From the IMG/VR virus record IMGVR_UViG_3300033463_000032, positions 64,411-128,410 of that record: DNA of 64,000 nucleotides, one strand, 5' to 3'. Shown here one piece after another: positions 1-64,000 of this stretch. A program made the position numbers and the translations under genes. The stretch is from a virus. Taxonomy: Duplodnaviria; Caudoviricetes. The notes beneath the pieces are model-generated. The model had not been told where the DNA came from. It searched no databases and saw only the letters and a list, made by a program, of their open reading frames with translations. Positions within the stretch are counted from its first letter, which is position 1. Each line of letters begins with the position of its first letter.

Positions 1-22
1 TATTTATTCTTAAAAGAAGGGA

Positions 23-634
23 GTGTTCTATTTGCCATACTTTTTTTATAGACTGGATAATAACAGCACTTTCGTTAGAGAACAACAATATGGACATGCA
101 GAATCTCCGTTAAAGGGATTAAATTCTGAATGTTGGATGATAGTAAATCATACTGGTACTGGTAGTGATCCTTCTGATAACATATTTGCTTTACCTTGTT
201 ATCCTGAAAGTATTAGTGAATCACAAGATGCAAACTGGGTAACACAAGCTCCTTTAGGTAGATCATCACCATTGTCTACCTTTACAGGAACTGGATATAG
301 AACATTTGGATTATCCTTAAAGTTACATAGAGAAATGTGTAATGATGAAGCTTATATAGATAGAATTCTTTCAGAAATGAGAAAGTCTGTATATCCTAAA
401 TATACTAAGACTGGTATGTTGCCACCAATTACCACATTCCAGTTTGGACAATTTAGATGTAAAGGATATGTGACCAGTATAAATTACAACTGGCAAAAAC
501 CAATCATAGATGGATTTTATCAATTATGTGATGTATCACTTAGTTTTGTAGATGTACCTGATAAAGTATTTGCTGCTAACAATCTTACATCTGTACCTAC
601 TAATCCTTTTGATAGATCACCGATTAGACCATAA
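23..634 (+). CDS. Tail tube initiator / baseplate-tube junction protein (contractile tail)
   Basis: PESISES..ANW...GRSSP...GTG.R.F.L.L pattern of tube-initiator (T4 gp48/gp54-like) proteins; directly upstream of baseplate genes. Confidence 0.55.
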   Translation: MFYLPYFFYRLDNNSTFVREQQYGHAESPLKGLNSECWMIVNHTGTGSDPSDNIFALPCYPESISESQDANWVTQAPLGRSSPLSTFTGTGYRTFGLSLKLHREMCNDEAYIDRILSEMRKSVYPKYTKTGMLPPITTFQFGQFRCKGYVTSINYNWQKPIIDGFYQLCDVSLSFVDVPDKVFAANNLTSVPTNPFDRSPIRP

Positions 635-645
635 GAGGTGTTGTT

Positions 646-1044
646 ATGGAAGATAATTTTTATTATGACAACATAGGAAGTATCATTGCTTTTAGAAGAA
701 AGATATATCCGGAATTGGAATATTATACACCTAGAAAGTATGATAGCCTTTCCAGATATGACAGTACTGAAAGGCTTTTGGATAATTTAAATGGTGTTTA
801 CTATCATAAAACTTATGAACCGGTAGAGATACCATTATCAGATGGTGATACTTTTGTAACAGTAGATGTGCAAACGGAAAACAGATTAGATATTATTGCA
901 AATAACATTTATGGTTATGCACCATACTGGTGGATAATAGCTTTTGCAAATAATGTCATTGATCCTTTTAATGTACCTTTAGGAACGGTTCTTAGATGCC
1001 CACCTTTAATGAGTATCTATGGTAAAGGAAGTGTAATTAAATGA
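646..1044 (+). CDS. LysM-like baseplate wedge protein (T4 gp53 / P2 gpX-like)
   Basis: RLDIIANNIYGYAPYWWIIAFANNVIDPF..PLGTVLRCP motif; position in operon. Confidence 0.8.
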   Translation: MEDNFYYDNIGSIIAFRRKIYPELEYYTPRKYDSLSRYDSTERLLDNLNGVYYHKTYEPVEIPLSDGDTFVTVDVQTENRLDIIANNIYGYAPYWWIIAFANNVIDPFNVPLGTVLRCPPLMSIYGKGSVIK

Positions 1045-2648
1045 GTAAGTTTGGTGGTGCTTATTGCTTAAATAGAATGGTTCAATTTAAAAAGGCAGTA
1101 CAACAACTTCCTGTAGCATTACAAGGAAGTAAATGTGTTCCTTTTATTGAATTCATTGTAGGGGATCTTAAAATGTCTACTTATGATTCCTTAGACTATT
1201 TTATGCAATTAGATATAACATATTCTGGTGAAGGTACAGGAACTGCTAACAGTTTTACTGTTACGCTTGCATATCTTCCTAAACCAATGGATAGAGTTAA
1301 TTTTATAGATGAAGCATTATCTGGTGTTACTGCTGATAATAAACCTTGTATGCTTAGATATGGATATTCCGGAGTTCCAGGATATAATCTTTTATCTTCT
1401 GAATATGAATGTTTAGTTCTTGGATATTCATTACAGATTAGAGATAATTATCTGTACTATACGATTAATTGTATAAGTACTGGTGCCAGATGGAGAGAAA
1501 AAAGATACAATTTTGGATTTGCCAAAGAAGTTAATCCTATTAATTATATTTCTTCGTCTTGGATCAGACTTGATCTGGGCATATCTAAAGAATATGATCT
1601 GACAATAGACCAAGATGCATATGATCACGTTGAAAAAGTAGATCTAGGATATGTTTATAATGAAGATGGTGAAATTGTAACAGGACAATGTTCATTGAAT
1701 GATGTAACCATTTTTGAATTTTTAGATACAGTTCTTTCAGAAATAGTAGATACAGATGATGCTACTGCTTACTACTGGTATGAAGTTATAGATGTAAAAG
1801 GAAGAAAACAAGTTGCTATCCATAGAACATTGATATCAGAAACCAGTATTAAAGAAATGTTTGGTGATGAAAATCAGATCATATTTACGTTTGACTGGGG
1901 TGGTAATCATCAAGATTTTTCTACCAATAATCTTATTCTTGGTTTTGATGTGGACTTTAAAGGTGAAGTTAATATTGCTACTACAGAAGGTATATTGACC
2001 ACCAGAAGTGTGTATGATAATACTGGTACTTTAGTAGAAGCAGAAGGTATGGAAGATTATCAAGTAGGTGATTTTGTAAAACAAGATTTTAGTAATACTA
2101 CAAAGTTTTGGACAAAATCAGTAAACTGGTCCTATACTGCTCAATTGGAAATTGTAGGAATTCCTGCAGATATTCCGATAGGTGGTTATCTTGAAGTTAA
2201 TCCTTTGATCTATGGTCAGAAACATCATACTGCTGGAGTATATATGATTACCGGATCAAAGAGTAACATTACCAGTGGTGGTTTTGTTACTAATCTTGAA
2301 CTTGTAAAAGTGGTTATTCCTAAAGGTGGTTCTTGGTATTCTCAATTACCAAGAAGATTACTTGAATATAGAATGTCACCACAGAATGAGGATTATGCTG
2401 ATCTTATTGTGGCATTGTCTAATGGCACTACTGATAGAGATGCTATAGTGAATTCCGGATTAACCTTTAGTGGTAAAGATTATGTTTATGTACCAGGAAT
2501 GACTAATGAAAAGTACGAACAATTAATGAACCAGTCTAAACAGTCTGCTTCTACTACTCCTAGTGGTATTAATACAAATAAGAAGGTAGAAGAAAAAACA
2601 GATTCTGGAATTTATGTTAATAGAACAGATTTGACACCAATTAGGTAA
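1041..2648 (+). CDS. Baseplate hub protein (gp27/gpD-like)
   Basis: LRYGY N-terminal motif and AQLEIVGIP...GVYMITGSK..I...GFVT.L.L C-terminal motif; lies between LysM gene and spike. Confidence 0.65.
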   Translation: MSKFGGAYCLNRMVQFKKAVQQLPVALQGSKCVPFIEFIVGDLKMSTYDSLDYFMQLDITYSGEGTGTANSFTVTLAYLPKPMDRVNFIDEALSGVTADNKPCMLRYGYSGVPGYNLLSSEYECLVLGYSLQIRDNYLYYTINCISTGARWREKRYNFGFAKEVNPINYISSSWIRLDLGISKEYDLTIDQDAYDHVEKVDLGYVYNEDGEIVTGQCSLNDVTIFEFLDTVLSEIVDTDDATAYYWYEVIDVKGRKQVAIHRTLISETSIKEMFGDENQIIFTFDWGGNHQDFSTNNLILGFDVDFKGEVNIATTEGILTTRSVYDNTGTLVEAEGMEDYQVGDFVKQDFSNTTKFWTKSVNWSYTAQLEIVGIPADIPIGGYLEVNPLIYGQKHHTAGVYMITGSKSNITSGGFVTNLELVKVVIPKGGSWYSQLPRRLLEYRMSPQNEDYADLIVALSNGTTDRDAIVNSGLTFSGKDYVYVPGMTNEKYEQLMNQSKQSASTTPSGINTNKKVEEKTDSGIYVNRTDLTPIR

Positions 2649-2665
2649 TTGAAAAGGATAAAACA

Positions 2666-4567
2666 ATGGCTACTAATGATTCATCTTATAAGGGTTTTAA
2701 TTCACCACTCAAAGTAAGAGTAACTAGAATTGATGATCCTAGACAAATGAATAGAGTGCAAGTATACATACCTTCTTATCATGGAACGTTTGAAGAAGAT
2801 ATGGTTGGTTATGGGGATGATCTCGGTAATTATCCTTGGGCATCTATGTGTTCAATTTTGTTTAAAGATGGTAATAACTTTACCAGTGGTTCATTAGAAG
2901 AATTGTATTCCGGTGATCTTCCAATGATATTTCCATCTGTAGGTACTATAGGTTGGGTTTTATTTGAAGGTGGAGATGTAAGAGCTCCTATTTACATGGG
3001 TTCACTTGGGAAAGGTGAAGTTAATGAAACAGTAGAAGGTTCTTATACTGGTAGTGACAATAATAATCAGATCATTGCTAATGGTTCATCTGAATTGTCT
3101 GTAATGGCAAATATCATCTTTGAACAAGAAGGTGGTGGCAAGAATTATGCTAACATCAATCCTCTTGATGTAGATGCTATTTCTATTGGAGTTCTTCAAT
3201 GGCATGCAGATAATGGTAGAGAATTAATGAGAAGGATTAAAGAAAGAAATTCTTCAAATTATATTTCAATCTACAATGCTAACTCAGCTACATTTACTAT
3301 TGATAAATCTTGGAAAGACTTCTATGTAACTAAAGGTGATAACAACTATAATGCAATTAAAGAAATTATTAATTCTACCGAAGGTCATCAATGTCAAGAT
3401 GAATATGTAAACGAATATTTGTCTAATTATGTAGAACAAGGTAAGAGTGTAGGTGTTACTGATTATAAAGCACAAATCTATTTTTGTGATATGTATAACC
3501 AGTCACCTGCAGGTGCTATGAAGATTGCTAAATTGTGTTCTAATAAGTCTATAGACGGATTACACCAGGAAACTCTTAATGGTGGGCATTGGTTAGGTGG
3601 AAATCAATATCATAACAGAGATAGAAGAATTAGAGTATATAACAAAGTAAAAACTATGGATATGCAAGCAGAATTAAATTCTGCTACTTCTTCTACTTTG
3701 TCCGGTAGTCTGTCATTAGAAACTACGTTTGCTTTTCCTACAGAAGTAAAAGACATAAAAGTTCCTTATGTAAAAAATATTCATCCATATATCACCATTC
3801 AAGAAGATGGTATTGAAGGTAAAGAAGTAAGAGCAGCACATAAAGGAACTGCCAAAGCTTATAAGGATTCTAATAAGAATGGTAAATGGGTATCTATTAA
3901 ATCCGGTAAGTATGAAACCAGATATATGCATTTAAGTAACTTTAGTTCTAAACTTCCTACATTGCAAACAGATGTTGAAGTAGAAGTTGGTGATGTAATC
4001 GGATATATTGGCCATACCGGAAATGTATCTAAAGCTTGTTTAGATTTTACTCTTTTGGTTAATGGTAACGCAAAAGATCCAGTACCATATCTTAATGGGG
4101 TTTCTAACAATCTTACTGCTACTGGTCAAGGTATTATTGATACTGCCGTAAACTGGATGATTAATATTGCTAATGATCCTCAATATGGTTATTCACAAGA
4201 TGCTAATATGAGGTGGGGAAACGGAGCATATGACTGTAGTTCTTTGGTGATCAGCGGGTATTCTGCTGCCGGATTAGGGGTAAAAGAGGCTGGTGCTACA
4301 TATACTGGAAATATGCGTTCTGCATTTGTTCAATGTGGATTTACTGCTATACCATTTTCTGCTAGTATGGAATTGCTTAGAGGTGATGTATTACTTAATG
4401 AGATATACCATACTGCTTGCTATATAGGTAACAATCAGATTGTTCATGCATCAAGCTCCAGAGGACACCCGGAAAAGGGAGATCAAACTGGAGATGAAGT
4501 CTATGTAAGAGATATGTATATCTATAGTGAGGGTTGGGATTATGTGCTTAGATATACAGGATCATAA
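2666..4567 (+). CDS. Baseplate spike/lysin: gp5 OB-fold + lysozyme-like + degenerate M23 + NlpC/P60
   Basis: DDPRQMNRVQVYIP..PWA..P.VG..GWV.FEGGD..PIYMG (gp5 OB-fold); EQEGGG.NY..IN..D..AISIG.LQW; YMHL..GDVIGYIG.TG (M23-like); YDCSS..HTA (NlpC/P60). Confidence 0.85.
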   Translation: MATNDSSYKGFNSPLKVRVTRIDDPRQMNRVQVYIPSYHGTFEEDMVGYGDDLGNYPWASMCSILFKDGNNFTSGSLEELYSGDLPMIFPSVGTIGWVLFEGGDVRAPIYMGSLGKGEVNETVEGSYTGSDNNNQIIANGSSELSVMANIIFEQEGGGKNYANINPLDVDAISIGVLQWHADNGRELMRRIKERNSSNYISIYNANSATFTIDKSWKDFYVTKGDNNYNAIKEIINSTEGHQCQDEYVNEYLSNYVEQGKSVGVTDYKAQIYFCDMYNQSPAGAMKIAKLCSNKSIDGLHQETLNGGHWLGGNQYHNRDRRIRVYNKVKTMDMQAELNSATSSTLSGSLSLETTFAFPTEVKDIKVPYVKNIHPYITIQEDGIEGKEVRAAHKGTAKAYKDSNKNGKWVSIKSGKYETRYMHLSNFSSKLPTLQTDVEVEVGDVIGYIGHTGNVSKACLDFTLLVNGNAKDPVPYLNGVSNNLTATGQGIIDTAVNWMINIANDPQYGYSQDANMRWGNGAYDCSSLVISGYSAAGLGVKEAGATYTGNMRSAFVQCGFTAIPFSASMELLRGDVLLNEIYHTACYIGNNQIVHASSSRGHPEKGDQTGDEVYVRDMYIYSEGWDYVLRYTGS

Positions 4568-4578
4568 GAGGTGATTAA

Positions 4579-4956
4579 ATGGAAAGAACTATATCATTTC
4601 CTAAAATATTTAATGCTACGACTGGTAAAGTAAATCTTGAAAGTGGTGTAGCATCTATAAATGATTGTTTATATCTTCTTTTGAATTCTATGAATACAGA
4701 AATGTTGGGAGATCCTATGTATGGTTCAGGACTTCTGGAACTGACATTTACTTATCAAGGAACTTTATTGGAAGAACTGATAAGATCTAAGATATGTAAT
4801 GCAGTTAGATTGTATGAAAGAAGAATTGAAATATCAGAAGATGATATTCAATTAATTTATGATGAAGATACTGTTATAATACAAATGAGTTATTATGTAA
4901 AAGCAGAAGGAACTACAAGTACATTTTCACTTGCTATGCAAAGAACGGAGAGATAA
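4579..4956 (+). CDS. Baseplate wedge protein gp25-like
   Basis: LL...EM.GDP.YGS.L....F...I..A...YE.RI motif; size and position. Confidence 0.85.
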   Translation: MERTISFPKIFNATTGKVNLESGVASINDCLYLLLNSMNTEMLGDPMYGSGLLELTFTYQGTLLEELIRSKICNAVRLYERRIEISEDDIQLIYDEDTVIIQMSYYVKAEGTTSTFSLAMQRTER

Positions 4957-4959
4957 AAG

Positions 4960-6786
4960 ATGGCTATAGATGTTTCTAAATTACAAGTAGATTCCAGAGA
5001 TTATTTATCTATCTTTGGTGATCTTATTAAGGCTGTACCAAATGTATCACAAACTTGGAATACAACAGATGAAAATGATCCGGGTGTAGCAATTATAAAA
5101 GAAATGGCTATGTACGGTGATATGCTTTCTTATAATCATGATAAAGCAGTTCTTGAAGTATATCCGGCATCTGTTACACAAAGAAAAAATGCAGTTCAAG
5201 TGTTTGGACTCTTAGGATATAAACTTCATTGGTATCAATCAGCTAGATGTAAGATTACATTAACTAATAAGACACCGGAAAATATTATCATTCCTACATT
5301 TTCCACATTTATTTCAGATCAGGATAACATTACTTATACTTATATAGGAAAACAAGTAACATTAACCCAGAATACTGCCGTTACTATTGAGGCTATTCAA
5401 GGTATTCCAAGAACGCCTACTATTAATACTGCTTCCTTGATTCCTAGTGGTAATTATACTTGGAGTTCTGTTTACAATTTTAATATTGTTAAAGAAGATA
5501 TTATCGGAGATAAGATCTACATTGGTGATAAGACTGTAGATGAAACTTCCATTATTCTTATTGACAATAAGTTTAGAACCTGGACACAAGTTGCTAATAT
5601 AGATGCACTTACATATACCGGAACTTACTTTGAGCTTAAGATAGATGATAATGATAATCCATATATTCAGTTACCATCTTACTGGGAGAACTTCGAAGTA
5701 AATCAATTCCAGTTATTCTATTTAGTTTCTGCAGGTATTGATGGTCAAATACAAGCAGATAGATTAACTAGGTTCTATGCTGACAGTAAAGAATATGTGG
5801 CTAATGGTTCTGATGTTGATGTGTCAAATTCTACCAGTACTTATGGATATAATGCAGAAACACCAGCAGAAGCTAGAGATAATGTTGTAAACTACATCAA
5901 TACTTATGATACATTGATTACTACTTCTGATTTTGAAAAGGCAACTAAGAGAGTTCCTGGAGTTGCTAATTGTATAGTAACTGATATGACAAATGATCCA
6001 GATCCTAGTGACTTTGATGGAAATGGTAATCCATTTGATTTGGCATGTATTAAAATTTATACAACAAAATCAGATGCATATGCAGATGTATCAGATGATG
6101 TTTTGGCAACCAATATCATAACATCTTTGAAAAATCATAAGTTAATGTTGTTAAAGATGAATGTAGATTTTGATAACATTACTTATTACAACTGGACTGT
6201 AAGAGGAACTATTTATCTTAAGGAAAAAGTAGATCTTAATACTGCTCAAAATATCAAAACAGATATTGATACGGCCATTAAACAGATGTATTCAAAAGAT
6301 AATATAGCTTACAATTCAATAATAGGATATGGTGGACTTCTTCAAGTTATTCATTCTGTATCTGATCTTATTTATAATATAGATATAGATGGTATAGAAT
6401 ATTTCTTTGTTAATCCGGATGATACCATAACACATGATATTGATAAGACTACTATAACCGGTAGGTACAATGTTGCTGCTACATCAGTAGGTACAACATA
6501 TACCAATACGTTGAATACACCTATTAAACCGGGTAGTATTACAATGTCTTATAATCAAGGAACTAATATTATTTATGATGATAAGAATGGTGGTTTAAGA
6601 TGTGAAAGTGCCACATTCCATTCTGGTACTGTAGATTATTCTACTGGTGCAATAACAGTTACTTTTGTAACAGCACCTAATGATGGTCTTTTAAACATTA
6701 CTTATCAGAAGAATGTAATGAATATGGTTCTTCCGGATATTGGTACTGATGATCTTAAGATAGCAGAAGAAAACATTTACACATAA
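4960..6786 (+). CDS. Baseplate wedge subunit (T4 gp6 / baseplate J-like)
   Basis: SRDY...DPGVA..E..A..GDMLSY..D...E.Y; ET...R......T..DFE....VPGV motifs. Confidence 0.85.
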   Translation: MAIDVSKLQVDSRDYLSIFGDLIKAVPNVSQTWNTTDENDPGVAIIKEMAMYGDMLSYNHDKAVLEVYPASVTQRKNAVQVFGLLGYKLHWYQSARCKITLTNKTPENIIIPTFSTFISDQDNITYTYIGKQVTLTQNTAVTIEAIQGIPRTPTINTASLIPSGNYTWSSVYNFNIVKEDIIGDKIYIGDKTVDETSIILIDNKFRTWTQVANIDALTYTGTYFELKIDDNDNPYIQLPSYWENFEVNQFQLFYLVSAGIDGQIQADRLTRFYADSKEYVANGSDVDVSNSTSTYGYNAETPAEARDNVVNYINTYDTLITTSDFEKATKRVPGVANCIVTDMTNDPDPSDFDGNGNPFDLACIKIYTTKSDAYADVSDDVLATNIITSLKNHKLMLLKMNVDFDNITYYNWTVRGTIYLKEKVDLNTAQNIKTDIDTAIKQMYSKDNIAYNSIIGYGGLLQVIHSVSDLIYNIDIDGIEYFFVNPDDTITHDIDKTTITGRYNVAATSVGTTYTNTLNTPIKPGSITMSYNQGTNIIYDDKNGGLRCESATFHSGTVDYSTGAITVTFVTAPNDGLLNITYQKNVMNMVLPDIGTDDLKIAEENIYT

Positions 6787-6798
6787 GGAAGTGATCAG

Positions 6799-7572
6799 AT
6801 GCTTATACATACTAAAAACAATATGCCTAAGATCTTTGCTACTTCCAGAGATTATCAGGCTATACAGAGATTGTTAGATATAATCACTAATGTTGAAAAG
6901 AGTGATGTTGATAATATTGTATCTTTGGTTAATGCTGATAAGTGTCCTAGTAAATACCTTCCATTATTGGCTTCATATGTGGGATATGATTATGATTATT
7001 CCTTATCATATGAAGCTAATAGACTGATTATTAAATATTATCCATTAATGATTAGATTAAGGGGTAGTGAAGAAGGTATCATATTAGCATGTGCTGTAGC
7101 ATTAAATAGTACCAATTTACTTAGATCCAGTACTGGCTTTATTAATTACATTAATGTAATCTTTGATGATGTTAATTCCATACTTAAGATCTTTATTAAT
7201 ACTGACATACCACCTAAATTATATGAATTGGTTGAAGTGGTTAGACCAGTGGGATTAAGGATGCAAATTGTACCATCACAGTCAGTTAAACCAATAGATA
7301 ATATAATTATTAAAGATATTGTTAGTGTTGCTAAGTTTGATGTTCATACATCAAGTAGATATCATGTTATGCCAGATGCTGATAGTTTCTTTGTTCTTAC
7401 TACAGAACCGGATGGATGGTCTTTGTTCTATACTTACTATTATGAACTTGTTGATGGTGAGTATGTGAGATTACAAGAGCAAGAAACACCACCAGTATTT
7501 GTTGCTAACACATATTATTATAGAGATGTAAATGAAGTTGGATTTGGTGAAGTTAATCAACCTAATTCTTAA
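6799..7572 (+). CDS. Baseplate protein (P2 gpI / gp7-like)
   Basis: D.CP.KYLPLLASYVGY...R.RGSEEG..; VRPVG motif. Confidence 0.7.
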   Translation: MLIHTKNNMPKIFATSRDYQAIQRLLDIITNVEKSDVDNIVSLVNADKCPSKYLPLLASYVGYDYDYSLSYEANRLIIKYYPLMIRLRGSEEGIILACAVALNSTNLLRSSTGFINYINVIFDDVNSILKIFINTDIPPKLYELVEVVRPVGLRMQIVPSQSVKPIDNIIIKDIVSVAKFDVHTSSRYHVMPDADSFFVLTTEPDGWSLFYTYYYELVDGEYVRLQEQETPPVFVANTYYYRDVNEVGFGEVNQPNS

Positions 7573-7586
7573 AGAAAGGATTTTTT

Positions 7587-8228
7587 ATGAATGGTATAGA
7601 TATTGTTGTAGGTTCTACTACATATATAAGAGTAGTAAATAGTAAGACTGGTGACTATAAAGAAATACAAGGACATAACTTAGCAACTAAGCAGATGTTA
7701 CTTGGCCTTTATAATTTCCTTAGAAGAAACTTTTTACTTCCTGAAAATCCTACAAATGCACAAGCAAATGATGTGACTGAATCTATGAGGTCATATTGTC
7801 CATTTTACTTAAGAGTAGGTGCTGGTACAACTAATCCTAGTTTTACAGATGATCATTTGGAATACCCATTGTATATAGATGGTAGTGTAAACGATTCACC
7901 TTCACCATATACACAAGGTACAGAAGTTTATTATAAACAGTATGATGCTGCTGAATATGGTGAAGAAGTAAGTGAAAGTGTTACTTTAAGATTGAAGTTT
8001 TATATACCATCAAATGTACTTTCTGGGACTTCAAGTATTTCTACTGAAATAACGGAGTGGGCATTGTATTCACAAGGATCTGGTGATCATCCGGAAGATG
8101 GATATTTGTTAAGTAGATTTGTTCCTAAAGATGAACACAATAATCCAATAGTTACAGAAAAGGGACCATATGATTTTATTGATGTGTTGTGGGAAATCAC
8201 ATTACATTCATATGTTCAATCCACATAA
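7587..8228 (+). CDS. Tail fibre attachment / baseplate-associated protein
   Basis: HNL.T...VG.GT..P...D..L..ITEWAL...SR...K...I.V.W pattern; position in operon. Confidence 0.5.
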   Translation: MNGIDIVVGSTTYIRVVNSKTGDYKEIQGHNLATKQMLLGLYNFLRRNFLLPENPTNAQANDVTESMRSYCPFYLRVGAGTTNPSFTDDHLEYPLYIDGSVNDSPSPYTQGTEVYYKQYDAAEYGEEVSESVTLRLKFYIPSNVLSGTSSISTEITEWALYSQGSGDHPEDGYLLSRFVPKDEHNNPIVTEKGPYDFIDVLWEITLHSYVQST

Positions 8229-8244
8229 ATGGGGGAAATAAGAT

Positions 8245-9234
8245 ATGTCATATAATGCTAACATTAAAAATGCAAATGCTTATGCATTTCCTAGTTCAAA
8301 TTCTAATAAGAATGGTAAGCCTACATCAGAAACCAATCTTAGGGATATTCTTACAAGAATTCGTGTTCAGAACTTTGTAGTAGATGAAAGTACCGGACTC
8401 ACCTTATCTTCTAATACATTAACAATACCTGCAGATTATAAAGTTAATATTAATGGTACTTTGATTACTTTTAATTCTACACAAACAATCTCTAGTGTAC
8501 CTACTGATGCTAATGTATATATCTATTTGAATTATGATAATTCTACACCACCATTGATATATGGTCCTGATGCACCAGATACAACGGTTTTGAAAGGTGT
8601 ATATGTAGATTATACAGATCCTAGTACAGATGATGAAAAGAAGATTTCTTTACAGATTGCTAAAGTAGTTAGTGGCAGTCTTGATACTACTTTTGTAGCA
8701 AATGCACTTCCATTAACCACAAATGAAATAGCTTATGTTGATGATAATGGTGATGTAACAGTTCAATCATTATCTGATTTCTTAAATACTACATTAACAG
8801 ATCTGTATCTTTCTAAAACAGTTGATGATACTAAGGAAGGTAATGTAGTATTCCAAGGTACTGGCAGTACAAAAGAAATACTTATTGATAATGAAAAGAT
8901 AGTCTTAAGTGATAATTCAGATCCTATTCTTTCAATTGAAGAAGATACTATCAGTAATTCTACTGGTGATATTGTTTTTGATGAAACTAACAATGAACTT
9001 ATTATCAATGGTAATACAAAAGTTATTCTTAAGAGTGGTACAACAAACATAGTTATCGATAACAGTAAGATCACTATAGGAAATACTACGTTTACTGTTT
9101 CTGGAAATGATATAAAGATTAAACCAGCATCTACTGGAAAAGTAATTATAGAATCAGATGTATCTGTTACCGGAAATCTTGATGTAACTGGTGATGTTAC
9201 TGGTGATAGAGTATTTAATGCAGTATATAATTAA
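8245..9234 (+). CDS. Tail fibre/spike-like virion protein
   Basis: Beta-rich T/S/D/N/G repeats; C-terminal VTGNLDVTGDVTG..VFNAVYN. Confidence 0.55.
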   Translation: MSYNANIKNANAYAFPSSNSNKNGKPTSETNLRDILTRIRVQNFVVDESTGLTLSSNTLTIPADYKVNINGTLITFNSTQTISSVPTDANVYIYLNYDNSTPPLIYGPDAPDTTVLKGVYVDYTDPSTDDEKKISLQIAKVVSGSLDTTFVANALPLTTNEIAYVDDNGDVTVQSLSDFLNTTLTDLYLSKTVDDTKEGNVVFQGTGSTKEILIDNEKIVLSDNSDPILSIEEDTISNSTGDIVFDETNNELIINGNTKVILKSGTTNIVIDNSKITIGNTTFTVSGNDIKIKPASTGKVIIESDVSVTGNLDVTGDVTGDRVFNAVYN

Positions 9235-9255
9235 TAAAGAATTTGAGGTGAACAT

Positions 9256-12200
9256 ATGAATAGAGCAACACCAGAAGAATTATTTAATGCTTCACCAAAT
9301 CAAACAGGTAATAACTGGGAAGCCTCTAATATTGGTAATATGGGTTTCCAGTTTGAAGATAAAGCAAATAATATAAATCCATTTTGGAGAATTATTGAAG
9401 ATGGTGGATTTAAGATTTGGTATGATGCTTGGTATTCAACTTTAGACAATATTGGTTTTCATAAGCCTTTTCTTATGACTGCCGTATATCCAGCACAAAC
9501 AGTACAACAAGCATTAAGTAGTTATATTCAATGTAATGCTAGTGGTGGTATGTGGCTTTCTGGTCCTGCTGATTTAAATAAAGATGTACCTGCCGGTTGG
9601 TCTATTGATGGAAATGCTAAATCTACTAGTAGAAGATCCTGGACACAAACATGGAGCAGAAATTATAGTTTTGCTCCATTTATAAAAGTATTGGAGTCAG
9701 GAAACAATCAACCCTTTTCCGCTAATTCTAAGTGGGAAAAGATTGTTTTTTACATTGAAAGACAGGTAACAGATTCATCAAGTAATGTTGGATATGAATG
9801 GCTTAGAACAAGAGGAAATATTAAGCCACAAAACCAGGTAATGTATGTTGATGGGTTTATAGGAAATTCAAGTACGGTAAATACAGTTAAAAACAATAAG
9901 CCGGGATCTTTAAAGACTGGTACTGGTTTCTGTGTTGATTTTGACTGGAATGGTACTGGTCATCCTACACATATCAAACTTGAATTTATAGCAAGTGGTC
10001 AACCTAGTGTTCCAGTTAGGTATCATAGTATTGCTACAAGGACTTATAGCAAAAATTCAATCAGAGTGGATTTTATGAGGGAGTTCTTTGACAGTACTTT
10101 TGTAAGTACCTATTTAAAACCAGATGCTCAATATTCATTAAAGATCACTCCGGTATATAGAATTCAAGATAACTTCGGTACTTGGCATGATTTTACATAT
10201 TCTAATGTGTCTAAGACCATATCTAATTTTGTATCTTATGATCCACAACCTTCTGAAAATGGTTTGCAATGTACCTTAAAATTAAACGGAAATCCTATAA
10301 ATGATTCCACATTTGGCATTGTAAGAGATTATGATCTTACCAGTAAATCTATAACCATTTCTTATAATAACAACACTACTAATGGTACAGCAGACAGATT
10401 TATTGCCAGATTGTATGGTGGGGGACCTACTGTATTCTTCCCAGAAGAAAATTCAGTACATACTATGGGTAGTACTCTTACACTTCCTATGAGTACTATT
10501 TCAGTTCCAGGTGCATCAGCTTTTTATACTTTGGAAATAGAATTCTGGAATTCTAAATATCCTGATCATACAACTACTACCAGAATTTCCAATTTTATAT
10601 CAAGCAGAGTACAACCTATGTTTGCACCTAACAATGTATATTGGAGTAGTGATGCCGGAAATACATGGTCTACTGCTAATGAAATTGTTGGTGTGTATAG
10701 ATCTGATAAGATTAAGTTAAAGTGGGATTTTAATAAAACTACTAATGGTACTTACGGTCTTTCTAATATGATGCAGATTAAATTGGAAGATATAGATGAT
10801 TCTTCTAATTATATTTACATTTGGAGAGGTGCTGCTAATTATTCTAAAAAAGGTACAGATCCTACTAAGCCACATAACATTTCATTAAGACAACCACCTA
10901 CAGAATGTGAATTTACATTAAATGATGTTGGTGCTGATCTTATTGGTAAAAACTTAAAGATAACACTTACACCTTACTTCTGTTACAAATATACTATGAA
11001 CCCTGTTACTACATATGTTTACAGTACAGAAGAAAAGATAATAAGTGATTATGTAAAGTTTGATATGGGATTATCAGATCTTGTAATGATAGCACCTTCA
11101 TCAGAAGATGCTATGTGGTTCTGGAGTGAAGATTCTGATACAGAAAAGTCTTTGTTTAGAATAGCATTTGTTCTGCCGGAAGATCTTAATACTAACTATG
11201 GTATAGATAAAGATACTTATGAGTATTCTTCTTTGAAAATAACTTATATTGGTAAGGATATGGAAGAAGTAGAAAGAACATATTCCATAGGAGATAATTC
11301 TACAGAGTATGTTTCTACTTATATTTGTGTTTCTGGTGATGGTACGTTATCTCATAAAAACTCAGTCATCATAGATCTTACAGATATTCTTAATAGTGAT
11401 TATGATCCGTTAGAACCAATAGAAGATACTTTGGAAGATAATACTACAGACTGCTATTATATTGTTAATGTTTTGGTTACATCTAAGTTTGGTAGTGAAA
11501 AGTTAAACACTTATGTTATCCATCTTAAAGACTTGCCATTACAATTAGCAGATGCTGAAAATGGTATTCCTAGTGGAACTATAATTACTCCGGGAAATAT
11601 GAGTAAATTCTTAGAAACTAGAGATATTGTGGCCACATATACAGATAAATCTGTTTCTAAGAAACCAGTACAAGGTGAACCTATTAAGTATGTAGATCTT
11701 TCTTATATGGTTGATCCTATTAATGCTTTATATAATAAAACCAAGAACTGGAATAATGTAAAGAAGTATGTTATGCCTAGAGCAATAGGTTCAGATGGTA
11801 CACCGGGAATTGATGCACCTTATTATAATGGTACATCAAAAGAATTTACGGATCATATATATGCTATCAGTAATAATTCTACTTCTTTAGCACAACTGGT
11901 TTCTGTACCTGCAGATTATACTGAAAAGTTTAATAAGTATTTTCAACAACCTTTAGGGAAATACAATTATACATTTAGAAGTACAAATGGTAATGTTCCA
12001 GTTGTAGGAGATTCCGGTTTACCATTATATTCAGGAAGTGAATTTAATGTGTCCTGGTCTTACTTCTTGTTGTACTGGTGCTTGCATACTAAGGAAGTTC
12101 TTGCTGATTACTACCTTATGCAAAGTACTCTTATCTATACTAATAGTGATTCTCAAGCTTATGGTGGATGGATTACTATTCCTGATCTGGAACTTAAAAC

Positions 12201-13395
12201 CACATATACCTATGAAATAGATGCTGAATTGAATTCTTCTACACCTAGCAGACTGTGGACTATAGCAGGTGGTTCATATCAATATACACCTGATGACAGA
12301 GGTTATAAGTATAGAGGATTGTTCTTAGTTGTTGACGGAGAAACAGGTAAGTTAAGAATGGAACTTGCAGGACAACAATCTAGTGATGATTGTCCACCAT
12401 TAGATATTGTGGAAGGTAGGCATACTTACACCTTACATGGAAGTGATATAACACCTTCAATGAACCAGGTTTGGACAACTGATACTTATGGTTCAGTAGA
12501 TGACGGATATATCTATGTTGATGATATGGAACTCTATACTGATTATACTTTTGAAATAACCGGAAGTTTTGATAAACATTTCGGTAGATGCTATACAGTC
12601 ATTGGTGGTACAGGTGCTACTAACACAGAAGGTCTGTTTGTCTGTGAAGATGGTAATAACGGTAATTTCCTCAATTTACAGACAGGTATTCAGTATAACA
12701 CAGGAGTAATATCTAATGAGGATATCAGACCTTATATAGATACACTTCATACTTTTGTATTACCTGGTAACGGAACACATACACAAGCAACTAGTGGTGG
12801 TTTCTATATAATGAATGGTAGAGATAGTGTTAATGATGAACCATTTGTTCCTGCTTACACATATATTGCTCCATTTGTTTATGACTGTGGTACAGTTCAA
12901 GAAATAAAGATAAAAGATGCAGATAGTAATGTAGTTGCTGATTTTATCCCGGAAGCTTATGAAGGTGTTTCTGGTGTAAGGGATCTTGTTTCTAATAAAT
13001 TCTATCCTGCTACTAAACCAGATAGGATCTATGTAAGTCAAGAAGAAAGAACATATACCGGATTTATGCTCTTTGCTCCGAAAGACTATTCCTTATCAGA
13101 TGGCAAGATTCTTGGTGCATATAAGATGGTTGATGCTCTTTATGGAAACTACGGAAAGTTCTATAAACTCTCCATCTATGATGAAAACCTTAATCTTTTA
13201 AAAGCATTTGTACCTAAAATGCAAAATGGCAATCTGGGAGTAGTAGATCTGGTAGACAATATCTTCTATCCTTGCAATGATGATGATAAGTTCTATATGT
13301 ATAGAGAAGGTCAAGCACCATTATCATTATTTATGTTAGGAAATCCTAATGAAGAAGATGTTCCAGAAGATGTAGAGGATGAAGAAGAACCGTAA
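9256..13395 (+). CDS. Large tail-associated (probable receptor-binding) protein with nested C-terminal lectin-like domains
   Basis: 1379 aa, beta-rich, last gene of the tail operon; two related C-terminal units ending in F(I/V)P....G..G..DLV...FYP. Confidence 0.55.
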   Translation: MNRATPEELFNASPNQTGNNWEASNIGNMGFQFEDKANNINPFWRIIEDGGFKIWYDAWYSTLDNIGFHKPFLMTAVYPAQTVQQALSSYIQCNASGGMWLSGPADLNKDVPAGWSIDGNAKSTSRRSWTQTWSRNYSFAPFIKVLESGNNQPFSANSKWEKIVFYIERQVTDSSSNVGYEWLRTRGNIKPQNQVMYVDGFIGNSSTVNTVKNNKPGSLKTGTGFCVDFDWNGTGHPTHIKLEFIASGQPSVPVRYHSIATRTYSKNSIRVDFMREFFDSTFVSTYLKPDAQYSLKITPVYRIQDNFGTWHDFTYSNVSKTISNFVSYDPQPSENGLQCTLKLNGNPINDSTFGIVRDYDLTSKSITISYNNNTTNGTADRFIARLYGGGPTVFFPEENSVHTMGSTLTLPMSTISVPGASAFYTLEIEFWNSKYPDHTTTTRISNFISSRVQPMFAPNNVYWSSDAGNTWSTANEIVGVYRSDKIKLKWDFNKTTNGTYGLSNMMQIKLEDIDDSSNYIYIWRGAANYSKKGTDPTKPHNISLRQPPTECEFTLNDVGADLIGKNLKITLTPYFCYKYTMNPVTTYVYSTEEKIISDYVKFDMGLSDLVMIAPSSEDAMWFWSEDSDTEKSLFRIAFVLPEDLNTNYGIDKDTYEYSSLKITYIGKDMEEVERTYSIGDNSTEYVSTYICVSGDGTLSHKNSVIIDLTDILNSDYDPLEPIEDTLEDNTTDCYYIVNVLVTSKFGSEKLNTYVIHLKDLPLQLADAENGIPSGTIITPGNMSKFLETRDIVATYTDKSVSKKPVQGEPIKYVDLSYMVDPINALYNKTKNWNNVKKYVMPRAIGSDGTPGIDAPYYNGTSKEFTDHIYAISNNSTSLAQLVSVPADYTEKFNKYFQQPLGKYNYTFRSTNGNVPVVGDSGLPLYSGSEFNVSWSYFLLYWCLHTKEVLADYYLMQSTLIYTNSDSQAYGGWITIPDLELKTTYTYEIDAELNSSTPSRLWTIAGGSYQYTPDDRGYKYRGLFLVVDGETGKLRMELAGQQSSDDCPPLDIVEGRHTYTLHGSDITPSMNQVWTTDTYGSVDDGYIYVDDMELYTDYTFEITGSFDKHFGRCYTVIGGTGATNTEGLFVCEDGNNGNFLNLQTGIQYNTGVISNEDIRPYIDTLHTFVLPGNGTHTQATSGGFYIMNGRDSVNDEPFVPAYTYIAPFVYDCGTVQEIKIKDADSNVVADFIPEAYEGVSGVRDLVSNKFYPATKPDRIYVSQEERTYTGFMLFAPKDYSLSDGKILGAYKMVDALYGNYGKFYKLSIYDENLNLLKAFVPKMQNGNLGVVDLVDNIFYPCNDDDKFYMYREGQAPLSLFMLGNPNEEDVPEDVEDEEEP

Positions 13396-13435
13396 TACAC
13401 CAAATTACGCACCAGATTTAATTCTAAGACGCAAG

Positions 13436-13470
13436 AAAAGAGGATTAGTGTAAATTCTAATCCTCTTTTT
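13436..13470. terminator. Bidirectional intrinsic terminator between converging gene blocks
   Basis: AAAAGAGGATTAG-tgtaaatt-CTAATCCTCTTTTT inverted repeat flanked by A and T tracts. Confidence 0.9.
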
Positions 13471-13514
13471 CAATGCGCTTAAAACTCATTCTAGACGCCA
13501 AATATGGTAATGTA

Positions 13515-13745
13515 TTATTTTTTGAGAACAACCCAAACAACTTGAGTTCCTTCTACATATCTTGATGATAGGAATAATTCATCATTCTTTATATATCCGG
13601 AAACACATTTTAGGGATTCTGTAGTACCATGGAAGTGTTTTCTGTTTGCTATTCTGATCATTTCTTTTTTAGGTAAGGCCAAGTCTTTAAAGATTACATA
13701 AGCTTTGCGGTTAGCACCTTTATAAATTTCAAGTGTGTCTGTCAT
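13515..13745 (-). CDS. Hypothetical protein
   Basis: ORF with GAAAGGAG RBS. Confidence 0.7.
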   Translation of the reverse strand: MTDTLEIYKGANRKAYVIFKDLALPKKEMIRIANRKHFHGTTESLKCVSGYIKNDELFLSSRYVEGTQVVWVVLKK

Positions 13746-13776
13746 TGATGTGGAAATCTCCTTTCAGCAGTTGGTA

Positions 13777-14154
13777 TTATGAATGAGTTTTAATATAGTT
13801 TTCAACATATTGTTCAAAAATACGGATATATTCATTCTTTTTTCCTTTTGGAAGATCCTTGTGTTTAATATATACATCATGGATATCCAAAACATAAGAA
13901 TTTTCAGAGGTTCGTTTGAAATGGTATAAAATCCTTACCTGTGTACTGGATGGTCCTTTATATTTAAAAGTAAAGAAATTATTTCCCAGTACATCATATT
14001 TGATCACATCATTATTGAAGATCTTTTCAAATGGTGTTCCGGTAGCCTCAATGGTATCAATTAATGTATGAAGTTTTTCCATAGCAGCATCTACCACTTT
14101 TCGTTCTTCCTTAGTAAGATCTTTCTGCCAGTTTTTACACATTTGCTTTACCAC
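13777..14154 (-). CDS. RelE/Gp49-like fold protein (tentative)
   Basis: F.FKY....QVRILYHF....LDIHDVYIKH pattern; has its own class II promoter. Confidence 0.35.
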   Translation of the reverse strand: MVKQMCKNWQKDLTKEERKVVDAAMEKLHTLIDTIEATGTPFEKIFNNDVIKYDVLGNNFFTFKYKGPSSTQVRILYHFKRTSENSYVLDIHDVYIKHKDLPKGKKNEYIRIFEQYVENYIKTHS

Positions 14155-14199
14155 CTTTCTTTTATTTAAAAAGGATCATAAGAAGATAAACTTCTTCCT

Positions 14200-14231
14200 A
14201 TAATCCTAAACACATTTTATGATTTTTAGAT
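14200..14231 (-). promoter_or_regulatory. Class II (middle-type) phage promoter
   Basis: Minus strand ATCTAAA-N10-TGTGTT-TAG-GATTAT. Confidence 0.7.
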
Positions 14232-14411
14232 TTAATCATGTCTATGAAACCATCTTTCTTTTCCCAGAGCTTTCTTATAATCTTTAAGATTTTCACTAAT
14301 AAAAGCACCAATGGATGCTTTAGATTGATCTGTAGGCAATTCTAGGCCTAATTCATAGGCTATGTCTTTAGCATACTCCAGTTGTTTGATTGTTGGTTTA
14401 TTATCTTCCAT
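14232..14411 (-). CDS. 59-aa hypothetical protein, not in ORF track (MEDNKPTIKQLEYAKDIAYELGLELP...)
   Basis: Read by eye; AAGGA RBS; fills the gap between neighbours. Confidence 0.65.
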   Translation of the reverse strand: MEDNKPTIKQLEYAKDIAYELGLELPTDQSKASIGAFISENLKDYKKALGKERWFHRHD

Positions 14412-14440
14412 TAGTCAAGATCCTTATCCTTGTATATGTA

Positions 14441-14677
14441 TTATCTATAGATATCACTTATCTTCATATTTTGAGCTTTTTCAATTCCTTCTATAAACAA
14501 ACGAAGAGGCATATTCTGTGAAGTACCACCGGATATCACAGTCAGAACTTCACAAATTAATTCTCCTTTTCTGTTAAGAATATAAATATCTTTAATTTCA
14601 TGTTCTGCTAACACTCCACAACAATATACAAAAACTTTTGAACCAATTTTTATATTAGGAAAATTTTCACTTACCAT
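14441..14677 (-). CDS. Hypothetical protein
   Basis: ORF co-oriented in operon. Confidence 0.6.
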   Translation of the reverse strand: MVSENFPNIKIGSKVFVYCCGVLAEHEIKDIYILNRKGELICEVLTVISGGTSQNMPLRLFIEGIEKAQNMKISDIYR

Positions 14678-14851
14678 TTATCACTCTTTTTCTCCTTTTC
14701 TGATCAAATATGTGTATTATTCAAAAACTCTCTTGGTTCCCTAGATGGTGTAAAGTTTTGTCACAAGAAAGGCGTTTTACCTTTCTTATTTTATTTTTAT
14801 TAGTATTGTGGTTTTCCTAGAGAACCAGGACAATCTTTGTAAAAAGATCCT

Positions 14852-15154
14852 TTATAAAATATCTGCGTAGTATCTACCATCTTTATTAGAGAACACTACT
14901 TCTGCCGGAAATGGATTAAGTTTCATAACAGCAAATCCTACACAAGTTCTTATCCATTCTTCATAATCATTAGGAATTCTGTATAAGGTAGGACCTTTTG
15001 TATCTTTGATCGTAATTACTGGAATACTGCTACAATTTGTTTCAATTGATCCTACTGAATATACAAATACCTTTACTTCATCCTTTATATTAAGAAAAGG
15101 GATATTATCAACATCATATGGTACTAAAGCACCTGCTTTATTTTTGAAATACAT
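14852..15154 (-). CDS. Hypothetical protein
   Basis: ORF overlapping upstream gene. Confidence 0.6.
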   Translation of the reverse strand: MYFKNKAGALVPYDVDNIPFLNIKDEVKVFVYSVGSIETNCSSIPVITIKDTKGPTLYRIPNDYEEWIRTCVGFAVMKLNPFPAEVVFSNKDGRYYADIL

Positions 15155-15557
15155 GATTTAACCCCCATTCATCTAAAAGAGTATTGAGCTTAACCGCTTG
15201 ATCATAAGTAATATCAGTAAGGCCTAACATTCTATACTTAGTATGTTCAATATAGGTTTTTTGCCTAAGTGCTTCTTGAAACTCCGGTGTAGCAAGTTCA
15301 AGATGAACGGAACTGTTTTCAGAAATAGAAGTACCTTCTGAATTAAAATGATAACCACCTTCTACAGAAATCCATTTCTTCTTAGGAGAGATCCCTTTAA
15401 CTTGCAGTAATCGGTAATGGTAGCCTTCGATTCCTCGTTTTCCATATCCTACATACACATAATCACCTGATTTTAAGTTACTGAACATAATGATGATCCT
15501 CTTTTCTTTAAGTCTTGATCTTACTATATCAATCTTCATGTACCAATTTAGTCTCAC
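15138..15557 (-). CDS. Hypothetical beta-barrel protein (true start probably near 15489, MFSNLKSGD)
   Basis: AAAAGAGGA RBS before the internal ATG. Confidence 0.6.
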   Translation of the reverse strand: MRLNWYMKIDIVRSRLKEKRIIIMFSNLKSGDYVYVGYGKRGIEGYHYRLLQVKGISPKKKWISVEGGYHFNSEGTSISENSSVHLELATPEFQEALRQKTYIEHTKYRMLGLTDITYDQAVKLNTLLDEWGLNHVFQK

Positions 15558-15738
15558 ACTTAGGACAATTCAAATCTTCTGGAACAGGTCTATTAAAAGA
15601 ACAGATTAAAAAGTCATAACCACAGATAGGACATTTTACTATCCATTCATTAGACATTCCAAATCTATGAACCATCCACTTAGGATTTTCTAATTCAATT
15701 TTCATAGATACTTTCTATTCCTTTCTTTGAAGTTTCCT

Positions 15739-15770
15739 ATATTATACAACACAAAACTTGATTTTAATAT
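15739..15770 (-). promoter_or_regulatory. Class II promoter
   Basis: Minus strand TGTGTT-GTA-TAATAT. Confidence 0.6.
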
Positions 15771-16058
15771 TTATTATTTTCTTAAGTGTTGTTCAGAAAC
15801 CTCTCTCTTTCTTTGATTTCTTCCAGATATCCAGAAAATTTATTGAAGATGGTTACTAATATCTTAAGAGTGATTACAGCACAATTAAAAAGAATAAAAC
15901 AGGTAAGATATAGCTTGTTTTGAAATGTGATCTTGATGAAGAAACCTTCCAGTAAGAATGAAAACAAACAGATCAGAAATTCTGCCGTAGTTCCTTTATG
16001 TGTCTTAATGAGTTCTTCAAAGATCTCCGGTTTTGTCATATTCTCACCTGTATTTCTT

Positions 16059-16577
16059 TTAGTTGCACCATCCGGGATATTCATACTTTTCTTTTGCTGC
16101 CGGTAAGCAGTCTGCACAACAACAACCTGCAAATCCTACCTGATGTAAGTTTTTTGGACCAACTCTTCTGCCACATTCCGGACAAACACCATAAGAATCC
16201 ACTATTTTCTTAATGAGTTCCTTAAGATCAATATCCAATGGATAACTACCCAGATTAAAACCATCCCGGATAAAATCATTATAAAAATGTTTGCTAGGAG
16301 CTAAAGCTTCAAAGACTGTCAGTTCCTTTGGATATAGACTGATCATAAAACCTATTTTGTTATCCAGAGTGTCAAAGATCGGATCAGTAATAATAATGTA
16401 AGGTTTTCTGGAAACAAGGCCTGTAAGGAAAAACTTACATCTGGGATCATCTTTAGCCTGTTGAAAAATAGGCTGATTGATAAGATTTTTATCATCCGTA
16501 TGTATGGGTAAAGACTCAATCTTTTTTACCAGTTCTTCATATGTAAGAAAATGGTCATTAAAAAGTTCTGCTTTCAT
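16059..16577 (-). CDS. Zn-finger-containing hypothetical protein
   Basis: CPECG...CCADC; AAGGAG RBS supports the start at 16577. Confidence 0.7.
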   Translation of the reverse strand: MKAELFNDHFLTYEELVKKIESLPIHTDDKNLINQPIFQQAKDDPRCKFFLTGLVSRKPYIIITDPIFDTLDNKIGFMISLYPKELTVFEALAPSKHFYNDFIRDGFNLGSYPLDIDLKELIKKIVDSYGVCPECGRRVGPKNLHQVGFAGCCCADCLPAAKEKYEYPGWCN

Positions 16578-16624
16578 AGTGATATTCTCCTTTTCTGTTT
16601 TATGTTTCCTTGCCTCATTTACAT

Positions 16625-16690
16625 AATAATTATATAGATTATTCATTTTAAACTATACAAAAATCATTGTTTTTATATTAAATTCATTGC
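16625..16690 (-). promoter_or_regulatory. Class I (early-type) promoter
   Basis: ATGAATTTAATATAAAAACAA...TTGTATAG-N18-TATAAT. Confidence 0.6.
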
Positions 16691-16691
16691 T

Positions 16692-16719
16692 AAAAAAGGA
16701 TTCCATTTCTGGAATCCTT
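16692..16719 (-). terminator. Intrinsic terminator
   Basis: AAGGATTCCA-tttc-TGGAATCCTT with U-tract on the minus strand. Confidence 0.8.
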
Positions 16720-16725
16720 CTGGTA

Positions 16726-16917
16726 TTATGCTTTGAGTTTTCCTTCTTTAAATAGATCCATTATTATCCGGTTAGCCATTGCTATGCTACACTTAGGATC
16801 ATAGCCGGTAATGTAAGAAACAAGATCAAATCTGGTAGGAGCTTGATTAGCCATAGCTTTGTAATTTTCAATAAATCTGTTACAAGATTTCCTAATCTGA
16901 TTTTCTTTATTAGTCAT
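16726..16917 (-). CDS. Small monocistronic early-type protein
   Basis: Own promoter, GCAAGTTA leader, AGGAG RBS and terminator. Confidence 0.75.
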   Translation of the reverse strand: MTNKENQIRKSCNRFIENYKAMANQAPTRFDLVSYITGYDPKCSIAMANRIIMDLFKEGKLKA

Positions 16918-16964
16918 ATTGTGTATCTCCTGTTATTGTGTAACTTGCTCACTTTTTCCTATTA

Positions 16965-17030
16965 CATAATAGCAAAGTGGTACATTAATCTATACAATAT
17001 TTATTGTTTTTATATCAAAATCATTATCAA
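16965..17030 (-). promoter_or_regulatory. Class I promoter
   Basis: ATGATTTTGATATAAAAACAA...TTGTATAG-N18-TATTAT. Confidence 0.65.
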
Positions 17031-17267
17031 TTATGAGTGAATTATTATCTGCTCCATCCATAATTCCAGAAGCTTGGTACCAAATGATTTGTCTTTATCC
17101 TTATCCATACATTCACTTTCAGCAAAAAACTTCTGATGATCTTCGGAACATCTTATTACATATTCTCCAAAACCAATCTCTGAGCTCCAACTGATGATGA
17201 TTGTATCTTTTTGTATTTTAACTTCTTCAATAGCAAGGTTTATTTCATTAACATCAAACTTTCTCAT
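17031..17267 (-). CDS. Hypothetical protein
   Basis: ORF; ISWSSEIGFGEY motif. Confidence 0.65.
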   Translation of the reverse strand: MRKFDVNEINLAIEEVKIQKDTIIISWSSEIGFGEYVIRCSEDHQKFFAESECMDKDKDKSFGTKLLELWMEQIIIHS

Positions 17268-17313
17268 AAATTACACCACTATTATAATCCATTTCACAAT
17301 TTCTTCCTTTGCA

Positions 17314-17625
17314 TTAAAATCCAGATTTTTCTGTAAGAATTTCTTTAACAAGATTAGCACATTCTTTTGCACAATACTTACCAAAATCCTTACCAACTGT
17401 TTCAATAACATCATTAGTTTCTTTTACACAATCTTCATAAATTCTTCTGCTAATGTTCTTCATAATAACACCCATATCTCTTGGACCCCAGTTAGAAGGA
17501 ATAAGACCTTCATCAACAAACTTATTAAGCATCTTTTCTACTCTTGGCTTTACAACAACAGTTCTGACTAATGCCAGATTTTCATTTTGTTTTGCTGCAT
17601 CTTCCGGAGAGAATTCTTTCTTTTA
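17314..17625 (-). pseudogene. C-terminal remnant of a phage RNA ligase-family gene (tentative)
   Basis: Open frame KKEFSPED...RVEKMLNKFVDEGLIP..W...DMG.I.K.....YEDCVKE; no RBS/start; upstream catalytic part absent. Confidence 0.45.
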
Positions 17626-19499
17626 AGGCTTGAACTCCTTGTTTACAAGCAGCAACTGCATCTTTATGCATTTTAGATGGTAAAACATCTGGAAGTGCAT
17701 TAAGCCAATGTAAAGCTTCTTCATCTGTCATTTGTTTCACTTCTTCTGTATTAGGAAAATATAGAAGCATATCACCATTCTTTAACCAGATGGTGATTCC
17801 AGATCTTTCTTCTGCAAATGCATGGTCTAATGGTCTATAATCATCAACTTCCAATTCTGGGAATCTTTCTTTAAATAGTTTGAAAATATCTCCATTTGTC
17901 ATTTTTCTAAACTCTCCATCATTCTTTTAAAATGTTCCTTGGTAACAGTCCAATCTGTCATATACTGTAATGTAACATCATTTTCTTCTGCTACACGTTT
18001 GCGAATTCCATAAACCCTACCATTTTCTCTATCAAATTGAGAATATGCTACATTTAGAAAAGAATAATTTCCAACATACCATCTTTCTATAAAAACATCA
18101 GTTTCTCCTTGATGCAGTCTTATATATCTTTCAGGTGGTGCAATATCCTCAATGGTGGTTGTAACTTCTTCTTCAAAACAATCCCAGTAATATTCCATTG
18201 TTTATTGTCTCCAATATTCTTTACCAGAAGCAAGTGCTGCAAAGATCCGGGCATCTTGTTCTTCTTTCTGTTTCTGATCCATATACTTTAATGCCTCGAT
18301 ACCTTTATTAAGTGCTTCATAAACCTCATTCTTATATTCCGGATCATGAAGTGGACCAGTTGTATCTTTCTTCATTTCTGTTATTAATGACTTTATCCAA
18401 TCTATTGCTTCTTTATTTGTCATTCTTTGTCACCTCACATACTGCCATCTTCTGAATTATAAAATAGCAATCCCATAAGGAATCCATATATTCTTTCTAC
18501 ACGTTCTTTATTCGGTTCTTTTACTCCAAGTCTTTTAAATTCTTCTTCAATAACTTTTTTAAAATATTCTTCATTATCCATTGTCTTTATCACTCCCGCA
18601 AGAACTTACATTCCAGAACATATTCCTAGTGACTTTATATCCATCTTAGATTTACAGTTTGGACAAACTTTTAATTTTTCTGCACTACGACCACCACACA
18701 ACGAACATTTATACATGCCATGAGGACAATCTGGAGTGGCAGTATTTATACTAAAAACCCATGTAGGTTTTTCAGTCTTTGAAGATCCTTCATCTTTTAG
18801 ATACTCCAGTATTTTTTCCAAGGTTGCTATAATTGATGCTTTATTGTATAAATCAGCAGAACCTTCTATTTCATCTGAGATATCCTGTAATTGAATTAAA
18901 AATTTTGATGGATTTCTTCGATATATTCCTGCAATCTCATATAGAAATTCTGCTTGTTCCTTTTCTGTCATGTTCCGCAGTTCATACGCCAATTCTTCAG
19001 GATCAACTTTAAATTCAATTTCAAGATTCTTTTTCATTCTTAGTTATCTCCTTAGACTTCCTTACTGACTGTAGTTTATTTCCATCATGCTCACAATATT
19101 CACAATCAATACCATACCTATCTCCACAGATAGGACAGAACTTAGAATGGTTTTTCTCAAAGTAATATTCTGCGACCATACCTATGAAAAAACTCACAAT
19201 AATCGCAATCATAATAATAGACGTAAACAACTCAAATGAAATGCTAATATTTTTTTCTTTATCCATTTTAGTTTTCCTTATCTTCCCAAATGGTAATTCC
19301 CGGACATGTCTACATAAACATTCCACCAGTTTCCAGGAAGATCTTCTGATCCATCAAGTACTTCATATCCGGTATGGTGACATAATTCTTCATTACCATA
19401 TTGTGAAGTAATAAAAGTCTTATCTGGCTGCATAGTGCATTGTCTTACGTTTCCTTTACCAAATATTCTTTCTAATCGATCTAATTGAGTATTAATCAT
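17582..19499 (-). CDS. Cluster of small hypothetical ORFs (17582-17902, 17899-18198, 18202-18423, 18606-19037, 19021-~19266, 19278-19499)
   Basis: Tightly packed co-oriented ORFs with RBS; EAI..K/KGIEAL and Zn-ribbon modules. Confidence 0.65.
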
Positions 19500-19512
19500 A
19501 AATTTACTCCTT

Positions 19513-20835
19513 TCACAAATAATTAATGGCTTCTTCCTTATCTACAAAAAAGTGAATTCCCGAAGAACACTCATTGTATCTGTTTTCATCAAAATCAGTA
19601 ACTTCAACATATTTTCCTTTTTCGTATAAAAAAATAGGTGAATAAAGGGACCATGCTGCCTCAAAATGATATGTTCCTTGTAAATCGGTAATATCTAGAA
19701 CTTTAGCCTTGTTTGTTCTACATTTCTTTCCAGTTGCTGATGATCTCTTTGCATCTTTCGGAATGTATAGTTTTATAAGACATTGTTGATCTAAGCGAAA
19801 AGCTCCATCAGTAAGTCTTGCCTTTTTCCATCCGATAAATCCTCCTTCTGTGGGACAGGCCATAGGACATATTGGTGGATTTTCTGCACGTTCAAAATCT
19901 GAATGATCCCAAATATTATCAATAAAGGTACAATCGTTAAAACATGCATAATAAAAAGTAGAATTTACAAAAGATGATGATCGAAACTCCACATTTGTAA
20001 ATACAGAATGTTTAAAATCAACTTCATAGAATCGTGAATTTACAAAAGAACACATATTAAAGTGCGAATACATAAATACAAACCTTGTTTCATTTGTTAA
20101 TATGAGATCCATAAAAACACAATCTTTAAAAGTTAAATTCTCTGATACATCACAAGATATATGATTAGAACATTCTTCTCCATAGCTTTTTAACCAAGTA
20201 TTTAAAATTTCTTTGGTAACTTCTGGAGTATGATTATACCAGTTCATTAAGGCATCTAAAAAATCCTGTTTAATAGTCATAGGGATTCCTTTCCGAATAC
20301 TTTGCAATTCACATTCAAGTTCCTTCAAAATATCAAGATAAGAATAATCATTACTTTCATATCTAGGTATGGTATTACTTAACCGATATGTTTCTATAAT
20401 GTCTCCATTAAGATAAATATCAGCATACCAATAGTCACTATCTTCATCATTAGTAAATAATATTAACTGTTGATCCTTATAGTGTGTCCTGGAAAGCTTC
20501 TTTATTACTTCAACTGCAGGGCTCCAAGCAGTTTCAAATTTTATAGCATCATCATTGAGAATTTGGCAATCATAACCATTCCACTTGGTTCCCCAGTTAT
20601 CAATACGCCATTGATACCAATTAAACCAAGGTTTTTCATCCTCTTTGATGCTAGAATCCGGATTTATATTCAAATTATATTTAGGATCACATTCTTCCGA
20701 AGATTTTGGTTCTGGTATAATGTGATTGAAGTTAAATAATGAATATTCAACAGATCCTTCTTTTCCAGATTCAAACCAATCCTTTTTCCCTATGTTTGTT
20801 ATCTTAAGAATGTTAATAGTAATATTAGGCATCAT
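19513..20835 (-). CDS. Fusion: YubB/DUF1281-like ferredoxin-fold domain + pentapeptide repeats + DUF5758-like domain
   Basis: NWYQWRIDNWGTKWN..FETAWSP; F..S.F repeats; CP.EG.FIGWKK..IP.DAKRSSATG.KCR..KA.V..CS.GIHFF. Confidence 0.7.
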   Translation of the reverse strand: MMPNITINILKITNIGKKDWFESGKEGSVEYSLFNFNHIIPEPKSSEECDPKYNLNINPDSSIKEDEKPWFNWYQWRIDNWGTKWNGYDCQILNDDAIKFETAWSPAVEVIKKLSRTHYKDQQLILFTNDEDSDYWYADIYLNGDIIETYRLSNTIPRYESNDYSYLDILKELECELQSIRKGIPMTIKQDFLDALMNWYNHTPEVTKEILNTWLKSYGEECSNHISCDVSENLTFKDCVFMDLILTNETRFVFMYSHFNMCSFVNSRFYEVDFKHSVFTNVEFRSSSFVNSTFYYACFNDCTFIDNIWDHSDFERAENPPICPMACPTEGGFIGWKKARLTDGAFRLDQQCLIKLYIPKDAKRSSATGKKCRTNKAKVLDITDLQGTYHFEAAWSLYSPIFLYEKGKYVEVTDFDENRYNECSSGIHFFVDKEEAINYL

Positions 20836-20905
20836 CTTCTCCTTCGAGGTCGTCGAAATAATCGTCGATATTATACTGTTCTAAGTATTCGGCTTCGTCA
20901 CCCAT
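20825..20905 (-). CDS. 26-aa acidic peptide MGDEAEYLEQYNIDDYFDDLEGEDDA
   Basis: Read by eye; AAAGGAG RBS; overlaps the start of the next gene. Confidence 0.55.
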   Translation of the reverse strand: MGDEAEYLEQYNIDDYFDDLEGEDDA

Positions 20906-20910
20906 CTTTG

Positions 20911-23299
20911 TTACTCCTTTAAATACTTAAACTGCTTTACTGTTACAGCACCTATGCCATTTCTTGTAGGAAGAATGATAAACTTCTCGTCTTCTCCTAC
21001 ATTGGCTTTTATTTCCTGTTGTATTTTTTCCATATACATATTCACTTGGTTAGTTGCCATATCTCCAACTTCAACCTGAATGAATGTCAGATTGCCCAGT
21101 TTAGAAACGAATGATGTACCACAGGATTTACAGGTGAAGGTTTTAGGATCTAACTGACCACCACACTGACTACAAACTAATGGTAATAATTGCATTGTTA
21201 TTTTTCCTTTCTATTAAACTTAGAACATGCTTTACTAGATCCTAATCTCCAACCTACCTTGTGTCTAAAGCCATGATCATAGACTTTACAAGTTCCATAA
21301 ATACCACCTTTGCTGCCTATTTGATCAATATCAAAACATTTACAATTTTTGCATTTGTTATTTCTAGCCATTAGGAATCCTCATCTGGTTTATCATTATC
21401 CAGGAATAAACTAACGTAGATAACATCAGTACATGGTGCATAGATAAGATAAACCTCATGCTCTAGCAAATATTCAGTTAGAACATCTTCAATATAAAGA
21501 GAATGTTCTGATGGATTGGTAAGATCAAGTTTAATATCTGGTCTACTAATCTGATTAGGATCTTCACCATAGGTAATCCAAATATTACTGGTAGTATTTT
21601 TGATAAGTTCTTTAAGTTTCATCTTGTTTCTCCTTATACATCAACCGTAAACATTACTAGCCTTAGTATTTTGAATTCCTGGATATCCGGATCTTCAAAC
21701 GGAAACTTGTTACAGTAAGGACATGTAATGGTATCTGGCTTTTCTTCATCAGAACATTCATATCCAGTCCAATTTTCATCAACATCAATATAAACTGCAT
21801 TACTAGATGTTGTAGTTTTTACAAGATCCGCTGTAAAAAATTTATCACTACCATCCGGCATAAATCTGTTTACCTTTACTGAACTTATATAATTACCACA
21901 TTTTTCACATCTGATCATAAAATATCTCCTAACTAGATGGTTCTATAATATAAAACACAAAAGAAATTATTTTGATTTTTCCAATTCTTCTTTTACCAGT
22001 TCTATTATTTCCTTAGCAGTAAGATAACCTATTGGTTCTCCACCATTTTGAGTACTAGTCGTAAGCTCCAGTCTCATATCGTCACGGTCTAACCAGTAAG
22101 AATACCCACCATAAGTACCATAACCGTGTATTACAGACCATTTGTTATGATTAATCCAAAACCAAGTCCTACAGATCCAATGATCTTCCGGTATTACGGA
22201 GGACTGATCTTTCCATTCAATTCCTAACATGTCTAGATCACTTCTTAATCTAACCATCTCCGGTGTAACGTGAAATGGTGACTGCTTGTATTTTGAATTC
22301 ATCTTTTTCTCCTTATATATCATATTTGATAAAAAGAACTAATGATTTACCATAGATATAGAAAGTAACTACTTCCGCAAATGCTATTTCATCTTTTAAA
22401 TACTTGTGAATCTGGAATTGAGAATACTTAGGATTAAACATACAGAATGAATAATTACAAGTTATTTCATTACCATTTTCCAGACTTTCAATACACTCAT
22501 CAAGAAAACATTCTGGAACAATATATATGTTTCCTTGTTCACACCATTTATTTACAAAATCATTAACAGTCATTTTAAATCTCCTGGTATTATTTATTTT
22601 CTGGTAAGGTTAAGAAAGAATCTCTAAGGTCTACATAATCATCTACAGATCCTAATGCTTGATATTCAAGAAATAGTTTGTTGAATTCTTCTTTTACCAG
22701 AGATGGTGCAAAACCTTTTTCTGTATATCTCCAATATAATTGATCCATCTGAGATGCTAATGTTTTCCTTTTTGCATCTATCTTTGCATTACGGTCCTTT
22801 CTGAATTGCTCTCTAGTGTTCTTAATATCTTTTTCAATAACTACTGCTAAGAGTATTGCCAAGATGATAACAAACACTACAACACAAAGTCCTACAACAA
22901 GAAATTTTTCATTCATATTCATTTTTTACACCCCTTATCCTTTCTTAAGTCTGCTCCACACCAGGGACAATATGATGTTAATAATCTATATTCCCATCTG
23001 TTTTGGCATTTTGGACACCTGACACTATATCCAGTAGCAGTTTCTTCTTTAATCCAGGTGTCAGCATCTTCTGTTTTACAATCCTTGTTTTCCAGAATAC
23101 CTGTCAAAAAGTATCTGTTCTGCTGCACTCCTTCAATAAAAGATAGGATCTTATCAATACATACCGGACACACTTCTTCTCCAACAAAACTAGCAACAGA
23201 TTGGTGATGTTCTCTGGTCCCTTGTACTTTAACCTCACCAACACATATACCTGCTGAATTAAGTTCTTTCTTACAGATATCACATAAATGTTTGATCAT
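20911..23299 (-). CDS. Cluster of small hypothetical ORFs (20911-21195, 21371-21622, 21634-21918, 21967-22323, 22313-22573, 22590-22922 with TM segment, 22919-23299)
   Basis: Packed ORFs with RBS; several CxxC zinc-ribbon motifs. Confidence 0.65.
21945..21976 (-). promoter_or_regulatory. Class II promoter
   Basis: Minus strand ATCAAAA-N10-TGTGTT-TTA-TATTAT. Confidence 0.7.
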
Positions 23300-23320
23300 A
23301 GTATAGTTCTCCTTTTATGG

Positions 23321-23785
23321 CTAAAGTGGAAGCTTAAGCATAGGATCTATTACTGGATAACCACCATTAATGTGAGAGGATTCTGTAAGAAATCCACCAA
23401 ATATAGTGTTTACTGTATAGATCCGAGCTTTTCTTGTAGGAACATAATTTCCACCAAAATTTAGATTTTTACTATTTAATGGAAATCCGGTATCACTTAC
23501 TGATAATGTAATATGTGGAACTTCGATAGCATTAACTATTTTAACAAGTTCTTCATTTTCACATTCTTTAAGTTCTACAGAAAAAGCTTCATTATCACCA
23601 TCATTTCCATAACCAGTAATGGTAAATCTGGCTGCAATTCCATACAGATCATTATGTATTACCGGTGGATTGAATTCTGTAGTAATATGCTTGTGCATAA
23701 CTTTTCTGCTAAGAGTTCCGATAGAAGCACCTATTTGATCACCAGTAATGAAAAATCCTTCATATATGATTTTACTCATTAGCAC
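23321..23785 (-). CDS. 2H phosphoesterase family protein
   Basis: Two HxT motifs (KHITT, PHITLS) about 58 aa apart. Confidence 0.65.
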   Translation of the reverse strand: MLMSKIIYEGFFITGDQIGASIGTLSRKVMHKHITTEFNPPVIHNDLYGIAARFTITGYGNDGDNEAFSVELKECENEELVKIVNAIEVPHITLSVSDTGFPLNSKNLNFGGNYVPTRKARIYTVNTIFGGFLTESSHINGGYPVIDPMLKLPL

Positions 23786-25573
23786 TCATCCTTTTTCCCA
23801 AGTTTTCATAATACTTTTCCAATTCCTTAAATTCTTCTTTTGTAAGTCCAAAAACCTCAAAATAACTCCATTCATAGCAAATCCTTATGGTCAATCCCAT
23901 ATGATCATATATGGTACATAAGGAATCACCACCAATTCCTGGACACTCAAACAAACCACAGTCAGCAACAGCATAATGCTATTCAATTATTGCTTTTGCT
24001 ATATCCAACTTAGTTGTCATTTTCTTCACCTTCTTACTCACCAAACGTATTGAGCATACATCTTTTAACTGCGGATATAATTTCACTACCGCAAACTGTA
24101 TATCTCTTCCCATCAATTTCTAACTCTACTTTGTTGCCATCACACCAATGATTATGGATTTTAATTTTGGGTTGTGATGGTGTTGAATAATCATTTATTT
24201 CTGTTGTAATGTTCATTCTTTATCACCCCTTATCCCTCCCATACTCTTCTCATGGCTTCGTCATAATTCTTAGCCTTTACAAGAACTACCATATCAATAC
24301 CAACTCGCACAGCATACATTCTTGATTGAAGATAAATTACCTGTTCTTTGGTACTCTCCGCCCAATCGAAAAGATCTTTATATACTTTTACTCTGTCATT
24401 TGCGTTCATTCTTTATCACCTCTCATACTCTTTACCCCCTTAACGATAAGAGAAGCATTAAGAGGAATATCCTCATCTTTACTCGTATAGTCATTCCTCA
24501 CAAATAAGTAAAGCCCCTCTTCGCTTTCTTCGTGTCCGATGATACTCATTATCAAATAAGTACCATTAGGGTTATAAGCCCTGTACGCCTCAAAGATATC
24601 CTTCATGTTAGTAAGGATATATTTTTCAAGATCCTCACGGTCATTAGTCTTTAATACCTTGCTTTCGAGCAAGTCCCTCTCAGTAAAAGTATCGAATTTC
24701 ATATCAAAAATCCCCTTTCTTAAAATCTGTACCGGACACAACGTTTTCACAGAATATCTGGAATTCCTGTTCCGCTCTTTGTTCGTCAGCCTCTTTCTGA
24801 TAAGCCTTCCCCTTCTCGAAAGCCTCTTCAAGGGCTTTCTTCGTTTCTTTTCTTGATTTTATCCCGGATCTTGTTTACAAGGTTTTTGATACCGACTCCA
24901 AAGATAATCAAAATCACTAATAGGATAGCAAAACCAATGATTGCATATCCTAAAAGTTCTTCAATAATTTTGATCTCAAAATACTTTTCCATCATATTAA
25001 GATTTTTCCCCTTCACTCTGCTTCTGCTAAAATCAAAACTGCAAGTATTCCTAAGAAACTTGCATAGATAACACTTATAACTACATACCAGATCATAAGA
25101 TCACCTCATCCTTTCCAAGTATTCTGAAATCATAATCTTTATATGGAAATTTCAAATCCGGGTTATTCCACAAAGCTATGATGTAATAAACATCTGTATC
25201 AAAATTGAAACCTTCCGTAACTGTTCCCCAAACCCCTTGATAACAACCTACAAGGATCAGAACTTCCTTACCTATTAATTCTTTATTAACCATTGATCTT
25301 CTCCTTAACTGGATAAACATAAATGAAAGTACATGAATGTCCTTTATAGCAACTAACATCATCAAATGAACCTACTTGATAAGCAGTAAGATCATACTGG
25401 TGTTCTTTGATAGCCTGCTTACGGAAATCCATTAAATTACCTTCATAAAGACAACCCATTGAAGATGCACCATCTTCAAAAACTTCTACTTCCATTACAC
25501 AAATCCATTCTGTATGGATATTGTAAAACAGAATATCCTCAAAACTTACCTTGTTATTGTTATTGCGAATCAT
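23772..25573 (-). CDS. Cluster of small hypothetical ORFs (23772-~24020, 24034-24216, 24406-~24702, 24828-25016, 25093-~25293, 25286-25573)
   Basis: Packed co-oriented ORFs with RBS. Confidence 0.55.
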
Positions 25574-25607
25574 ATTATGTTCTCCTTTCTCTAACTTGCT
25601 TATGTAT

Positions 25608-25670
25608 TAATTATATAGAAAAAGAATTTCTATCTATACAATATTTGTTGTATTTTTATCAAATTCTTTA
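25608..25670 (-). promoter_or_regulatory. Class I promoter
   Basis: AAGAATTTGATAAAAATACAA...TTGTATAG-N18-TATAAT, followed by a GCAAGTTA leader. Confidence 0.65.
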
Positions 25671-25676
25671 CTAAAA

Positions 25677-25712
25677 TTAATAGAGGATTCTATTACTAGA
25701 ACCCTCTATTAA
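25677..25712 (-). terminator. Intrinsic terminator
   Basis: TTAATAGAGG-ATTCTA-ttac-TAGAAC-CCTCTATTAA hairpin. Confidence 0.7.
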
Positions 25713-25735
25713 CAAAAAAAGGAGAATACACAGTA

Positions 25736-26071
25736 TTAGATTATGTCTTGATTATTTTCTACAAGGATTGGCTTTACCCTGATGTTAAAGGCACCAGAGT
25801 TTGTAGTAGTTTTGATGAAACCCTTTCCCTTGATTACTTCATAGAGTTCCGGTGCTGCTTCCTTGAGTTTCTTAAGATCTACAGATTCAGAAGTGCTACC
25901 AACTGTTTCATAAAGAGTAGCAGACCTTGTAGTAATCTTATCTTTCTGCTCCAAGAGAAAAGCCTTATGGATCTTTTCTCTAAGAACCTTCATATTTTCT
26001 TCGATCTCTGTTTTCTGAATTGAAAGAACTGCATAAGCCTTTGTGTACTTTTCGAAATTGAACTTTGCCAT
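25736..26071 (-). CDS. Monocistronic coiled-coil early-type protein (start MAKFNF)
   Basis: AGGAGG RBS before ATG 26071; VDLKKLKE..PELY motif. Confidence 0.75.
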   Translation of the reverse strand: MAKFNFEKYTKAYAVLSIQKTEIEENMKVLREKIHKAFLLEQKDKITTRSATLYETVGSTSESVDLKKLKEAAPELYEVIKGKGFIKTTTNSGAFNIRVKPILVENNQDII

Positions 26072-26173
26072 AATGTACCTCCTATTTGTAACTTGCTTTG
26101 TTTTAACTTGCATAGATATTCTACAAAAACTGGTAAGGAATTTATATCAAATTCATTGTTCTTTTATCAAATT

Positions 26174-27916
26174 TCAGACTATAGTTACAGTTGATACTTG
26201 ATCTATTCCTTTAGTAACTACAATGGTCTGATCTACCGGAATACTGTAATTATTGTGAGAAATAATATAAAGACTATCTATTTCTTCTGATACAGTATTG
26301 AGAAGATTAAGAACCGTGTTACTTGCTTGTTCATCCAGGTTTTCCAAGATTTCATCACAGATAAGAATATTAGTTTGAAACCCGGAAAGTTGTAAGGCCA
26401 CATCTCTTTGAGCAAGTACCAATGCCAGATCAACTTTTTTCTTTTCACCACCGGATAAATTCTCATAAAATGTATCACCTAAGAAGATATCTAACTTAGA
26501 AGAATCCGTAGATATCTGGATCAGATTAGTATCATTAGAAAACAACAACTTAGAATATTCATTAAGCTTAGAGTTCATAAATGCTACTACATCAGAAAGT
26601 AAATAGGTTCTAAAATCCTTAGTGATTAATTGCTGAATATGTTTAATGACATTTACTTTAATTTCAACCTTAGCCTGCTTATCGGATATTTCTTGAAGCT
26701 TGAGATTAAGGACCTTAATCTTTTCCTGGTATTCTTTAGCCTTATCTATATCTGCTTGAACATCTTTATAAAGATCCTTGTTTTTATAATAAGTGTCCAG
26801 AGTGTTAGAAACCCGGTTAAACATCTGCTGCAAACTGGTTTTCTTTTCTTTGTATGAAGATACAAGATCCTTTTGTTTCTTCATTTCTGATAAGATAATA
26901 GATCCTTTTTGTATCAAAGCAACTTCTTCATCATCAAGATTAATAAGAAGCTCCTTATATTCTTTAGCCAAACGATCAGAAGTTTCCTTATTCTTAATTT
27001 CTTGATTACATGTAGGACAATACTTTTTTGTTACCATCTTCTGGTGTTCAAGATATTTATTTCTGCGAGTTTCAATATCTGCTTTTTTCTTATTTAATTC
27101 ACTAGACTTCATAGAAAGTTTTTCATAAGTAATAACACTTTCTTCCAGCAATGAACTATTTTCTTTAATCAAAGAATCAAGTTTTTCAAGTTTTTTACTT
27201 AGTGCATCTACAGGTATATCCAAATCCTCTCTAGATATGCCCTTAGATTGCTCTAATTTGCTTTCTAATGCGTTCTTTTCATTTGTATATACAGACAATG
27301 CACCTTGCATCTTGGCGAGTTCCTGCGTGATTGTAGACAGGTTAGAGGTGATCTCTTCTTGCTTAGATGAAATCTTGTTCTTAAATTTATTAATTTCTTC
27401 ATCTATGTTAGCAAGAACTTCCAATCTTTCTTTTCTGGCAGATGGTGTAAGCAATGACATTCTTCCACTAAATCCTTGTGATAAGAAAATGGTAGATAAA
27501 AAGATATCCTGACTAAAAGGAAGAATAGTTTTGATCAGTTTATCTGTATCTGATTTATTTCTACAAGAAATATCATCATTTTCTTTTTTTAGAATAATGG
27601 TAGTTTTAAGTTTAGGATCGTTTAATGTCCGGGTAATTGAATATCCGGTATCATCAATCTTAAAATCAAGTATAACCAAACAACCTTGATTGTAATACTT
27701 ATTTTCCACATCACTAATGCCAGAAGAAGTCTTACCAAACAAACACCAGTTAATAGCTTCCATTATTGAGCTCTTACCAGCTCCGTTACTGGAAGTTGTT
27801 TCTTCATAATTGTTTACACCTTTAATGGAAATGATACCTTCTGATTCCAAATTAATGGAACAAGTACCTATAGATCTGAAACCTTTAATTTGAAGTTTTT
27901 CAAAAGTAACTTGCAT
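26174..27916 (-). CDS. sbcC: SbcC/Rad50-like (T4 gp46-like) recombination ATPase
   Basis: Walker A NGAGKSS, CPTC Zn hook in coiled coil, LSGGE signature, ILICDE Walker B, ISH. Confidence 0.95.
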   Translation of the reverse strand: MQVTFEKLQIKGFRSIGTCSINLESEGIISIKGVNNYEETTSSNGAGKSSIMEAINWCLFGKTSSGISDVENKYYNQGCLVILDFKIDDTGYSITRTLNDPKLKTTIILKKENDDISCRNKSDTDKLIKTILPFSQDIFLSTIFLSQGFSGRMSLLTPSARKERLEVLANIDEEINKFKNKISSKQEEITSNLSTITQELAKMQGALSVYTNEKNALESKLEQSKGISREDLDIPVDALSKKLEKLDSLIKENSSLLEESVITYEKLSMKSSELNKKKADIETRRNKYLEHQKMVTKKYCPTCNQEIKNKETSDRLAKEYKELLINLDDEEVALIQKGSIILSEMKKQKDLVSSYKEKKTSLQQMFNRVSNTLDTYYKNKDLYKDVQADIDKAKEYQEKIKVLNLKLQEISDKQAKVEIKVNVIKHIQQLITKDFRTYLLSDVVAFMNSKLNEYSKLLFSNDTNLIQISTDSSKLDIFLGDTFYENLSGGEKKKVDLALVLAQRDVALQLSGFQTNILICDEILENLDEQASNTVLNLLNTVSEEIDSLYIISHNNYSIPVDQTIVVTKGIDQVSTVTIV

Positions 27917-27919
27917 AGA

Positions 27920-28972
27920 TTAATCCTCTTTCACAATGGATAAATATTCTTTAGCATCATATTTAAGATTTTCTGTGTTTTCATTTAAGAAATCAATGAA
28001 CTTAGAAGTAACATCTAAGTTTGCTGCCAAAGATGATGTATCTTGATTTAATTTAGTTTTATTCACAAAAGCATTAATTAACTTAAATGCTATGATCTTC
28101 TTATTCTTTTCCAGAGTTTCCTGAACATCTGCTTTGATATCATAGTTTGTATATTTGACTGTTAATGCATACTTGTAGTTTTTGTCTAAATCCTTAAGGA
28201 TCTTAGCCAGGTCCTTAAGAGAATCAACAGTAAATCTTCTGAACAAAATACTATGAGGATTTGCTATTCTTTCAAAAGTTAAAGTATCAGTATCAAGAAC
28301 TACAAGTGATGGTAGGTATTCCTGGTTATCTACAAAAGATATCGAAGATACACCACCAATATTCCAGACTTCATTTTGTGTTGTTTCAAGATGTTCAGCA
28401 GTATGTAAATGGCCATTAGCTACAAATTTAAAATGTGAAGCTAAAAGTTCCGGGTTTACTCCAAAATCCAAGATATATGAATCTCTTAAACAAGATCCTT
28501 GAATATCAACATGAGATACAAGAATATCATTACTAATGGTTTTCAAAAGAGTATTAGTTACTTTCTTGGAATCCATATAAGGAAGAATAGAAATCTTATC
28601 ATTGATCTTAGTTGGTTCTTTAATGATTTTGATTTCCGGATAATTACTAAGAATTTCTACTGCATTGAAATCATCATTTACTTTTTCATGATTTCCTACA
28701 GTAATGTAATGTGGAATCTTTAAATCTTGGAAATTTTTAAAGAATTCAGAAACACATTCTAATTCTTCTGTCTTAACTATGATGTTATCAAAAGTATCTC
28801 CACCGTTAATGATCATATCTACTTTCTTTTCTTTTGCTATTTGACTTATCCATTCTCCGGTTTTAAGGATCATATCAAGTCTGGTAGTATATTTAGATTT
28901 TGAATCTTTAAATAATGGAAGAATACTTGAATTGTATGAACAATGAAGATCTGAATAGATTAATACTTTCAA
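27920..28972 (-). CDS. sbcD: SbcD/Mre11-like (T4 gp47-like) nuclease (probable TTG start at 28972)
   Basis: SDLH, GGDTFD, GNHE, SH, GHLH metallophosphoesterase motifs; adjacent to SbcC. Confidence 0.93.
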   Translation of the reverse strand: MKVLIYSDLHCSYNSSILPLFKDSKSKYTTRLDMILKTGEWISQIAKEKKVDMIINGGDTFDNIIVKTEELECVSEFFKNFQDLKIPHYITVGNHEKVNDDFNAVEILSNYPEIKIIKEPTKINDKISILPYMDSKKVTNTLLKTISNDILVSHVDIQGSCLRDSYILDFGVNPELLASHFKFVANGHLHTAEHLETTQNEVWNIGGVSSISFVDNQEYLPSLVVLDTDTLTFERIANPHSILFRRFTVDSLKDLAKILKDLDKNYKYALTVKYTNYDIKADVQETLEKNKKIIAFKLINAFVNKTKLNQDTSSLAANLDVTSKFIDFLNENTENLKYDAKEYLSIVKED

Positions 28973-29006
28973 GACGTTTGTTTCCTTTCTGATTAAAATT
29001 TTCTCT

Positions 29007-29038
29007 ATAGTATTAAACACATTTTTCAGAAAGTTCAT
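29007..29038 (-). promoter_or_regulatory. Class II promoter for sbcD/sbcC
   Basis: Minus strand TGTGTT-TAA-TACTAT. Confidence 0.6.
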
Positions 29039-29059
29039 TTCAGAATACATTTCTAATAA

Positions 29060-29395
29060 TAATGCGTATGTGCGTACATACGCACGTTATATTTTAATAT
29101 TTAAGTTGTGTTACGATAGTAACACTTAAATATATATTTATATTTATAAATTTATATAGTTGTTAGATAGTAGATATATGAATGACTGCAAGGAATGAAT
29201 ATATCTAGTAACTAATAACTAGAATAAATTCTAATTAAAGATTAACTTAATTATTATCTTTTACTTATTCTTTTTATTACTTAATAATATATTTATTAAT
29301 ATTATTAAGAAAAGAGTTTAATATTTTCAGAACTTATATTTCTCTTTTGTTTCTTTTCTCTTTGTGCATTTTGCATAAATGGTAGAAAAATTGTT
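29060..29395. other. AT-rich non-coding region with several inverted repeats; candidate replication origin
   Basis: TGCGTATGT-gcgt-ACATACGCA; GTGTTAC-gata-GTAACAC; long imperfect inverted repeat ~29157-29222; strand switch point. Confidence 0.4.
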
Positions 29396-29397
29396 TG

Positions 29398-29450
29398 TGA
29401 ATGAATTTTAAAAATAATACATTGTTCCAAAGAGATTTCTGATAGAATGG
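29398..29450 (+). promoter_or_regulatory. Class I-like promoter of the sigma-like gene
   Basis: ATGAATTTT box and extended -10 TGaTAGAAT, then CAAGTTA and AGGAGG. Confidence 0.5.
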
Positions 29451-29489
29451 ATATACAGGCTCTAACAAGTTAATACAGGAGGTATATTT

Positions 29490-30089
29490 ATGCAGTTGAT
29501 GAACTATTATGACCAGATTGAAGGTATGATCAACAAAACTGCTAGTCGTTACTACAAATTTTCCGGTATGTCTTTTGAAGATCTTACACAGGAGTTGTGG
29601 TTAAAGTTGATACAGGAAGATCTTTCTGAAATTAAAATGGTAAAGAAAACCATTGAAAACAGAGCTAAGAATATTGTCAGAGATAATGCTAAGTTTCAAA
29701 AAGATGTATGCTGCTACTTCGAAGATGAGGTAGAAACCTATACTTATGTTAGTGAGTATATGATGGAAGAAGAATCCAGATTTGATTTAATAATGCTTGA
29801 TGAAGAATATGTAAGATCCTTTGTTGCTTCTCTTGATAAGCAGGAAAGGATTTATTTGGTTGTTAAAGGATATCTGGTAGGTAATCTTGATTTCTTTGAG
29901 AAGGAATACAATAACTATGTTGATTGTCTGGGTTCAAAGAAAAGATCTTATCTGGAAGAAACCAAGAAGTATCTTGATGATGTGATAGGAAAATATTTTC
30001 TTAATTTTAACCATATGAAGATGTGGAAGTTTAAGAAGAGTTTAATGAATAAAATGTCTAAATCTATGGAGGTATTTGCTAATGCTTAA
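29490..30089 (+). CDS. Phage sigma-70 family (ECF-like) sigma factor
   Basis: Region 2-like I...A..Y.....EDL.QE.WLKL......I.N...N..RD. Confidence 0.65.
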   Translation: MQLMNYYDQIEGMINKTASRYYKFSGMSFEDLTQELWLKLIQEDLSEIKMVKKTIENRAKNIVRDNAKFQKDVCCYFEDEVETYTYVSEYMMEEESRFDLIMLDEEYVRSFVASLDKQERIYLVVKGYLVGNLDFFEKEYNNYVDCLGSKKRSYLEETKKYLDDVIGKYFLNFNHMKMWKFKKSLMNKMSKSMEVFANA

Positions 30090-31089
30090 TAACTTGATCA
30101 AAGAGTGTACTTTTACAGGCGTAATACTTGAAGAACCGGATCTGCTTAAGTGCTATGATGATGACGGTAACATAAAGTTGCTGCCTATGGGTAAGGAAGC
30201 TATAGAGTTTCTATATGATCTTATGGGTGTTCCTTTCAGTATGTGTAAGAAATTACATGAAAATTCTCCTGAGTTGTGGGATAAGTTAAGACAACAAGTT
30301 CTTTATGAAAACCATAATGTTAAAGGATTATCCAAATATCGTTACTGTGTAGTTGCAGATGAAGTGGTATTTGCTATTTTTGATGGTTCTACAGAAGATA
30401 TTTCAGTAAATTATGATGTGTTTGATAACACTTTTAGTGCTGCTACTGTTAATGTTAATAAAGCCGGTGTTATTCAGGTTATTAATGAAAAGATATCAGA
30501 TACCGGGTGTGTATCACTAGTACTGGTTGATATTGATCCTATTAAGGGTAGATATGTGGCCTATGAAGGTATCAAAACAGATGATGATTGTTATGTTACG
30601 TTCAGTATGCCTATTATTGAATCCAAGAGTTTCTATGAGTTTATGACTACATTTGATCCGGTTGTAGAGGTATCTATGGCTGAGAAGTATTATTCCAGAA
30701 CTCTTGCTACTTTTACAGATGATTCATTAGTGGATAAGGAATTGTCTGTTAGAGAAGTTCTTGAAATCATTAAGAAGTCTAAGGTTAATGTGGTTCTTAC
30801 ATCTGATAAGAGAATTGCTTCCTTGGATCTGGCAGATAGTCAGGAACTGGTAGACTTTCTTAATTCCTTTGGAATGGAGTATAAATCTCTTAAAAAGTTG
30901 GAAAAGCTTAAAAAGGCTCTTACTTATAACAAGTTTTCTACGTTGCAGTTGTTGAAGATTTTATCCAAAAATTATAAACTGGGAACAAATCTGATTGATT
31001 CAACAATGATAGCAACATTCTTGAAACCATATTTTGATCAGAGATCTGATAGGAACATCTTTGAAGAGTGTGTTAATGAAGAAAAATAA
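30076..31089 (+). CDS. Hypothetical protein
   Basis: 337-aa ORF with GGAGG RBS. Confidence 0.75.
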   Translation: MLMLNNLIKECTFTGVILEEPDLLKCYDDDGNIKLLPMGKEAIEFLYDLMGVPFSMCKKLHENSPELWDKLRQQVLYENHNVKGLSKYRYCVVADEVVFAIFDGSTEDISVNYDVFDNTFSAATVNVNKAGVIQVINEKISDTGCVSLVLVDIDPIKGRYVAYEGIKTDDDCYVTFSMPIIESKSFYEFMTTFDPVVEVSMAEKYYSRTLATFTDDSLVDKELSVREVLEIIKKSKVNVVLTSDKRIASLDLADSQELVDFLNSFGMEYKSLKKLEKLKKALTYNKFSTLQLLKILSKNYKLGTNLIDSTMIATFLKPYFDQRSDRNIFEECVNEEK

Positions 31090-31102
31090 GTGAGGACCTG
31101 GT

Positions 31103-31618
31103 ATGGAAACTTTTACTCCTAAAGAAGAATACTGGATAAACAAAATGCTTAAGAGTGAGGATTTTCTTACTGATGATATATCTAAAGCAGATTATAAGTT
31201 TTATGATGGTTATCTGAATTACATTGATCTTCTTATTAAATACGGAAATCTTAGAATCCCGGAAGAAGAATATGTACCATCTAAGAAAGTCATTAAAGTA
31301 AACAGACTTATAAAGAAAGAAATCCTAGATGCCGGTAATTATGTTTATTCGATCTTTGGTGGAGTATATATAGTTCAACAGGTAGTATTTGTTAAAGCAG
31401 AACATTGTGAAGCATTACTCAATAAAAAAGTTAATGACAATCCTAATCTTAGTGAAGAAACCCTTTTGTTATCTTCTTTTAAGACTATGAGCTATGAGGA
31501 TGGGTCCAAATGGTGTGTCTTTTTGGTTAAGTCTAATTTTACTAAGCAATGGATTGGTTATAGTTCAAAATTGTGGTCATATGCATATATTTATGATGAT
31601 GAATGTGAAATAGATTGA
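31103..31618 (+). CDS. Hypothetical protein
   Basis: ORF with GAGG RBS. Confidence 0.7.
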   Translation: METFTPKEEYWINKMLKSEDFLTDDISKADYKFYDGYLNYIDLLIKYGNLRIPEEEYVPSKKVIKVNRLIKKEILDAGNYVYSIFGGVYIVQQVVFVKAEHCEALLNKKVNDNPNLSEETLLLSSFKTMSYEDGSKWCVFLVKSNFTKQWIGYSSKLWSYAYIYDDECEID

Positions 31619-31650
31619 TGTTCATCTATATAATTAAATAAACATCATAA

Positions 31651-31682
31651 ATCTGATTTTTTGTATTTGTGTTTTATATGTT
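31651..31682 (+). promoter_or_regulatory. Class II promoter (degenerate)
   Basis: ATCTGAT-N10-TGTGTT-TTA-TATGTT. Confidence 0.45.
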
Positions 31683-31806
31683 AGAGGTTATTTGTGTTAG
31701 GTAAGACGTTATTAACATTATTTGGAATTTTGGGGTTTATAGTGATAGTGTTTATTCCCTGGATTATAGGGTTAGGAGATCTTATAGATATGATGAAGAA
31801 AAGGAA

Positions 31807-32299
31807 TTGGAGATTATGAGTAATCCTAATGGTAGGCCTAAAAATCCGGAAGTACAGTTAAGAAATGCATTATCTACTGTAAAGAGTTATTGTAGAACAC
31901 ATAAACAGAATGAATGTATTACTTGTGTTTTTAAAGGAAGATGTATGTATAATCTTGAAGATACTATGTATGATTTTACAAACAACCTTTTGAAGGTAAT
32001 GAAGAAATAGAAAGGAATTAGTGATGGGTAAGAGTAAGAATTATGTGTCTGCTAATAAAGTAAAGATACTAGATCCTAATATTAAAGGAGATACTATGGA
32101 TCTGATTGAATCCAGAGATGAACTTGTTAGGCTGATGCATTATTATGAAGATCTGGTTAAATCTTCTGAGGATAGATCAGACAAATACAAATTCAGTTAT
32201 ACGGCAATTGCTCTTAAAGAGGCTGCCAATTTGATAACTAAGTTTTTAAAAGCACCTCTTATGATACTTGGTGAAGAAGAAGAGGATGAAGAAGAATGA
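31807..32299 (+). CDS. Two small hypothetical ORFs (31807-32010 Cys-rich; 32021-32299)
   Basis: ORFs with RBS. Confidence 0.6.
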
Positions 32300-32778
32300 T
32301 AGTTTTAAATATCTTTGGTGTACCCGGAAGCAAGAAAGACAAATATCTTTCTTTGTTTTATTCTCAACTGGTACAGAATGATATTAAGGTTCAGATAATA
32401 GGAAGTTTTAATATAGATGTATCAAAAAATCCTCTTAAGATCTTAGGTGATGTTGTTGATAAACTCGATTCAGCTAAACAGGAAGATGTAATTCTTTCTA
32501 TATCACCATTACTGTTACAATCGGTTTATTATAGGCAAAGTGAAGAACCAGAACCGGATATGTTTGAGATCTTATCTTATAAGAAGTATCAATGCTATCA
32601 GAACATAAATATTCTTATTGATGATCCTAAAGATTCTTATTTGTTTAAAGATGTGAAATCCTTACTTGACAGATATGATATTCCATATGATCTGGTAAGA
32701 AGTCCGGAAGATATTGTATGCACTCAAATAGTATCTAACATAGTTCATAGGATTAAGGGAACATATTATGAACCATAG
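32296..32778 (+). CDS. Degenerate P-loop nucleotide kinase-like protein
   Basis: IVLNIFGVPGSKKD (Walker A lacks GKS/T); D..LS.SPLLL..VY. Confidence 0.5.
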   Translation: MIVLNIFGVPGSKKDKYLSLFYSQLVQNDIKVQIIGSFNIDVSKNPLKILGDVVDKLDSAKQEDVILSISPLLLQSVYYRQSEEPEPDMFEILSYKKYQCYQNINILIDDPKDSYLFKDVKSLLDRYDIPYDLVRSPEDIVCTQIVSNIVHRIKGTYYEP

Positions 32779-32964
32779 TGAATGTTATAAAGAACTGGAT
32801 GATGCTTTAAGAACTTTAAAAGAATCAAGAAAGAGTGTGGAAACATTATCCAGTATTTCCGGTAAGATACTTGATTGTTGGAGTAAGGAAAAAATAACAG
32901 AAGAAGAATTTAATGATCTTAGTGATAGATTGTTAGATATGATTTAGAAAGGAATGGTAAGAAT

Positions 32965-33189
32965 ATGCCTATAGCATTAAGTAGAAAGTCTGCTAAGTTG
33001 CTTAATGATGTTAAAGATATTGTCATTGCTGCTACTGAAACAGGTTATGTATTATCTGATGAAGAAAAGGATGCTTTTTCTAATTTTAAACAATGGTTAA
33101 AAGAAATGGAGGAATATTCAGAAGCTAATAGAAAAAGGGAACTTGAAAGATTGCTTAGAAAAGAAGAAGCTAAAAGGAATAATGAGTAG
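32965..33189 (+). CDS. Hypothetical protein
   Basis: GAAAGGA RBS. Confidence 0.6.
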   Translation: MPIALSRKSAKLLNDVKDIVIAATETGYVLSDEEKDAFSNFKQWLKEMEEYSEANRKRELERLLRKEEAKRNNE

Positions 33190-33281
33190 GTAAGCAGAAA
33201 AGTTCTAAGGGTTTTATCTGGGAATATGCTAAAACAGATAATTAATATTTTATATTTATTTAAAGGAGGTGATGATAGCAG

Positions 33282-33368
33282 GTGATTAACTTTGGTGATA
33301 TTACAAAAATCAATGGAATGGAAGTTCCAATGGTAGATATTGTTACTGGTGGAAGTCCCTGCCAATAG
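33282..33368 (+). CDS. N-terminal segment of C5 DNA methyltransferase (motifs III-IV including catalytic PCQ), ends at TAG
   Basis: AAAGGAGGTG RBS; translates (M)INFGDITKINGMEVPMVDIVTGGSPCQ*. Confidence 0.85.
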   Translation: MINFGDITKINGMEVPMVDIVTGGSPCQ

Positions 33369-33373
33369 CGCAT

Positions 33374-35467
33374 GATCTTAGTGTTGCTGGAAAAAGAAAA
33401 GGATTAGATGGTGAAAGATCAGGTTTGTTTCTTGAACAAATAAGAGTTATTAAGGAGATGCGTGATTATGACAAAAGAGTTAATGGGAGAACAGGTGAGT
33501 TTATTCGACCAAGATATATGGTGTGGGAGAACGTCATTGGATGTTTCAGTTCCAATAACGGAGAAGATTTCAGGTGTGTCTTGCAAGAAACAATCAACAT
33601 CATTGACTCAACCACCAATGTTCCTGGATTGCCGAAAGGAGCGCAATGGTCTAAATCTGGGGTTGTTCTGGGAGATGGATGGTCTATCGCTTGGAGAGTA
33701 CATGACGCACAGTTTTGGGGAGTCCCCCAAAGACGTAAAAGAATCTCGCTTATCGCAGATTTTGGAGGACAATCCGCACCTGAAATACTCTTTGAGCGCA
33801 AAAGCGAGTATAGGGATCTTGAACAGAGCCAAGAAAAGGGGCAAGACACTTCCACCACAATTGGAGATAGCATTGCAGAAACAAGCGAATCTGATGTAAA
33901 GTCTTATGGTTGTGATTTAAAATCTGGTAGAATTTCCGGTAATATTTCACCTACATTAACAACCAGATCAGGAAATTCTGCTACTACTGGTGGTCAAGTA
34001 TTAACTGTTAAAGAAGGTTGTCTTAATTCTTGGGAAGTACAAAGTAAACATATACAACCTTCCAATGGTATTGCTGAAAGTTTGTATTCTGGTGAAACTA
34101 GATATGGTGGTGGAGAATCATATGTTTTAGATGATACTAAAGTTTATGGTATATCTGCTTATGATAGTAATGCTATGAAATCAGATAATCCTAATAGTGG
34201 AATTTATGAAGCTGATACTGCAAGAACTTTAGATTTAAATGGTGGTAATCCGGCATGTAATCAAGGTGGTATGGCAGTAGTGTATACAAACTATAAGGCT
34301 GATGGAGCTACTGGAAATGATATTGCTTTTGCTACTGTAGGAGATCATGAGAACAGACCTACTGATATGACGAACTTAGTTGTAAAACAATGTTCTAAAG
34401 ATGCTGATAGTAAACTCACATTTAGAAAGACAGGACACCCTCAAAATTCAGAAGAAGGGCAAGGTTGGGAAGAATGTAATATTAATGATACATTGAATGT
34501 TACTGATAATTCAGAAACTAGAACACCTACATTAGTTGTAGATCAAGGTGCTGGAAAGTCACAATGTAATGTATCAGAAGAAGTAACACCTACTCTTACT
34601 ACTACTCACGGTGGTGAACCTGTTATATCTTGTGAAGTTTTTCATTGTAGTACAGAAGAAGAAGTAGCAGCACCATTAAAGGCCAGAGATTTTAAAGATC
34701 CTCAAATTGTTAAAACACAAGATGTTTATGGAATAGATCAACAAGGCGGTAAAGGTCAAGGAAACTATACCATTAATGTAGCACCTACAATGGCATCTGA
34801 AAGTCATGGAACACCTCATGCAGTATGCTATGATAAAGAACAACAGAAAGAACATATTTATAGCTTAGAAGGTAATGGATCAAGAGATAGTCATAAAGGT
34901 GATGGATATTCTGAATCTGAGGTTATGTATACTTTAAATACAGTAGAACAACATGCGGTATGTTGTTCTGGTTCAGAAACATATCAAAAAACTTCTGGGT
35001 GTCTTAATGCTAGTGGTTATGATAAGTTAGGTACTCAAGAAGCTACTAATGATATGTATGTTGCTAATTCTTCTATTGTTCGTAGACTTACACCATTGGA
35101 ATGTACTAGACTTCAAGGATTCTATGATCATTGGTGTGATATTGGAGATTGGTATGATACTAAAGGAAAACTTCATAAGGATTCAGATTCAGTAAAGTAT
35201 AAAGCATTAGGTAATTCCATTGCTTTGCCTTTCTGGAAATGGATGGCTAAGAGAATGGTTAGTCAATATCCTAGTGATTATAAACCTACTATGGCTAGTC
35301 TGTTTGATGGTATTGGTGGCTTTCCTTTGTCTTATTATGAAGCTGGTTGTAAACCTGTTTGGAATAGTGAAATTGAAGAATTTCCTATGGCAGTAACAAG
35401 AAAACATTTTGGTGATGAAACTACCGGAGAAGTAGGAGATCTGGAAAAGTTTTATGAAAACAAATAA
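33374..35467 (+). CDS. Main body of a circularly permuted, multi-TRD C5 cytosine DNA methyltransferase
   Basis: Frame resumes DLSVAGKRKGLDGERSGLF; WENV (VI), PQRRKR (VIII), about 10 target-recognition (TRD)-like repeats, RRLTPLECTRLQGF (IX), YKALGNS (X), then SLFDGIGG (I) and SEIE (II) at the C-terminus. Confidence 0.9.
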   Translation, partial: DLSVAGKRKGLDGERSGLFLEQIRVIKEMRDYDKRVNGRTGEFIRPRYMVWENVIGCFSSNNGEDFRCVLQETINIIDSTTNVPGLPKGAQWSKSGVVLGDGWSIAWRVHDAQFWGVPQRRKRISLIADFGGQSAPEILFERKSEYRDLEQSQEKGQDTSTTIGDSIAETSESDVKSYGCDLKSGRISGNISPTLTTRSGNSATTGGQVLTVKEGCLNSWEVQSKHIQPSNGIAESLYSGETRYGGGESYVLDDTKVYGISAYDSNAMKSDNPNSGIYEADTARTLDLNGGNPACNQGGMAVVYTNYKADGATGNDIAFATVGDHENRPTDMTNLVVKQCSKDADSKLTFRKTGHPQNSEEGQGWEECNINDTLNVTDNSETRTPTLVVDQGAGKSQCNVSEEVTPTLTTTHGGEPVISCEVFHCSTEEEVAAPLKARDFKDPQIVKTQDVYGIDQQGGKGQGNYTINVAPTMASESHGTPHAVCYDKEQQKEHIYSLEGNGSRDSHKGDGYSESEVMYTLNTVEQHAVCCSGSETYQKTSGCLNASGYDKLGTQEATNDMYVANSSIVRRLTPLECTRLQGFYDHWCDIGDWYDTKGKLHKDSDSVKYKALGNSIALPFWKWMAKRMVSQYPSDYKPTMASLFDGIGGFPLSYYEAGCKPVWNSEIEEFPMAVTRKHFGDETTGEVGDLEKFYENK
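33468..33899 (+). CDS. Alternative-frame MTase beta-like subunit nested in the MTase gene
   Basis: AAGGAG RBS at 33452-33457; SRLSQILE..PHLKYSLSAKA..GILNRAKKRGK.LP..L..AL resembles the M.EcoHK31I beta polypeptide. Confidence 0.75.
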   Translation: MTKELMGEQVSLFDQDIWCGRTSLDVSVPITEKISGVSCKKQSTSLTQPPMFLDCRKERNGLNLGLFWEMDGLSLGEYMTHSFGESPKDVKESRLSQILEDNPHLKYSLSAKASIGILNRAKKRGKTLPPQLEIALQKQANLM

Positions 35468-35633
35468 ATACGAAGATGTTTCTTTTGATGTTTATGGTAT
35501 AGATGCCAAGGGTTGTGGGGAATGTAGATTATCTTATGAAGTTCATCCTACACTAACTATTGGTGGTGGGATGCCAGGTCAAGGATATCCATGTATTTTA
35601 ATTGTTAGTAGGAAAGAAGAAGAACATGAGTAA
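35454..35633 (+). CDS. 59-aa free-standing TRD-like peptide, not in ORF track
   Basis: MKTNKYEDVSFDVYGIDAKGCGECRLSYEVHPTLTIGGGMPGQGYPCILIVSRKEEEHE; matches the repeats inside the MTase. Confidence 0.7.
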   Translation: MKTNKYEDVSFDVYGIDAKGCGECRLSYEVHPTLTIGGGMPGQGYPCILIVSRKEEEHE

Positions 35634-36642
35634 GTTTTTGAAGAATATTTTTATAATAGATGGTTCTTTTATGTTACATAGAGCATTACATCTTTCTGAT
35701 GTATTTGCTCTTACTAACTCTAAAGGTGAACATACTGGTGGTATTTTTCAATTTCTTAGAATGTTAAATAGTGAAGTAAGAAAATGTGGTGAGTATTTTC
35801 CTATAGTTGTTTTTGACCAGGGATTAAACCAAAGAAGAGTTAATTTAGATCCTGATTATAAAAAAGCAACTGAAAGAGTACAACAAGAACAGATGGTTCT
35901 TACACCAGATGAAGTAGAAAATGATTATGTAACACAATATAGAAAACAAAGAGACAGACTTTCTGTTATTCTTCCATTCTTTGGTATTCCGGTTATCAAG
36001 ATGGCAGGTTGGGAAGGTGATGATCTTATGTATGTTTTATCAAAGATATCAGAAAGATCTGTAGTATTAACTGATGATAGGGATATGTTGCAATTACTTT
36101 CTGCTACTTGTGATGTAAAAAGACCAAAAGCAAGTGAGTATGTTACTTTAGAATCATTCTTAAAAACAGAGGGTTATCAAAATACGCACGATTTTGTGTC
36201 TTGTAAGGCTTTGCTAGGTGATAGTAGTGATAACATTCCCGGATGTTGTGTAGGCGTAGGAGAGGGCAATATAAAGGGATTATGGCGTTTGTATAAGTTT
36301 TGTAAGGAAAATGGTGTTGTATATCCTAAAACTGAAAAGGAACTTAGAAGTCTTTGTAAAGGAATAGGTGTATCTTACAGAAAAGCCTATTTAAATTTAG
36401 ATTTAGCCAGATATAATATAAATCTACAGTTGATGGATCTGGATTTGGTTAAGATTAAACCAAGTGAACTGGATTCTATTATTGCTACAATAAATAACAG
36501 TACCAGTGCTATTAGTTATTTTAATGCAATAAAACAACTTTCAGAACTAGAAATATCAGATTTTGCAATAGATGAATTAATGAGAACTGTTAAGTTAAAA
36601 GAACAGTATAAGAAAGTAGAACCGTCTGAGTATGAATATTAA
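35626..36642 (+). CDS. 5'-3' exonuclease / flap endonuclease (T4 RNase H / T5 D15-like)
   Basis: IIDGS..LHRA, VFD, YK, EGDD, TDDRD.LQL, LLGDSSDNIPG..GVG. Confidence 0.93.
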   Translation: MSKFLKNIFIIDGSFMLHRALHLSDVFALTNSKGEHTGGIFQFLRMLNSEVRKCGEYFPIVVFDQGLNQRRVNLDPDYKKATERVQQEQMVLTPDEVENDYVTQYRKQRDRLSVILPFFGIPVIKMAGWEGDDLMYVLSKISERSVVLTDDRDMLQLLSATCDVKRPKASEYVTLESFLKTEGYQNTHDFVSCKALLGDSSDNIPGCCVGVGEGNIKGLWRLYKFCKENGVVYPKTEKELRSLCKGIGVSYRKAYLNLDLARYNINLQLMDLDLVKIKPSELDSIIATINNSTSAISYFNAIKQLSELEISDFAIDELMRTVKLKEQYKKVEPSEYEY

Positions 36643-37078
36643 TTTAAAACCCTTATATGAATTCTTAAAAGAGAATGAACTGTTATCAGATACAGAACTG
36701 GATATGATACAGTATTGTCTTAATGATATTACGGAAACGTCACCTAATGATAAGCCTGGTGTTTTTCGTAAGAGTGAAAAAATAATACAAGATAGCCAGA
36801 ATCTTTCTTGGTGTATTTATTCTTTAAGACTTCAATATGATCATTTGAATAAAGCATATAGGAAGATAAAAGATCCGGAATATACTCTATTGGTTAGGCA
36901 GCAAAGACCATCTAGTGAAGCTATTAATTCAGAGTTAAGAACAAAGTTTGAAGAACTTTATGATCTGGAAGAAAAATTGTCTACTATTAATAACATCATA
37001 GAGTACTTAACTCATATTCAAACTTCTATGGAACGTTATCTGTATCTGCTTAAAGATAGACTGAAACATTCTGATTAA
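36632..37078 (+). CDS. Helical protein, possibly UvsY-like recombination mediator
   Basis: Coiled-coil; size and position in the replication cluster. Confidence 0.35.
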   Translation: MNINLKPLYEFLKENELLSDTELDMIQYCLNDITETSPNDKPGVFRKSEKIIQDSQNLSWCIYSLRLQYDHLNKAYRKIKDPEYTLLVRQQRPSSEAINSELRTKFEELYDLEEKLSTINNIIEYLTHIQTSMERYLYLLKDRLKHSD

Positions 37079-37110
37079 ATCTAAATATCCCGGATTGTGT
37101 TTTATAATAT
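37079..37110 (+). promoter_or_regulatory. Class II promoter
   Basis: ATCTAAA-N10-TGTGTT-TTA-TAATAT. Confidence 0.75.
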
Positions 37111-37134
37111 GCAATTAGTTAGTTGGAGGTTGAC

Positions 37135-38487
37135 ATGAAAGGTTCAAGTAGTGAATTACAAGATGTATGTATGTCTGCCTTAGAAAAATATCCAAGTGTT
37201 TTAGCAAAATGTTCTACAGAGATTAAGGAAGATTTTTTCGATAATGATCATTATAAATTAATATATAAATGCTTAAGAGAACATTATGAAAAGTACTTGG
37301 CCATACCTTCTTTTAGAGAACTGGCATTATTACTTAGAGAAAGATATTCAGTAGAGTACGGCAAGTTTGATGAAATTCTGGAAACCTTAGACAAAGTACA
37401 TAATATGACTTTAACATCAGAAGAATTTGCTATCAATAAATCTGCTGAGTTTATAAGGAGATGTAAGTCAGAAAAAGCCTTAAATGTTATTGTTAAAAAT
37501 GTTAATAGTAATGGTGAGATAAATCTTGATAATATGGTTGATTCTCTTAATGATGCTTTATCATTTAATTTCACTTTATCAGAACCTTTTAATCTTGCTG
37601 ATGTGAATACTATTAAGAAGATAAAGCAAGAAGAATTAGGACCGGAAGATTCACCTAGAATAATCAAACTGTTTATTAATGATCTTAATTATATCTTTGC
37701 TTACAAAGGCTTAACTCCCGGAACTCTAAATTGTGTTGCTGCTTGCCCAGGATGTGGTAAGAGTATGTTCCTTGTTAATCAAGGATTAGCTTCGATACAA
37801 CAAGGATATAAAGTATTACATGTGGTATTAGGAGATCTTTCTAAGTTAGATATTATATGCAGATACTTAGCTTGTTTGACCGGAGTTAAATTTGAACTTC
37901 TGGTAGGTTTATCTGCTGAGGATCTTGCTACATTTATTAAAAAACATAATATGAGTGGTTTCTTATCTAATCTTGATGTTGTAGTACATGCTGAAAAGGA
38001 AATGTCTACTAATCAGGTGATAGATGAAGTAAGGACTATACAAAGAGCAAATAATCTTCACTATGATGAGATTATCATAGATTATGATGAAAACTTATCT
38101 GATAACAATCTTGATGATATGTATAAGTCTGGTGGAGATATTTATAATAAGTTGGCAGGATTTGCCAAGAATAACAGATCAGTAGTGTGGATAGCTTCAC
38201 AGATTTCCAGAGAGTTCTGGAAGTATGAGATACCACCACTTGAATCCTTGGCTCAATCTTCTAATAAACAGAAGGTACTTGATCTGATGCTTACTATCGG
38301 TAAACCATCTAAATCAAGTTCTGTACTTACTTTGTATGTAGCTAAAAACAGAAGGGGTGAAGAATGTAAGATTTATAGATTAAAGTTTGAAGGTCAATGT
38401 TGTAGGTTATCTCACATATCAGAAGAAGAGTATGAAACAACTAAGAAGTTAGATAAGATGAATGGTGGTGTAGCTCCGGTTGAATAA
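37135..38487 (+). CDS. DnaB-like replicative helicase
   Basis: Walker A ACPGCGKS, IIIDY, WIASQ, AKNRRG; GGAGG RBS. Confidence 0.9.
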   Translation: MKGSSSELQDVCMSALEKYPSVLAKCSTEIKEDFFDNDHYKLIYKCLREHYEKYLAIPSFRELALLLRERYSVEYGKFDEILETLDKVHNMTLTSEEFAINKSAEFIRRCKSEKALNVIVKNVNSNGEINLDNMVDSLNDALSFNFTLSEPFNLADVNTIKKIKQEELGPEDSPRIIKLFINDLNYIFAYKGLTPGTLNCVAACPGCGKSMFLVNQGLASIQQGYKVLHVVLGDLSKLDIICRYLACLTGVKFELLVGLSAEDLATFIKKHNMSGFLSNLDVVVHAEKEMSTNQVIDEVRTIQRANNLHYDEIIIDYDENLSDNNLDDMYKSGGDIYNKLAGFAKNNRSVVWIASQISREFWKYEIPPLESLAQSSNKQKVLDLMLTIGKPSKSSSVLTLYVAKNRRGEECKIYRLKFEGQCCRLSHISEEEYETTKKLDKMNGGVAPVE

Positions 38488-39415
38488 CTTAGATCTTATA
38501 GAAGAAAGATTTGGAACGGATCATATAAGAGAAACTTCACATAATGAATTAAGATTTAATTGCCCATTCTGTATAAGAAAAAGGGGTAAGGCTGATGATG
38601 ATCATAAATTGTATGTGAATGAAGAAAGTTTAAAATTTTATTGTTTCAAATGTGGATCTAAGGGAAGATTAAGAACCGTATCAAATGGAGAAGAAACACC
38701 TTCCAGTATATACAAAGATTTATTGAAGATGTTTGATAATTCTGATTGTGATGAAGAACTCGGTGATGATGAAGATAATATGTTTTATATTCCAGTTACT
38801 AGAATTGAAAAAGGAACTGTAGCTTATGATTATTGTATTAAAAGAGGTATAACGGAAGAACTGATAGATTTTTATGACATAAGGTTAGGCATACAAGATT
38901 TAGCAGGTAGGATAGTGATCCCTAATAATGTTTTTGGAAGATGCTGGACTGATATGTATAGTGCAAGATCAGTTATAAATCAAATACCTAAATATAAGAA
39001 TCCTAATGGTGCTAATAAGAAAAACATTGTATTTAATTTGAAGAACCAGAAAGAAAATCAAGAAAGAATAATAATAGTTGAAGGTGTAATAACGGCAATA
39101 TGTGGTGGTAAAGATTGTGTAGCAGTTTATGGTTGTCATCCTAGTGATGAACAACTTAGACAGATAATAGAGAAAAATCCAAAATCTTTATATTGTGTTT
39201 TAGATAATGATGAGGCTGGGAATTTCGGAACTATTCAGTTATTAAGATGGTTAGAACATTCTGGATATGAAGGTAAGATCTATAGAGTGAAAATGCCTAA
39301 AGATGTTGATGCATGTGATATGGGTTATAAGAAGTTTAGAACTTATATTGAAGATCACAAAAAGGAATATGTTGGTGAAGTTTACTCTAAGTTATTTGAT
39401 TTTATAGATGATTAA
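38480..39415 (+). CDS. DNA primase (Zn finger + TOPRIM)
   Basis: CPFC...H..CFKC; KYKNP; IVEG; LDND.AG; D..D. Confidence 0.92.
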   Translation: MNNLDLIEERFGTDHIRETSHNELRFNCPFCIRKRGKADDDHKLYVNEESLKFYCFKCGSKGRLRTVSNGEETPSSIYKDLLKMFDNSDCDEELGDDEDNMFYIPVTRIEKGTVAYDYCIKRGITEELIDFYDIRLGIQDLAGRIVIPNNVFGRCWTDMYSARSVINQIPKYKNPNGANKKNIVFNLKNQKENQERIIIVEGVITAICGGKDCVAVYGCHPSDEQLRQIIEKNPKSLYCVLDNDEAGNFGTIQLLRWLEHSGYEGKIYRVKMPKDVDACDMGYKKFRTYIEDHKKEYVGEVYSKLFDFIDD

Positions 39416-39431
39416 GAAAAGATTTGAGGTA

Positions 39432-39580
39432 AGGCCAATGGTTTGATTTAAGGTGAGATACCTTTGCTATGTAGAAATACATACTCATTGTAATATGATG
39501 ACGATCATATTAAGAGACTATCCATCCGGTGCATAAGGATTTGTTTAGATGTTACTAATGACGATTAAAATTTAAAGACA
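39432..39580 (+). ncRNA. Structured leader / candidate ncRNA upstream of the SSB gene
   Basis: Serial hairpins, including a GAAA loop and two AT-GACG-AT loops. Confidence 0.4.
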
Positions 39581-39600
39581 CTAAGAAAGGATTTAATAAT

Positions 39601-40611
39601 ATGCCGATAGATTTTAAAGCTTTGCAGGCTAAGAGTCAGAAAGAGTTAGAGAGCCAGAGCAATAGTGAAAACAGAACTGATTTCCCATATCCTTTTGTGT
39701 ATACTGGTCCTAATGGTAAACTTACAGTAAGACTTTTTTATAATGAACAGACTGGTTCTATCCAGAGAAGAATAGTAAGACATGCTATTGATTCAGAAGG
39801 GAAGAAAGCAGTATGCTTACAGGAATATGGTGAAGATTGCCCTATTTGTAGTGCTATTAAGAGTGCATTGGAAGTAGATGAAAAGTGTGGAGCCAGAATG
39901 AAGTATGGCTATAAGATCAGAGGTGTTTGTATTGCCCAGGTAATTGATCATGAAGCTACATATTTCACAGAAGAAGGTGATCCTAAGAAGGGTGATATTG
40001 TCATTCTTATGTACCCTAAAACAGTTTATGATCAGATCAACAGATTAATTGTTAATGCCGGAGAAAATCTTAACAAGGTGATTGGTTCTAATAAGGGAAT
40101 TGCTATTGTTATTGAAAAGATTTCTAAGGGTAAGAGCATCCCGGAATTTAATGTGTCTTTTGATACTTTCAGAGGAGAATTCAATGCTTTTGAAACTGAT
40201 GAAAAGTATGAAGAAGAAATAAGTAAGTTCCCTAGTCTTGATGATTTGTTCTATCCACCAAGGCCTACTGATGAAATCCGTACAACAGTACAAGCAGCAG
40301 CAGATGCGATCAGAGCTGAATATCTTGGAAGTAAAGTGGTAAATCCTAGTACGCCAAAGACTACACCTACACCAGCACCTACTAAGAAAGTTGAAGAAAC
40401 CAGAGAAATGCCTTTTGATCTGGGTGAAGATGATGATCTTCCTTTTGAAGTAGATGGTCTTGATGATCATGAAGTTAAGGAAGAACCGAAACCGGAAACT
40501 AAGACTAGTGAAGATTCAGAATTGCCACCTTGTTTTGGTAAGCATGATGATAATTCTTCTAAGTGCATTTTGTGTTCTTGTGAAGCTGAATGTCAGGAAA
40601 AGCATGGTTAA
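39601..40611 (+). CDS. Single-stranded DNA-binding protein (gp32-like) with acidic linker and C-terminal Cys cluster
   Basis: H...VC...GEDCPIC Zn site; DDDLPF acidic motif; position between primase and RecA. Confidence 0.7.
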   Translation: MPIDFKALQAKSQKELESQSNSENRTDFPYPFVYTGPNGKLTVRLFYNEQTGSIQRRIVRHAIDSEGKKAVCLQEYGEDCPICSAIKSALEVDEKCGARMKYGYKIRGVCIAQVIDHEATYFTEEGDPKKGDIVILMYPKTVYDQINRLIVNAGENLNKVIGSNKGIAIVIEKISKGKSIPEFNVSFDTFRGEFNAFETDEKYEEEISKFPSLDDLFYPPRPTDEIRTTVQAAADAIRAEYLGSKVVNPSTPKTTPTPAPTKKVEETREMPFDLGEDDDLPFEVDGLDDHEVKEEPKPETKTSEDSELPPCFGKHDDNSSKCILCSCEAECQEKHG

Positions 40612-40622
40612 TGATTAATGAA

Positions 40623-40655
40623 TATCTGGTAGGGATTTTCTCTACCAGATACTTT
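40623..40655 (+). terminator. Intrinsic terminator
   Basis: TATCTGGTAGGGA-ttt-TCTCTACCAGATA-CTTT. Confidence 0.75.
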
Positions 40656-40675
40656 AATCTAGAAAGGAAAAGAAA

Positions 40676-41890
40676 ATGGCTAGACCAAAGAAAGAAGTTT
40701 CTAATAATACTGCTATTGATTTAAATAATGACTTCTTTTCTGAACTTACAAAAGATACTGATTTTGTAATAGCAGATAAAGGATCTTTAATGCACTCAAG
40801 ATCTAAGGTAATTACACCAATGCCGGTACTTAATTGTATCTGGGGTGGTGGATTGCCTTTAGGAATTATGTGTGAAGTATCTGGACCTCCTAGTTCTGGT
40901 AAGTCTACATTTCTTTATCAGTGTATGGCTAACTATCAGAGAGATTATCCTAATGGTGTTTCTGTAATTCTTGATATGGAATCCAGTATGGATAATGATA
41001 GACTTACTGCTTTAGGTGTTGATATGGAGAAAGTATTAAGACTTCCCTCTGTTTCTATGGAAAAAGCATTTGGTAATCTTTTTGCATTATTGGAAAAGTT
41101 AAAAAATGCTATAGTGGATCATCCTGATCTGTCTGTTTTTATTATTTATGATAGTTTGGCTGCACAATCAACTGATAGTGAACAAGAGGCTGCTAAAAAC
41201 GGAAAGTCTACTTTAGGTGCAGGTACAGTAAGAGAAGATACCAGAACATTGAAGCATAATCTTAACAATGTTCTTCCTTATATGGAAAAGTTACCTATCT
41301 TTTTAGGATTGATTAATCAGGTAATGGTTAAGCCTAATCCTTATGGTGGTCCTGCTAAAGTAGAATCCGGTGGTGGTAATGCTCTCAAGCATTTGTGTCA
41401 TACTCATATAGTGTTTGGTTCTTCTAAAGATATTTATGAAGATCTGTTTATAGTCAGAAATGAATCTAAGGTAGAACTTCATAAGTCTAAGTTGTCACCC
41501 AAGATGGTAGATATTCCTTGCCACATAGATGTAACTAAAGGTGGTAAGATTGATGAAACCGATTCTTTTGTTAAGTATTTGACGGAAAAGAGTGTGGGGT
41601 TCATTACTACTGGTACATGGTACCAATTTGGTGATTATCTTAAAGAAACTATGTTTTTGACATATCCTCAATTATCTTCCCAGGAAGAGTTGAAGAAACT
41701 TTTAACACCTAATTATAGAAAAGATAATATGTATGAATTGATTTCTAATAATAAGGATCTTTTCTATTTCCTACAGGTTGCATTAATTGATTTCTTATGT
41801 GCTATTTACCCAGCACAAAAGATTATTACAGAATCCTATAAAGACAGTTTGATGAAAGATTGTAAATATTTTTCAAATACTGAAATCTAA
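40676..41890 (+). CDS. RecA/UvsX-like recombinase
   Basis: GGGLP.G..EVSGPPSSGKST, DME, YDSLAA, INQ, GG.ALKH. Confidence 0.93.
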   Translation: MARPKKEVSNNTAIDLNNDFFSELTKDTDFVIADKGSLMHSRSKVITPMPVLNCIWGGGLPLGIMCEVSGPPSSGKSTFLYQCMANYQRDYPNGVSVILDMESSMDNDRLTALGVDMEKVLRLPSVSMEKAFGNLFALLEKLKNAIVDHPDLSVFIIYDSLAAQSTDSEQEAAKNGKSTLGAGTVREDTRTLKHNLNNVLPYMEKLPIFLGLINQVMVKPNPYGGPAKVESGGGNALKHLCHTHIVFGSSKDIYEDLFIVRNESKVELHKSKLSPKMVDIPCHIDVTKGGKIDETDSFVKYLTEKSVGFITTGTWYQFGDYLKETMFLTYPQLSSQEELKKLLTPNYRKDNMYELISNNKDLFYFLQVALIDFLCAIYPAQKIITESYKDSLMKDCKYFSNTEI

Positions 41891-41916
41891 ATTTTATAAA
41901 ATGTGTTATATGTTAT
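41885..41916 (+). promoter_or_regulatory. Class II promoter
   Basis: ATCTAAA-N10-TGTGTT-ATA-TGTTAT. Confidence 0.7.
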
Positions 41917-41921
41917 GAAGA

Positions 41922-41986
41922 GTGCTTGAACCACCTCTTGTAACTTGATTAGTGGTTGGGTCTAGGGGTTAGCTCCTAGACCTTTC
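41922..41986 (+). ncRNA. Candidate trans-acting sRNA (or structured 5' UTR)
   Basis: Downstream of promoter; AACCAC/GTGGTT stem with 17-nt loop CTCTTGTAACTTGATTA; then GGTCTAGGGG-ttag-CTCCTAGACC-TTT hairpin. Confidence 0.5.
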
Positions 41987-42004
41987 CTATTAAAAGGAAA
42001 CAAT

Positions 42005-42685
42005 ATGATTGATCTGGTGCCGATAGAAAAAAAGATACATGCATATATAAATTCCGGGGATTTGGAAAATCCGGATCTTTTTATGCAGATAAAAAATCTA
42101 TCTACCATTTGGTTATATAGACATAGGAAATGTAATTGCTATGCAGATGCAGAAGAAGTAGGAACTATCTTAGCTGAATTTCTTTATCTTAGATTATTTA
42201 ATCCTAATGCTAAACCTATAGGAAGATGGATAATGTATATTTCCAAAGCCTATCCTATAGCATTGACTGAATGGGCAAAGATAAGTAATACACAAATAAT
42301 TGACACCAAGAATAATGAACGTCTGGAAAAAGCAATTCTTCAAATGTCAGCAGGATCTACAATAGATAATGAAGATATTGCTAAGATGTATAACTGGAAT
42401 TATTTGAATACACTCCCTGATTTAGTTGATTCTGTAATGTTTGGTTCTAGATTTGCTATGGACACAGTTTCTTATTTAAATGCCAAGATTACTTTGTTGA
42501 TTTCTGTTTATCATAACAGATACATTTGTTTTGGTTTATCCGAAGAAGATTCAATGTATGCCAGAATGTTATACAGAGTTTTATGTGATCGTATGATGGT
42601 GGATCTTAGACCAGACATTAGTGATAACTCATTAACGTTATTGCAAGATTTCTATTTAGAAGAATATATAGATGAACTTGAATGA
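42005..42685 (+). CDS. Hypothetical protein (possible transcription factor)
   Basis: Helical ORF next to the Mor-like gene. Confidence 0.6.
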   Translation: MIDLVPIEKKIHAYINSGDLENPDLFMQIKNLSTIWLYRHRKCNCYADAEEVGTILAEFLYLRLFNPNAKPIGRWIMYISKAYPIALTEWAKISNTQIIDTKNNERLEKAILQMSAGSTIDNEDIAKMYNWNYLNTLPDLVDSVMFGSRFAMDTVSYLNAKITLLISVYHNRYICFGLSEEDSMYARMLYRVLCDRMMVDLRPDISDNSLTLLQDFYLEEYIDELE

Positions 42686-42699
42686 ATGGAGATATATAG

Positions 42700-43098
42700 A
42701 TGGTTATCGATATATTTGACAGATTAAATAAAGAGGACACATATTCAATGATGTGTGTATTATTGTTTGCTATGTCAGATGATTCTAGATACTCTACATT
42801 GAATGAACTAGCATATCTTTTGGATAGCAAAGGGTTTGTAAATATCCTTAAGTACTATGAAGGGCAAACAATTAAAATCCCTTCATTAGAAGAAAGTAAG
42901 ATAGCATTAAGGATCTTGTTGTTATATCAGCATTACAAAATTGATAAGGTTTCCTGGGAAACTGCTCTGGATCTTTCCGGATTTTCTAAAGATGAATCAG
43001 CAAAAGCTAAAATGTATCTTACCAAGTTCTTAGAAAAACTTGGAGAATATGATTACAAAAGAGGTGGTATCAAGAATGTATTTAAACTTCAATCCTGA
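42700..43098 (+). CDS. Mor-like transcription activator (tentative)
   Basis: ELA.LL....F..IL.YYEGQTIKIP resembles the Mor dimerisation motif G..iyiP. Confidence 0.45.
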   Translation: MVIDIFDRLNKEDTYSMMCVLLFAMSDDSRYSTLNELAYLLDSKGFVNILKYYEGQTIKIPSLEESKIALRILLLYQHYKIDKVSWETALDLSGFSKDESAKAKMYLTKFLEKLGEYDYKRGGIKNVFKLQS

Positions 43099-43716
43099 TA
43101 TCATTAATGACTGTTTAAATGACTTACAAGAGCCTTTAAGTGATAAAAAGGTGTTTATGTCTAATCTTATACAGGAACGTCTTAAACAGATCAATAGAAG
43201 TGATTTAGAGCATTTTGATAAGAATTTAAAGATGTTGGAAAGAAGGGTAGAAGAAAAAGACTGTTCATTATATGAAATAACCAGAATGTTAAATAAGTTA
43301 AGTATGGTATCAAAAAGTATATGTAAGGCAGAACTTACATTGTGGAAAAAGTTAGAGAGGTTGTAATGTACGGAGTTTATTCTAAGTTTGATCTGGAAAT
43401 GCACAAGAAAACATATGTTAATTATCTGGAAGTTATTGTATTCCCGGATGGTCATGTTGAATATGCAGTTCCTTCACATCAGGAATTCCTTATTAATGTT
43501 TGCTGCAAGAAGTATAACATTAGCAGAGATCAATTAAATAAACTTTGTCCTAAAGAATATTATTGTGATTTTACACAATGGTTATGTAATGAATCCGGTT
43601 GTGTTAGTTTGTGGAATAACTATTTAATAAGACCGGAATATATAACAGATGAACAAAGAAATACTTTAAAATTGTTAAAAAAAGAAAAGTTATATGTAGG
43701 AGATTTAGTATGTTAG
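43040..43716 (+). CDS. Two hypothetical ORFs (~43076-43366; ~43366-43716 with YAVPSHQE motif)
   Basis: Packed ORFs with RBS. Confidence 0.6.
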
Positions 43717-44244
43717 TACCGGCTATTTGTTATAAAGATGAATTGATGAAACAGTATGATCTTTTGAGATATTCTGATAAGGCTGTTTACTTTAATGGTT
43801 GTATTGAATTTGGCAGACTTTATATTAATGAAGAGCCAAGTGAAGGACATTTTCAATATGCAATTATTGAAGAAAAGACAAAGGAATTGGTAGGATATCT
43901 GGGATTTCATGTTGATTTTTATTCTCAAGGTGTCTGGGGAATAGGCCTTATTAATTTTAGAGAAAAGCCTAGTTTTGCAATTACCAGTGCTATTCGGGAA
44001 GCGTTATATCAAATAGAACAATATGATCTTCATAGAATTGAATTCCGGGCAATAGAAGGTAATCCGGCTGTTAAAAGATATGATAAGCTCATTAATAAAT
44101 TAAAAGATTCTACTATATGGACTGCAAAAAAAGATTGTTTTAACAGAGTGTTTTAAAGATAGAAGTGGTAAATTTAGGGATTCTTATATTTATGAAATAG
44201 TAAAAGATGAATACCCAGATCCTTGGGATTTGCCTAATCTTTGA
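43710..44244 (+). pseudogene. RimJ-like GNAT acetyltransferase with a +1 frameshift in an A7 run
   Basis: YAI......VGY.....LHRIEF....GNPA...Y; +1 frame continues KIVLTECFKDRSGKFRDSYIYEI to TGA 44244. Confidence 0.7.
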
Positions 44245-44275
44245 TGTGACTTGAATAAGAAGGCGATAAAGACTG

Positions 44276-46791
44276 ATGGATAATCAAGAAGCAATTGAAA
44301 TACTTAAACAATATCCGGATATGGTAATTAATTCTTTTGAAAAACCTTTAGATTATAAAGGTGCTTGTAATAAAGGTATTGAAGCATTACAAGCTTGGGA
44401 TGAAATTGAAAAAAGTGGTATGCCTACCTTGGTAATTGAAGATTGTGCGTATATTTTAACCAGAGGTCATATAGAAGCTTTGGTTAAATATAACGAAGAA
44501 CAGAACAATAAGGATCTTGAAGACTTTGGTAAGTTCTTAAAGAAGGTGGTAAATAATGAACAATGATTTGATTAGTCGTAGTGCTTTGAAAGAGGTGCTT
44601 AAAGAATGTGCTTATTCTTATGATGGTGTAAACACTTGGATAATGAAAGATGAAGTTTTAGGTATCATCGACAATGCCCCGACGGTTGAAGTCAGAGATA
44701 ACTTCGATATTGGATATGTTCAAGGCTTAGAAGATGGTCAGAAAAGACCGCAAGGAGAGAAAGTGAGGTAATATTATGGAATGGGCTTTAACATTCTTTG
44801 CAGGTTGGCTTGCTTGTATGATTTATGAGGGTATTAAAAGAAGAAGGGGTGAGAAGGAATGATACGAAGAAAATGCAATTCCCCTAAATTCAATGTGATT
44901 GTATGTTGTCAAGGTGAACCAAATTATTATCAACATTCAACATTGATAGGTGCTTTGGTTGAATATGCCTATCAGTATATTAAACATAAAAAATATGGAA
45001 CTATGAATTTTTCTTTAAAAGAGTATGAGAGGTGATAAAGAATGAAAGAACCGTTGTTTTTTAAGATAAAACTCAAACTGTATCACTTCTTTTCAAATAT
45101 TTACGGACACGACTATTGTTGTTGTAGAAATCCGTTTCATAATTGCAAAAAATGTGGTTTCTATCTTGAACTTGAAGAAGATAGGAGAGAGGAATATGAG
45201 AGGCAAAGAAGATGAAAGTAATAATTGATATTGACGAAGATATGTATAAGGCATGTCAACGTGCGGTTAATAATCCTAAAATGACGGTAGATGAAGTAGA
45301 TGTAGCAATCGCAAACGGCACACCTGTTTTAACCGAGGGCGATTTGATTAGCCGTGAGGCGTTGAAAAAGGCAATTCAAGATAACGGATATAAACATTAT
45401 TTTGAAATCTTTGAAATTATCGACAATGCCCCGACAGTTGAGATCAGAGATAACTTCGATATTGGATATGTTCAAGGCTTAGAAGATGGTCAAAAAAGAC
45501 CGCAAGGAGAGTGGATTCCTGTTGGTGTGATTTTGCCCGAAGCAGGAAAAAGCGTACTTGTTTGTGTTAAAACGCAAGGTGGTATATCGCAATTTGTTAG
45601 TGAAAGATTTAACGGCAATAATTGGTCAGCATTATGCGGAAGGGAACCTATCGCTTGGCAACCTTTACCGAAACCGTATGAAGGGGAAGAACAATGAGTG
45701 TAAAGAATGGCAAGGTTTGTTGTAATTGTCGAAGATGTAAGAGAGTAAAAGAGAGAGGACAGGTGGCGTGTTATTGTGAGATAGACAATCGTTATCTTTC
45801 CTATGTTACAGTTATGACTTACTGGTGTAGACGTTGGGCAAAGGTGATGTGTTAATTCGTTTGAAGTGTCATTCTCTTAGGTGTATTCCGAAAGAAGGTG
45901 GTAAAGATGGTAAATTGTGAGGGTTGTATTCACAAAGATTTGTGCAAAGCAAACGGAGTAAAAGACGAATACGTTGCGGATTCCTGCTCGTTTTACGAGA
46001 AGAAAAAAGAGAAGAAGTGGACACCTATTAGTGAAGGTGTTCCCTCTGAATATTGCAGGTGTTGGATAACAACTGTTGATGGAAGAGTTTCGGCTGACTA
46101 TTTTACTGGTGGAGGTTTTGCTCTTACTAGTAAAGATAGGATAGTTGCTTGGATGCCAAGTGATGAAGAACCCGAACCTTATGGTACAGAAATAAGCGAC
46201 GAAGAAGCAATAGATATCTTAAAAGAAGTTAAAGAGTTGGCAGTATGTTTGAATCAGAAATATGAAAAGGCGTTAGATATAGCAATCAAATCCTTGAAGG
46301 AAAATGAATATGCTAGAAAGATGAAAGAAAACGGTTACATGATGATTTGGACAAAGGATGTGTCAAAATGAAACAATATTGTCGCTACTGTATAAATCTA
46401 TATGTCGGAAACAGTATCTACTGTCAGGCAAAGCGCAAGATACTGACTGAATCCACCACAAAATGTATCAACACCTGCAAGGAGTTTGAGTTTTGTGAAA
46501 TGGATACCTATGACACAAGTAAGGAATACAAGCCTCATACTAAGGCTCATTTTCCACACAAGATAACCACAGAACAAATATCTATGTTTGAGGAGGTAAA
46601 TAACAATGACAGACGCAACGTTGAGAAAATTAGAGAATGACGAAGTAGGGAAACAGGTATTGTCTTTTATACCTCACAACTTAGGAATACCTCTATCAGA
46701 GGTAATGGATATTTCAATTTACAGAGATCGTAATGGAAACTTAACTGACATTGTAATTCTGTTTGAAGATAAGCACTGGGAACATGCCTGA
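44276..46791 (+). CDS. Cluster of modular small ORFs (44276-44566, 44556-44771, 45212-45697 and 45898-46371 with DUF551-like WIP..AW.P domain, ~46368-46640, 46606-46791)
   Basis: Recurring peptide modules; CpG-richer composition. Confidence 0.65.
44667..44759 (+). repeat. 93-bp direct repeat, copy 1
   Basis: 89/93 identical to 45419-45511. Confidence 0.95.
45419..45511 (+). repeat. 93-bp direct repeat, copy 2
   Basis: 89/93 identical to 44667-44759. Confidence 0.95.
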
Positions 46792-46822
46792 TGTGAGTTT
46801 GCTTAAGAAGGAGAACAAACTA

Positions 46823-47452
46823 ATGAGTAAGTATTGGAGACATTTTAAGACAGTTTGTAAGCATAAGTGGTATGTATTTAAAGAATGTAGAGCTTGTGGT
46901 TTTACATGGTTAGGAATAGTTCATGATTTGTCCAAGTTTGGGCCATCTGAATTCATATCTTCTGCAAGGCATTTTCAAGGAGACAGATCACCAATTGATG
47001 CTGAAAAAGAAAAACTGGGATATTCAAAAGCCTGGCTGCATCATAAAAGTCATAACAAACATCACTGGGAATATTGGACTGATTTTGCTGATGATGGATC
47101 TGTTATTGCTAATGAACTGCCTTTCAAATATCTGGTTGAAATGATTTGTGACTGGATAGGAGCAGGAAAGGCATATCGGAAAGAAGAATGGACACCGGAT
47201 GAACCATTAAAATATTACAACAAGGTAGAAGATAAGCTACACCTTCATCTTTACACGAAAGGTGAATTTGTATTTTTGTTATCACTTATTAGTCAAAACA
47301 GAATAGAAGAATTTCACAAGTATTGTAGAAGATTAAAAAATTATAGATCAGTAGTTAATAGAGCAGTAGCAGGAGGGTATACAAAAGAATTTAGTGATTT
47401 CTTACATGAAACTTTTATAGATAAAAAAGAATTTGGAAAACAGGAGTTTTGA
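46823..47452 (+). CDS. HD-domain phosphohydrolase (DUF5662-like)
   Basis: HK..V...HDLSK....EF; AWLHH..HN.HHWEYW; EMICDWIGAG; AAGGAG RBS. Confidence 0.8.
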   Translation: MSKYWRHFKTVCKHKWYVFKECRACGFTWLGIVHDLSKFGPSEFISSARHFQGDRSPIDAEKEKLGYSKAWLHHKSHNKHHWEYWTDFADDGSVIANELPFKYLVEMICDWIGAGKAYRKEEWTPDEPLKYYNKVEDKLHLHLYTKGEFVFLLSLISQNRIEEFHKYCRRLKNYRSVVNRAVAGGYTKEFSDFLHETFIDKKEFGKQEF

Positions 47453-47455
47453 ATA

Positions 47456-48108
47456 ATGGCTAATTATAAGTTTAAATGCCCTTTTAAATCAGAATGTGAT
47501 GATGAAGTAGTTTGTGAATCCTGTAAGTATTTTATAGGATTTCAAGATGGAGCTAACTTCATTGCAGAGAAGTATCAAGAAGAATTAATAAAAGCACTTG
47601 AAGAAGATCTTTTAGATGATCCAGAGGATGAAGAATGAAAATTAAAACTTTTGGAAATAGTATTCCAATTGATGATATTACTGGTTATTAAAACTAAGAA
47701 GATTTGGTGATTATATGGATAACAAAGAAGCAGATCAATTAATAAAAGACTGTAGCAAAGAGTTAGGTAAAGGTTATCATCCTGGATATGTACCGGAATA
47801 TAAGAATGATCCTACATACAGAGCTTTAGAACTTATTTATGGAAAAGAAATGATGCAGAATATAACGAGGGAGAAAAAAGAAGATGAAAGCAATAAAGCA
47901 AATTGAATTGACCGAAGAAGATCAGAAACTTATTCTGGATTTTATGAAGCTTGTAGATGAAATGGCTGAATATACCGGAAAGAGTATTGATGATATTTTT
48001 GAATATTTGGCACAGAATACTGCTGTTATTCCGGGGACTAGTGTGGATAAGGTTTCTTGTGATTGGATGTTAAAATTTGGGAATACAATTCCTATTGATG
48101 ATATTTAA
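47456..48108 (+). CDS. Small hypothetical ORFs (47456-47638, 47715-47906, 47884-48108)
   Basis: Packed ORFs. Confidence 0.55.
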
Positions 48109-48287
48109 GAATGTGAGGATCTGACAAATGGATGAACAAGATCTAAAAGATATAAAAACAGTTGTTATAGCATTGCTACAACATATAAGACAGAGATATG
48201 GTGATATTTATTATTTTAGTTGGGATGAAGTAGAAGAACTAAAAAAGATTGAATCTAGATTGCTAGGTAATACTAAGGAGGAATAAT

Positions 48288-49082
48288 ATGTCATATTTTA
48301 GAGCAACATACGAAGGACACAACAGATACCATATTGATTTCTATACCGAGGATGAAAATCGTTTCGAACTGGTAGAAATTAATTGCAAAGAGGCTGTCAA
48401 GGAAAAGTATTCATCCTTTACAACGTCTTACAGTTGTGGAATGTATGGTGTCGAGTTTAGTACAGATAAAAAGGAAATATTCTTTGATATTCAAGCCCTT
48501 TGCAGAGCCATAGTTGATACCGAAGAAGAGGAGAAAGCGAAAAATGGTGAAGAACTAATGAGAGTGCGCAAAGTTGAATATGATGATGAGGATGATGAAG
48601 ACTTTGACGAAGAAGAAGACGAAGAAGAAACCGACTACTATGACGAAGAAGACCATCTTGTTAAGTACGCCAAGAGTGAGTTGCGTAGGATTACTCGCAT
48701 TGGAGACGAGTATCAGGAAAGAATGAACAAGGATGTTCTCGCTCTTATCAAGGTTATCAGCAGTCAGGGACATTCAGGATTCAGCATTAACTGTGTTCTT
48801 AACTACTTCAACAGGCTTGCAAGGTTCAAGCCATTATCTCCACTTACAGGAGAGGATGACGAATGGGGAGAGATAACAAACGGACAGTATCAGAACAAGA
48901 GATATTCTGCTGTGTTCAAAGACAAGGATGGCAAAACCTATGACATAGAGGGCAAGGTATTTTCTGATGATGATGGCAAGTCATGGTTTCAGAATGGGAA
49001 TAGCCGTGTAGAGGTAACATTCCCTTATACCGTTCCTGATGAACCTGAAAAGGTAATCTTAGTGCCGAAGGAGGAAAAGTAA
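48288..49082 (+). CDS. Phage protein: duplicated N-terminal unit, acidic linker, and GHSGFS/PLSPLTGEDDEW domain
   Basis: AAGGAGG RBS; recognisable phage domain in the C-terminal half. Confidence 0.75.
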   Translation: MSYFRATYEGHNRYHIDFYTEDENRFELVEINCKEAVKEKYSSFTTSYSCGMYGVEFSTDKKEIFFDIQALCRAIVDTEEEEKAKNGEELMRVRKVEYDDEDDEDFDEEEDEEETDYYDEEDHLVKYAKSELRRITRIGDEYQERMNKDVLALIKVISSQGHSGFSINCVLNYFNRLARFKPLSPLTGEDDEWGEITNGQYQNKRYSAVFKDKDGKTYDIEGKVFSDDDGKSWFQNGNSRVEVTFPYTVPDEPEKVILVPKEEK

Positions 49083-50754
49083 ATGAGTGAAAATGATGCA
49101 AACAAGGATTTCGAATTAAACGGAGATTTTTGGGTTGTTGAACTTGAACGTAGTCTTACACAATTACATCAAAAGTTAGAAGAACTGGAAAGAAATATTC
49201 GCAATCAGGAAAGAGATTATGAATATTTAAAAAAGGATAAGAATAACACTATCAACTTTCTTCTTGAACAACTTTACAAGACTGGTAGTAAGAAGTTTGG
49301 GAAGTGGGAAGATATTGGTCATAGAGACTTTGTAAAATGCTCTAACTGTGGAGATACACATCTTCCTAACTTTTTCTGTCAAACCTGTGGAAGCATTAAT
49401 AATGTTGAAATGTATTTGTGTTATAAAAAAAGTTCTAAACCTGATGACGAATTAATAAAGTGTATGCAGGAATTACAAGAGGCACAGGAGAAAAACGGTG
49501 TTGAAGGAGAGAAATAATAATGGGTGACTTGGAGGATTTTCTACATAGTAAATCATTTGAGTGTATAGAGACTATTCCTAGGGAGTGTTCAAATTGTTCT
49601 TCTGAAATACATTCAAAGACTTTTGTAAAATGCTGTCCTTATTGTGGGGCTTCACAAGTTACAAAAATTACAGAATCACTGATACAATCTATGGAAGAAA
49701 TTCCTCAACTAATACTAAGTGATTATCTTAACACAAGACTTAACCGTTGGTGTGAACACTGTGAGACAGGAAGACTGGCGCATATAGATGCCCTTCATAG
49801 TAATGCCTGTTGGGGATGTTCGTTTAGATATATGAAGGATTATCGACATGAAGATTGTAAAGAACCGCCTAGAGGATATATTGAAGAGAAGATTCAATCC
49901 TGATATTCCGTTTAGATAATATGAGGACATAAAAGAAAGTGAGGTAATTATTTATGAAAGCATTTGTAGTGATTGATGTACCAGAAGATAAGATTGGAGA
50001 AGAAGTTACTATATTCTTAGATAGAAGATATACAGGTGATGCATATCAAGGATCTATATGGACTAAAAAACTTAGACCTTATCAAAAGTCTGCTTGTGAA
50101 TATTGTTTTCATGGAGAAAAGAAGCAAGAAGATTATCCTTGTAACAAGTGTAAGGAAATTCATGCTTCTACTGAAAACAAATCTTATTTTGAAAAGAAAT
50201 TGAAGAATTATGATAAAGATTTAATTAGTTTGGGTGAACATATAAATAGCAAAGATAAACAGACAGAAAGTTAATTATGGATTTATATTTCAAAGCACTA
50301 ACTCCTAGAGATTTTAAAGATTTTAATCCGGTTGCTACACCATACAAGATATGGTCAGAAGTTCTTAAGCAGCAGTTAAGAATCTATACTTATAAGAATA
50401 AGTCTTATGTGAAAGTTCCTGGATCTTCCTGGTATGAAATCATAAGTAAGAAGAAATATAAATGTGAAAACTTTGAAACTGAAATAGAAATGATATTACC
50501 TATACAGAAAGATGATGAGGATATTTTTTATGAAGTGTGATGCTTGTAAATCTATTTTCACAAAATGTTTTCGTTATGATGCTGATATTTGTGAAACCTG
50601 TAATTGGTATAAACTTTATAAACTTGGCTTTGAAGAGGGCGTTGAAGCTGGAAACTCTGCTTCTCTTGAGTTTATGGAAAAAGAGCTTGGTAATATAGAA
50701 AATAAAGTAAACGGACAACTTTACAGAAACAAGGATAATGATATTGTATGGTAG
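49083..50754 (+). CDS. Cluster of small Cys-rich ORFs (49083-49517, 49520-49903, 49954-50274, 50277-50540, ~50530-50754)
   Basis: Packed ORFs with CxxC motifs. Confidence 0.6.
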
Positions 50755-51137
50755 AAGAACTTATTTATCAGGTTACTATTCCTTTAGAACCTAAGACTAA
50801 GAAAAATCATCAGCAGATTCTTAAAAATAAAAATACTGGTAAGAGATTTATAGCACAAGGACCTGCATATCAACAGTATGAAAAACAGGCCTTATGGTTT
50901 CTTAGACCATTAGGTATTGATTATCCGATTCATATTAAGTGTTTGTTTTATCGGAAAAATAAGCATAAGGTTGATCTTACAAATCTAATGGAAGCTATTA
51001 ATGATATTCTTGTTAAAAAAGGAACTATCAAAGATGATAGTTTTAATATTGTGGTTAGTCTAGATGGTTCCAGAGTTCTCATTGATCCTGAAAATCCCAG
51101 AACTGAGGTTTATATATATAAAATAGAAAATCTCTGA
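50748..51137 (+). CDS. rusA: RusA-family Holliday junction resolvase
   Basis: P.TKKN; DLTNL..A..D.L...G.I.DD; ENPRTEV. Confidence 0.88.
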   Translation: MVEELIYQVTIPLEPKTKKNHQQILKNKNTGKRFIAQGPAYQQYEKQALWFLRPLGIDYPIHIKCLFYRKNKHKVDLTNLMEAINDILVKKGTIKDDSFNIVVSLDGSRVLIDPENPRTEVYIYKIENL

Positions 51138-51154
51138 AATGTGTTTAGTATTAT
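51123..51154 (+). promoter_or_regulatory. Class II promoter for the DNA polymerase gene
   Basis: ATAGAAA-N10-TGTGTT-TAG-TATTAT. Confidence 0.65.
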
Positions 51155-51179
51155 AGAACTTTGAAAGGATTCTATATTA

Positions 51180-54100
51180 ATGAATAAAAGTACTACCATC
51201 ATATGTAAGACTTATAAAGAATTTGATGATTTTCTTAATCATCAGTCTAATTCTGATAATCTTGTAGGGTATGATGTAGAAACAAATGCTAGACCAGTTC
51301 ATTCTAAGGATCATAGAGTTATTGGTTTTTCTTTAGCATATTCATCTGGTATAGGTTGTTATGTACCTCTTAAAGCATTAGATTTTCAAGTTTCTAAACA
51401 AGATGTTATAGACATTAAAAATAGACTTAGTAACATACTTAATACACAAGATGTAATGGTTTATAACTGTATGCATGAATATCCGGTTACACTTAACTGG
51501 CTTAAGTTGGAAATTCCTAAAGTGGAAGATCTGTTTGTTATGGTTAAGTTAATGATGGGTAATGCTGATAAGTATGCAGGTAATGGTGGTCTTAAGATGC
51601 AATCAGTTATGTATCTTGGATATGATAACTGGTCAGATGATGTTCAGCTTTATTTTGAATACATTAGGAATCTTAATAAACATACATCTGAATTAGTATC
51701 ACTTCTTAAGGAATACTATAAAGATTCTGAAATAGAAAACCTTCTAAACCTTATTAAGAAAATCCCGGAAGATGAACTTAAAAGAGATGTTATATCTTAC
51801 GAATACATTCCTTATAAATTAGTTGGTAAGTATGGAGCTTTAGATGTAACAGTTCTATTTGATCTTAAGGATTATTATCTTGAGCAGATAAAAAAAGAAA
51901 ATGAAGCATTAGGGATAGATCTTATCCAGGGATATAAGTACTGGATGAAACATCATTATGCCGGATATATTCTTGAAAGAAATGGTGCTTATTGGAATGA
52001 AGATAAAGTAAAAGAAATTGAAGAATGGTGTATTAACGGAAAAAAGAAATCCTGGAGATTCTTGTTTAAATCATCATTAACACAAGAATGGATAAAGAAA
52101 TCTATTTTTGATGATTATCTTTGTTATCTGATGGTAGAACATACATATCTTCTTTCACCACAATATATTCCTATCAAGGTATATAAGAAAAAGGTAGAAG
52201 TTATATGTACTTCTGGAGAAGCCGAAAAAGAACTTCAAAGAATGAGTTTAGAACCGGAAGCAAAGAAAAACAAAAAAGAAACATCTATTATCTATTCATT
52301 AGAACCCGGAAACTTTTATCATCTTATACAATCTAAGATACAAGATGGTTCTTTTGATGATGCTGCTTGTTTCCAGTCTTTTTATAATAGGAAGATACAA
52401 GAGATCATACTTGAAGATAACGAAAAGAAGTCTACTAAAATCTTTAATCCTAACAGTACAGATAAGGAATTCTATTCTTTTGTTTCTAAGATCCTTGTAA
52501 CTGATGAAATTAAATTGGCCAAGATTTATCATTCCATATTGTCTTTAGCAGATAGTAATCTTTTTGATATTGATATGTATAAGGATTACTTCAACACTAA
52601 GACTAATAAGGTGGATAATTTTTACAAATTTTCAGATAGACCTGCAAATGAGTATTCATTTAGCCAAATTAAAGCCAGAAACCCACATTACACCTTCTTG
52701 GATAATGAGGATAGTAAATTAATCGAAAAAGTATTCAAACTCAATACAAGCGAAACTAGAGCCAAATATCGCATATTCTGTAAATATCTGGAAAAAGTAC
52801 AATATAAACTTACAGATCCTAACTTAAAAAGGATTATAAATGGTTGTATTAATTACAAACTGGAATCTGTAGATGAAGATAATATGATAGACCTTTATAA
52901 ACTGTATAAGTTTGTTGGTTGTGATATAGAAGATACATCTACTTGGACCCCTGGATTTAGGTGGTTGGTTAATCTTCGTTGGTATAAGAAATATAACAAG
53001 ATGTTATCTACTTATATCAATGGTAATAACGGTAGGAAGTCTGTTTGGTATTTGTCTAAAGATTCTTTTGAAAATGGAGATATGATTACTCCCAGACTGT
53101 TTCCTTATTTTTCAGAAGAAGGTGAAAAGATTAGAAATGATCCTAAACTTCTGGAGCAATATGATACAGTTCTTCAAACTAACTTCAAAGTAAATGTAGC
53201 AGATTCCGGTAGATGGACTGCCACAATGCATACACTTCCTGCAGGAACAACAGTTAAGGGTTTTATCACTTCCAGATTTAAAGGTGGAATGATAGCAATG
53301 CCTGACTGTTCACAAGCAGAAGTTAGAATACTTGCTGCTATATCACAAGATGAAAATCTTCTTAATGCTTTTCGTCAAGAAGGTATGGATATTCATAAGT
53401 ATGTGGCCAGTCTTTGTAATAACATACCAATAGAAGAAGTTACACCAGTTCTAAGAAAGATAGCTAAATCAGCAGTATTTGGAATTCTTTATGGAGAACC
53501 ATTGAAATCCTTTGCTATTAAGAATTGTCATGGTGATATAGAACAAGCTAGAAAGATTTATGAATTTTTCTATAATGCATTTCCTAAGATCAAGGAATAT
53601 GTAGAAGATTGTCACAAACAATATCTAGATACAAAGAAAGTTATCTTACCATTAACTCATAGATTTATTGATATGTCTAAACTTAAAGACACATCTGATA
53701 AAGAAAAGCCTTTAAGACAATCACAGAATTTTCCTTGCCAGGGTTGTCTTTTGGGTAACACTATGATTAAAACTTTAGATGGTGAATCAAAACCTATTAA
53801 AAATCTTGTAGGATTGGATAAGTTTTATTTGTATTCTTTTGATCCTTCTAAAGGTAAAATTGTACCTTCTATTGGATATAATGCACATATTACAAAAGAA
53901 GTTTCACAACTGTATAAAGTTACTTTAGATAATGGAGTTTCGATTCTTTGTACTAATAATCATCCCTTTTTACTTAGAACTGGAAATTATGTTAATGCTG
54001 AAAATTTAACTGTAGGTACATCTCTTATGCCTATGTATTGGCATTTTTCTAAAAAAGATGAAGTTAGAGGTATTGGTAATGGATATGAAATCATTGATCA

Positions 54101-55127
54101 AATAACTGGTAAAAAAGAACCAACTTATAGATTAGTTACAGAAGAATTTAATATTCCTAATGATAATGAATCAGAAAAACAAAAGACTTCTCGTTTGGCT
54201 GCATTAAAACAAGGTCATAATAGTGATACTGCTATTCAGAATCATGCTAAGGCTTCTGTTTCCAGAGAAGCTGATCCGATATATAACTTTAATCGCATAA
54301 AGAAACAATTAGGTTATATGTATCAACTTGGTATAGATTGGACTGATCTTAAAAACTGGGATAATAAGACTGTTAAAGGGCAAGTTATAGCACTAGGTTT
54401 AAATCCTATGAATTATCGTAGCTCAAAACAAATAGATAAGATTGGATATGACTTATTTATTGAACTTGGTACAGAATATCTTAGAACTTATAATCATAAA
54501 GTTACTAATATTGAAGTAATAACTTATGATACTCCAATACCAGTATATGATCTTACTGTACCTGGATATGATAATTTTGTTATTGATCTAGGTGATAATT
54601 CTGGTGTTGTAGTTCATAATAGTTGCGTTGATGTAGCAGGTCTTATTCTTTATGAAATTTGTATCTATATAGCAAAAGAAAAGATGAAATCAAAACCATT
54701 CTGTTTCATTCATGACAGTATTGAGATCGATATTCATCCAGATGAATTGTTTAAAATGCTAGATCAGTTAAAACCAATTTTTAATGAATATCCGGATAAG
54801 GAATTTGGTGTACCTATGGCATCTGATATAGTATTTAGTTGTCATATGGGAGCAGAAATTGATGTAGTGAACTTAGAGCATGATTCTGAATACAATGATG
54901 TATGGATTACTCTTAAAGGCTTTAAATGTGATATAGATGAAGTTATTGAACATTGGAATGAAGTCTATGATTTAGTAGAAAAAGATATTAATTTTGAAGA
55001 AGAATCTAAAGATGAGTATGTACCAATGGAAGGATTATTTACTCCTAAAGTAACCATTAGTAAAGAATTTGGTACTACTAAGCAAAAACTCAAAACCAGA
55101 TATCATGTTGTTAGAAAGTTGAGGTGA
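51180..55127 (+). CDS. Family A DNA polymerase with 3'-5' exonuclease, intein-containing
   Basis: ExoI YDVET, ExoIII YGALD; SGR; motif A DCSQAEVRILA; motif B R..AK...FGILYG; motif C IHDSI. Confidence 0.95.
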   Translation: MNKSTTIICKTYKEFDDFLNHQSNSDNLVGYDVETNARPVHSKDHRVIGFSLAYSSGIGCYVPLKALDFQVSKQDVIDIKNRLSNILNTQDVMVYNCMHEYPVTLNWLKLEIPKVEDLFVMVKLMMGNADKYAGNGGLKMQSVMYLGYDNWSDDVQLYFEYIRNLNKHTSELVSLLKEYYKDSEIENLLNLIKKIPEDELKRDVISYEYIPYKLVGKYGALDVTVLFDLKDYYLEQIKKENEALGIDLIQGYKYWMKHHYAGYILERNGAYWNEDKVKEIEEWCINGKKKSWRFLFKSSLTQEWIKKSIFDDYLCYLMVEHTYLLSPQYIPIKVYKKKVEVICTSGEAEKELQRMSLEPEAKKNKKETSIIYSLEPGNFYHLIQSKIQDGSFDDAACFQSFYNRKIQEIILEDNEKKSTKIFNPNSTDKEFYSFVSKILVTDEIKLAKIYHSILSLADSNLFDIDMYKDYFNTKTNKVDNFYKFSDRPANEYSFSQIKARNPHYTFLDNEDSKLIEKVFKLNTSETRAKYRIFCKYLEKVQYKLTDPNLKRIINGCINYKLESVDEDNMIDLYKLYKFVGCDIEDTSTWTPGFRWLVNLRWYKKYNKMLSTYINGNNGRKSVWYLSKDSFENGDMITPRLFPYFSEEGEKIRNDPKLLEQYDTVLQTNFKVNVADSGRWTATMHTLPAGTTVKGFITSRFKGGMIAMPDCSQAEVRILAAISQDENLLNAFRQEGMDIHKYVASLCNNIPIEEVTPVLRKIAKSAVFGILYGEPLKSFAIKNCHGDIEQARKIYEFFYNAFPKIKEYVEDCHKQYLDTKKVILPLTHRFIDMSKLKDTSDKEKPLRQSQNFPCQGCLLGNTMIKTLDGESKPIKNLVGLDKFYLYSFDPSKGKIVPSIGYNAHITKEVSQLYKVTLDNGVSILCTNNHPFLLRTGNYVNAENLTVGTSLMPMYWHFSKKDEVRGIGNGYEIIDQITGKKEPTYRLVTEEFNIPNDNESEKQKTSRLAALKQGHNSDTAIQNHAKASVSREADPIYNFNRIKKQLGYMYQLGIDWTDLKNWDNKTVKGQVIALGLNPMNYRSSKQIDKIGYDLFIELGTEYLRTYNHKVTNIEVITYDTPIPVYDLTVPGYDNFVIDLGDNSGVVVHNSCVDVAGLILYEICIYIAKEKMKSKPFCFIHDSIEIDIHPDELFKMLDQLKPIFNEYPDKEFGVPMASDIVFSCHMGAEIDVVNLEHDSEYNDVWITLKGFKCDIDEVIEHWNEVYDLVEKDINFEEESKDEYVPMEGLFTPKVTISKEFGTTKQKLKTRYHVVRKLR
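53745..54620 (+). mobile_element. Intein (292 aa) in the DNA polymerase, endonuclease apparently degenerate
   Basis: NFPCQG|CLLGNT...CTNNHPF (block B)...VYDLTV...VVVHN|S. Confidence 0.95.
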
Positions 55128-55131
55128 TCAG

Positions 55132-55973
55132 ATGGAAAAGACTTTAGATGAAAATATTGCTAGTCTTAAGGAACAAGCACAAAAGTTAAGAAATGTTGTT
55201 GCTATTAAGCATAATGATAATCTTACTACTATTTTCCGGTATATCTACGGTATAGGTGAAGATGTTAAGTTAGATGCTGATTTTTTAGAGGCAGCAAGTC
55301 AAATTGATAGTATTGTTAAATTACTAGAAGAACTTAAGGAATTAAGAAACCAGGAAAGAGAGTTTGAAGATGAACAAGAAGAAACGTGAAGAAAATAAGG
55401 AGCTTAATGAATTATTTCAGATATTCTTAAAGTATGAATTTGAGAACTGGATGCATGATCTTGAAATAAGGTATGGTGAAAGAGTTGCTATGCTTCATTG
55501 TTCACCAGAAAACTTTGAGAAATATGTTAATTCCTGGTCTGATTCTGTTCTTCAAAAAAGATTTGAGCATTTTATAGCAATTTTTGAAAAATCCCTAGAT
55601 AAAGCAGAAACTGTTTTACATCAAGAAAAATCTAAATCTTGATAAATGTGTTATTTATTATGATTGGAGTGTGAGTATGATTTTAAGATCTATGGATGAC
55701 TATATAAAGGAAAAAGCCTCATATCTTCTAGAACATGGTAACGGATATGTTATGGATATCCAAAACTATTACAAGGGAGATCAGTTGTCTACTTATAGGA
55801 ATTATCTATGCCCGGATGGTTCCTTGTGGGAAGAAATATTATCTACTACTTCTGAAATAGCAACTATTAAAAAGGATAATGTTGAAACTCAAATTAAGGT
55901 AGATGTATTAAAAACGGAGTATTGGAATTCAGAAGAAAATGAACATAAGTATGTTATGGAACAAAGTAGGTGA
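55132..55973 (+). CDS. Three hypothetical ORFs (55132-55389, 55364-55642, 55671-55973)
   Basis: Packed ORFs. Confidence 0.6.
55630..55661 (+). promoter_or_regulatory. Class II promoter
   Basis: ATCTAAA-N10-TGTGTT-ATT-TATTAT. Confidence 0.75.
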
Positions 55974-56140
55974 TATAAATGCCACATAGAGATGAATATA
56001 CTTATGAAGAAGAACAACAAGTTCTATTGGATCTTGAAGAAAAAGAATATGAAGAAAAACTTTTAAATTTACAAGAGCTTGATTTAGAACTTAAATTAAA
56101 TGAACCATCAAAACAATAAAATATATGGAGGTACTTAAAA

Positions 56141-56749
56141 ATGAGTATGTTTGAAAACATGATGGGTAAGATTGGTCCGGGTATGTGCAGACTTAGTATG
56201 TCTGGTGGTATCGCTATTAAGACTAAGAATGGTTACAAGTCTTATGATGTAAAGAAAGGCAAGCTTACTAACTGTACTAATTTTGTATTTAATATGGATG
56301 GTATGGATATGTTTTTTATGATCCCTACTAACCATGTTAAGACTGGTGATATCATTATTGCTAATGGTACGCCTAAGTGTGTTATTGAAGTCAATAAAGA
56401 TAAGAGTATCAAGTGTTTGGATTATGAAGATAGCCGTATTGATACTATTGTTCCGGAAAGGCATGTATTCCTTGGAAATACTTATTTCTATGGTAAGATT
56501 GTTTCTCTGTTTGGTGATTCTCTTAAGTCTGGTAAAGGCAATAGCACCATTATGAAGTGGATGATGCTTTCTTCTATGATGGGTAATAAGTCCGGTGGAC
56601 TTGGTGATATGAATTCTATGCTCCCTATGATGATGTTCATGGGTGGTGAGAAAAATCTTTTTAATGATATGTTTGATTCTTTGTCACTTGATGATGTTTG
56701 TGATGTTGATGAAGAAGATGAGGATGAAGAAGAGGATAAGGAGGAATAA
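56141..56749 (+). CDS. Met/Gly-rich hypothetical protein coupled to the vWA gene
   Basis: GGAGG RBS; MLPMMMFMGG low-complexity segment; acidic tail. Confidence 0.8.
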   Translation: MSMFENMMGKIGPGMCRLSMSGGIAIKTKNGYKSYDVKKGKLTNCTNFVFNMDGMDMFFMIPTNHVKTGDIIIANGTPKCVIEVNKDKSIKCLDYEDSRIDTIVPERHVFLGNTYFYGKIVSLFGDSLKSGKGNSTIMKWMMLSSMMGNKSGGLGDMNSMLPMMMFMGGEKNLFNDMFDSLSLDDVCDVDEEDEDEEEDKEE

Positions 56750-56752
56750 TCT

Positions 56753-57649
56753 ATGGGTGGTGGTTCTTGGTCCCATAAGGACTTTGTAACATATTCTACT
56801 AGTGTTGGTAGATCTGTAGCTACTGACGGTAGTCTTTCTGGTAAATATTCTAATCAGGATATCTTCAAATCAAGAAATCTACATGAAGATCTTGATCCAT
56901 ATGAAGTAACAAGAGAGTGTTGCGATTCAAATGAACATCCTAATACTATTCCTGTAATTCTGGCTCTTGATGTGACCGGATCAATGGGACAAGCAGCAGT
57001 AGAAGTTGCTAAGAAACTCAATGTTGTAATGACAGATCTTTACAAGGAAGTTAAAGATGTTGAATTTATGATTATGGGCATTGGTGATTTTTATTGTGAT
57101 GCTTCACCATTACAGGTGAGCCAGTTTGAATCAGATATCAGAATTGCAGAACAACTTGATAAAGTTTGGTTTGAGTTTGGTGGTGGTGGAAATGATTACG
57201 AATCATATACTGCTGCTTGGTATTTTGCATCTAGGCATTGTAATCTGGATTGTTGGAAACGTGGTAAGAAAGGAATTATCATTACCATTGGTGATGAAAC
57301 TCTTAATCCATATTTGCAAAGTGCAAAAATACAGAGGTGTATAGGTGATAATCTCCAAAGTGATGTAGACACCAAACTTCTTTATGAAGAAACAAAATCA
57401 AAGTATGATGTTTATCATATTCATGTAGATCATAGTAATTATTCTTATCATTCTTGGGAACATTGTGGCCCTACATTTAAGAAAGTTCTTGGAGATGAAT
57501 ATGTAATCAATTCTAATCTGAATAATATTGCAGAAAAGATTACTGAACTTATTGTTAATACTGCTAAGAACCAGGATAGTTTTAATATCACAGTTCCGGT
57601 TACATCTACATCAGTAACTAAGAATGAAAATGGTGAAATAACATGGTAA
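56753..57649 (+). CDS. vWA-domain protein
   Basis: MIDAS LDVTGSM; GGGGN..ESY; IGDE; MGGGSW N-terminus. Confidence 0.88.
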   Translation: MGGGSWSHKDFVTYSTSVGRSVATDGSLSGKYSNQDIFKSRNLHEDLDPYEVTRECCDSNEHPNTIPVILALDVTGSMGQAAVEVAKKLNVVMTDLYKEVKDVEFMIMGIGDFYCDASPLQVSQFESDIRIAEQLDKVWFEFGGGGNDYESYTAAWYFASRHCNLDCWKRGKKGIIITIGDETLNPYLQSAKIQRCIGDNLQSDVDTKLLYEETKSKYDVYHIHVDHSNYSYHSWEHCGPTFKKVLGDEYVINSNLNNIAEKITELIVNTAKNQDSFNITVPVTSTSVTKNENGEITW

Positions 57650-58815
57650 AGAAGGTTTCTGTAGTAATTGGTGCTAATTGGGGAGATGAAGGTAAGGGAC
57701 TCGTAACAGACAGGCTCTGTTGCGAGTATTCCTCTTCTGGATCAGTTCTTAATGTCCTCACTAATGGTGGTTGTCAACGTGGTCATACCGTAATGCATAA
57801 TGATAAAAGAACCGTCTTTTCACATCTGGGTTCTGGTTTCTTCTATGCTGATTCTTATTTTTCAGAATTCTATATGGTTAATCCAATGATATTCTGTAAG
57901 GAATATGATAAATTTCTTTCAGACAATCTTAATGAACCTAGTGTGACATTTAGAAGGGTTTTTGTAGATCCTGATTGTGTTATAACTACTCCCTATGACA
58001 TGCTTGTTAATAGGATGATAGTAAACAGAAAATCTGAAACCAATTCTTGTGGTTATGGTATTTGGGAAACTAAAGTAAGAACTGAACAGATGCCAGCACT
58101 TAACTTTTGTAAATGGAGATTTCTTGTTTTGTTGGATCGTGAAGAATTGTTAGAAATAATTTTAAAGATCAGAACATATTCTTTAGATCGGCTTGCTTCC
58201 TATGGAGTAAAGATGACTGATGCAGAAAAAGATTTATTCTTTTCAGATATTCTACTTAATAATTATGTAGATGATTGTATGAGAATGATGAAGATAACTA
58301 CTGTAGCTCCATTTAATTATCTTTTTGGGATGTATGATTATGTAGTATTCGAAAATGCACAAGGCTTATTGTTGGATATGGATATTAATCCAGAAGGAAC
58401 ACCAAGTAATACCGGAATGAAGTATGTAAATATTATTCTTGATAAACTGGGAACTAAAGACTTTTCAGTTACACCTTATTATGTTACAAGATCCTACCTT
58501 ACTAAGCATGGTAGCGGAGATTTCCGGGAAGAATGTATGAAAAAAGAAATAAATCCGGATATGGTGGATCTTACTAATGTTCCTAATGATTACCAAGGAA
58601 TATTAAGATATGGTAAGTTTGATGATCAGAGCATTGTTGATCTTATAACAAGAATAGGTGAAGATGCTAAGGATATTTCCTGGAAACTTGTAGTGACACA
58701 TTGGAATGAATATCAAGAAGAAAGATTGCGTGAATTTGCTGATTTTATATCTTGTGCAGAAGATGATTTTGGGTTGATGCAGCAGAAGCAAGAAAATTTC
58801 CGCCATTTATATTAG
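57643..58815 (+). CDS. Divergent adenylosuccinate synthetase (PurA)-family protein
   Basis: GANWGDEGKG, GG.Q.GHTV, HLGSG, FENAQGLLLD, VTRSYLTKHG.G. Confidence 0.88.
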   Translation: MVKKVSVVIGANWGDEGKGLVTDRLCCEYSSSGSVLNVLTNGGCQRGHTVMHNDKRTVFSHLGSGFFYADSYFSEFYMVNPMIFCKEYDKFLSDNLNEPSVTFRRVFVDPDCVITTPYDMLVNRMIVNRKSETNSCGYGIWETKVRTEQMPALNFCKWRFLVLLDREELLEIILKIRTYSLDRLASYGVKMTDAEKDLFFSDILLNNYVDDCMRMMKITTVAPFNYLFGMYDYVVFENAQGLLLDMDINPEGTPSNTGMKYVNIILDKLGTKDFSVTPYYVTRSYLTKHGSGDFREECMKKEINPDMVDLTNVPNDYQGILRYGKFDDQSIVDLITRIGEDAKDISWKLVVTHWNEYQEERLREFADFISCAEDDFGLMQQKQENFRHLY

Positions 58816-58876
58816 ATGATGGTGTTAAAAAGGGAACATATCTTATACCATCAGAATATAACAGAGGAAAAATAAA

Positions 58877-59224
58877 ATGATTAATTATTGCGAAGACTGT
58901 AGATATTGCCAAGATGATCATTGTAGAAATATTCGTGGTCTTGCAAGAGGTACTTCTTGTATTGATCCTAAGAAAGACTATTGTTCAAGATTCGAAACAA
59001 AACAGACAATTCATGTTGGTGATGAAGTAAAATATGATGATCAGATTTGGATTGTTCTTACAGAGTCTGATCCTGATTTTTATATGCATATTTGGAATGG
59101 TAAGAAGGTTTACTACCAGAATATGTATGACTTAGAAAAAACAGGGAACATACAACAGGATTTTGTTAATACAGAAAAGGCTCTTTTATTGAAGAATTAT
59201 GAGGGGGTTAAGGATAATGAGTAA
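58877..59224 (+). CDS. Hypothetical Cys-rich protein
   Basis: CEDCRYC...YCSR. Confidence 0.6.
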   Translation: MINYCEDCRYCQDDHCRNIRGLARGTSCIDPKKDYCSRFETKQTIHVGDEVKYDDQIWIVLTESDPDFYMHIWNGKKVYYQNMYDLEKTGNIQQDFVNTEKALLLKNYEGVKDNE

Positions 59225-59429
59225 TGATAATACATCAAAAGGTAGTGATATTAGTTTAGGTGGACTTTTTATTGTTTTATTAACCATAGTGTTTATAGTT
59301 CTTAAGCTTTGCCATGTAATAGAATGGTCTTGGGTATGGGTATTAAGTCCTTTGTGGATTAGTGCCGGAGTAGTGATTTTGTTCCTTCTGGTGTTTTTTA
59401 CTTTGATTTTTATAGGATCAAGAAATTAA
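59217..59429 (+). CDS. Small membrane protein
   Basis: LTIVFIVLKL..VI.WSW.WVLSPLWI motif common in phages. Confidence 0.75.
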   Translation: MSNDNTSKGSDISLGGLFIVLLTIVFIVLKLCHVIEWSWVWVLSPLWISAGVVILFLLVFFTLIFIGSRN

Positions 59430-59466
59430 TAAAGAAATTGGAAATATTTAGTGAGGTGAAGGAAAG

Positions 59467-59865
59467 ATGAAACGTATTTGTAGTGTTGTATTAATTATGG
59501 TTATGGTTATCTGTATTGGTTTCACAGTAGTATCTTGCCGTGAAGCAAACAGAGTGTCCCACAATGTATCGAAAGAAGCTGATAACTTTAATGTTCTTAG
59601 ACGGTTTACTGTAATTAATACTAGAACCGATAAAGTTGAATTTGAGGTTATTGGAAACTTTTCTCTTGATGCTAGTGCATATCCAAAGATTTCAATAATT
59701 GTTGAAAAAGAACCTGGAGTGTATTTGAAACATATTATAGGCCTTAATGAAAATACTTTTTATGTAGTTGAAGATATTGGTGGTGCAGAAGTTGATCAGT
59801 ACAGATATGAAGTAAACTATATACCGGAAATGGTAATGCCTATTGATATTACAAGTAATGATTAA
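59467..59865 (+). CDS. Putative lipoprotein
   Basis: Signal peptide ending VVSC; EANRVS.NVSKEADNFNV.RR motif. Confidence 0.7.
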   Translation: MKRICSVVLIMVMVICIGFTVVSCREANRVSHNVSKEADNFNVLRRFTVINTRTDKVEFEVIGNFSLDASAYPKISIIVEKEPGVYLKHIIGLNENTFYVVEDIGGAEVDQYRYEVNYIPEMVMPIDITSND

Positions 59866-59878
59866 GCGAGGATAATAT

Positions 59879-60354
59879 ATGCAGAGTGGTGTAGGTGGAA
59901 GAATTGATTTTGTTTATGATAAAGAAACTGATAAAGTAAAAGTAGATTATTTTGGTTTACCTAAGAATTTAGTTCCTGATACTTATTATGATACTGGTAC
60001 TTGGAGATCTTCTGAAATATCTGTAAAGAGTGCTAAGAAGATGATAGAAGGTTTGTTAGGCATTTCAAACACTAGCACTTGGAAGAAGTGTACTGGTCCT
60101 TTAGGTTGGGTAAGTTGGAGATGTTCTAATTGTAATGCACCAGTAGAATGTAGATCTGATTATTGTCCGGAATGTGGAAGAGAGATGGAAAGAGAATGAA
60201 AGATTGTAAGAACTGTAAGTATGCTGAAATAATAGGTGTTGGCCATTTAGATCTTGATATCCCTAATTGCACTTTAAATATTTCTGAATGGCTTAAGTGT
60301 AGGAATAATGATTATGATCATTATGTAGAAAGAGAAGAAGATACAGAAGGATAA
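59879..60354 (+). CDS. Two Zn-ribbon ORFs (59879-60199, ~60196-60354)
   Basis: CSNC..CPECG; CKNC. Confidence 0.6.
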
Positions 60355-60364
60355 GGAAATAGTT

Positions 60365-60601
60365 ATGACACATAAATTAAAGATACTCCCGGAATATTTT
60401 CAACCAGTGTTAGATGGTACTAAAACATTTGAACTTAGAAGAAATGATCGTGGATTCCAGATAGGTGATGCTGTTATTCTTAAAGAATGGGATGTTTCAG
60501 GATATACCGGTAGAGAACTTACTAAGACCATCCAATATATTTATATTGGTAATGATATGTATGGTCTTAGAACTGGTTATTGTATCTTAGGTTTAAAGTG
60601 A
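60365..60601 (+). CDS. DUF3850 / ASCH-like protein
   Basis: HKLKILPEYF..V..G.KTFELR.NDR.FQ.GD...L.EW. Confidence 0.88.
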   Translation: MTHKLKILPEYFQPVLDGTKTFELRRNDRGFQIGDAVILKEWDVSGYTGRELTKTIQYIYIGNDMYGLRTGYCILGLK

Positions 60602-60611
60602 GAGGTATAAA

Positions 60612-61208
60612 ATGAGTTTATCTGGTGGGAAATTGGCTGGTGGTAATCCTAAAGATGGTAGAGTGGAAAATGATTTCTATGCTACTAATCCTAAAGCAGT
60701 AACTATGTTATTAGATGCTATAGGTGAGTTTGAGAATTTGGATATTTTAGAGCCATGTGTAGGGGGGGGACACATAGCTAAAACCATAGAAGATTTAAAT
60801 AAAGGAAATAAGATAGACTGTATTGATCTTGTTGATCGAGGTTATCCTAATACTAAAGTAGCAGATTTCTTGACTACACCTATTGATAAACTCTATGATG
60901 TTGTTATTACAAATCCACCTTTTAGTTTAGCTCAAGAGTTTATAGAAAAGAGCATAAGTATAGTAAAACCCTCTGGAATTGTATGTATGTTTTTGAAGAT
61001 ACAATTTCTGGAAGGTGTTAAGAGAAAGAAGTTTTTTGAGACATATCCACCTAAGTATATTTATGTGTTTCGTCAAAGAATGGCCACTTGGAGTAATGGT
61101 GATGAATTAGATCCAGATGGTAAAAGGTGGGCAACAACTATGTGTCATGCATGGTATATTTGGGAAAAAGATTTTAAAGGAGAACCAATAGTAAGATGGC
61201 TAGATTAG
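60612..61208 (+). CDS. Amino (N6-adenine/N4-cytosine) DNA methyltransferase
   Basis: DFYAT, ILEPCVGGG (SAM-binding), VITNPPF. Confidence 0.88.
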   Translation: MSLSGGKLAGGNPKDGRVENDFYATNPKAVTMLLDAIGEFENLDILEPCVGGGHIAKTIEDLNKGNKIDCIDLVDRGYPNTKVADFLTTPIDKLYDVVITNPPFSLAQEFIEKSISIVKPSGIVCMFLKIQFLEGVKRKKFFETYPPKYIYVFRQRMATWSNGDELDPDGKRWATTMCHAWYIWEKDFKGEPIVRWLD

Positions 61209-61401
61209 ATAAAGTGATTACTATCAAAGAAGTAGAAAAGGAATGGAAAGAAAAAGAAATATCTAAGACTAAGGGTATGTATTTTGGTCAGTATGTTAAA
61301 TACTTGCAAAGTCAAGGATATACGATCATTTATACTAAGATGGCAAATTCTGATTGATTTATTTACTATGTTAAATGATGAACTTAATGAGGAGATTTCT
61401 A

Positions 61402-62160
61402 ATGAGTGATAAAAGACCACTTGTAGTGTTAGAATTATTTGCTGGAACTAGATCTATAGGAAAAGCATTTGAAGCTAAAGGACATAAGGTATATTCAGTA
61501 GACTGGGATAAATCATTTACTGATATAGATCTTTATGCCGATATCGGAAAACTTACTATAGATGATATAAATAATCTTGTTGAAGGACAACATATAGATG
61601 TGGTATGGCTTTCCCCAGATTGCACTTCTTACAGTTTGGCTGCTATTGGAAAACATAGAAAGAAAAATCCTACTACTGGTAATTTAGATCCTCAAACAGA
61701 ATATGCTAAGTTTTGTGATAATGTAAATGCTCATTGTATTGATTTGTTAAAAGAAATAAATCCATCTTTGTATTTTATAGAAAATCCTAGAGGTGGGTTT
61801 AGGAAAATGACATTTATGCAAGGACTTCCTAGATATACAGTTACCTATTGCAAATACACAACAGATCTTCCTTTAGAACAAAGAAGAATGAAACCTACTG
61901 ATATTTGGACCAATCATCCTGATCCTAAGTTTATTCCACCTTGCACCTATGGTGATCCATGCCATGTGGCTGCACCTAGAGGTTCAAAGACTGGTACACA
62001 AGGTCTTAAAGATTGGAAAGAAAGAAGTAAGATTCCAGAAGCTTTGTGTAAGCATGTAGTGGATATTAGTGAAGAATATATTTATAACAATGATAAAGAG
62101 GATAAGCCATTGATATCTAATAGAGAACAATTAGATTTATTCACTATGTTAGAGGATTAG
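61402..62160 (+). CDS. Short C5-cytosine methyltransferase-like protein
   Basis: VLELFAGT (I), SVD (II), DI (III), WLSPDCT (IV), IENP (VI), KPTD.W; GAGGAG RBS. Confidence 0.8.
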   Translation: MSDKRPLVVLELFAGTRSIGKAFEAKGHKVYSVDWDKSFTDIDLYADIGKLTIDDINNLVEGQHIDVVWLSPDCTSYSLAAIGKHRKKNPTTGNLDPQTEYAKFCDNVNAHCIDLLKEINPSLYFIENPRGGFRKMTFMQGLPRYTVTYCKYTTDLPLEQRRMKPTDIWTNHPDPKFIPPCTYGDPCHVAAPRGSKTGTQGLKDWKERSKIPEALCKHVVDISEEYIYNNDKEDKPLISNREQLDLFTMLED

Positions 62161-62163
62161 TTT

Positions 62164-62499
62164 ATGTGGGATTATAAAGAAGAACTAACAGTACTTACCG
62201 GACTGGATAAAAAAGTTCTGGATTCTTATATGAAGATATATCCTGCTTTAATACTTCACAAGGCTGCTGAAATTTCTTTAGATTATAATGGTAAGACTAA
62301 AGATGTGAAGTTGGAAATTCCGGGAGTAGGATATATAATATATAGGATGGGTAAGAACTCTTATGAGTTCTTACCTGCTTATGGTTTTACTAAAAAACTA
62401 AAGAAAGCATTAAAAGAAGGTAAATCACCTTTAACAGAACTTACAGAACAAGAATTAGTTAAGATGATAAATTCTAAATATAAGGGAATATTCGATTAA
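62164..62499 (+). CDS. HU/IHF-like DNA-binding protein (tentative)
   Basis: Helical N-terminus, LEIPGVG.I, F.P...F.KKLK. Confidence 0.4.
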   Translation: MWDYKEELTVLTGLDKKVLDSYMKIYPALILHKAAEISLDYNGKTKDVKLEIPGVGYIIYRMGKNSYEFLPAYGFTKKLKKALKEGKSPLTELTEQELVKMINSKYKGIFD

Positions 62500-63011
62500 T
62501 GAGCAGAAGAAAAAGAAAAGTAGAACCAATAAACAATGAGGTTGCTGTGGTACAACCTACTACTAATACTTTAATAGAACCATTATCTCAAGAACTGGTA
62601 GATTCTACTAAGGACTTGATAAGAGTTCATTTAGTTCTTCAAGCTAAGAGAGAGCTTGAGAGAGTTATTGAACTTACGGAAACCTTAGATGTGATCCAGA
62701 GAAAGTACCAGGAAAAGGTAATTCAATATATTCAGGATCATGATGATGAATCTGCTATTTCATATTTGCCTCAAATGATGGATAATATAAGTAAGTGTTT
62801 GGAAAGATCTTATAGTATTATTAATCAAGTGGTTGGTAATGATAAGATAATGAATTATCAGATAACTCAAAACAATATGAACATATCCGGAAAGAATTCT
62901 GCTTTTGAAGGAGATCTTGCTGATCCTCAATCCAGAGAAAAGATAAGATATGTTATGAGAGAAATCTTGGGTGATATTGATAATTTAGTTGTTGATGATC
63001 AAAAAGATTGA
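62499..63011 (+). CDS. Coiled-coil protein, possible terminase small subunit
   Basis: Helical; QNNMNI tail; precedes a late/virion gene. Confidence 0.3.
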   Translation: MSRRKRKVEPINNEVAVVQPTTNTLIEPLSQELVDSTKDLIRVHLVLQAKRELERVIELTETLDVIQRKYQEKVIQYIQDHDDESAISYLPQMMDNISKCLERSYSIINQVVGNDKIMNYQITQNNMNISGKNSAFEGDLADPQSREKIRYVMREILGDIDNLVVDDQKD

Positions 63012-63044
63012 GAGCAGTGTGATCTTATAAAGTAATCAAACAAA

Positions 63045-63080
63045 TAACCTAGTAGAGTGATGCTACTAGGTTACAATTTT
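63045..63080 (+). terminator. Hairpin / possible terminator
   Basis: TAACCTAGTAG-agtgatg-CTACTAGGTTA-caatttt. Confidence 0.55.
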
Positions 63081-63102
63081 AAGTAGGGAGAGTACTTGAG
63101 TT

Positions 63103-64000
63103 ATGTCTATAACAAAACTTACAGCATATGATTTAATCTGTACTAAAATATCAAATGGTAATTATTATGTTACTTCTGATACTAAACAAGTCTTTTATGA
63201 TTCTAATGGTATCAGAAATCCAATTGCCGTAATGATGGTGTCCACAGAATATGAAAGAGTTAATAATGTAGCTCCTAGAAATGGTACTAAGTATTATATC
63301 TGGGAAACTAACAGTTTGTGGACTTATAATAACAAGTGGATATTGTTAGAAGGTAACTATGCACCTAATCCTAGTGGATATGTATATACTAATAATCTTC
63401 CTACACCTACCGGAGATCCTAATGAAGTTCAAGATAATAATGGATTACTTAGAGATGGTTCTGTAGTTGTTAGGGATAATAATAGAATTATTAAAGGTAA
63501 GCTTTATATTTCTAAAGGGGATGCTGTTAAAAAATATGTACTTCTTGAAGAAGAACCAGCAGATTGGTCCACCAATTATGAAGATTATTTTATCTTTGTA
63601 GATGGTGAATATATTGCTAATGATGATCCTACTTGGGCAACAGACACTTTCTATAAGCAGCAAGTAGTAGTTGATAGTGTAAATGATCTCATTATAGCAT
63701 CATTTCTTGGTGGTGGCATAAAACTTCTTCCATCCGGATCTGCTGACAGTACTGGTGCATTACAGATCTTTTCTGCTAATTCTTATACTGGCCAATTTGA
63801 TGGTTCCGGGAATCCAATAGTAACTGGTAATACTGGTGAACTTGTATTCTATGGTGATATGTATGTAACAGATGGTACGAATAGATTTAAGATTCTTACT
63901 TCTAGAGATGGTTATACTTATGTTGCCGGAGAAGGAATTGTATTAGGCAATACTGATATTTATATCCTTCTTCTTGAAGAACCTGCTGACTGGTCTACAA
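63103..64000 (+). CDS. Virion structural protein (runs off window) with EPADW repeats
   Basis: Open frame MSITKLTAYDL... to the window end; two LL.EEPADWST repeats; GGGAG RBS. Confidence 0.75.
   Translation, partial: MSITKLTAYDLICTKISNGNYYVTSDTKQVFYDSNGIRNPIAVMMVSTEYERVNNVAPRNGTKYYIWETNSLWTYNNKWILLEGNYAPNPSGYVYTNNLPTPTGDPNEVQDNNGLLRDGSVVVRDNNRIIKGKLYISKGDAVKKYVLLEEEPADWSTNYEDYFIFVDGEYIANDDPTWATDTFYKQQVVVDSVNDLIIASFLGGGIKLLPSGSADSTGALQIFSANSYTGQFDGSGNPIVTGNTGELVFYGDMYVTDGTNRFKILTSRDGYTYVAGEGIVLGNTDIYILLLEEPADWST

Follow-up and report, generated by a model that had tools for sequence, protein, structure and literature searches.

To our knowledge, natural translational bypassing is known in very few cases, namely gene 60 of phage T4 and its cassette relatives, the Hau3-type terminases and one yeast mitochondrion. 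Here, we describe a rumen phage gene for a C5 cytosine DNA methyltransferase (PF00145) whose catalytic motif is interrupted by 8 nt that open with a stop codon; it lies in the 64,000-nt stretch of DNA that was analysed, referred to below as the window. Stop codons in the ribosomal A site are classic shift sites, as in prfB and in the stop-triggered +1 and +2 shifts of Euplotes. In prfB (RF2), as may be the case here, an A-site stop triggers recoding needed for the full-length product. The prfB shift is a fixed +1 involving a slippery CUU_U, overlapping re-pairing and an upstream Shine-Dalgarno sequence, whereas the methylase site lacks a slippery codon and its frame change varies among relatives (0, +1, +2).

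T4 gene 60 (bioRxiv 10.1101/2022.08.31.505936; PMC5009743) resembles the methylase in carrying a coding gap in a conserved phage enzyme gene with UAG right after the take-off codon, in a link to homing endonucleases, and in a gap that persists where the nuclease is absent. The T4 gap, however, is 50 nt long and lies within a MobA homing-endonuclease element. The methylase gap has no significant take-off stem-loop and no identified nascent-peptide signal, and is too short for an internal Shine-Dalgarno sequence as in gene 60. Its take-off and landing codons are near-matched rather than identical, no nuclease is adjacent in the window, and homology to the MobA cassette is lacking.

Hau3-type terminases, comprising the large terminase (g6/7/8) of Streptomyces phage Hau3 and those of StrepC.1 and an S. 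catenulae prophage, contain inserts of 10 nt and 7 nt that begin with a slow codon, and bypass has been confirmed by mass spectrometry of the junction peptide in E. coli, with the stop codon UAA in place of the slow codon (PMC10732093). The likeness lies in frame-disrupting inserts of 7-10 nt with a slow first codon, placed in a phage enzyme gene whose flanks are adjacent in insert-free counterparts. The terminase leader is a rare sense codon, UUA, tied to the host bldA tRNA, whereas the methylase leader is a true stop, UAG (UGA in one relative). The methylases are also a different gene family, with the site inside the catalytic motif, gaps down to 4 nt, and well over 100 gapped contigs compared with 3 of 100 terminases. 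In the stop-hops of E. coli, for which PMC5009743 and PMC10732093 cite Weiss, Dunn, Atkins and Gesteland (1987), the peptidyl-tRNA leaves its codon with a stop in the A site and re-pairs a few nucleotides downstream, much as proposed below and over distances of the same order (+5, +6). Those hops are low-level and were seen with matched codons in synthetic or reporter constructs, whereas the methylase site is natural, conserved and required for the enzyme.

M.BssHII is a circularly permuted C5 methylase with its permutation point before motif IX, and split C5 methylases such as M.AquI also exist. Permuted forms of M.SssI and M.MpeI, as well as fragment forms of C5 methylases, have been engineered (PMC5944983). 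The gene in the window shares with M.BssHII a circular permutation that places motif I after motif X in one chain; its permutation point, however, lies between motifs III and IV (order IV-VI-VIII-TRD-IX-X-I-II).

A stop-led gap within the catalytic loop

Re-reading the locus bears out the layout given in the original prediction: a ribosome-binding site and a GTG start open a frame that reads ...DIVTGGSPCQ and runs directly into TAG, and after exactly 8 extra nt the sequence continues in another frame as far as a distant stop (Table 1). The block that contains the Shine-Dalgarno sequence is also found 5' of the start in L018, L022, L024, L385 and L386. The main frame stays open for 697 codons in a genome of 32% G+C and contains, in this order, motifs VI and VIII, a long and variable region for target recognition, and motifs IX, X, I and II.

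Table 1. Features of the methylase locus, by position in the window, and gap forms in related contigs
Feature	Position or contig	Strand	Basis or remark
Shine-Dalgarno GGAGG of the methylase gene	33265..33269	+	Sequence reading; within conserved GGAGGTGATG block
N piece, GTG start, 28 codons, end GGSPCQ (motif IV, catalytic Cys)	33282..33365	+	Translation, PF00145 match; PCQ at 33357-65
Proposed take-off codon CAA (Gln)	33363..33365	+	TGC CAA before stop in relatives
8-nt coding gap TAGCGCAT	33366..33373	+	UAG stop 33366-68; proposed landing triplet CAT 33371-73
Main methylase frame, resumes at GAT (Asp), DLSVAGKRKGL...	33374..35467, incl. stop 35465-67	+	ORF and PF00145
Motif VI, WENV	33524-35	+	PF00145 motif reading
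Motif VIII, QRRKR	33728-42	+	PF00145 motif reading
Motif IX, RRLTPLECTRLQGF	35081-122	+	PF00145 motif reading
Motif X, GNSIALP	35210-30	+	PF00145 motif reading
Motif I (AdoMet binding), LFDGIGGF	35300-23, C-terminal end	+	PF00145 positions 3-54 match
Motif II	35363-80	+	PF00145 motif reading
Originally predicted stem-loop	33362..33390 (33362-71 with 33381-90)	+	Pairing present, unsupported as element
Gap TAGCGCAT, 8 nt	Window, L006
Gap TAGGCAT	L018-21		Four assemblies
Gap TAGGCGA	L022
Gap TAGCGA	L387
Gaps TAGCAT and TAGTGCAT	L391 and L393		Sister contigs; canonical-order methylase
Gap TGAACAC, 7 nt	L396, L397		After CAG, before GAT
Gap in TGT TAG H CAR GAY, 4 nt	IMG/VR, at least 118 contigs; GTDB genomes, 9 contigs

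The profile match breaks exactly at the gap. The N piece aligns to PF00145 positions 46-72 and the next piece starts at 73, in keeping with the predicted split of the catalytic loop between PCQ and DLS; PCQ and DLSVAG are both present and would become continuous only if the gap is skipped. Along the gene, the profile order is 44-72, 73-129, 134-197, 207-322 and 3-54, which departs from the canonical I-to-X order, and the gene is therefore regarded as circularly permuted. About 100 of the best 120 homologues share this permuted start. A structure model of the family matches M.HhaI, M.HaeIII and M.MpeI (Foldseek E ~3e-7), with pLDDT <50 over residues 29-52, the region of the catalytic loop. A megablast search of GenBank phages with the methylase gene gave no match.

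The 8 nt are real and not an assembly slip, a point that the original prediction had marked for checking. They are present in the 47.7-kb contig of the source run, which has zero differences and is not independent of the window, and L006, an independent contig of 4.8 kb that comes from a different run, has the identical gap. The window and L006, ~97% identical around the gap, are the only two with the exact 8-nt form. Contigs of the source run contain the gapped form alone, although minor variants can hide behind contigs. A 128.8-kb sister phage (a contig in run X5) has no gap and reads CCT TGT CAG GAT without interruption, so the insertion in the window may be recent.

Gap forms in related methylases

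Sequence comparison shows stop-led gaps repeatedly at the exact PCQ site in two C5-methylase subfamilies, with lengths of 4, 6, 7 and 8 nt, and in every case removal of the gap restores PCQDLS. All variants open with TAG except one, which opens with TGA, and the inserts are confined to two adjacent positions. Members of the CAA class follow the pattern TGC CAA TAG N0-2 (CAT or CGA) GAY, with gaps of 6, 7 and 8 nt that cover all three frames. TGC CAA precedes the stop in 7/7 loci matched by pattern (6 distinct TAG gap types); among 26 uninterrupted permuted relatives, the Cys codon is TGC in 14 and TGT in 12, and the Gln codon is CAG in 18 and CAA in 8. Immediately before the codon at which decoding would resume stands CAT, CAC or CGA, and each of these triplets matches the Gln take-off codon at two of three positions. 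The proposed take-off and landing pairs are CAA with CAU or CGA, and CAG with CAC, so the near-match of CAA and CAT first noticed in the window generalises to its relatives. The two canonical-order sister contigs are near-identical, and one may be an allele that was inactivated only recently.

The 4-nt class has TGT as its Cys codon in 118/118 contigs, compared with 12/26 uninterrupted relatives. Searches for this form with TAA or TGA in place of TAG returned 0 contigs, and searches for other 4-nt inserts at the site returned 0 methylases. Only AGA, AGC or AGU is available as a landing triplet, none of which is good for tRNA-Cys, and the class consequently needs another detail or mechanism.

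Most homologues are uninterrupted: ...GGSPCQDLSVAGKR... is unbroken in about 100 of the best 120, and the cultured or annotated relatives FP_Toutatis, Saumur and Ruminococcus phage NatCom_28274 have no gap. Scans of IMG/VR, with the window's own record excluded, gave 0 matches to the 7-nt and 8-nt CAR-TAG forms and to exact TAGCGCAT, and a looser scan with TGCCAATAG found L391 and L393 only. A metagenome scan with CAATAG N1-12 GAYYT... yielded at least 120 matches; among the matches listed, none follows PC and all are attributable to chance. Our literature search found no report of frameshifting or methyltransferase bypass at the PCQ site.

Selection on both flanks

Substitution patterns show purifying selection on both flanks of the gap, each in its own frame. 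Among 86 distinct sequences of the 4-nt class, pN/pS is 0.38 for the frame of the N piece and 0.31 for that of DLS, compared with 1.1-1.8 in the other frames, and the break is kept to near-saturated synonymous divergence. Diverged lineages of the CAA-TAG class give pN/pS of 0.19-0.46 for the N piece and 0.33-0.65 for the next 200 codons, and their downstream ORFs of 634-1068 codons are intact. Between the window and L006, the variable region is swapped in frame, and the 29 codons after the gap differ by 6 synonymous and 2 non-synonymous changes; dN/dS for this pair is moderate (0.40 and 0.20) and constitutes weaker evidence than the wider gap classes.

RNA structure, base composition and genetic code

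The stem in which the original prediction placed CAA-UAG does form on paper, with 9 of 10 pairs, three of them G-U, and is the MFE structure of the isolated 41-mer (-7.9 kcal/mol). As a functional element, however, it finds no support. The isolated stem has z = -1.0, with 39 of 200 shuffles folding equally well, and it is missing from the 70-nt MFE structure (z = -0.42). Fold z values for 15 gap-bearing sequences range from -1.6 to +0.8 with no structure in common; L006 disrupts one stem pair, other gap types fold differently, and Rfam gave no family match at the gap region. Comparison with homologues recovers the stop-led gap at PCQ|DLS and fails to recover conserved pairing.

GCGC is indeed rare in the window (7 occurrences compared with ~43 expected from base composition). 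Its occurrence in the gap is incidental, and its proposed role as a methylation target was rejected, as no other gap variant contains it. What stands of the original prediction is its core, namely that the gap is skipped and PCQ|DLS rebuilt, which has strong comparative support from recurrence, the three frames and selection; the stem-loop and the GCGC site fall away.

The standard genetic code applies in the window phage. Reassignment of TAG was rejected, since reading it as sense adds only 8.5% to long-ORF length, and it could not restore the frame at an 8-nt gap in any case. None of the 10 phage tRNAs is a suppressor with a CUA anticodon, and long ORFs in the genome end in TAG less often than in any other stop (10/133). 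A +1/-1 frameshift of the prfB/dnaX type is not supported either, as CCC UGC CAA UAG contains no slippery sequence and homologous gaps vary between 4, 6, 7 and 8 nt.

Proposed decoding of the gap and alternative explanations

The gap is real, recurrent and stop-led, lies at one exact site and has both flanks under selection, and in the window we regard it as probably a short programmed coding gap that is hopped by ribosomes. The hop, the codons assigned to take-off and landing, and a possible use in regulation are what we infer from these comparisons. Translation would start at the GTG and proceed through 28 codons to CAA, whereupon UAG would occupy the A site and be slow to resolve. The peptidyl-tRNA-Gln (anticodon UUG) would unpair from CAA, the mRNA would slide by 8 nt, and the tRNA would re-pair with the near-cognate CAU, which agrees with CAA at two of three positions, before decoding restarts at GAU. 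The product would be a single polypeptide in which the catalytic loop has its canonical form, GGSPCQDLSVAGK, and it would be an active C5 cytosine methylase with circularly permuted motifs. Termination at UAG would yield only a 28-residue peptide, and the gap would in this way also lower methylase output. Since the gaps of the CAR-stop class, which measure 6, 7 or 8 nt, cover all three frames, no one frameshift or read-through event decodes them all, while one hop can.

Translation of the gap, through a shift at the stop or read-through, would lengthen the catalytic loop of the methylase by 1-3 residues, and we consider it unlikely. It would involve a +2 or -1 shift in the window, +1 in the 4- and 7-nt forms and read-through in the 6-nt forms, yielding PCQ-(I)AH-DLS in the window and PC-R/S-QDLS, PCQ-RH-DLS or PCQ-RR-DLS elsewhere. 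In its favour, A-site stops are established shift sites, the new-frame triplets within the gaps are all sense and the catalytic loop is modelled as flexible. Gaps of 6, 7 and 8 nt, however, would demand three mechanisms among close relatives, and overlapping re-pairing is not open to the codons in the P site (CAA to AAU or CCA; UGU to GUU). The implied inserts also vary in length and chemistry, with R and S interchanging on near-identical backgrounds, and none of the ~100 uninterrupted homologues (among the best 120) has an insertion in PCQDLS. Similarly improbable is a dead or switched-off allele, in which a few inserted nucleotides, such as the scar of a repaired cut made in the PCQ DNA by a homing endonuclease or otherwise, leave the phage without activity. 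The uninterrupted sister phage, whose genome is equally large, would fit such an allele, as would the restriction of the 8-nt form to two contigs nearly identical around the gap and the homing-endonuclease genes directly upstream in several gap-bearing relatives. Uninterrupted close relatives were indeed named at the outset as evidence against recoding, together with decay of the gene; decay, however, is not what we find. The long main frame is still open at low G+C, the variable region has been exchanged in frame, synonymous changes predominate among the substitutions on either side of the gap, and the 4-nt break has outlasted extensive synonymous divergence with pN/pS of 0.3-0.4 in both frames. 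Random scars would also look different from stop-led inserts at two adjacent positions only.

Removal of the 8 nt from nucleic acid, an alternative already raised in the original prediction, through mRNA excision or through their exact loss from a subset of the DNA population, would account for the three frames and the exact PCQDLS just as a hop does. We nevertheless judge it very improbable: we know of no machinery that excises 4-8 nt from bacterial or phage mRNA, direct repeats for precise DNA deletion are absent around the gap, no conserved structure surrounds it, and source-run contigs are gapped only, with the reservation on minor variants given above. An enzyme assembled in trans from the 28-residue catalytic-Cys peptide and a restarted second chain has precedents in the split and fragment-complementing C5 methylases introduced above, yet it appears extremely unlikely here. 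Neither in the window nor in its relatives does the DLS frame have a start codon at the gap or close to it (ATG 33372 is in the wrong frame), and the internal TTG starts, TTG 33425 in the window and TTG 1694 in L006, are not common to both. The cut would moreover sit within the catalytic loop, and the codons immediately 3' of the gap are under selection.

Extending the hop to the relatives, we see an evenly balanced case for stop-led micro-gaps of 4-8 nt in PCQ forming a large natural stop-hop family, which would comprise hundreds of genes in two subfamilies of gut and rumen phage C5 methylases. A near-cognate CAY or CGA landing triplet, rather than a fixed shift, would set the resume point, and the gaps may propagate as a small cassette, rendering PCQ DNA immune to neighbouring homing endonucleases while throttling output.

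Homing endonucleases

The gaps might, more tentatively, spread or persist by destroying a homing-endonuclease target in the conserved PCQ DNA, by analogy with the role proposed for the gap of T4 gene 60 and MobA. In some gap-bearing relatives, the methylase gene is immediately preceded by a GIY-YIG, NUMOD3 or HNH gene; relatives with such nucleases upstream include L386, L018 and L396. In the 4-nt class, however, homologues of two nuclease families are upstream in only 6 of 106 loci, and no homing endonuclease occurs among the 8 ORFs neighbouring the window methylase; we therefore put the immunity idea forward as a suggestion.

Implications and annotation

If the hop is true, the methylases would constitute a bypass family with well over a hundred members, gap lengths of 4, 6, 7 and 8 nt, two stops and defined landing triplets. 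The gap series would provide a ready-made mutational set for why ribosomes leave stop codons and where they land. If the hop throttles output, it would represent a new means by which a phage controls how much of a DNA-modifying enzyme is made. Gapped methylases come out of gene callers split or truncated, with loss of the catalytic Cys from annotations, and phage methylomes and anti-restriction capacity may therefore be under-predicted in gut and rumen viromes. Gene calls begin at MRDYDK... in the window and MDGERSG... in L006, both of which drop the catalytic Cys. The 4-nt form is also present, unannotated, in human-faecal 'Bacteriophage sp.' records.

A permuted C5 methylase cut at its catalytic motif

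The source record is a 128,410-bp IMG/VR virus sequence carrying direct terminal repeats, and the window covers its second half. The virus has a G+C content of 32%, 10 tRNA genes and the standard code; bovine gut metagenomes are the only public runs that contain the window in full. Its C5 cytosine methylase (33282-35467) is circularly permuted, with PF00145 positions ordered 44-72, 73-129, 134-197, 207-322 and 3-54 along the DNA. The motif order is IV-VI-VIII-TRD-IX-X-I-II, the break falling between motifs III and IV and motifs I (LFDGIGGF) and II being placed after motif X. Of the 120 closest metagenomic homologues, ~100 have the same arrangement; they start M-x-H-x-GDITKI...GGSPCQDLSVAGKR and carry motif I at the end. 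The catalytic parts of an uninterrupted family member are modelled confidently by AlphaFold, and the model's top structural matches are M.HhaI, M.HaeIII and M.MpeI. A profile search assigns PF00145 positions 46-72 to the piece before the gap (the N piece) and 73 onward to the piece after it, which gives the cut single-residue precision. The catalytic cysteine lies in the N piece, and both pieces are therefore needed in one chain for an enzyme. Everything the original prediction stated about the sequence of this region, including coordinates and frames, holds on re-reading.

Features of the window and of related contigs (L018-L397, relatives from other assemblies)
Feature	Location	Strand	Remarks
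Shine-Dalgarno GGAGG of methylase	33265-69	+	sequence read
N piece start, GTG	33282	+	28 codons, end ...DIVTGGSPCQ
CAA, last N-piece codon	33363-65	+	sequence read
TAG after CAA	33366-68	+	sequence read
8-nt gap TAGCGCAT	33366-73	+	sequence read
Resume codon GAT	33374	+	opens DLSVAGKRKGL...; frame open to stop 35465-67
145-codon ORF	33462-33899	+	other frame, wholly within methylase gene, preceded by AAGGAG
GCGC sites in window	13475, 33368, 33641, 33796, 46433, 48566, 49778		three of seven within methylase gene
TGC CAA [TAGGCAT] GAC	L018-21		7 nt; four assemblies, contigs up to 200 kb
TGC CAA [TAGGCGA] GAT	L022		7 nt
TGC CAA [TAGCGA] GAC	L387		6 nt, in frame
TGT [TAGN] CAR GAY	L023, L024, L385, L386		4 nt
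TGC CAA [TAGCAT] GAC	L391		6 nt; canonical-order methylase
TGC CAA [ TAGTGCAT ] GAC	L393		8 nt; sister of L391
TGC CAG [TGAACAC] GAT	L396, L397		7 nt
Homing-endonuclease genes abutting gapped methylase starts	L018:738-1403, L024:748-1401, L386:547-1110, L396:1972-2508		free-standing
PARP-catalytic, WGR, Macro domain proteins	L391:3671-4681, L393:1966-3659	-, +	in large phages, a few genes from canonical-order gapped methylase

Reality and recurrence of the gap

The gap is real. A 47.7-kb contig of the source run, not independent of the window, contains the 8 nt with zero differences, and the nearest relative, L006 (a Logan contig of 4.8 kb that comes from a different run), has the identical gap. 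A 128,775-bp sister contig from a third run and another study, ~88% identical across the methylase gene, lacks precisely the 8 nt, its sequence there being CCT TGT CAG GAT; with the window and L006 gapped, the gap is therefore polymorphic among sister phages.

Stop-led gaps recur at this position. Gene calls lack the N piece in ~20 of the top 120 homologues, and every such homologue whose DNA was read has one. An IMG/VR pattern scan found the 4-nt form in at least 118 viral contigs. Versions led by TAA or TGA instead of TAG were found in none, and 4-nt inserts without the initial T gave four chance matches and zero methylases. The form also occurs in 9 GTDB genome contigs (Butyrivibrio, Dysosmobacter, Oribacterium and other Clostridia MAGs); GenBank records carrying it are unannotated. 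Codon usage before the gap is class-specific: cysteine is TGT in 118/118 of the 4-nt matches listed, with proline CCY, and TGC CAA precedes the gap at every CAA-TAG locus checked, while uninterrupted permuted relatives use TGC (14) or TGT (12) and mostly CCG. A canonical-order subfamily (...YSFPCQ/DLSVAGK...) is also gapped (L391, L393). Of its best 120 short N-terminal-part proteins, 22 end exactly at PCQ and 2 at PC, and one protein ending at the motif, read at the DNA level, has the TGA-led gap of L396/L397.

Further interruptions accompany these genes. The post-gap frame ends after just 123-202 codons in many 4-nt loci (L025-L142). Other gaps, inserted genes or a division into separate subunits may interrupt these methylases again further downstream, and the L391 gene is in at least three pieces. 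Hint/intein domains (PF07591, PF14890) lie inside the methylase of some 1,100-residue relatives (P0021, P0049), and the family has therefore also been invaded at the protein-splicing level.

Selection on both flanks

Across 86 distinct 4-nt sequences (0.60-0.74 synonymous differences per site), the N-piece frame has a pN/pS of 0.38 and the downstream frame one of 0.31, against 1.1-1.8 for the other frames. Between diverged lineages of the CAA-TAG class (window or L006, L018, L022, L387), uncorrected values near saturation are 0.19-0.46 for the N piece and 0.33-0.65 for the next 200 codons, and the downstream ORFs are intact at 634-1068 codons. Between the window and L006, dN/dS at the two conserved ends is 0.40 and 0.20, the 29 codons past the gap carry 6 synonymous and 2 non-synonymous changes, the variable middle is exchanged in frame, and no TTG start candidate in the DLS frame is common to both. 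These patterns indicate that the gapped methylases retain function. The conserved ends are ~90% identical between the two phages, and the long variable target-recognition region (33950-35000) is modular, with modules exchanged, lost or gained without a change of frame.

Proposed translational bypass and its alternatives

Ribosomal bypassing is best known from T4 gene 60. In the window, the ribosome would take off at CAA with UAG in the A site, land on CAU (33371-73) and resume decoding at GAU. Removing the gap yields PCQDLS in every variant, and CAT, CAC or CGA stands directly before the codon at which the frame resumes. Each is the first triplet of its kind downstream of the stop and can pair at two of three positions with the tRNA-Gln from CAA or CAG. 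The 6-, 7- and 8-nt CAR-stop gaps cover all three frames, and if they were instead decoded they would call for read-through in one variant, a +1 shift in another and a +2/-1 shift in a third; the gaps of the sisters L391 and L393 differ by 2 nt. Decoding would also lengthen, by 1-3 residues of varying chemistry, a loop that is extended in no uninterrupted homologue. A single hop, by comparison, would explain all of these gaps. The 4-nt class fits it less well, offering no landing match for tRNA-Cys; alternatively, a near-cognate tRNA-Gln could read UAG there and re-pair on CAR four bases on. The phage's tRNA-Gln(UUG), the tRNA of the proposed hop, lies in the 10-tRNA cluster outside the window (G000:C1:11128-14629, numbered on the whole record), and its cloverleaf has no unusual feature.

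The core of the original prediction, ribosome bypass, is thus well supported by sequence comparison, through recurrent gaps, restored PCQDLS and selection on the flanks; its two props are not supported. The proposed hairpin (33362-90) is the minimum-free-energy (MFE) fold of an isolated 41-mer, yet its stability does not exceed that of shuffled sequences (z = -1.0). The 70-nt MFE fold lacks it, one of its pairs is lost in L006 and the other gap types show nothing equivalent; an Rfam search gave no match. GCGC, proposed as a methylation target, is indeed rare, ~7-fold depleted in the whole record (12 in 128 kb against ~83 expected), but occurs in no other gap variant. The depletion suggests avoidance of a GCGC-type restriction site.

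Short-gap bypassing is already documented in the phage Hau3 terminase (10-nt inserts) and prophage terminases (7-nt inserts), both with a slow codon first; mass spectrometry detected a Hau3-type junction peptide in E. coli when UAA was used (PMC10732093). A literature search found no report of the PCQ/DLS gap site in C5 methylases.

Homing endonucleases and a possible origin of the gaps

GIY-YIG, NUMOD3 or HNH homing-endonuclease genes lie directly upstream of gapped methylases in L018-21, L024, L386, L396, the contig encoding the homologue P0107 and six IMG/VR loci. The abutting free-standing nucleases are of three kinds (NUMOD3/I-HmuI-like, GIY-YIG and HNH_3/NUMOD4). For two nuclease families tested, no homologue was found upstream in 20 uninterrupted permuted loci, and the majority of 4-nt loci lack a gene of either; the gapped methylase piece is found without a nuclease too. 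In gene 60/MobA, the gap destroys the nuclease target (bioRxiv 10.1101/2022.08.31.505936). By analogy, we infer that the methylase gaps may owe their existence to the same logic, although, unlike gene 60/MobA, the window has no nuclease gene near its methylase. The three pre-gap codons differ at all three wobble positions between the window (CCC TGC CAA) and its ungapped sister (CCT TGT CAG), and the window's are those found in the remaining CAA-TAG genes, as though a short cassette had been transferred.

An overlapping reading frame

The translation of the 145-codon ORF inside the methylase gene is conserved family-wide nearly as well as the main frame. In tblastn, 156 loci give HSPs of 110 aa or longer in its frame, at a median identity of 44%; the main frame has 141 such loci (51%) and the third frame 44 (33%). 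The ORF has no Pfam match, and its conservation suggests that it may be an overprinted gene.

Follow-up and report, generated by a model that had tools for sequence, protein, structure and literature searches.

Gene content and motif order of the locus

The window analysed here, a 64,000-nt stretch of a genome of the class Caudoviricetes, carries at positions 33282 to 35633 a locus made up of two coding segments separated by a short gap, a gene nested in another frame and a small ORF at the 3' end:

33282-33365, plus strand: first coding segment, from the GTG start to the Gln codon CAA, reading VINFGDITKINGMEVPMVDIVTGGSPCQ (motif III/IV)
33366-33373, plus strand: 8-nt coding gap, consisting of TAG (33366-33368), CG and CAT (33371-33373)
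33374-35467, plus strand: main coding segment, in the order DLSVAG..., ENV (VI), QRRKR (VIII), variable region, RRLTPLEC (IX), GNSIA (X), SLFDGIGG (I) and SEIEE (II)
35465-35467, plus strand: end of the main coding segment, where the tail HFGDETTGEVGD is followed by the stop TAA
33468-33899, plus strand: ALT, a 143-codon gene in the +1 frame that overlaps motifs VI-VIII
33896-35068, plus strand: variable (target-recognition, TRD) region of about 390 residues
35454-35633, plus strand: mini-ORF of 59 codons, an orphan TRD-type block YGIDAKG...HPTLTIGGG.PGQGYPCIL

The main ORF matched the PF00145 profile with 71.7 bits and the 29-codon first piece with 22.1 bits, the curated cut-off being 22. Profile search of the genome placed PF00145 positions 44-72 in the 29-codon frame (33279-33368) and positions 73-129, 134-197, 207-322 and then 3-54 in the 722-codon frame, giving an order along the gene of 44-72 / 73-197 / variable region / 207-322 / 3-54. 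A regular-expression search for the motifs agreed (PCQ at 33351-33365, ENV at about 33527, QRRKR at 33728, RRLTPLEC at 35081, GNSIA at 35210, LFDGIGG at 35300 and SEIEE at about 35366), and the permuted order with SLFDGIGG at the C-terminus, which an earlier note on this DNA had described, was thus confirmed. The set of C5 methyltransferase motifs is complete, comprising I (FxGxG), IV (PCQ), VI (ENV), VIII (QxRxR), IX and X, with the catalytic Cys codon (TGC, 33360-33362) in the first coding segment and PCQ cut off from the remaining motifs by the stop-containing gap. These motifs identify the locus as a C5-cytosine DNA methyltransferase in circularly permuted form, with its SAM motifs I-II at the C-terminus, and as a member of the P1-Dmt-like 'PCQDLS' clade. 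It is an orphan methylase within the phage replication module.

The permutation break lies between motifs II and III, which corresponds to class B topology, a class defined on engineered enzymes. Engineered class B permutants were the most active of ten types built, and a 2018 survey of REBASE showed natural permutants only with a break in the variable region (PMC5944983). The phage gene resembles the engineered permutants (PMC5944983) in its new N-terminus between II and III and its C-terminal I-II, but those are laboratory CG-specific constructs, whereas the phage gene is part of a natural family with thousands of relatives. M.BssHII, M.Alw26I and M.Esp3I (type H) are likewise natural circular permutations of a C5 methylase; their break, however, falls in the variable region, and the type H order, with the N-terminus in the variable region and IX-X before I-VIII, is not that of the phage methylase. 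Relatives keep the class B start and end: the start M.H.GDITK...GGSPCQDLS was present in 95 of the 119 closest homologues, in 67 of which motif I followed IX, and the GTG start with its upstream AGGAGG was conserved in L140 and L143. This would be a natural C5 methylase family with the permutation that performed best in engineering, yet was absent from the natural enzymes of the REBASE survey. The methylase core (residues 1-126 and 549-680) was predicted with confidence (pLDDT 73-94), and its best colinear structural matches were DRM2, a permuted enzyme of plants (Z 8.1), and amino-methylases of the beta class (Z about 7), with M.HhaI below both (Z 6.0).

The variable region and the mini-ORF

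The variable region was cut by us into ten blocks, m1-m10, with the following starts:

33896, 34019, 34139, 34295 and 34421, plus strand: m1 to m5
34544, 34637, 34721, 34856 and 34994, plus strand: m6 to m10

The earlier note had described about ten tandem modules with a TL-like core. All ten tetrapeptides that it listed are present, but they do not mark tandem repeats, as a BLASTP self-comparison of the region showed nothing off the diagonal, and detectable likeness was limited to m1, m6, m8 and the mini-ORF (E 0.001-0.018). Blocks matched relatives out of order at 55-78% identity, and the sets of blocks varied among relatives. On these alignments the variable region is a mosaic of separately conserved short blocks that relatives combine in differing sets and orders, and the modularity proposed earlier holds in this sense. 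The mini-ORF, previously regarded as a separate TRD mini-gene, does exist as a 59-codon ORF with HPTLT; its sequence marks it, however, as a displaced block of the array, blocks like it being found inside the arrays of L140, L143, L017, L052 and L054. It overlaps both the end of the main ORF and the start of a 5'-3' exonuclease gene, and its RBS is weak.

Phage orphan C5 methylases such as M.SPRI, M.Phi3TI, M.Rho11sI and M.H2I also have runs of several short TRDs, every one built around a TL-type core. These multispecific Bacillus-phage enzymes have normal motif order and 3-5 TRDs, compared to about ten blocks here, and the likeness to them that had been suggested was not borne out in sequence: all tblastn matches of the array were to records of gut-Firmicute phages, none to a Bacillus phage. 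M.phiBssHII has 'TRDs at separated locations' and is a precedent for a TRD outside the main array, as with the mini-ORF.

The variable region might nevertheless confer a single specificity, being one large DNA-binding domain or mostly linker in which the last block before IX is the TRD. An alignment to PF00145 or to the TL region of M.HhaI was obtained with the last block alone, no block is a repeat of another, and AlphaFold gave no folded modules for the TRD region (pLDDT about 30, too uncertain for fold search). Against this stand at least six copies in the array of an xPTLxxxxG / xxLxARDYK-type signature that canonical enzymes have once, the reshuffling of individual blocks that retain 70-78% identity between enzymes diverged elsewhere, and arrays in relatives that reach proteins of about 1100 residues. 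We consider a single specificity rather unlikely, if still a serious possibility, and suggest that the array may carry many specificities. In very long reshuffled TRD arrays of this kind, gut phages could possess a natural toolkit for methylating cytosine with differing specificities.

ALT, a gene nested in the +1 frame

The ALT frame is open from 33462 or 33468 to 33899, with AAGGAG located 10 nt upstream of the ATG, and its Met start is conserved. Among 22 diverged relatives (<88% nucleotide identity), the +1 frame had 1 stop in 3142 codons, compared to 184 in the +2 frame. Past motif VIII, codon position 3 of the main frame was more conserved than position 1 (entropy 0.99 and 1.37, respectively), and the main-frame protein varies (entropy 2.27). 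By this pattern of stops and codon positions ALT is a genuine, selected gene, which upholds the nested alternative-frame ORF of the earlier note. It was found in 4633 representative database clusters, usually as residues 1-140 of a protein.

In relatives, ALT is often fused to PF00145 halves. Relatives, L011 among them, encode the enzyme as two ORFs, 'III-VIII' and 'ALT-TRD-IX-X-I-II', and the ALT domain is in many of them the N-terminus of the second, separate chain. Because the same domain heads this separate chain in many relatives, ALT probably serves the enzyme as a partner or docking module and not as the source of a catalytic motif. It had no match to PF00145 at E<=1 and no matching entry in Pfam or PDB, and searches of PHROGs and ESM Atlas returned only 'hypothetical' or 'DNA methyltransferase' fragments. 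When predicted alone, only its last 45 residues formed a confident fold, and the model was too uncertain for fold search.

A second polypeptide lying wholly in another frame inside a C5-methylase gene is known from M.EcoHK31I alpha/beta, where beta supplies motif IX (PMC2836561). ALT is likewise coded in another frame inside a methylase gene, but here the main chain carries motif IX (35081) and ALT lacks a PF00145 match. P1 Dmt, whose C5 domain is of the same PCQ/ENV/QRRRR clade, also has an open +1 frame over VI-VIII, reading LLSQVLE...RYFLSSKACAGILRR (L139 1516-2007; AF234172.1 66710-67201) and unannotated in the P1 record, although Dmt differs from the phage methylase in its normal motif order, its fusion to a Dam-like domain and the lack of a gap at PCQ. 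ALT thus appears as an old overlapping gene in a clade that includes phage P1, with thousands of copies and no annotation, and, if our reading is correct, ALT, conserved from gut phages to P1, would be an unrecognised subunit of the whole methylase clade.

A stop-containing gap at the catalytic motif

The in-frame TAG and the 5 nt after it lie exactly between PCQ and DLSVAG. This gap was missed by the earlier note, which took the segments on its two sides for separate parts of the system, but the break is not a gene boundary with a start codon of its own: the first possible start in the main frame is TTG at 33425, with no earlier ATG, GTG or TTG. Since the main frame has neither a start codon nor an RBS of its own near DLS, translational bypass linking the 28-residue first piece to the main chain seems more likely than a separate subunit. 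The codons proposed for a ribosomal hop are as follows:

33363-33365, plus strand: take-off codon CAA
33371-33373, plus strand: landing codon CAU
33374-33376, plus strand: resume codon GAU

Gaps of 6, 7 or 8 nt after PCQ were also found in L144, L140, L143, L137, L188, L147, L182, L195, L198 and L203, a set of lengths that does not preserve the frame. Such gaps are rare: very large collections yielded about 11 different ones (L138, L204 and the majority of metagenome matches to the pattern were discarded as chance matches outside methylases). CAA-TAG followed by 3, 4 or 5 nt before GAY was present in 11 genes belonging to two methylase families, and the codon right before GAY was CAT in four, CGA in two, and CAA, CAG, CTA, TAA or CGG in one each. 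In 10 of the 11 gapped genes it was at most one base away from CAA, compared to 16% by chance, and the gap of L182 reads CAA-TAG-CAA. All 98 uninterrupted relatives had PCQDLS exactly.

T4 gene 60 and synthetic stop-hops (PMC5009743) share with the phage gap a UAG right after the take-off codon, a matching or nearly matching landing codon before the resume codon, and freedom of gap frame. The T4 gap is 50 nt and those described here are 6-8 nt, and no nascent-peptide or stem-loop signal was identified here; four folds gave no significant stimulatory RNA structure near the gap (z -1.2 to +0.3). The landing codon CAU matches the take-off CAA at two of three positions in the phage copy. As a TAG directly after the take-off CAA and a CAA-like codon before the resume codon are the features of a stop-hop, the hop reading is favoured, and the comparative pattern of these short gaps exactly at the catalytic motif points to a signature of ribosomal hopping; ribosomes probably hop over the gap. 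The 2016 review of Atkins et al. knew of no natural stop-hops (PMC5009743), and these, if true, would be the first natural short ones. The limited part of the literature covered contained no report of frameshifting or of an overlapping gene in this family of methylases.

An alternative genetic code was rejected, as the 10 tRNAs in the genome include no suppressor and code 11 ORFs of at least 100 codons cover 82.5%; reading TAG as sense would not restore the frame. Linkage of the inserts to homing endonucleases, as in T4 mobA and gene 60, was also rejected, with HNH, GIY-YIG or NUMOD in about 4 of 39 non-redundant upstream genes and no homing endonuclease gene adjoining this locus.

An 8-nt insertion could instead have killed this methylase copy, leaving only ALT or nothing functional and a frame still intact because the lesion is recent. 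A stop with a frameshift at the catalytic motif, the rarity of such gaps, the imperfect landing codon and the missing RNA signal would all fit a pseudogene, and broken copies are common in the family, many relatives being frame-broken at poly-G runs. There is, however, no poly-G run at this locus, and the 2.1-kb main frame is free of any other defect. Random lesions would not have given CAA-TAG and a CAA-like codon before GAY in 11 genes and three gap lengths, and in five gapped permuted genes both flanks of the gap were under purifying selection (pS 0.64-0.82, compared to pN 0.12-0.19), with synonymous divergence saturated among the gapped genes compared. We therefore regard a pseudogene as unlikely.

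Two successive stop-stimulated +1 frameshifts (CAA U|AGC GCA U|GAU) would yield PCQ-Ser-Ala-DLS, with one +1 shift at 7-nt gaps and read-through at 6-nt gaps. The sole difference from the L137 gap (TAGCGCAT compared to TAGTGCAT) leaves the +1-frame residue unchanged (AGC/AGT, Ser), and weak-context bases follow both stops. Further support comes from a 4-nt cassette, PC-TAGN-QDLS, found in at least 118 viral contigs, reading CCT-TGT-TAGA-CAG in L021 and giving 0 matches in ordinary PCQxFS methylases: wobble-read UGU always precedes its UAG, and A or C comes next in 66 of 69 contexts, which are classic +1 features. Re-pairing does not explain this common cassette well, as it would land on AGA in 40 of 69 contexts, and re-initiation at the GTG in GGTGGT was rejected, this codon being missing from several cassette genes and the +1 frame being closed upstream in L038-type genes. 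For the 6- to 8-nt gaps, however, frameshifting would call for a separate mechanism at each length of gap and would place unrelated residues (R, S, RH, RR, SA) beside the catalytic Cys, where uninterrupted relatives have no residue between PCQ and DLS, and it does not account for the conserved CAA-like codon ahead of GAY; we judge it very unlikely here. Least probable of all is the assembly envisaged by the earlier note, in which a 28-aa PCQ peptide, the main chain, ALT and the mini-TRD would associate non-covalently: split C5 methylases do work, natural and engineered (PMC5944983, PMC2836561), and relatives do divide the enzyme into two ORFs, but a start at TTG 33425 would lose DLSVAGKRKGLDGERSG, the closed +1 frame just upstream in L038-type genes makes re-initiation impossible there, there is no precedent for a peptide of 28 residues that stops at the catalytic motif, and the mini-ORF has a poor RBS.

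Under the hop reading, translation would start at GTG 33282 and make motif III/IV up to ...GGSPCQ. Most likely, peptidyl-tRNA(Gln) would then leave CAA at CAA-TAG, slide 8 nt, re-pair with CAU at 33371-33373 and resume at GAU, restoring the canonical PCQDLSVAG with the junction peptide ...GGSPCQDLSVAGK. The chain would continue through motifs VI and VIII, the mosaic of target-recognition blocks, IX and X, and last the SAM-binding I-II, which would pack back onto the N-terminal half in the fold, while ALT (143 aa) would be made from the +1 frame as a second protein. This account as a whole, a permuted P1-Dmt-like C5 methylase with a hop over the gap, ALT inside and a multi-block TRD region, is in our view somewhat better than an even bet. 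More tentatively, and with rather less than even confidence, we propose that the methylase is active only via the 8-nt hop, that its gap belongs to a natural family of 4- to 8-nt inserts with a stop in phage methylase genes, and that ALT is an unrecognised subunit of the clade. Judging from its context as an orphan in the replication module, the putative methylase presumably has an anti-restriction role, in which it would methylate the phage's own DNA, probably in more than one sequence context, to shield it from host restriction.

Motif order and genomic setting of the permuted methylase

The methylase locus lies within a replication-type module of a 128,410-bp phage record that has direct terminal repeats and is rated complete. 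The window makes up the record's second half and has a G+C content of about 32%. The features concerned are as follows.

33282-33365, plus strand, first segment of a permuted C5-cytosine methylase (PF00145)
33366-33373, plus strand, gap of TAG and 5 nt
33374-35467, plus strand, main ORF
33468-33899, plus strand, ALT, a nested +1-frame ORF over motifs VI-VIII
33896-35068, plus strand, variable (TRD) region, cut into ten blocks, m1-m10
35454-35633, plus strand, mini-ORF
35602-36642, downstream of the locus, 5'-3' exonuclease gene (start TTG 35602)
37123-38487, downstream of the locus, DnaB-like helicase gene

ORFs upstream of the locus had no Pfam match, and no restriction enzyme gene adjoins it.

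An earlier note had proposed the motif order III-IV/V-VIII/variable/IX-X/I-II, and this is borne out by the PF00145 profile coordinates. The profile matched the genome in five pieces, with positions 44-72 in a 29-codon frame, and positions 73-129, 134-197, 207-322 and, last, 3-54 all within one 722-codon frame, while residues 625-672 of the main ORF align with residues 16-63 of M.HhaI (motifs I-III). One and the same family stretch is matched by the tail at the C-terminus, HFGDETTGEVGD, and by NFGDITKING at the N-terminus. Overlapping protein ends of this kind would be left behind if the gene had been permuted through duplication followed by trimming, and the overlap looks like such a remnant. 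In canonical enzymes, the motif II/III linker is the counterpart of both the tail ...HFGDETTGEVGDLEKF (35435-35467) and the N-terminal VINFGDITKING (33282-33310).

A start of the form M.H.GDITK...GGSPCQDLS was found in 95 of the 119 closest database proteins, motif I follows IX in 67 of those 95, and the same arrangement occurs in phage FP_Toutatis and most IMG/VR relatives; the permuted arrangement is a family trait. In the AlphaFold model, residues 1-126 and 549-680 come together in a core predicted with confidence (pLDDT 73-94). Among colinear structural matches to this core, the best was DRM2, a permuted enzyme of plants (Z 8.1, 168 residues, rmsd 3.4), followed by beta-class amino-methylases (Z about 7) and M.HhaI (Z 6.0), moderate values that indicate topology, not function. 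DRM2 and the beta-class enzymes share with the predicted core the order of catalytic half first and SAM half last. A break between motifs II and III has been built in M.MpeI and M.SssI, where it was the most active permutation; in the accompanying REBASE survey, every natural permutant had its break in the variable region (Slaska-Kiss et al. 2018, PMC5944983). The natural phage gene has the same II/III break as those engineered permutants.

The stop-containing gap at PCQ and the 4-nt cassette

In the first frame, VINFGDITKINGMEVPMVDIVTGGSPCQ is followed directly by TAG; the homologous continuation, DLSVAGKRKGLDGERSGLF, begins 8 nt past CAA in a different frame. No ATG, GTG or TTG occurs in the main frame before 33425, which is already past the conserved DLSVAGKRKGLDGERSGLF stretch, and a conserved RBS and start, common to the compared loci L140 and L143, are present in the first frame only. 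PCQDLS is exact in all 98 relatives that lack the interruption. A search for the same construction found ten more methylase genes, in which 3, 4 or 5 nt separate CAA-TAG from GAY.

Table. Nucleotides between CAA-TAG and GAY in gapped methylase genes
Permuted family (5): window, CGCAT; L188, CTCTA; L140, GCAT; L143, GCGA; L203, GCGG
Unrelated canonical 'YSFPCQ' family (6): L144, CAT; L137, TGCAT; L147, TAA; L182, CAA; L195, CAG; L198, CCGA

Across the 11 genes the gaps are thus 6, 7 or 8 nt long, so that the reading frame is not kept. The codon immediately 5' of the Asp codon is at most one base from CAA in 10 of the 11, compared to about 16% by chance, with cases that are not all independent. 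Both gap flanks of the five permuted genes showed pS of 0.64-0.82 (saturated) against pN of 0.12-0.19. In the proposed hop, peptidyl-tRNA(Gln) would quit CAA (33363-33365 in the window) while the stop occupies the A site, and would re-pair at a CAA-like codon (CAU, 33371-33373); translation would then resume at Asp (GAU, 33374-33376) to give exactly PCQDLS. Such a single mechanism would fit all three gap lengths, and the permuted chain is probably joined across the gap in this way. Its weak points are that the window landing codon matches CAA at 2 of 3 bases, that no stimulatory RNA fold was found near the gap, and that gaps of the PCQ type are rare.

L182 (CAA-TAG-CAA), like L195 a metagenome contig, has the form of a matched-codon stop-hop. 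According to a 2016 review (PMC5009743), such hops were known from synthetic constructs only, with no natural case. The in-frame 6-nt gaps of the canonical-order family are CAA-TAG-CAA, CAA-TAG-CAG, CAA-TAG-CAT and CAA-TAG-TAA, of which the first is perfectly matched. Ten phage tRNA genes, including Gln(UUG), Ser(GCU), Asp(GUC) and Arg(UCU), are clustered at G000:C1:11128-14629, outside the window, and a suppressor tRNA is absent among them. The tRNA-Gln(UUG) decodes CAA, the proposed take-off codon, and is probably ordinary codon-usage support.

A shorter interruption, P-C-TAG-N-Q-D-L-S-x-A-G, gave at least 118 exact matches in IMG/VR (L019-L136) and is much commoner than the 6-8-nt gaps; it was not found in PCQxFS-type methylases. 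Among the matches listed there were 69 distinct contexts, with Cys as TGT in every one and the insert as TAGA (40), TAGC (26), TAGT (3) or TAGG (0). In these genes GGTGGTTCACCTTGTTAG is kept at synonymous sites while adjacent codons vary, and pN/pS of about 0.3 on both flanks, with pS saturated, indicates purifying selection. Across the cassette, two GenBank fecal-virome records of independent origin share 99.4% identity. Re-pairing would account poorly for this cassette, as AGA would be the usual landing codon. Of the two candidate mechanisms, a +1 shift and a 4-nt hop, the former seems the closer fit, given that UGU, a wobble-read codon, never varies and that the stop stands in a weak context. 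The variable-length gap series, with its conserved landing codon, and the family of 4-nt cassettes are new findings. The same insert, between the catalytic Cys and Gln codons, also occurs at about 2915 in L010 and 2940 in L011.

Mobile elements cluster on this methylase family, with Hint/intein domains in homologous proteins P0208, P0244 and P0272 and HNH_3 in P0124 and P0221, and homing endonuclease genes adjoin only about 4 of 39 cassette genes. The Javan191 methylase has an HNH homing endonuclease gene as its immediate neighbour (L001 897-1511), and the gapped L140 gene is directly preceded by a NUMOD3 gene (L140 1-506).

The nested +1-frame gene

By tblastn, ALT matched 116 phage records, every time inside C5-methylase genes. 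Since such matches are partly a by-product of DNA conservation, the frames were tested directly on 22 homologous segments of less than 88% nucleotide identity. From ALT start to end, the +1 frame had 1 stop in 3142 codons compared to 184 in the +2 frame, and upstream of the start it had 38 in 645. Over the 29 codons after motif VIII, where the main-frame protein varies strongly (entropy 2.27 bits), third positions were more conserved than first (0.99 and 1.37), the reverse of ordinary coding and as predicted by selection in the +1 frame. A Met start is common to the ALT homologues, as is the block SFGESP...ESRLSQILED.PHPKY.LSAKACQGILNRA.RRGK.LP..L..AL. Streptococcus phage Javan191 and phage P1 dmt both keep this frame open and conserved. 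In P1 it is unannotated, spans 163 codons over motifs VI-VIII (L139 1516-2007; AF234172.1 66710-67201) and bears the block LLSQVLE...RYFLSSKACAGILRRGEKRRKSLPPLLQMAL.

A profile search yielded 4633 representative clusters (644 at E<=1e-30), in which ALT mostly forms residues 1-140 of proteins 140-620 residues long. Many of the longer ones are in-frame fusions of ALT with TRD-IX-X-I-II; others join motif IV-VI to the ALT C-half (Toutatis gp14, L015/L016). Frame switches between fusion forms coincide with poly-G runs in relatives (L002 1686, G9; L008 4314, G8; L014 3210, G8; L016 3207, G6), and G runs in the window's methylase locus never reach 5.

ALT had no match in Pfam or PDB and only 'hypothetical' ones in the ESM Atlas, and its predicted fold was confident for two C-terminal helices only. 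A genetic precedent is M.EcoHK31I, whose beta chain is encoded in another frame of the alpha gene and supplies motif IX (PMC2836561). Unlike that chain, ALT does not supply motif IX, as the main chain carries it. We infer that ALT serves the methylase as a partner or docking module, covalently attached to the TRD-SAM half in two-ORF relatives and free in the window.

Variable region and mini-ORF

About ten tandem modules had been suggested for the variable region; all ten core tetrapeptides are present, but no internal repeats were detectable, and mutual likeness is limited to m1, m6, m8 and the mini-ORF (common YG.D..G......PTL....G). When block order and sets were compared among the 119 homologues (501 to 1165 residues), as the earlier note had advised, blocks were reshuffled and sets differed. 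Single blocks recur at 55-78% identity within enzymes otherwise 30-45% identical, often out of order (L017, L010). Best block matches were not colinear with the window copy in 54 of the 119, a rough count, as HSP coverage overstates block presence. Canonical enzymes have one TL-type element, whereas the window array has at least six of the PTL(T) or xxLxARDYK type, and its last block aligns with the TL region of M.HhaI. Reshuffled blocks and multiple TL-type elements are the pattern expected of stacked TRDs, which makes multi-specificity plausible. The array showed no similarity to the characterised multispecific Bacillus-phage enzymes, and AlphaFold gave it no folded structure (pLDDT about 30).

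The mini-ORF product shares 52% identity (E about 1e-12) with a block within the main-frame arrays of L140 and L143, and also resembles blocks of L017, L052 and L054. It lies downstream of the main ORF stop in a different frame, with a distant GGAG as its sole RBS. What had been read as a separate TRD mini-gene is a displaced TRD-type array block with a poor RBS. The proposal of four polypeptides should be replaced by one permuted chain, probably continuous through a stop-hop, with one overprinted partner and one orphan block; most of the original observation stands, and the locus is stranger than it had appeared. The last 32 nt of the mini-ORF (35602-35633) overlap the exonuclease gene start, and three reading frames are used within 200 nt.

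Follow-up and report, generated by a model that had tools for sequence, protein, structure and literature searches.

C5 methylases are textbook single-chain enzymes, in which the choice of target is inherent in the chain. A very short open reading frame (ORF) behind the C5 methylase gene of a phage recovered from bovine gut and rumen metagenomes raises the question of whether a recognition module of such an enzyme can exist as a gene of its own and, if so, what its product would do. The source record is a complete virus of 128,410 bp with direct terminal repeats, and the window, the stretch of 64,000 nucleotides that was analysed, is its second half. In one plus-strand operon the C5 methylase is followed by the 59-codon ORF, here called the mini-gene, then by a 5'-3' exonuclease and by more replication genes. 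The features of the region are the following:

33282-33373, plus strand: start of the methylase in another frame, with a GTG start and the translation INFGDITKING...GGSPCQ, followed by the 8 extra bases TAGCGCAT (33366-33373)
33374-35467, plus strand: main frame of the C5 methylase, circularly permuted and multi-module (PF00145, E 9.8e-20)
35433-35435, plus strand: TAG in the frame of the mini-gene, seven codons 5' of its ATG, relevant only if the phage reads through TAG
35454-35633, plus strand: mini-gene, with ATG, 59 codons and TAA, for a 6.7-kDa product with a single target-recognition (TRD) module
35454-35467, plus strand: overlap of the mini-gene start with the methylase end, 14 nt, ATGAAAACAAATAA
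35487-35606, plus strand: core of the module, residues 12-51, DVYGID..G.GEC....EVHPTL..GGGMPGQGYPCILIV
35626-35633, plus strand: overlap of the mini-gene stop with the exonuclease start, 8 nt, ATGAGTAA
35626-36642, plus strand: 5'-3' exonuclease (FEN-type), directly downstream of the mini-gene (PF02739, E 5.8e-24)

The first-pass annotation had pointed to an unlisted ORF of 59 aa overlapping both the end of the methylase and the start of the exonuclease, and such an ORF is indeed present at 35454-35633 on the plus strand, with overlaps of 14 and 8 nt. The ATG precedes the methylase stop, TAA at 35465-35467, by 11 nt; at the other end, the exonuclease ATG (35626) and the TAA of the mini-gene (35631-35633) both fall within ATGAGTAA. 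Another ATG in the frame of the mini-gene occurs at 35415, upstream of the in-frame TAG. No promoter-like or terminator-like site was found between the methylase, the mini-gene and the exonuclease, and no tRNA gene was found in the 64-kb window. A Shine-Dalgarno sequence is placed 3-13 nt (mostly 6-10) ahead of 35 of the 42 long genes of the phage; none is found 3-13 nt upstream of the mini-gene ATG, where the nearest AGGAG is 15 nt away. Since the mini-gene has no Shine-Dalgarno sequence at normal spacing, its initiation would depend on coupling to the termination of the methylase.

The methylase has the motif order tail of IV (DLSVAGKR), VI, VIII, about ten TRD modules, IX, X, I and II, and the same permuted order is seen in loci L001, L005, L016 and others. 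Motif IV is cut by the 8 extra bases TAGCGCAT; jointly, the frames at 33282-33365 and 33374-35467 show motifs I, II, IV, VI, VIII, IX and X. The extra bases are also present in a relative from run X5, which comes from another study and is about 90% identical: no indel is found there at TAGCGCAT, and no difference is listed across 33291-33384. The module array, on the other hand, differs strongly between the window and the X5 relative. The methylase gene also contains a nested ORF of 143 codons in its +1 frame (33468-33899, plus strand; tblastn E 5e-21), which is conserved at the equivalent position in about 45 related loci and has 765 protein homologues.

The product of the mini-gene was said to parallel the internal modules of the methylase. 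When the 59 aa are compared by BLASTP with the 680-aa methylase ORF, three separate module matches are obtained, at residues 377-399 (E 0.001), 433-456 (E 0.003) and 161-183 (E 0.014), and the similarity exceeds chance in shuffle tests. The best local score is 48, compared with 29.7 +/- 4.7 for shuffled sequences (6 of 2000 shuffles as high), and the three best segments together score 133, compared with 77 +/- 8 (0 of 1000 as high). The parallel that had been drawn by eye is thereby confirmed. The roughly ten modules of the cis array belong to other types than the module of the mini-gene, and the family profile of the latter finds this ORF alone (E 2.8e-27) in the 128-kb genome, with no further copy of its type.

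A phmmer search with the mini-protein against 1.84 billion cluster representatives yields 123 matches at the cut-off of E <= 1e-3. These matches define the family and support the proposal that the mini-gene encodes a TRD module of the methylase type, detached from the enzyme. The family is sharply defined and about 45 residues long, consisting of YG, three residues, KGNG(D/E), H..L..GGG, two residues and GQGYPC(V/I)L, with Y14, G15, G20, G22, H31, L34, G37, G38, G39, G42, Q43, Y45, P46 and C47 as the conserved residues. Across 54 sequences, with the window as the first row, G38, G42, Q43 and P46 are invariant, while G15, G20, G22, H31, L34, G37, G39 and Y45 are at least 90% conserved. C21 of the window mini-protein occupies a position where most members carry N. 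Family membership was judged by similarity to the modules between motifs VIII and IX and by the hallmarks YG, G.G, H..L, GGG and G-Q-x-Y-P, and the mini-gene product has both.

In the 57 viral and 80 metagenomic loci that have this module, it is almost always an in-frame part of a C5 methylase and is placed between motifs VIII and IX, often about 17 residues ahead of motif IX. Relatives do carry copies within their methylase arrays, where the first-pass annotation had suggested looking for them. In a comparison with solved enzymes, with the group member L062 as the query, HMMER aligned a TL...GG element of this kind to 'lsayggg..ktggylv' of M.HhaI, just before motif IX. Because of its position between motifs VIII and IX and its likeness to this segment of M.HhaI, the module may be read, on the strength of the alignments, as a minimal target-recognition unit.

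The mini-gene has the properties of a coding sequence under conservation. Its codon-usage log-likelihood, 0.437 bit/codon, corresponds to the 61st percentile of 59-codon windows from the long genes of the phage and is higher than that of every off-frame window; its own other two frames score -0.63 and -1.05. The best phmmer match of the mini-protein is a 55-aa protein (74% identity, E 8e-20), and the closest homologues are four sequence variants, all of 55 aa, which occur on 5 contigs and share the start MKTN and the end EEEHE. One of the variants, P0245, is located on a contig of 4792 nt. The X5 relative is a contig of equal length, 4792 nt, and matches the methylase and the beginning of the exonuclease with an identity of about 90%. 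Between 35465 and 35612, 134 differing letters of the X5 contig replace 146, equal to four codons fewer, in frame. The mini-gene thus seems to have kept both its place and its frame in a diverged relative. In the overlap-free part of the mini-protein (residues 5-53), identity extends to 33 of 45 aligned residues, and none of the family hallmark residues is lost. The corresponding DNA fell below the 80% alignment threshold against the X5 relative, whereas the flanks are about 90% identical; the mid-part of the mini-gene evolves faster than its flanks, a pattern that is also compatible with weak constraint. The first 4 and last 6 residues of the mini-protein are conserved because the neighbouring genes overlap there.

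Searches in other collections gave little. The ORF has no tblastn match among GenBank phages, and the exonuclease has no relative in IMG/VR. A first scan of metagenomes for the closest homologue of the mini-gene found none, and scans with P0002 and P0247 as queries returned nothing but distant embedded copies. Pfam and NCBIfam searches with the mini-protein recognised no family and gave no methylase match. From the homologues and the codon usage described above, it is likely that the ORF is a genuine gene, conserved and probably translated, whose product is a recognition module detached from its enzyme. The first-pass annotation would have given up its reading for an ORF that was not conserved and had no profile similarity; conservation was found in the homologues, and similarity to methylase modules in the phmmer matches.

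The free-standing state is not confined to the window. Among 122 module-carrying cluster representatives, 44 are ORFs of at most 100 aa (50-100 aa), all with a Met start, and a further 30 module-carrying library proteins are longer and have no catalytic motif. The tree of the family is short and weakly resolved; it places the window's module among 7 rows that form a supported clade (SH-aLRT 95), of which 6 are small. Small members also group together more than expected by chance: the tree requires 24 changes of this state, compared with 36 when the states are shuffled, and none of 500 shuffles gave so low a number. When loci are counted, the module is free-standing in just 4 of the 57 viral loci and 1 of the 61 metagenome loci carrying it, and a comparable ORF behind the end of the methylase gene was found in 0 of 14 other permuted methylase loci.

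In three related rumen-phage loci (L016, L024 and L049), the array is divided along its full length into one-module ORFs that overlap each other, most of them shifted to the +1 frame of the ORF before. In L060, which is truncated by the end of its contig, the module of the mini-gene type is a separate 52-aa ORF. The homologue of the mini-gene in these four loci is a small ORF of 52-76 codons, with a start such as MKIAYGVVTKGNG. L016 and L024 share the order and the frames of their ORFs at 61-73% nucleotide identity, and their array ORFs have a dN of 0.2-0.3 with a dS ranging from 0.7 to saturated, which points to purifying selection. For the module of the mini-gene type, this pair is identical at 74% of amino acids and 67% of nucleotides, with a dN of 0.218.

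The junctions of the rotating-frame arrays have a characteristic conserved sequence, xATGAAR, in many cases with GGAG ahead of it; the upstream frame reads it as (Y/H)-E and the downstream frame as M-K. GGAG or AAGGAG together with ATG is present at about half of the one-module ORFs. Since in-frame arrays with the same neighbouring modules do not have the xATGAAR motif, separate initiation is favoured over frameshifting. Serial +1 ribosomal frameshifting was considered for these arrays and rejected: the upstream frames overrun the start of the next module by 15-20 codons, and the junctions have no slippery site or stop and instead a conserved ATG, often with GGAG. Sequencing error was likewise rejected, as was recent decay, because the adjoining genes are intact and the pattern is common to diverged contigs whose synonymous sites are saturated. 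The methylase gene itself is also found in pieces. In the 46 permuted loci that could be scored, a single ORF runs from motif VIII to motif IX in 33; 8 of the other 13 have two overlapping genes.

The predicted structure of the mini-protein fits a unit that is able to exist on its own. Modelled alone by AlphaFold2 from a 54-row alignment, the 59 aa form a four-strand sheet (strands at residues 3-6, 9-18, 24-27 and 47-53) with a mean pLDDT of 81.9 and a pTM of 0.59. The sequence profile of the module has no match in the PDB, and the predicted fold has no usable match, the best E value being 3.2 with Foldseek and the best Z score 2.5 in a wide VIA-align search. We know of no solved structure in which the recognition domain of a C5 methylase acts as a chain of its own.

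What the mini-protein would do is most readily pictured as recognition in trans. Ribosomes ending the methylase would start again at the mini-gene ATG, 11 nt before the methylase stop, and produce the 6.7-kDa protein, which would fold alone as a small β-sheet. It would then dock non-covalently in the recognition slot of the methylase core, a slot otherwise used in turn by the built-in modules, and the docked protein would add one target sequence to the repertoire, in a role comparable to that of the specificity subunit of Type I systems, which is likewise a separate protein. The sequences make action in trans plausible, and it is preferred because the module type is absent from the cis array, because relatives show the free-standing state repeatedly, grouped on the tree and under selection, and because the methylase family tolerates splitting, as its two overlapping genes indicate. 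Several points argue against it: about ten cis modules would out-compete a free module for the slot, the mini-gene has no Shine-Dalgarno sequence of its own at normal spacing, its mid-part evolves fast, and the free-standing state is rare. The reading as a whole, that of a detached-module gene whose product docks on the methylase core and adds specificity in trans, is therefore put forward tentatively, at rather less than even chances.

The main rival makes the mini-gene a relic of a recognition module that was left, or moved, behind the methylase gene, has no role in methylation any more and is kept as a translational coupler. By being translated it would bring ribosomes that have finished the methylase to the start of the exonuclease, while its sequence drifts under weak constraint. 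The arrangement of the locus suits such a function, since the ribosome-binding site of the exonuclease is situated inside the mini-gene, both ends of the mini-gene overlap its neighbours and it has no Shine-Dalgarno sequence of its own. A coupler would also agree with an evolutionary rate higher than that of the flanks, with a position that is unique to one small clade and with conservation at both ends that is accounted for by the neighbouring genes. The hallmark residues, however, would be needless in a pure coupler, and neither the window nor any of the four 55-aa variants has lost them; the codon usage is fully gene-like, the length difference between relatives is in frame, and the same module, as a small ORF in L016 and L024, is under clear purifying selection. 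Pure coupling is thus a serious contender that we nevertheless consider improbable. It is distinctly less probable that the mini-protein was derived from a recognition module and now has another role, for example by sitting in the slot as a regulator or competitive inhibitor, or as a small DNA-binding protein. A confidently predicted autonomous fold and the conservation of the protein would be expected in that case too, and a free module would compete with the cis modules instead of adding to them; but nothing indicates a specific alternative, and no family or fold match is found outside the methylase modules.

Two further explanations are both very unlikely. One is recoding, in which a +1 shift at AAA-TAA-A (35462-35468) fuses residues 5-59 to the C-terminus of the methylase, which would then have a recognition module beyond its array. 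Relative to the methylase, the mini-gene does occupy the +1 frame, an AAA codon precedes the stop, and the same methylase gene already requires one recoding event at a catalytic motif. There is also a possible precedent in the multispecific M.(phi)BssHII, which, to judge by the title of a 1999 report, is said to have recognition domains at separated locations, outside a single canonical array; it is still one polypeptide, unlike the detached mini-gene. The in-frame ATG conserved in the relatives (MKTN) is nevertheless the simpler reading, and no stimulatory element was identified at the shift site. Moreover, in C5 methylase structures motifs I and II are on the cofactor-binding domain, away from the recognition slot, and the C-terminus of the permuted enzyme follows these two motifs and is thus far from the slot. 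The other explanation, and the least credible of all, is that the mini-gene is a silent store from which the module array could take up sequence by recombination, as the first-pass annotation had proposed alongside action in trans. Modules do turn over, as the different arrays of the window and the X5 relative show, and 17 of 18 nt are identical between the start of an internal module (34721-34738) and the mini-gene (35487-35504), where both encode DVYGID. This identity is, however, expected from identical residues and a strong codon bias. There is no 3' homology in the right order, and a crossover at the 18-nt repeat would cost the enzyme its motifs IX, X, I and II. Silent cassettes of the pilS or vls type have no start or expression signals and share flanking repeats; the mini-gene, in contrast, has its own ATG, a location in an operon and gene-like codon usage, and no suitable flanking homology beyond the one shared 18-nt stretch. 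The cassette proposal accordingly finds little to recommend it.

Among known systems, the closest in organisation are the C5 methylases of the Bacillus phages SPR, phi3T, rho11s and H2, in which one core serves several short recognition domains with one target each (PMC8936443). The window methylase resembles these as a phage enzyme with tandem modules, about ten of them, on one core. In the SPR type, however, a single chain holds all the domains, between motifs VIII and IX, whereas the phage studied here has one module encoded apart, downstream of the enzyme, and the related rotating-frame loci have each module in a gene of its own. The mini-gene also lacks the cis position of an SPR-type domain: it sits after motifs IX, X, I and II, in another frame and with its own ATG.

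Two-polypeptide C5 methylases are known as well. In M.EcoHK31I the beta chain is encoded in another frame inside the alpha gene (PMC2836561), and M.AquI (alpha/beta) is another natural example (PMC5944983). In both enzymes separate chains must associate, and the window's family likewise occurs as two overlapping genes. Each chain of M.EcoHK31I and M.AquI, however, bears catalytic motifs, while the mini-protein bears none and the enzyme is complete without it; a split-methylase subunit would be expected to supply a motif missing from its partner, and the mini-protein does not.

The permutation of the window methylase is distinctive in its own right. Natural circularly permuted C5 methylases include M.BssHII, M.Alw26I, M2.Eco31I, M.Esp3I and M2.BsaI, and an engineered topology opened between motifs II and III is highly active, yet absent from REBASE (PMC5944983). 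The known natural permuted enzymes begin between motif VIII and the recognition region, while the window methylase begins between motifs II and IV.

The likeness to Type I systems is a functional analogy only. HsdS is a separate specificity protein that docks on the methylase, but it is obligatory and has two recognition domains, and its fold, its size and the class of its enzyme (N6-adenine) are unrelated to those of the mini-protein. To our knowledge, the literature has no description of a separate gene for a recognition module and nothing else, nor of a Type-I-like logic for C5 enzymes. The locus is best filed among the split or multispecific C5 methylases, as a variant with a detached module.

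A broader reading would extend the argument to other phages. Some phage C5 methylases may be programmed combinatorially by plug-in recognition mini-proteins of 50-90 aa, encoded by single genes or by chained genes such as those of L016, L024 and L049. One catalytic core, sometimes itself split in two, would then work with non-covalent specificity subunits in a Type-I-like manner. This generalisation is more doubtful than the reading of the single locus and is on balance unlikely.

Even if the module is inert, the locus is a clear example of a domain that persists as a conserved mini-gene. If recognition in trans is true, detached modules would be natural parts for engineered, targeted DNA methylation. 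Many of the methylase arrays of gut and rumen viromes that appear broken would be working multi-subunit enzymes and not pseudogenes, and phages would be able to alter their methylation targets, and hence the host restriction systems that they escape, by swapping or switching tiny genes.

The permuted C5 methylase of the window has its new N-terminus between motifs II and IV (33282-35467, + strand). PMC5944983 reports a different start for the naturally permuted C5 methylases of REBASE, every one of which begins after motif VIII and ahead of the recognition region. The same paper describes the motif II-III topology as highly active in engineered enzymes, yet did not find it among natural ones. 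The IX-X-I-II order is encoded by at least 378 stretches in IMG/VR. The architecture is not limited to phages, since the same permuted methylase is present at 3830-4960 of a bacterial plasmid record, Subdoligranulum variabile plasmid OY725880, with its PCQDLS motif intact; the nested +1-frame ORF of this copy is preceded by GAGGAGG with a 7-nt spacer.

Not every permuted locus has its +1-frame ORF nested within the methylase gene. In nine related loci (L161, L166, L176, L180, L182, L190, L230, L232 and L010), this ORF instead makes up the N-terminal end of a long reading frame extending across the modules and on through motifs IX, X, I and II; the frame encoding motifs IV-VIII, for its part, ends shortly past motif VIII. 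One enzyme is thus encoded by two overlapping genes in these loci.

In the window, Pro-Cys-Gln is followed by an 8-nt gap. The take-off codon, CAA, is followed by TAG, with CAT 5 nt further on, so that resumption at GAT restores PCQ-DLS. The 94 nt surrounding the gap (33291-33384) contain none of the differences from the window that are listed for the X5 relative, a 4792-nt contig from another study, against about 10% divergence elsewhere, and this segment is likely, though not certain, to be invariant between the two.

The module array (34016-35008) is largely unalignable between the same two sequences; the catalytic parts of the methylase are about 90% identical. Within the array, 136 other letters stand in place of one 388-nt stretch, and the X5 relative leaves 34620-35008 of the window uncovered. 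This comparison points to rapid turnover of the modules. Downstream, the frame of the mini-gene, a free-standing module (35454-35633, + strand), is open on its upstream side, through 35415-35453, as far as an ATG at 35415, save for a single TAG (35433-35435). If the phage reads through this TAG, the mini-gene product would be 72 aa.

Related methylase genes also contain G6-G8 homopolymer tracts, located at the junction preceding motif VIII and within the GGG motifs of the modules.

Positions of G6-G8 tracts in related methylase genes
L010: about 3400
L011: about 860
L012: about 3780
L024: 3505, 3652 and 4040
L016: about 1905

The length of the tract sets which frames are joined; it is G4, in frame, in locus L005, G8 in L010 and G6 in L011. 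Differences in tract length could represent phase variation of the architecture or the specificity of the methylase.

Follow-up and report, generated by a model that had tools for sequence, protein, structure and literature searches.

Base-pairing RNAs known from phages are mostly cis-antisense transcripts, immunity RNAs of temperate phages, or prophage sRNAs that act on host genes. The c4 RNA of P1 and P7, a phage RNA of ~70-80 nt, carries exposed sequences that pair with leader boxes at or upstream of the ribosome-binding site (RBS), blocking translation; it belongs to the immunity region of a temperate phage, is cut from a longer transcript and has a single, adjacent target operon. The sar and OOP RNAs are transcribed opposite their targets, to which they are fully complementary, and P4 CI RNA acts by premature termination in an immunity circuit. 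T4 employs proteins on its messages: RegA is a translational repressor, and RegB is an endoribonuclease that cuts GGAG in the Shine-Dalgarno (SD) sequences of early genes. Several Firmicute sRNAs with C-rich loops (RNAIII and the Rsa RNAs of S. aureus, RoxS of B. subtilis) bind SD regions through CCUCU loops without long complementarity. The c4 antisense RNA is summarised in PMC12197685, where P22 sar, lambda OOP and P4 CI RNA are also listed.

The unit analyzed here resembles c4 in that a predicted phage RNA would pair with short leader boxes near the RBS. Unlike c4, which has an Rfam family (C4), the unit has no Rfam match and carries a promoter motif of its own; its putative targets, possibly several, are 12-16 kb away. 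It shares with sar, OOP and P4 CI the predicted control of phage genes by a small phage RNA through base pairing but, unlike sar and OOP, it would be trans-encoded and would rely on a 10-bp seed plus an SD contact. The task proposed for it is that of RegA and RegB, post-transcriptional shutoff of early messages at ribosome-binding regions at the onset of the next phase; in contrast to those proteins, the agent here would be an RNA, with specificity coming from a box beside the SD. A pyrimidine-rich, anti-SD-like loop sequence is shared with RNAIII, the Rsa RNAs and RoxS, although these are host-encoded and have no sequence similarity to the unit.

The window, that is, the whole 64,000-nt stretch of DNA analyzed, comes from a phage genome of 128 kb with direct terminal repeats, and the endolysin and holin families of its relatives suggest a Gram-positive host. 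Within it, a spacer of 114 nt separates a RecA/UvsX-like gene from a gene for a 226-aa protein and contains a recurring promoter-like motif, a hairpin with a 17-nt loop and an 11-bp GC-rich terminator-like hairpin. The motif, of a second class, reads AATCTAAAT-N9-TGTGTTATA-TGTTAT on the plus strand (41885..41916) and overlaps the TAA stop of the RecA/UvsX-like gene. In the form ATCTAAAT-N9-TGTGTT it occurs five times in the window at one mismatch or fewer (0.11 expected), the other copies of the class lie 47-89 nt ahead of start codons, and the motif is kept in the relatives L004 and L006. The recurrence fits the class II promoter that a preliminary description of the DNA had placed here, and at the sequence level the unit appears to have its own promoter directly upstream, as a trans-encoded sRNA does. 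Starting ~6-8 nt past the -10-like TGTTAT and ending with the second hairpin, the predicted short RNA would span ~60-65 nt (41921..41985, plus strand), judging from promoter and terminator geometry.

Searches for known elements at the locus were negative. No Rfam family reached its gathering score against the whole window, and a permissive Rfam search of 41800-42100 returned sub-threshold, chance-level matches only, none to C4; among them, the DUF2815 RNA (RF03084) scored 18.1 bits vs. a threshold of 41.2 (E = 0.66) and covered only the second hairpin and the RBS region. Blastn with the unit region found no match among GenBank phages, the 226-aa protein or its alignment found none among viral or JGI metagenome contigs, and no tRNA or tmRNA gene was found within the window. 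A mini-ORF, ATGAAGAGTGCTTGA, was rejected as a gene, being without an SD and not conserved. So was a minus-strand gene behind the SD-like GAGGTGG, since a scan for ATG, GTG or TTG found none at a usable distance, in agreement with the preliminary description, which had seen no start codon after this RBS-like sequence.

The first hairpin (41929..41957, plus strand) has the previously described 6-bp stem, AACCAC/GUGGUU (41929-41934 with 41952-41957), and exposes a 17-nt loop, CUCUUGUAACUUGAUUA (41935-41951). The stem is identical in L004, but the aligned columns of L006 do not preserve it, and the minimum-free-energy fold of the RNA there partly buries the seed. The second hairpin (41958..41983, plus strand) is terminator-like and GC-rich with the loop UUAG; the stem, earlier given as 10 bp, comes to 11 pairs when G.U is counted, while the weak U-tract reported with it stands. 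The tail that follows, TTCCTATT (also given as UUCCUAUU), is a poor U-tract and differs among three variants (UUUCCUAUU, UAAUCUAUUU and UUUAUAUUAU). The hairpin, as the candidate 3′ end of a short RNA, is stable and positionally conserved, but its weak U-tract varies between relatives. Folding of 41921-41992 gave -24.4 kcal/mol (z = -2.9), a value equalled by 1 of 200 shuffles.

A counterpart of the second hairpin is present in every relative examined (L004, L006, L007, L008, and L009), with differing stem sequences, and in the more distant phages (L007, L008, and L009/L010, with UvsX 59-65% identical) the spacer holds the terminator hairpin only. This distribution indicates that the promoter and first hairpin, as read from the compared spacers, form a discrete unit inserted upstream of an ancestral terminator. 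The second hairpin itself has the look of a plain intrinsic terminator of the upstream gene, given its counterparts in L007, L008, and L009; such an identity explains that hairpin alone, and neither the promoter nor the conserved core described below. One might go further and regard the entire locus as ordinary, the hairpin being the UvsX terminator, the motif serving as promoter for the 226-aa gene, and the match to leaders being functionless. The terminator hairpin occurs in every relative, whether or not the extra unit is there, which fits such a reading, whereas a promoter serving solely the next gene is not expected upstream of a terminator.

It is also conceivable that the unit works in cis, as a 5′ leader with an attenuator or a structure masking the RBS, and controls the 226-aa gene and not distant genes, since all three carriers have it immediately before that gene, in the classic attenuator order of promoter, hairpin, terminator and gene. 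The preliminary description had raised a cis role on the ground that TTTCCT (41983-41988) can pair with the RBS of the downstream gene. That pairing, with AAAGGAA, is indeed available in the window, but the SD-masking TTTCCT/AGGAAA helix was rejected as a conserved feature, as it is lost in the 86%-identity relative (TAATCT in L004), and L006 has a start-codon spacing that is ~30 nt different. Moreover, the folds show no alternative anti-terminator pairing with the conserved core, and covariation with distant leaders would be left unexplained. We consider control of the 226-aa gene very unlikely as the explanation of the unit. A cis role could coexist with a trans role.

The case for a trans-acting RNA starts from TAACTTG at 41941-41947, the exact complement of CAAGTTA, which occurs at 16941, 25592, 26089 and 26104 on the minus strand and at 29466 on the plus strand. 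These positions, and the extension of the pairing to 10 bp (26086-26095) and 9 bp (16939-16947), had been listed before and are correct. So is the accompanying warning that the 7-mer also occurs by chance, as its overall count in the window shows no enrichment (13 vs. 14.5 expected). Nevertheless, 6 of the 17 copies in the genome, distributed over five leaders, precede an SD by 5-10 nt (0.4 expected, p ~4e-6), and CAAGTTA is the top non-SD 7-mer at -45 to -6 relative to start codons. All leader boxes are sense-oriented and 5-10 nt from the SD (up to 15 nt in the relative), at any distance from the promoter. The exact 10-mer is also found in coding sequence, at 49655-49664.

The best predicted target is the leader (26077..26095, minus strand) of a 111-aa gene (25736-26071, phrog_6244) downstream of SbcC, in which the box CAAGUUACAA at 26086-26095 and the SD GAGGU at 26077-26081 would pair through 10 bp, a 4-nt bulge and 5 bp. 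An upstream copy, CAAGTTAAAA (26101..26110, minus strand), lies at the predicted 5′ end of this leader and is homologous to GTAAGTTAAAGCAA in the relative, with no covariation with the loop. The leader of a sigma-like gene (29490-30089) has CAAGUUA, 4 nt and then AGGAGGU (29466..29484, plus strand), and is a candidate by hybrid energy and by its kept box. A 95-aa gene (25286-25573) has CAAGTTA 5 nt upstream of its SD (25592..25598, minus strand), giving 7 bp plus a weak SD contact, and a 63-aa gene (16726-16917) has the box CAAGTTACA (16939..16947, minus strand), giving 9 bp. Pairing at the box is limited to 7-9 bp in three of the five window leaders. A CAAGTTA at codons 2-3 of SbcC was discarded as a target, as it is not kept in L012.

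Full-length RNA.duplexfold duplexes were long, loopy and meaningless, and a seed-segment plus accessibility score was used instead. By this score the leader at 26071 ranks first among 176 start regions (hybrid -18.8, after accessibility -13.7 kcal/mol); by pure hybrid energy it ranks tenth, and the sigma-like leader has the lowest value (-25.0 kcal/mol). The 95-aa and 63-aa gene leaders reach -10.9 to -12.2 and -13.4 kcal/mol, respectively. A ranking of leaders had been asked for in the preliminary description, and the outcome of the one made here is marginal: 7 of 150 loop shuffles matched the best accessibility-corrected energy. This marginal lead over shuffles and the chance-level frequency of the 7-mer genome-wide fit an ordinary locus with functionless complementarity. 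The 29490 gene is plausibly sigma-like: matches to phrog_351 (2.5e-4) and TIGR02937 (E = 0.021) are weak, 8 of the 23 members of its family show Sigma70_r2 (best E = 5.7e-7), and the predicted model (pLDDT 81) has mostly ECF sigma factors as its top Foldseek matches, with E of 0.14 to 3.

Comparison with relatives supports a pairing function. In a core on the plus strand, ACCUCUUGUAACUUGAUU (41933..41950), the anti-SD-like ACCUCUU leads into the seed UUGUAACUUG (41938-41947). As ACCTCTTGT[A/G]A[C/T]TTGATT the core is kept in L006/L011 though the remaining spacer has diverged and the proteins flanking the L006-type spacer are 58-69% identical to those of the window. Of its 18 positions, 16 are identical in L006, the two changes being A to G and C to U, and in the 86%-identity relative the seed is unchanged; the comparison covers three sequence variants and two seed variants. 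A strict DNA pattern of the core had no match among viral contigs, and matches to a relaxed pattern (1 viral, 4 metagenome) were dismissed as chance by context and GC content.

Both changes in the L006 core are matched by changes in a target leader. From the changed loop, UGAUUUG, the box CAAAUCA was predicted and written down before the leaders were inspected, and the orthologous leader after SbcC in the relative (L012, L013) carries CAAATCACAAATCA, as predicted. The duplex UUGUAACUUG/CAAGUUACAA becomes UUGUGAUUUG/CAAAUCACAA, with G-C replaced by A-U, U-A replaced by C-G and eight pairs unchanged, so that two compensatory Watson-Crick substitutions separate the window from the L006-type phage. 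The chance of CAAATCACAA occurring within a 60-nt leader is ~1e-4. With the L012 leader after SbcC, the L006-type RNA is predicted to form a duplex of -23.5 kcal/mol in which GGGGGUA contacts UACCUCU, and with a second L012 leader (gene at 3128) a duplex of 14 bp that spans the SD, at -16.4 kcal/mol. Cognate RNA/leader pairs are stronger than non-cognate ones by 2-4 kcal/mol. The L006-type RNA and the L012/L013 leaders lie on separate contigs and were attributed to a single phage on the basis of a shared sample and similar divergence: L012 is 99.9% identical to L013, and L013 and L011 have their sample in common. In L016, from the 86%-identity relative and the same run as L004, the seed is unchanged and CAAGTTAAT is kept before the sigma-like gene while its flanks differ. 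At SbcC loci farther removed (L014 and L015) the genes are ordered differently and no box could be recognised, and the 629-aa protein of L012, used as a query to extend the early region, brought up no new contig.

The covariation of loop and leader box named beforehand as a check was thus observed, in the leader downstream of SbcC and with a second complementary leader besides, and the seed appears to be evolutionarily maintained as a complement of target translation-initiation regions. Predicted compensatory changes together with a second complementary leader (independent-evolution probability of order 1e-4 to 1e-3), and 16 of 18 core positions conserved inside an otherwise diverged spacer, are hard to reconcile with an ordinary terminator and promoter whose complementarity means nothing, and we give that possibility a low probability. 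Another explanation for the shared sequence takes the box as a site in double-stranded DNA to which a protein of the phage binds, for instance a roadblock repressor downstream of early promoters, with 41938-41947 an inverted site downstream of the second-class promoter and the sites changing with the specificity of the protein. A shared binding protein predicts concerted change of all sites; the same 10-mer is present at both loci, both loci of the relative have short tandem repeats of the changed motif, and the stem of the first hairpin is not conserved. On the other hand, the leader copies are all sense-oriented near the SD regardless of promoter distance, the element is placed exactly between the promoter motif and the terminator hairpin, and no candidate protein was identified. 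The core also keeps the anti-SD ACCUCU, which can pair to the SD in each target, at spacings that vary, and is more than a DNA site would need. We regard a protein-binding site as unlikely. A TAAGTTA near the predicted transcription start in L006-type leaders is mismatched to the loop of its own phage, and this lack of covariation suggests that the shared box may in part be an independent motif of the leaders.

Since both pairing partners changed together in the relative, the unit probably encodes a small RNA by which early genes are switched off. We think it fairly probable that the spacer encodes a trans-acting antisense RNA, which combines a promoter of the second class with the ancestral UvsX terminator, targets early leaders and shuts down their translation. 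The phage-specific promoter over the UvsX-like stop codon would start a transcript near 41921, which would end, at least in part, at the terminator hairpin 41958-41983 to give the RNA of ~60-65 nt. Transcripts reading through from UvsX would carry this sequence too, in their 3′ UTR, as would any that read through to the 226-aa gene, in their 5′ UTR. The conserved, largely unpaired core would pair with the box CAAGUUACAA and the adjacent SD in early leaders ~12-16 kb away, most clearly those of the operon downstream of SbcCD and of the sigma-like gene, and would block ribosome binding, so that translation of early genes is shut down when promoters of the second class come into use. The anatomy, the motif recurrence, the core conservation, the compensatory covariation and the absence of the unit from distant relatives are observed; transcription, termination, timing and the repressive direction are what we infer from them. 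Of the shutoff of early genes proposed in the preliminary description, the core/leader pairing is supported by conservation and covariation, but the short pairing at three of the five leaders and the non-covarying TAAGTTA count against its full extent.

More tentatively, a single RNA of the second promoter class might close the early phase of this large, probably virulent phage by pairing with the box and SD of several early leaders, including that of its own sigma-like factor (a negative feedback), having probably arisen by inverted duplication of a target leader before an existing terminator. If the reading is true, a large phage would use a trans-encoded RNA to repress a set of its own early messages at their ribosome-binding sites, and the temporal programme of lytic infection would gain a mechanism based on RNA. 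An RNA would then perform the job done in T4 by the RegA and RegB proteins, with built-in negative feedback on a sigma factor. The two natural seed/box pairs, UAACUUG/CAAGUUA and UGAUUUG/CAAAUCA, mean that nature has already supplied the compensatory-mutation experiment. The locus would also show how such a regulator could originate, by insertion of an inverted leader-like sequence between the stop codon and the terminator of a gene.

The genome to which the window belongs as its second half (64411-128410) is a 128,410-bp virus genome with direct terminal repeats and ~32% G+C. The unit under study, a promoter-like motif followed by two hairpins, occupies the 114-nt spacer (41891-42004) between a RecA/UvsX-like recombinase gene (40676-41890; phrog_97, 1.5e-45; Pfam RecA, 1e-15) and a plus-strand gene (42005-42685) for a 226-aa protein that has no family or sequence match in Pfam, PHROG or PDB and adjoins the recombinase gene 3′ in every relative examined (38-86% identity). 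Around the spacer lies a plus-strand replication module (methylase, 5′-3′ exonuclease, DnaB-like helicase, primase, SSB-like protein and the recombinase). The small minus-strand genes clustered at ~13.5-29 kb, SbcCD among them, look like the early region, and the plus-strand sigma-like gene (29490) comes next. Before the window, at genome 45599-50603, long repeated non-coding blocks with a GGACAGTAGGTTCGAAACTATTTC core and a ~200-nt unit present three times stand ahead of structural genes.

All features of the preliminary description were found at the positions it gives. Hairpin 1 pairs AACCAC (41929-41934) with GTGGTT (41952-41957) around a 17-nt loop, CUCUUGUAACUUGAUUA, and hairpin 2 (41958-41983) caps an 11-pair GC-rich stem with the loop UUAG and runs into UUCCUAUU; the predicted fold of the unit's 72-nt RNA has an energy of -24.4 kcal/mol (z = -2.9). 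As had been cautioned, the tail 3′ of hairpin 2 is a poor U-tract, different in all three variants. Termination at hairpin 2 may be partial, and the unit could just as well act from within a longer message, as the 3′ UTR of recombinase transcripts or the 5′ UTR of read-through ones. The second-class promoter motif at 41885-41916, ATCTAAAT-N9-TGTGTT (<=1 mismatch), has five copies in the window vs. 0.11 expected (14209-14231 and 21954-21976 on the minus strand, 37079, 41885 and 55630) and one more in the genome's other half; the copy upstream of hairpin 1 is a genuine repeated element. Its distance to the start codon is 120 nt vs. 47-89 nt for the other copies, a surplus accounted for by the two hairpins. 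At 14196-14231 (minus strand) and at L012:4590-4650, in a contig of a diverged relative, the motif also directly precedes or overlaps a strong hairpin with a U-run before the next gene, in the promoter-then-hairpin order seen at 41885; a recognisable conserved loop sequence was not found at either.

Two relatives of the 226-aa protein are present in public assemblies, one at 86% identity (L004/L005) and one more diverged (L006 and the near-identical L011; 58-61%, with UvsX at 68-69%). All retain the junction from UvsX to the 226-aa gene, and three elements persist in the spacers: the promoter motif, the core ACCTCTTGT[A/G]A[C/T]TTGATT and, at the hairpin 2 position, a hairpin of different stem sequence. 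In L007, L008 and L009/L010 (UvsX 64, 59 and 65%), one terminator-like hairpin is all that the corresponding spacer holds, promoter motif and hairpin 1 both being absent. Since the distant relatives have the terminator-like hairpin alone, we read hairpin 2 as the recombinase gene's ancestral terminator, and promoter plus hairpin 1 as a ~70-nt insertion ahead of it in one sub-lineage. With a promoter in front of a terminator, the arrangement is that of a small-RNA gene, rather than of a promoter merely serving the next gene. Control of the 226-aa gene by a cis attenuator, which the preliminary description had allowed for through pairing with that gene's RBS, is very unlikely, as that pairing is gone in L004. 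In L006 the aligned columns do not retain the stem of hairpin 1, and the minimum-free-energy fold partly pairs the seed; what is conserved is primary sequence, which fits a pairing surface and weakens the picture of loop display. In the interval from the recombinase stop codon to the terminator hairpin, two of the distant relatives conserve a stretch rich in C and U, TGTTT(T)CTCTTTTC(C)G (L007:6547-6575 and L009:6260-6285), possibly a 3′-UTR counterpart of the anti-SD element. The 86%-identity relative also carries intein-containing genes (L004:8663-10528 and L016:2240-4903; Intein_splicing, LAGLIDADG), one of them a DEAD/ResIII helicase of 887 aa.

The proposed counterpart of the seed is the CAAGTTA box near the SD of early leaders. 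This 7-mer, which the preliminary description had noted to arise by chance in coding regions too, shows no overall enrichment, with 13 copies in the window vs. 14.5 expected. Its placement, however, is striking: at -45 to -6 of start codons it is the most enriched non-SD 7-mer (0.4 expected, p ~4e-6), six of its 17 copies in the genome being found in sense orientation 5-10 nt upstream of the SD, spread over five leaders; one leader, at genome position 14665 on the minus strand of the other half, adds to those described earlier. Early promoter cassettes at 26151-26171, 25663 and 17019 (all minus strand) have TTTGATA(T/A)AAA...ACAA in common, and two have AAATATTGTATAGAT, in a sigma-70-like layout (TTGATA-N18-TATAGA/TATAAA); the box is in all three of these minus-strand-block cassettes and absent from two similar ones in the other half (window -55574, -40293). 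Exact matches to the 10-mer CAAGTTACAA number only three in the window; the one at 49655-49664, in the sense strand within the coding sequence of gene 49520-49903 (plus strand), may be either coincidental or an additional target.

When the hairpin 1 segment was ranked against 176 start regions of the window genome by duplex energy plus the opening energies of both partners, the 111-aa gene downstream of SbcC (25736-26071, minus strand) came first at -13.7 kcal/mol, with the next target 3.6 kcal/mol behind. However, 7 of 150 loop shuffles equalled this leading target, since SDs are found by CU-rich loops of whatever order. On hybrid energy without the opening terms, the leader of the sigma-like gene ranked first of 176 (-25.0 kcal/mol; box, small loop and 7-bp SD contact). 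Because shuffles do as well and the leaders of the 25573, 16917 and genome-14640 genes reach only -11 to -13 kcal/mol, the ranking is consistent with the antisense model and not decisive.

The case for that model rests on covariation. The L006 loop reads UUGUGAUUUG where the window has UUGUAACUUG, and a CAAAUCA box in L006-type early leaders was predicted from the antisense model before the leaders were inspected. SbcC as an anchor led to contigs L012 and L013 (99.9% identical); L013 is linked to L011 by their common sample and similar divergence rather than by a joining contig. The leader 3′ of SbcC is positionally orthologous, with a promoter cassette common to the window and L012/L013, and it carries the CAAAUCA-type box as predicted (...gtaagttaaagcaatcaCAAATCACAAATCAatagacacGGGGGtacacaaatATG in L012/L013 vs. 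...CAAGTTAaaacaaagCAAGTTACAAatAGGAGGtacattATG in the window). From UUGUAACUUG/CAAGUUACAA in the window to UUGUGAUUUG/CAAAUCACAA in the L006-type, the 10-bp duplex differs by two Watson-Crick compensatory changes (G-C to A-U and U-A to C-G), the remaining eight pairs being identical. That the complementarity is a mere accident beside a terminator and promoter of the ordinary kind is unlikely; the chance of the 10-mer in a 60-nt leader is ~1e-4, and CAAATCA is found elsewhere in L012 on neither strand. The leader 3′ of SbcC pairs at -23.5 kcal/mol when GGGGGUA is paired to UACCUCU, and another leader in L012, that of the gene at 3128, CAAAUUACAUGGAGG, forms 14 bp with one bulge to the L006-type RNA across the SD (-16.4 kcal/mol); cognate seed/leader pairs are better than non-cognate ones by 2-4 kcal/mol. 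In the 86% relative the seed is identical, and the sigma-like gene's leader (L016, same run as L004) retains CAAGTTAAT with both flanks different. At L012:2058-2941, compared with 25736-26071 (minus strand) of the window, an unrelated 174-aa gene intervenes between the conserved leader and the 111-aa gene's ortholog (46% identity, phrog_6244), so the leader is conserved though the first ORF behind it differs. Recognition of the 10-mer by a DNA-binding protein wherever it occurs would likewise predict concerted change of sites, but we consider it unlikely, given that every leader copy is in sense orientation and SD-proximal, that a conserved anti-SD ACCUCU beside the seed contacts the SD of each target over a spacing that varies, and that the element is framed promoter-to-terminator. 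Both L006-type leaders retain GTAAGTTAAAGCAA directly 3′ of the -10 region, a stretch whose homologue in the 26071 leader is the first CAAGTTA and which does not match their own loop. Part of the window's common box may be a motif that early leaders carry for an independent reason, which makes the number of true targets uncertain.

The sigma-like gene (29490-30089, plus strand) has weak direct matches (phrog_351, 2.5e-4; TIGR02937, E = 0.021). Sigma70_r2 matches 8 of its 23 family members (best E = 5.7e-7), and the best Foldseek matches of its predicted structure (pLDDT 81) are mostly ECF sigma factors, at non-significant scores. The label is reasonable, and we infer feedback of the RNA on this gene.

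An Rfam search gave no match to any family, which places the unit outside the c4 family, considered as a possible home for it and rejected. The closest system in its working is nevertheless c4 of P1/P7, whose exposed boxes pair with a leader at the RBS, and in its proposed task the unit resembles RegA and RegB of T4. Phage-derived sRNAs were reviewed in 2025 (PMC12197685), with treatment of c4, STnc6030, AgvB and the antisense RNAs of phiR1-37 and with citations of studies on P22 sar and on sRNAs of lambdoid phages; the portion of the review covered by our limited literature check does not describe a trans-encoded lytic-phage RNA repressing a set of the phage's own early leaders. Judged from the sequence comparisons, the unit probably engages in functional RNA pairing with early leaders; that it would thereby shut off early genes, with feedback on the sigma-like gene, is a possibility we put forward tentatively.
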